A stretch of 64,000 bases of DNA from Stylophora pistillata (GCF_002571385.2 NW_019217886.1:184029-248028), one strand, 5' to 3'. Positions 1 through 64,000 are shown, counted from the first letter of the stretch. Notes: a model not told the origin generated them from the sequence alone. Numbers and translations: made by a program.

Positions 1-39001: not shown

Positions 39002-40289
39002 GAAAAAAGCTTCATTTCTTAGGTCACTTTTAGATTCCGACGAAATACACTTTGATCTTTGCAAGATAATTGTCAAATAGAAACTTTTAACCAATCGTAT
39101 GCTGAGAGTAATCGTTATTCTTTGGTCGGCGGTAGGTTACCTTGAAGACCAGCCGCTGAATTCAGGTACTGAAGGCTCTTAGTTAAAGGTTGAGCTTTGA
39201 CTGAAAGAGTCAGCAGTTTTCTTTGTAAGTTTAGAAATTAAGCGTACCGCTAAAGATTGTAACAAATGATTCTATTGTTTTTTTTTTTTTGTTTTCATGA
39301 GTGACACAAAGTTCATTTTCTTCAAAATATTATACGTTTCTGAATTTTGTTGATGGTAATAGCATTTTGAAACATTTTCATAGCGAGTGTCAATCAGAAA
39401 AGGAATTTCGCGACATCCAGAACTGCGTAGTGGAAATACTTTGTAAAGTTAGGTGCGTTGATTTTGTATGAAGAAGAAGAACTCGGATAGTTGGTGATTT
39501 TCGTGTAGCTAAAGAGTTAGCCTGACTTAACTTATGTTTTAAAATTGCAACAGAAGACCACTTTTTCGAGCTTTCAAAGAAGTTGAAAGCTTATTAAAGG
39601 TTGACTTCCATTTAGACGTACTATAGCGGTACAAAAAATTCGTTTCTTAAATAGACTTGATTTGACTTCATAAAATTTCTTTTCGTTTTTGCGAGCAAGG
39701 GATCTTTGTTTGTACTGGAAATGCAGCCTTTCACCTGTTGTAGCACTTAAGCGCGAACGGGCCAGCCTTTTTGGCCAACCAAATGTGATTCAGAGAATTG
39801 GCAAAATCATTTTCCAACTCGATGTTGTATCGTTTGGTCAACCTTAATATTTCCACGCTTTGTATGTTAAACAGATTTTCTTGGATTACGTATCGCCACA
39901 GCGAACGGTGTATTGAAACATATTTTGAAAAATAAAATTCCATTGTTATAGAATCAAATTTTATTATCTCGTACGCTCGAAGAGAGTCTATAGAGTAAGA
40001 AATAACATAGCAAGTTCTAATACGTGGCAGATAGGCCAAAACTTTTTCTGCCTTACTTTGGAAGTTAACTTCAAAGGTAAAGGTAAAGGTCTCTATTTCT
40101 CTAAACAACATACGTGTTTAGTTACAATTTTTTAAGGTTGAAATCAAACAGGCGCCTCTGGCAGCCGTGTTTAGTCCGTAGCGATTTCACCTACCCACCC
40201 AACCCACCCCAGGGAGGACATCCAGCACACAGTAATCTCGTGTGTGGGAAATTAACGTCTCCCTACCCCAACCCTGCAGGAAACGGGAC

Positions 40290-40471
40290 CTCCATTTATT
40301 CGTCCCTATCCGAGAAGACTAGAATATCTAACCATTTCTTGATGTTAAAGAAAGGAAGCATATTCTTCTCAATTAATTTTAAGACCCTGAGTGTTGGTTC
40401 GGCCGGTATTGAACTCTCGACCTCCCGCACAGCAGTCCGGCGCTCTCCCAATTGAGCTAACCAGGCGGCGG
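40290..40471 (-). mobile_element. tRNA-derived SINE
   Basis: Minus strand ccgccgcctggttagctcaattgggagagcg (A box) ... gagttcaatacc (B box), followed by a non-tRNA body aacactcagggtcttaaa...tagtcttctcggatagggacg. Confidence 0.8.
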
Positions 40472-42241
40472 ATCTACTTATTGCTTCTTGTTAATGTTAA
40501 ATAGATATGATTTGGATATATCAACAAAGTTGAAGTGGTAAATTGGCCACCGTAACGATTACAAAAGCTGACGTTTCGACCGTTAGCCCTTCATCGGAGC
40601 GAATAGATATGCATTGAGCGCTTTTCGACTGATTTTCGTAAACCCTAAACCACAGAAATAATAGCGGCCAATCAGAGGAGGCGAAAATACCTTTAAGAGC
40701 CAATGAGAACTCAAAGTAAAACCAGCCAAACTGCCTAAAACGCGAAAACGCGTCTGACCAAGTTATGAGTGCTTTGCAGTTTTGCTTCTGATTGGTGGAG
40801 AGGATGGCGCTAGTTTTCTGGACCAATTACGGAGTAAAGAACAGCAAAACCAATGCAATCTCGGTATACTTTTGACACTCAATTGATTATTGCTCTGTTG
40901 TGAACCGCCATGTTTTCCGGAAACCAAATATAGCCAGGTTTCATCTAAAAAAAAAAAGAAAAAAATTTAAAAGACAATGATCTCTAATAGGTTCCAAAGA
41001 AAAGTTGAAAATCAGTGACCATGCAAAACAAATTTCAAGCTTTAGGTAACTTTTTGTTGGTCCCATGAATTGGTGACGGTTGATTTCGAAAAGTCAGTTC
41101 GACTGCAAAACAACCGTGGATTTGAATACCTTCTTACTTCCAAATGTTCTTTTCGTCTTGAAATTATTTCTGCAGACATTTGTTGTTACGAAGAAGCTTT
41201 TGATGATAAAGCATCTCACCAAACAATTGGATTTTGGGCTAAACGTCTAAAGAGGATTATTTCTGTTCGCGCAATTTTTTGGGTGACTGCTTTGTTAAAC
41301 GGCAAACGTGCAGTGGTAGGTTTTTTCACCAAAGCTCTTAATAATTTCAAAGTTGTACGAATTACCCTTGTATTTTTTGTCATCGTAATGCCTGTAATTT
41401 AGCTGAATGTTGTTTAGCTTTCATCAATTAACTTTTTGCCACCGTAAATTATCGGATTACCCAAAACAGAGAAAAGCATGAAGTCAAATACTCGAGGAGA
41501 TTTGGAAGTCTACAGAATAAAAACACATTTCGAAGCGAAGAGGTTTTCTTACGAATCGTTCCTTAAAAAATTTGGTGGTTTTCTGCGCTTTGTGCAATAA
41601 TTAAGTATCTTCTGAATTTTGCTTTAATCTCTAATTAGCGTCAGTGAAAAGCTCATTCCTTTATTTAAACGGAGAGTGTTTTTTGTGATGCAAAATTTGG
41701 CCTGACATCGCTTGACCTTGCATTGATTAGAGATGTCATCTTAGTTTCGTGCGTGCAAACTTGGGTTTGTTTACCGTATTTACTGAGTCGAGTTTGGTGG
41801 CACTTCAATAATAGATCGACCGATCTTTAAGCTTTTTAAGAGACTTATTGAGCCAATTTGGAACCACTGTTTACTGAAGTTTAATGAGCTGTAGTTCATT
41901 AGCATTGACAAATCTCGATCAATGATTGGGTCATATTTCGTGACGTATTTAAGTCTACTGTTAACATTCACGGATCGTAATTACTGCTGTGTGCGAAAGA
42001 GTTGTATTAATGTGTCTAAACGTTGAATGTTCTCGATATTTTAGCTTTATTTGCCCCAAAAGAAATCCATTCATGGGGGTTTAACGCGCCGAAAGCATAC
42101 CAACTCGTTTGGCCTTTGCGCGAATAGTATAAACCTTTCCATTATGCACCGGTATGTGCTGAACTGCTGAGCGAGAACATCACTACGTAAAAATGGTTTG
42201 TATACATAACTATGCCGAAAGGATTTTAACAAATTGTGGAC

Positions 42242-45200
42242 ATGATTGATGGAAAGATTTACGGCACGGATTGCTTCGAAGTCGAACTGGTAAGTGTTCA
42301 AAAGTTTTACAAACTTTTCCATAGTTTATAAAATTACCAACGGGTTATTAAGACGCGTGGATTTACCATCCCAAATAAGAATCAGCGACACCCGATAAAC
42401 TTCTTACTCCGATCGCATGTCTTCTTGTACATTAGAACTCGCTACATCTTTGGTGTCAATTGTTTCACTTTTTTCACAGTTTCTACAAAGAAACGAGTTC
42501 TCGAAGCTCTACCAGGTTAAAAGCAAGGAAGATGGGAAAATATACTTAATGGAGGTGTCCCCACGGGATGCAAATTCAAGAGCACCCGTCAGTCCCTATG
42601 TTCAGTTAACCAAAACATTGCTCTCTTCGTTTTGGGTTAGTCTGCGGTTCGCGTTTCAAACTCGGTCGAAATTTTACTTTATCCTGGACTTCGCTGGCGG
42701 CCAAACACTATCGCGAAAGCTGAAATTTTATGGTGGAAAAATTCCCGAGCCTTTAGCGAGATTTTATGCCGCAGAGATTGTCGTCGCTTTGGAAGAATTA
42801 CACAGCTTCCGCCTAGCTTACAAAGATTTAGATTTAGATGCGGTGTACGTGGATTCTGAGGGCCATATCAAGCTTTGGCGTAGTTTTTGTGGAAAGCTTT
42901 ACTGGGTGCATGGTGAATGCATTTGTTCGCTCGCTGGATTTTTCCACGGAGATCCGTGTAATAACAATCATAACCTTACAAATGAGTTTGATTTTCAAGA
43001 AGATTGGAAGGCTCTTGGAACTGTGATAAATGCAATATTAACGGGAGATAACAATCAATGGACTTCCGAAAACCCGTAAGTATATATAAACATATTTCTC
43101 TTGGCACGTTTTGCCATTCGTGTGGTTATGTTGTCATCACCTAATTCTCCAGTTACTATTAACACTCTACCGCTCTCTGAATCTCTCTCTCCCGTAAAAT
43201 AAATCGGTTATGATTTGACGCAAGTTCAAAATACTGCTTTCATTTTGGCTTCAGTCTGTAACTTACTTTTTATCGATTCACTCAAAGACGGGAAAGTTTC
43301 TAATTGACATCTTGACATTGTGGACCAAAGAGACCATTAGCATTTTAAATACGCATGTTTTTCACGATTTTAATTACCATTCACCGTCTATAAATCACCT
43401 TGTATTTGACGCGATTTTTTCTTCAATTTTCAACCTACTTCCGTTAGCTGCCTTCTTTTCTCCTATGTATGTTACATCTGAACGAAAATTCTAGGTAAAG
43501 TAATCTTTTGTTGTCGAATTGTCATGAAAGATATTGTGATTACATTGGGACAAAATGCAAAACAGTCTGAGGGATTTGATTGTCTTGTTCATCTACGTTG
43601 CTGGCTGATATTCAGAGTTTTTCAGCAATTAAATTTTCAGCTAAAAGCATATTTGCGAGAGAAGCTACCGAGGCACCTCATTCGCTCAAATTATAGTTTT
43701 CATGGAATGTTGTTGAATCAATATTCGGTCTTGAAATGGGTTAAATGTTGGAGACTTTGCCTGTTTATTAGACAGCTCATTGTTTTAAAACTTTTCGATC
43801 AACAGGTGGAAAAATTCGCAAAAATTCGTTTTGGAATCTCGGTAATTTAAGCTGGAAAATGTTTCGTTGCGAAGACAGTCGCAAAAAGTGGGCTTTACAG
43901 AAACACAGAATAGATGTTTTTATTTCTCGTTTTTCTTCCGTTGAAATTGTTCACCGGAATTACACGTTTTGAGTTTTCTTGCAACATTTTTCCGCTTTCA
44001 TAATTTACATTTTCCTAGCGACTGTTCTAAGAGTTTCTTTTAAGAAAGAGAAAACTTTTCACAGACACAATGACGAAAGAAGAAAAGGAAATCGTGCCGA
44101 GAATGGCAACACTATGTTAATTATCGAATTAAAACAGATTTAACTTGATTTGAACTATTTGGACATTGTGGTACAAGATAGATTTTAGTGGAAGATCATC
44201 AAATTCGATGTGATGTTCGAATGAAAATTCTTCTATTGCTTTCCTAATAGGCTCTGAAAGTTAGAAGGTATTATTCGAACATCACACCGAACAAATCTTA
44301 AATACGAGCGTAATATTCTTTTGTTTTCAAAGACTTTACAATTTTTAAGGGTAAGTCACCAAAAGCTATGTTGACCACTTTTCTTTGTGAAAACGATCAA
44401 CGTCAATTTTTTATTTGAATGACTATCTAGGCCGTTTGATCTTGTGTCACGTTTAAACCTTTAAGACTTCAAGGTGAAAGATCAATCACGGATTTTACTA
44501 TTTTATGCAGGAAACTTCGGATGATAACAATAGTTCGTTTTAATTTTCTGAAGAACATGGTGTTTATTCTGGCGTGGTAGTACGTGACGTTGAGTTTGAA
44601 AAAAGCTGACGAAGGTTTTTCGTCATCCAATTCTAAGTTCTGTCAAGTGTCTTAAACAATACGAAAGCTCTTTTGTTATTGTTTTCCAGATTTATTGTAC
44701 AGATTTGACGTAAATTCGTTCGTGATTTAAGTTTTCGAGTGGGTAACACGACTTCATTATGCTCGACGTACAGCAATGTTAATGTTTGAACAATTGGTTT
44801 CTTGCGTAAGCGAAATGACCTCGTTGGGTTTTATCAAAGATTTCATCGAAGATCTACAGAATTTTCTCTTTTTTTTTTTCTCGTTTTATTTTTTTATTTT
44901 TCTATTTTCAAGAATTTGTTGTAGATCAGTACAGCTTACGCCGTGATGCGGGAACACGTATCCGTGCCGCGTGCACTCGATGATTTCTTGACTCGCGCAA
45001 CAGATTACGGGCTGAAAAGGTTGCTGTTCTCAATTTTCTCTTCGGTTACCTGGCAGTGTTAGTATGTAGTTGCAAAAACATTCATCTGGAAATAATTGTC
45101 CAGAATACCACCAAAACGGCAACGCTGTGACACAAATTTTAACACTAAAATCCTAAAGGTGCAGTTTACCCACAATGATCATACGCGTCACTTGCTATTT

Positions 45201-48200
45201 GAGAATGCCATAGCGCACGTGCCAATCGCGTGTGTCTCGCCAGTTTTAGACATCAGATTTGTCAACAGAACCTAGAAGGAGGTCAAGCTAAGAAAGTAGA
45301 CGCCAGAAAGGTCTCATTTTTTAAAAGTAATCTCTCTCAAGTCATCGCTATTTCACTCTTGTTCAAGGAGATCTCGAAAGGATTTAGAGATAATTAATAA
45401 TTTGTTATTAGTTTTGCTCGTGTGGACATCATAATGGTAATCTGAAAGACAGGCGACAGTTACTTTACATTTATCTAAGCGAGCGGAGGAAAGCACATGG
45501 CCAGCGTGAGCGAATCGCGAGGAATCAGTAACGCGCGAGAGGAAGAAAGCGTAAAAAAGTGACACAGGCGTCATGTCATTCTCGCTACTCTATTTGGGCT
45601 TGCCTCGTCTCTCGCGCTTTTCTCGCGCGTTTCTCGCACTCGTCTCGCGTTTTCCTCACTCCTCCCCCTCACTCGCCTCGCACTGTTTGCACGTGTGTTC
45701 CTCAGGCAACCCGAGGCATCTCTTTTCTCCTTCTACCAAAACATTAAAGCAAAACGCGAAGTACGTTTTACTTTATAAAGTATATTTCATATTTTTACAT
45801 TATATCTATAGAAGACCAGATAACCTGTTCAGTTACTTTGTATTAACACTATTATAACTATCTTCTATCCAGTGCCCTCTCGGCTTCAGCCAGTGATTTA
45901 ATAAGTAGACTGAGGCGAGGTGACATCTCTCGGGCTGACCAGATCCAGTCCCACCCGTTCTTCAAAGGAATTATTTGGCACGAGGTATGGTGCAAATGAC
46001 GTACGAAACATTCTGTTTTTATGAGGGCATTTTGCTCGAGAAAGGAGCAAATGAGAAGTTTCAAATGCATATCTTATTACAATTTTTGGCAGATTTGAAT
46101 CTTTTGTGACAAAGAGAGCATTTGGAATCAGTGCCGTAAAGCCAAACTAAAGCTTACCATAGCAGCCAATCAGAGCAAAGGAAAATATTACAAGGAACCA
46201 ATGGGAATTCGTGGGGAAAGAAAGGGAAAAAAGCGCGGGAAAAACGATTTACAAAGTCGCGATTGGTGTGAGTCTTGCATCTGATTGGTTGATAGGGTGG
46301 CAGGAGTTTTCTAGACCAGTCACAGAGCGTAACGGAAAAGAACCAATGTGGTCCAACATTGCTTGCGGTACTCGATTGGAATTCCTCTGTTTTAAGAATT
46401 TTAAATTTGTTTCATTTCCATTTGGGTGCATGCTTTAGAGGTGAATGAAATGGTGTGTGAAATTTGCGCCGCACTTTAAAGTAAAGTAAAGTTCTTTGAG
46501 ATTTCCGAAATTGAAGTACACAGTGTTCTGGCTTACTTCTCTTAAGCTCAAGCAAATGAAGATTTCAGCCGAGTCAGTCAAAGAGCGCGTTTGAAACTTT
46601 CATCTTTCAAAAACTTATCCATGGCTAATTTCGATGTCCAACTTTTAACGCCTCTAGAGGTAATTTGAAGTTCATTTGTGCCTTTCGCGTTGTTATCCAT
46701 TGTAATCAAACGAATCCAAAGGGCTTTCAATGTTTCTTAATGTTTAATGAATTACTTCGTTACCTCTGCAGTCCTTTGCAGAGGTAATGAACTAGGCAAA
46801 ATACAGTTTCTCAGACGTTTTATGAAGTAGCCCCAGGTGGTACCCGACTCCATACAAATATTTTTGTGTCTAGTTTTGAGATTGAATTTTCACAATATAT
46901 AAACAGTACAGTTATTGAACGATTTCAGCTTTGCCCATCAAAAATAACGTTTCCTTGGTAACCTCGCTTTCAGCACTTGGAGCAAAAGCTATTTATGAAT
47001 TTGCTTAGTTAAATGCAACGTCCATTACAAGAATGTCACTGCCATGAAAAATCGAAATTCGTAGGTGAAATGTTGATGTTCGATCATGGACAATGATCAG
47101 GGCTCTTCAGTTGGAAAAATGTGAAGTGAAAAACAGGGTGTCTAGAGGCAAAATGCTTCCTGGCAAGGTTTCGTTCATCGAAGCTCGAAATTAGCGTCCT
47201 AGCTGGAGAGAAAATTTAGCCGTGCCGTCGTGCTTTGAAGCAAAAACCTCTTGAGCTGGCTCAAATTAGTTAAATGAAAAGTTATTGAGGTGGTGCATGT
47301 AAAACGAACGACCAAAAAGTGTCGGAAAGATGCGGTAGTAAAATATTGATTGATAAATATTGTGAGGCGTGAGTAGTCCAGGGGTCAGTGCGCTGGACTC
47401 TGGGTCAGACGGCCTGGGTTCAAGTTCTGGCTGCGTCGTGACGTTGTGTCCTTAAGCAAGACGCTTCACTCACATGGTTTCGTCTTCTCGGATAGGACGT
47501 ATTAATTGTAAACTGCCGCTGGCAGTCTGGAAAAAGTCCCCCGCACAGTGTTGTAAAGCGCATTAGAACATAGCATAGAAATGCGCTATAGAAATTGATA
47601 TTATTATCATTAACTATTCTTATCGAAACTCGATGCGATATAAGTAGCGATAATTCAACGTTAAATAGTCAGACAATATGATTCTTTCTATTACTTTTCT
47701 GAAATGACTTCCAGGTGAGAACGAGGAAGGCACGACCATCTGTGAGCACGGACAAAGGATCCAATTCCTCTCCAGTTCAAACAAATCCTTCCGCTGGCTA
47801 TTCACCAACTGGGGCTAATATAACAAATCTACCTTCTTCGTTCTATCGGCCTCATAGTCTGTCGCACCACAGTGACCCGGGCGATACGAGATACCTCAAG
47901 AGCGCCCCTGACTATATGGTGCATGAGTCCGGTCTCTGCAGTGGGTTTTCAACCCCTGATCTCCGATCGATTAATCAAGTAACCCCGTTCTTGCGACATC
48001 ATACGTCACTTCCGCCAAGAGACATGTACTATCACTATGGAAACCCTGGTTATCCAAGCACAACACCGCGTGATTTTCAATCAAGTCCCGTGCAAAGGAG
48101 GTTAGCTTCGCGTTCTTTGAGTGATCTTTCTGCTTTAAACGGACATGATGATGCATTTGTTCCCAACCCCCAAACGACCCTAAATGAAACGTTCATCTAC

Positions 48201-50868
48201 TCAAATCATGAACTTGCTCCGCAATACGCCAGAACATTTTATACGCAGCCTGGAAACCATTCAGGAGTTTTGAATGGCGATTATGCTCTGCGTTCGACTG
48301 GCAGTTTTCCTGATTTAAGGAGTAACGTTGGTCCTTTCACTTCATGCCACTACACCTCCCACGATGGAAGATCCTCACCCACCCCCTCTGGGTACATTGA
48401 TTACAGTTCATGCACTGAGCCACCCCTCCGTGGCACATTTATGCTACCGCATCAAACCTTGCGTTACCCTTATAGCGACATTGGTGTGTCGTCACTGGAT
48501 AATTTTAGTGTAATAGGCTTACGAAGATGGGAACGCAGTTCGACAAGAGATTCGGAAAATCATCGCGGCAGTTCGGAACCCGAAAATAACCCTCGTGGTA
48601 ATCCACATTCACTTCATTCTGAGCGGAGTGCAATCGATGCTTCATCGTCCCCAGGAAAAAATCCTTCAAACAAGTCGTCTACTCAACAAAGTTCATCACA
48701 ACGTTCGGATTTCACGAAGAAGAACGACTCCGATCGAACGTCTACGAATACCACTCGTGAACGTTCGTCGACGCTAACTCGTACTCTTTCGTTATCCGAT
48801 ATGGAAGAAGGAACCAAACACACTACTCCGAAAGAAGTCCGGGAAACTAGGCGAGATAGTTTGCCAATTGGTGTCAGTAATGCAAGAGAAAAGTACCCTC
48901 TAGCCAGAGTTCCCATTCCATCATTTCGCGAATTTAAACAGAGGAATTTACTCGAAGACACTAAAAATAAACCATTGATTGAAAAGAAAGATGCGAATGA
49001 TGGGGAATCACAGAGATCGCCGAGGGCAGATTCTAAAACAGAATCTAAAAGCAAAATAGAGATGCGGGAAAAACTGAAGGAAAGGCTGTCTTCTTTGTAC
49101 GAAAGCTCAAAAGACATCTCGGCTCAGAATTCGACAAGAAAGCTTAGCACCTCTTACAAGTTGAATTCTTCGAATGGTGTTACCTCAGAGAAATCCTCTC
49201 TCATCAAATCGAGTGATTTAACAGAAACAAAAGGCAGTATTACAAAGGATATTAAGGACTTGGGCGGCTCACGAAAGATTTCTAGGGGCCGACGCGAAAG
49301 CCCGTTTTCGAAAAACGAAGTGATTCATAACCTTATGTTGAAGTACGGCTTATATGAAAAAGGCGGTCACAAGAGGGGAGATGGTTCGCGAGCGGACGCA
49401 AAGGACATTGGCTCATCGACGGATAAAGTCAGTTCTCGCGAAAACCAAAGAAACAATAAAAATTTAAAACATATTTCATCGGCTGCAAAGTCTGAAAACG
49501 TTTTGTCAAGGGAAGAGAGAAGAACGCAGAATTATTCGCAATTGAAAGAGTCCACTCCTAGAGGGAGCGCCATTTCTGATCGAAAAACTGCCACAGCTGC
49601 AACATTTGAATCGAAAAAGTCCGCCGCGGAGAGGTTTAGAGAATTGCGAAGAAAGCATGTTCTGCAGAATGATTCTGAAGATTCTCGAGCTGCAGAAAGA
49701 TTGACATTAACAAGCAGGGGAAAGACACTGGAGAGGAATTCTGTAGTAACTGCCTCAATAACCGAAAATGGCAAACAGACACCGAGGCGAGGAAAAAATC
49801 AGAACAACTCTGGTGAAATTCAAGGAGGTGATCACACTTCTACCCCAGCAGGCTTAAGAAAAGCAAATTCAAAAGTTGAGGAAGGAAGTATGGCATTATA
49901 TGAGAACACTGCGAAGCGAAACGTCGACTCGAAGTCGAATAATAACTCTGAGACATCAATCCAAGGGGAATGTTCTATTGGTCTCCGAGGTACCTCCAGG
50001 GCAATTCTTTGTGCGACAAAATTTAAGAGAGCTGCTAACAAAGGCTCGAGAAAATCAAACGATTCGCCCTTGCCAGACAAGAAAAAGCTGGGAGACATTA
50101 TTACCAAAAACGATTCAGCAACTAAAATTGTGGTCGAGAAAATGCAAGACGGAAACTCTATCGAAATCAAACGGGATGAATCATTGGGGAAACGATCACC
50201 GAATACCGGACGGCGAGATTTCCGAACGAACGGAAAACTTCGGAAAGGCGGTATTCACACGAGCATGCTCAGTGTGGCCAGCAATGCATGCTTGACCGAT
50301 TCTGAAGTAGATGATACCATTAGCTTGTACAGTAAAATGGACTCGCTTGATAGCGAGCGAGAAACAAGAGGACGTAGGTGGGAGAGTTTCCATAGCAACA
50401 TCAGTGCTGACAGTGGCTCCGCCCACATGTTTGAATTCGATACAGATTCCAATACGACCGAGTTCGAAGAGGAGGTGTTCGATGACCGTGGTTCTGAAGG
50501 TGAGTCGGGATGTAATCATCTTGAAAAATGTTCGCAAGGTTGTATTGACGCATTATCGTTTCATTACACGTGTTTTCACCGCGATGGATAACCAAAGCCC
50601 TCTATTAACAATATAAATTTTCTCATCTTCGAGATCAAATTGATACAAAAGATTTCTCGTTAAATTTTCTCCTAAGTGTCGAAACTAATCTATTATTGGG
50701 TCATTTTGGTTTTATTAAGAGTTGATAATGTAAACTGGCCACCATAAATAGTTTCAAAGTTGACGTTTCGCTCGAACGAAGGGCTAATGCTCGAAACTTC
50801 AGCTTTGAAACTCTTTACGGTGGCCAGTTTACATTATCAACTCAGTTGATTACACTAAAATTACTTTT

Positions 50869-50901
<33 letters not shown>

Positions 50902-51912
50902 TGAAACTCACCCCTTTTAATCCGTTGTTACATTGGTTTTTTTCCCACCTCACTCTGTGATAGGTCTAGAAAACGCGCTCCTCCGTCTTAACCAATCAGA
51001 TGTAAAACCGAGCCAATCGCGACTTGGTCGCCCGAATTTTCCCGCGCTTTCTACTCTGAGTACTTCTTGGCTCCTTGTGATATTCTTCTTTGCTGTGATT
51101 AGCTGTTGAGAGTATTTCGGAGTTGGTTTTACGACACACTCACTCTAGAAGTGCTTTAACGGGCAGTTTCTAAAATCTTGACCCTGTTTTTTTCTTTCCA
51201 GATGAGCATCCTAAGAGCGAGGCCGAAGTGGAGCGCACAGACAGTGGTGTCGGAGGTGACATGGGACAAGGTCCCGTGAGGCGCTCTTGGGAGGAAATTG
51301 TGATGAAGAGCTCTGAGCACTGGTCCGTTGTGGCTGCCTCCGCGCGGCACTGGCAAGAATTGGCCCGTAGGAAAAAAGCAAATGACGACGAAATGACCAC
51401 AGCAAGGAAACGAAGTTCTGTACATTCTATAACTGAAGATATGGTAATAATTCTTTCCTCCACCAAATTAACTAGTGGCGGATGCAGTCCTTGAGCTAAG
51501 AGGGTGAGGGGGGGTTCACCTGCTGGCTTTTCTTCCCTCTGCGTTTATTTTTTTTACCAAAATGAGGGGGAGGCTGCTCGGGCCTTCTGTGCCCCCCCCC
51601 CCTTAGATCCGCCATTGTTAATCCTCTCATTCTCTTAATTTCTCCGTATAATTTCAATATATTTTCAAGCATAAAAGTGAGGAAAAAGGAAATTTAATCA
51701 CCCTTCGTTGTTGTCAACGTTTCTAGGTCGAGTGCCCAGATTGTTTGAAGCACTATGTTCCAGCAATAATTAGCGAAGAACAGAAAGACAATAGTAAAGA
51801 ACCGGAGATTTGTCCCAAGTGCAAAGACAGAAAAGTGGAGAGAAAAGAGGCCATTATTGAACTTGTACAAACCGAAATCAACTATGGAAATGATCTTCAG
51901 ATCTTGAAAGAG
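42242..51912 (+). CDS. AGC-like pseudokinase + long low-complexity linker + CxxC/CxxC + DH (RhoGEF) domain start; 3'-partial
   Basis: Phase-compatible exons 42242-42289, 42480-43075, 45873-45984, 47715-50499, 51202-51443 and 51727-51912. AGC hallmarks LRFAFQTRSKFYFILDFAGG, ARFYAAEIVVALEELH, DSEGHIKL and IQSHPFFKGIIW. The last exon encodes CPDC..CPKC..ERKEAIIELVQTEINYGNDLQILKE (DH conserved region 1). Confidence 0.8.
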
Positions 51913-52930
51913 GTAAGTGACTGAGCATACAATTGGCAGGTCGTAGCGCGCCTGGTGTTACTGGATATAAAATAGGTTTGCCAACTGATAATGTGAAAAA
52001 AAGTTGCGCCTATTGGCGTGGTCAGCGGTAGGTAAGGCGGCGATAAACCAATAAGAACTTAGAATATTCAGCAACAAAAGCAACCTGGCGCGAAGGCGGG
52101 GAAACAGCATTAATCGATTCAGGATTTTCTTTGAGTTCAGATGTGATTGACTGAAAGTAGCGGGAATTACATGACAAACTTAGCATGGTAGAGTCATCCG
52201 AATTGCAAGCTCACGAAATTCAGCTCAAGGCTGTTATGTGCAACCTTTTTCTCAAAGAGGTTGCCACAATGCCAACGGGTTGTTTCCATTTCAAGCTCGC
52301 TTTCTCAAAAACAAAATTCGTAGATTACACATGGGCCAATGTTAGCAGGATTCACGTTCGGAAGACAGGCTACAAAAGTGATATCATCTGTCTTTTTGCC
52401 TCTTCCTTGGAAATTCCAGCCTATATGATGAAAACCATGAAACTTCTAGGATGAATTTGCTGTTAACTGCCACTATTTTTTTTCATGGCCCATAATCTTT
52501 TTCTTTCTCTTTCCTTTCACAAATTTTAAAACAGCCATTAAGACCTCCTCCTCTCACTCTCGTGGATTCGAATTAATTTTTCAAACAAAACTCCAAAAAA
52601 TACAATGCGACTAACTTTGTTGGTTAATGACCATGGTATTTCTGGTCAAATCATAACATCGCAGAAATGGTTATTTCAAAAGTTTTTTCGCTCCAGTTCT
52701 ACCAGCAACGTGGATACTAAGTTATCCGTAATGTAGTCAAAATATCGCCGGAAAAAACTAAATAAAAAAATCCCTACTTCACACAACCTCTTATTAACTA
52801 GTCATTTCCAGCCGAACATGTTCCTTTTCATCATCAGCCACTGTTCTTAAATTGAGATAGATGTCTATTTCCTACAATGAGAGTTGAAAAAAAATCAAAG
52901 TAGTCGATGGAGTTCCGTTGGACTGAGACC

Positions 52931-63208: not shown

Positions 63209-64000
63209 GTTTGCACAGCTATCTCGAGGTTGCAACGTTTGAGGGTTCTGTCGCTGAACTAACACAATGCTTACGTGATCTAGGAATTTATACAAGCGTC
63301 TAGCTACAGACTCACACGGTCACAGCTGTCTGGATTTTAACGAGTAAACCTTTGTTTAATTGTTCTGAGTGAATTGACTAATCTCATGTCATGCCTATAT
63401 TTGGTCACGGATGATTGACAGCGGGTTTGTTGGCTTAGCAATTTGGGGCTTTTGTATTTTTACCTCAGCATTTATTTGTAATTAGAACACGATACAAAAT
63501 AGTACTAGCAGCTAGGAACACCTTTGACACCATGGTACACACCATCAAAAACGAAATTTCGTTTTGATTTTGTCAGTACAGAGTGTGGAGTTTTTTAAAA
63601 TGGACAGACTTACCAGTGATAATGTAATGTTCAGGTGGTCTATAAATCAGTAGGTCACGTGATAGACTTTAAACATTGTTTTCTGGAAAATAACTGAGTC
63701 ATATGTAAATAAAGCGTACATAGATTAACCAGTTCAGGGATTCAAGAAAGAAATGTAATTAACGAAGTTTTTACTCCTTTATGTCAAGTGTCGTTTCAAA
63801 AAAGTTAGTTTTGGCAGAATTCCATGGTTGTTATCCCCGTTGTTATCCGCGTTGTTTGAAACACTTGCAGATAAATATCGCATAAATAGATGTAAACCCA
63901 GTCCTGGTAACGAGAACGCTCGCTCGCACGTTTCCGTCATTCAATTATACAGTTTAACCCCGCTAACACAACTCCCAAGGGGGTTATAGTTGACAGGTTG

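Follow-up and report, generated by a model that had tools for sequence, protein, structure and literature searches.

Kinase folds and RhoGEF modules are joined in one chain in Trio, Kalirin and obscurin, and such fusions, among them "connectitin", also occur in cnidarians, in which the Trio type has already been described (accessible portions of PMC5499878 and PMC12198301). According to the accessible text of PMC12198301, the Trio-type kinases are C-terminal, group with the DAPK, MYLK and titin kinases, and are accompanied by spectrin and Ig repeats. Kinases are mentioned for the TRIO group alone in the text accessible from PMC5499878, and the accessible part of its supplement contains no "Pkinase" entry. 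A second close system is Drosophila RhoGEF64C: the fly protein catalyzes exchange on Rho and Rac, with none on Cdc42, and gives rise to stress fibres that are sensitive to C3 (PMC2199320, in part). A third is VRK3, a non-nucleotide-binding pseudokinase with a degenerate catalytic site and G-loop whose conserved fold serves as an interaction surface (PMC4718504, in part).

The gene described here lies in a 64,000-nucleotide stretch of DNA from Stylophora pistillata, the whole of which is referred to as the window. Pfam, matches to AGC kinases and RNA contigs bear out the proposal of the initial annotation that a single gene encodes an AGC-derived pseudokinase N-terminal to a RhoGEF (DH) module, and the protein continues through a PH. 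The protein resembles Drosophila RhoGEF64C in its DH clade, in a C-terminal DH-PH preceded by a long low-complexity N-terminus, in four pre-DH cysteines and in a C-terminal WxRRRN..NIM motif; it differs in bearing a kinase domain, which none of the bilaterian members examined has (0/117). In contrast to the Trio type, a degenerate domain of AGC descent lies here at the N-terminus, and it is not a DAPK/MYLK-like kinase. Unlike VRK3, which keeps its Lys-Glu pair and stands alone, it is fused to a GEF and exhibits a Lys-to-Glu and Asp-to-Arg swap together with an apparent CCCH insertion. A full-text literature search, with most subscription papers outside its range, did not turn up any description of RhoGEF64C with a kinase domain, and GEF64C is not mentioned in the accessible text of a review devoted to Rho signalling among early-branching animals (PMC7600811). 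The gene is already present in RefSeq as "uncharacterized" models, and its novelty is limited to the architecture and mechanism. Our main reading, to which we assign a probability of roughly 60%, is that the domain is a dead, zinc-stabilized docking module that gates or localizes the intact DH-PH of RhoGEF64C.

Gene structure, transcription and constraint

As initially annotated, six exons on the plus strand of the window join into one frame; it comprises 1,323 stop-free codons, with GT-AG introns (phases 0, 2, 0, 1, 0 and 0). Exon 1 (42242..42289) encodes residues 1–16, comprising the start Met and the first strand of the kinase fold, and is 75% identical to residues 11–26 of the Acropora orthologue P0001. 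Exon 2 (42480..43075) encodes the main body of the AGC-derived pseudokinase, from the degenerate G-loop through αF. The end of the domain, αH/αI (HPFF...W), is assigned by RNA joints and hhalign to exon 3 (45873..45984), which is 74% identical to P0001 residues 235–265. Exon 4 (47715..50499), covered over its whole length by RNA contigs, encodes a low-complexity Ser/Arg-rich linker containing the short conserved motifs IPSFxEF, LMLKYG and RRWESF. The linker measures approximately 1,010 aa, in agreement with the earlier estimate of about 1000, and residues 256–1200 are 15.7% Ser and 8.8% Arg. Exon 5 (51202..51443), delimited by RNA joints, encodes a conserved pre-DH region with a DSGxG motif, and exon 6 (51727..51912) encodes a CxxC...CxxC array (51733–51822) followed by DH conserved region 1 from 51841. 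All the motifs quoted previously were found at their residues: LQRNEFSKL at 18, YLMEV at 38, YKDL at 130, WRSF at 149, EC at 162, CPDC at 1264, CPKC at 1290 and the start of DH region 1 at 1300.

The remaining DH and PH sequences are encoded by 11 further exons past the end of the window (L005:1152-9190), which were located on contig L005 by tblastn with P0001. They yield a complete frame of 17 exons and 1,689 aa with a full DH followed by a PH; three late exon boundaries of this model are one base off, with the frame unaffected. Intron 6 (plus strand, 51913..64000 in the window) is 13.2 kb long and ends at L005:1151. Two antisense class-V aminotransferase genes lie within this intron. Pfam detects Pkinase on exon 2 with an E value of 6e-11, above the curated cut-off, and hence the kinase likeness is not due to chance. 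On exon 6 it detects a mere trace of RhoGEF (E 0.13), since the DH domain resumes past the 13.2-kb intron. A Pfam RhoGEF search of the S. pistillata genome gave 27 matches, among which the contig of this gene (C103) is absent; the gene was missed because its DH exons are short, and the tblastn search located them. A phage collection yielded no match, an uninformative result. In the Acropora orthologue, RhoGEF is detected with an E value of 5e-41, and PH weakly, below the cut-off. The architecture check that the initial annotation had called for gave Pkinase, RhoGEF and PH, and nothing else, in the orthologues.

Of the 24 sequencing runs listed, 20 contain half or more of the words sampled from exon 4, and three of these 20 are recorded as RNA. 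RNA contigs from four runs were compared with the window and from four with L005, corresponding to five different runs in total. All five joints inside the window are supported, each with GT-AG: the exon 1–2 joint (42288>42479) and the kinase-to-linker joints (43075>45873 and 45982>47713) in three of four runs, and the last two joints in four of four. The sole listed joint into exon 4 originates at exon 3. In the polyA run X11, a 5,313-nt contig carries exons 1–6 at record positions 5313–1088, and a contig of equal length and depth carries the downstream DH/PH exons at positions 705–1. Since the two pieces share run, length and depth and their record coordinates continue, they were treated as one. 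Thus, a single polyA contig reaches from exon 1 as far as the final PH exon, 21 kb beyond exon 6, although it is an assembly and not a single molecule. In a second coral species, contig L011 is spliced and keeps the kinase and linker in frame over 1,280 codons, stopping at the contig end; in a third, contig L013 runs in frame from the kinase to the C-terminus over 1,711 codons, with intron 1 retained.

These data bear on the view that the kinase exons constitute a gene of their own or are a decaying relic, the fusion being an annotation or read-through artefact. Several observations could be taken in its favor: many stand-alone ORFs of 110–270 aa match exon 2, the X1 contig runs into intron 6 without reaching the DH exons, L013 keeps intron 1, and the contigs are assemblies rather than long reads. 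However, the short ORFs stop at the boundary of exon 2 and differ from one another beyond it, which is the pattern expected of intron read-through. The X1 run-on coincides with a better-covered transcript to 51884, probably the 3' end of a nested antisense gene. Spliced, in-frame contigs were obtained from S. pistillata and two other species, independent annotations agree, and the dN/dS values reported below are far less than 1. Because the exons are spliced together in RNA contigs, they constitute one expressed gene, and the division of kinase and DH exons between separate genes, against which the initial annotation was to be checked, was not observed. The artefact explanation is therefore largely refuted and hardly credible, and the existence of a single gene encoding a pseudokinase-RhoGEF fusion is practically certain.

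Identity between the S. pistillata protein and L013 amounts to 69% (kinase), 50% (linker), 81% (pre-DH region), 97% (DH) and 89% (PH); the corresponding values against Clytia are 27, 15, 32, 55 and 26%. Between L011 and L013, the Nei-Gojobori dN/dS is 0.17 for the kinase (243 codons, dS 0.31), 0.32 for the linker and 0.06 for the pre-DH region. Among 28 exon-2 pairs, the 11 with dS of 0.25–0.45 gave dN/dS of 0.11–0.20, these pairs sharing sequences and L015 being identical to L016. Three very close pairs gave 0.18–0.53 on few changes, and in the remainder, dS exceeded 1.4 or could not be usefully estimated. The dN/dS of the window protein against other corals was not relied on, being saturated, with a dS exceeding 2 for the kinase. 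The pseudokinase domain is under purifying selection, with weaker constraint than the DH, and the dN/dS check proposed earlier thus comes out on the side of a constrained domain.

Kinase fold and activation segment

Sequence and profile searches placed AGC kinases first, with PKC-iota and SGK1 as the best solved matches. The bit scores (SGK1 106.5, PKC-iota 104.9, MSK1 102, S6K 99.5, RSK2 99.3, Akt1 96.9) are so nearly tied that, on sequence, they do not appear to single out a donor AGC family. The structure prediction proposed earlier points the same way. An AlphaFold2 (AF2) model of exon 2 from the window (pLDDT 71.7) has aPKC and Akt as its top Foldseek matches, and a model of the entire domain, built from L011 (pLDDT 71.7), matches Akt1 with Z 20.3 and rmsd 3.6 over 207 aligned residues. 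Structural ranks 1–13 for the L011 model are all kinases that we take to belong to the AGC group; the ESM Atlas returned generic kinase clusters only. The αC helix is absent from both AF2 models, and the αC region and the insertion described below are weakly predicted (pLDDT 45–57).

Within this fold, most of the catalytic apparatus is missing. The β3 Lys, the αC Glu, most of the G-loop glycines and the DFG motif with its phosphorylatable activation loop are lost, as are, relative to AGC kinases, the αG region and the C-tail past the PxxP position, at which the hhalign match stops. The AGC turn and hydrophobic motifs fall in this missing part, and FxxF[S/T][Y/F] was not seen by eye in residues 253–330. 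The motif counts cover 34 homologues, mostly from stony corals and not independent; P0128, which shares 99% identity with the window, and three P0228 copies were excluded. The β3 Lys position, Glu41 in the window protein (42552..42554), is Glu in 33 of the 34 and His in one (Sanderia). The count script was anchored on M[EH]V and on the Arg discussed below, so these two counts are partly circular; in the independent alignments A5 and A6, the Arg is invariant and the Glu at least 90% conserved. Of the catalytic loop, the Lys is found in none of the homologues and the Asn in one. The initial annotation had stated that every catalytic motif was lost, which goes too far: the HRD-type Asp is kept here as Asp132 (42825..42827), with the following Lys and Asn gone, and in 19 of 34 homologues. 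The other 15 include all the medusozoans, Nematostella and Paramuricea. Lacking the VAIK Lys and the DFG Asp, the domain conforms to the definition of a pseudokinase, and these losses make it very probably a catalytically dead kinase.

The activation segment requires a different register from that adopted initially. A single-sequence HMMER alignment places WRSF over DFG, which is the register underlying the earlier view that a Cys/His-rich stretch replaces the activation segment. In contrast, when 24 pseudokinases are aligned with 19 kinases by hhalign (probability 99.9), a 15-column gap opens across DFG and the activation loop, and SFCG...E falls onto the T-F-C-G-T-P-E-Y-L-A-P-E segment. When the 13 residues after the Arg were scored against 13 kinases, the deletion register was best in 13 of 14 sequences. 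For the window protein, it scored +19.0 versus −14.1 and −9.2 for the DFG registers (background mean −13.9, SD 6.7); the P+1 segment of one reference, P0014, was mis-picked, which only lowers the favored score. The gap and the register test together indicate that the better-supported arrangement is a deletion of DFG and the activation loop (approximately 15 aa) with retention of the P+1 loop and APE Glu, and that the Cys/His stretch is an insertion following the APE. The retained segment, Arg150 and the P+1 loop (S-F-C-G...W...E162), corresponds to 42879..42917. The Glu at the APE position and its preceding Trp are present in 34 of 34 homologues, and the Arg, Trp and Glu of the segment are invariant in both A5 and A6. 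Arg150 lies two residues past the β8 Leu, which is the chain position of the DFG Asp. Accordingly, the domain displays a conserved charge swap, from Lys to Glu at β3 and to Arg at the DFG-Asp position, and the two side chains may form an Arg150–Glu41 ion pair.

The insertion after the APE Glu contains Cys163, Cys165, Cys176 and His180 (42918..42971). The C-C-C-H pattern, four conserved potential ligands, occurs in 33 of the 34 homologues and is absent in Hydractinia; the spacing of these ligands in anthozoans is not that of medusozoans, and the stretch has low pLDDT in the metal-free AF2 models. The earlier suggestion of metal binding thus holds as a plausible candidate, and the pattern probably represents a zinc site.

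Alternatively, the domain might be a pseudokinase that binds nucleotide, or an active kinase of an atypical kind, in which Arg150 substitutes for the Lys in phosphate binding and Asp132 is active. The invariant Arg and the frequent retention of the Asp are compatible with this idea, and about 40% of pseudokinases bind nucleotide, a property poorly predicted by sequence (PMC4718504, in part). However, the Asp is gone in 15 of 34 homologues, the Mg-binding Asp and Asn are absent, the G-loop glycines are largely lost and neither model contains an αC helix. We regard this alternative as quite unlikely and retain the reading of a dead domain. Very short activation loops are common among pseudokinases (PMC4718504, in part).

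Family identity and distribution of the fusion

Searches with the DH-PH region returned 96 proteins, with cnidarians first, followed by insect RhoGEF64C and mollusc and annelid relatives; a representative search added hemichordate and vertebrate relatives. In a quick IQ-TREE analysis of the DH (68 rows), the cnidarians and the RhoGEF64C proteins of Tribolium and Epargyreus fall in one clade of 39 rows with an SH-aLRT of 100. A FastTree analysis (132 of 157 rows) recovered the same clade, in which the cnidarians are monophyletic at 100 yet nested among bilaterians. The trees were taken without Trio, and the family assignment is based on the GEF64C clade. Among 123 orthologues, the DH motif TExxY is present in all, QRxx[KR]YPLL in 122 and DSGxG in 105; the window protein has both DH motifs, as well as the pre-DH CxxC..CxxC and C-terminal WxRRR..NIM motifs, family features defined from the alignments made here rather than from the literature. 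By these sequence comparisons, the gene is assigned as a cnidarian RhoGEF64C, the counterpart of fly GEF64C. The initial annotation had called it an unusual RhoGEF and left the gene unidentified. The CPDC/CPKC array that it singled out is a general GEF64C trait, found in 111 of 123 orthologues, with each of the four pre-DH cysteines at least 90% conserved across 48 orthologues. With its DH motifs intact, and given that the fly protein works via Rho, the DH-PH of the coral protein likely activates RhoA, by analogy.

A kinase-fold N-terminus was found in Acropora millepora, A. muricata, A. palmata, Nematostella, Paramuricea, Sanderia, Clytia and Hydractinia. The Paramuricea domain was missed by Pfam and is revealed by our own profile, which had Paramuricea among its inputs, and by alignment. 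Each of the four cnidarian classes or subclasses sampled, namely Hexacorallia, Octocorallia, Scyphozoa and Hydrozoa, thus retains the fusion. The anthozoan-medusozoan split is more than 500 million years old. Outside this group, cnidarian-pseudokinase and AGC profiles detected the kinase in none of 117 orthologues (best domain E 1.2 and 0.23), namely those not identified as cnidarian in the set of 123 that are at least 950 aa long and carry the C-terminal motif of the family. Five divergent short members (P0230, P0234, P0239, P0260 and P0274) likewise have no kinase. The proposed lineage specificity therefore stands with respect to other orthologues, although the lineage is broad. The identified orthologues exclude sponge, placozoan and ctenophore members, which bears on the choice between cnidarian gain and bilaterian loss; Table S3 of PMC5499878, accessible in part, lists two calcareous sponge members and a Nematostella member of 1,374 aa.

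Four cnidarian entries lack the kinase: a Montipora isoform, a partial JGI protein, an Oculina model and an Actinostola model. The last two models are partial or truncated, and that of Actinostola keeps the exon-1 peptide. For three Acropora species and for Montipora, RefSeq contains kinase-less isoforms of approximately 1,505 aa that begin downstream of the kinase, which suggests a form devoid of the kinase-fold module. In S. pistillata, no joint of such an isoform is listed in the RNA contigs, and its start Met is not conserved. These isoform models from four acroporid species, the roughly 1,000 low-complexity residues between the domains and the bilaterian proteins without the domain are what would be expected if the pseudokinase were an independent scaffold serving a different pathway, linked to the GEF only by lying in the same polypeptide, with most GEF work being done by the kinase-less isoform. 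Against this explanation, the fusion has been preserved in all four cnidarian groups, the genome of S. pistillata was found to contain one copy of the domain only, and exon 4 is entered from exon 3 alone among the listed joints. An independent scaffold is thus unlikely, and we somewhat favor a direct regulatory or localizing role of the kinase-fold domain on the GEF.

Proposed role of the pseudokinase domain

The nucleotide- and metal-binding side and the phospho-switch have been lost, while the C-lobe core, the P+1 loop and the CCCH pattern have been kept; on this basis, we read the domain as a binding module. The Glu41–Arg150 ion pair would close the empty ATP cleft, and zinc bound by the CCCH site would pin the P+1/APE loop, standing in for the deleted activation loop. 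Devoid of that loop, the domain would not be switchable by loop phosphorylation and would perform no catalysis. It may instead act as a rigid binding module, restraining the GEF or setting its position, with regulation exerted through protein binding, either intramolecular or with a partner. Since the bilaterian orthologues work without it, the domain appears dispensable for exchange activity itself. Hydractinia, which lacks the CCCH pattern, and Sanderia, with His at the β3 position, are counterpoints to the zinc and ion-pair elements of the model. Regulation of the GEF by the pseudokinase, as initially suggested, is what we infer from these features. A bolder and rather doubtful version holds that the domain defines a hitherto undescribed, phylum-wide cnidarian class of pseudokinases, with the loop excised, a Glu-Arg lock, a zinc knuckle in place of the phospho-loop and a built-in RhoA GEF switch, the kinase-less isoform being ungated; in this version, the Cys/His site could also confer metal or redox sensitivity.

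The gene represents a second, independent fusion of a kinase fold with a RhoGEF in animals. Its pseudokinase is old and of unusual design, with the activation loop apparently removed and a candidate zinc site added, and the fusion appears to mark the whole of Cnidaria. RhoGEF64C is a poorly understood GEF family that has been lost in placental mammals. Through the orthologues in Nematostella, Clytia and Hydractinia, the part that the domain plays in Rho-driven morphogenesis can be tested directly.

Genes and exons flanking the GEF locus

The exons of an actin-related gene, which we take from its motifs to be ARP3-like, lie directly upstream of the GEF gene on the plus strand (window ~28712-39001). 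Past the window end, open reading frames of a leucine-rich-repeat protein, including one exon of 746 aa, occupy the minus strand of sequence pieces L007-L008, ~27-34 kb beyond the window, and are adjoined by a tandem repeat. A JmjC-like gene is located farther along; this name and that of the leucine-rich-repeat protein are presumptive, being given from the look of the sequence. In the downstream piece L005, a PH-region exon of the GEF gene occurs in two tandem copies (L005:6818-6973 and L005:7659-7814). RNA contigs from one run align to the first copy and those from three runs to the second, and the doubling may represent either a real duplication or an assembly artefact.

Short motifs in the GEF linker

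Exons 4-5 encode the short linker motifs IP[ST]FxEF, LxKYG, and DSGxG, at residues 653, 786, and 1191. Among 123 GEF64C-family orthologues (at least 950 aa, with the family's C-terminal motif), DSGxG is found in 105 and IP[ST]FxEF in 19, including those of Xenopus, Owenia, and Ruditapes, and LxKYG is present in cnidarians. Linker motifs are retained well outside corals, and they are candidate binding or degron sites of the GEF64C family.

Aminotransferase genes nested in intron 6

Intron 6 of the GEF gene contains a tandem pair of class-V aminotransferase genes (PF00266), both antisense on the minus strand (window 52931-55688 and 60387-63319). Their first-exon regions share 98.6% identity over 1,757 bp, and their PvdN- and SufS-like matches are weak, falling below the cut-off. 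One RNA contig with high coverage (X2, depth 272; window 51884-53000) overlaps the final 29 nt of GEF exon 6, and the GEF contig of X1 continues past this exon into the X2 region. X2, like the other contigs, carries no strand information and probably represents the 3′ end of a nested aminotransferase gene, running antisense over exon 6. In Oculina, the kinase-lacking GEF model P0126 closes, immediately after the exon preceding the nest, with an antisense reading of a class-V aminotransferase-type gene. Since this tail follows the matching exon, the nesting of aminotransferase genes inside the GEF gene appears to be common to Oculina and S. pistillata.
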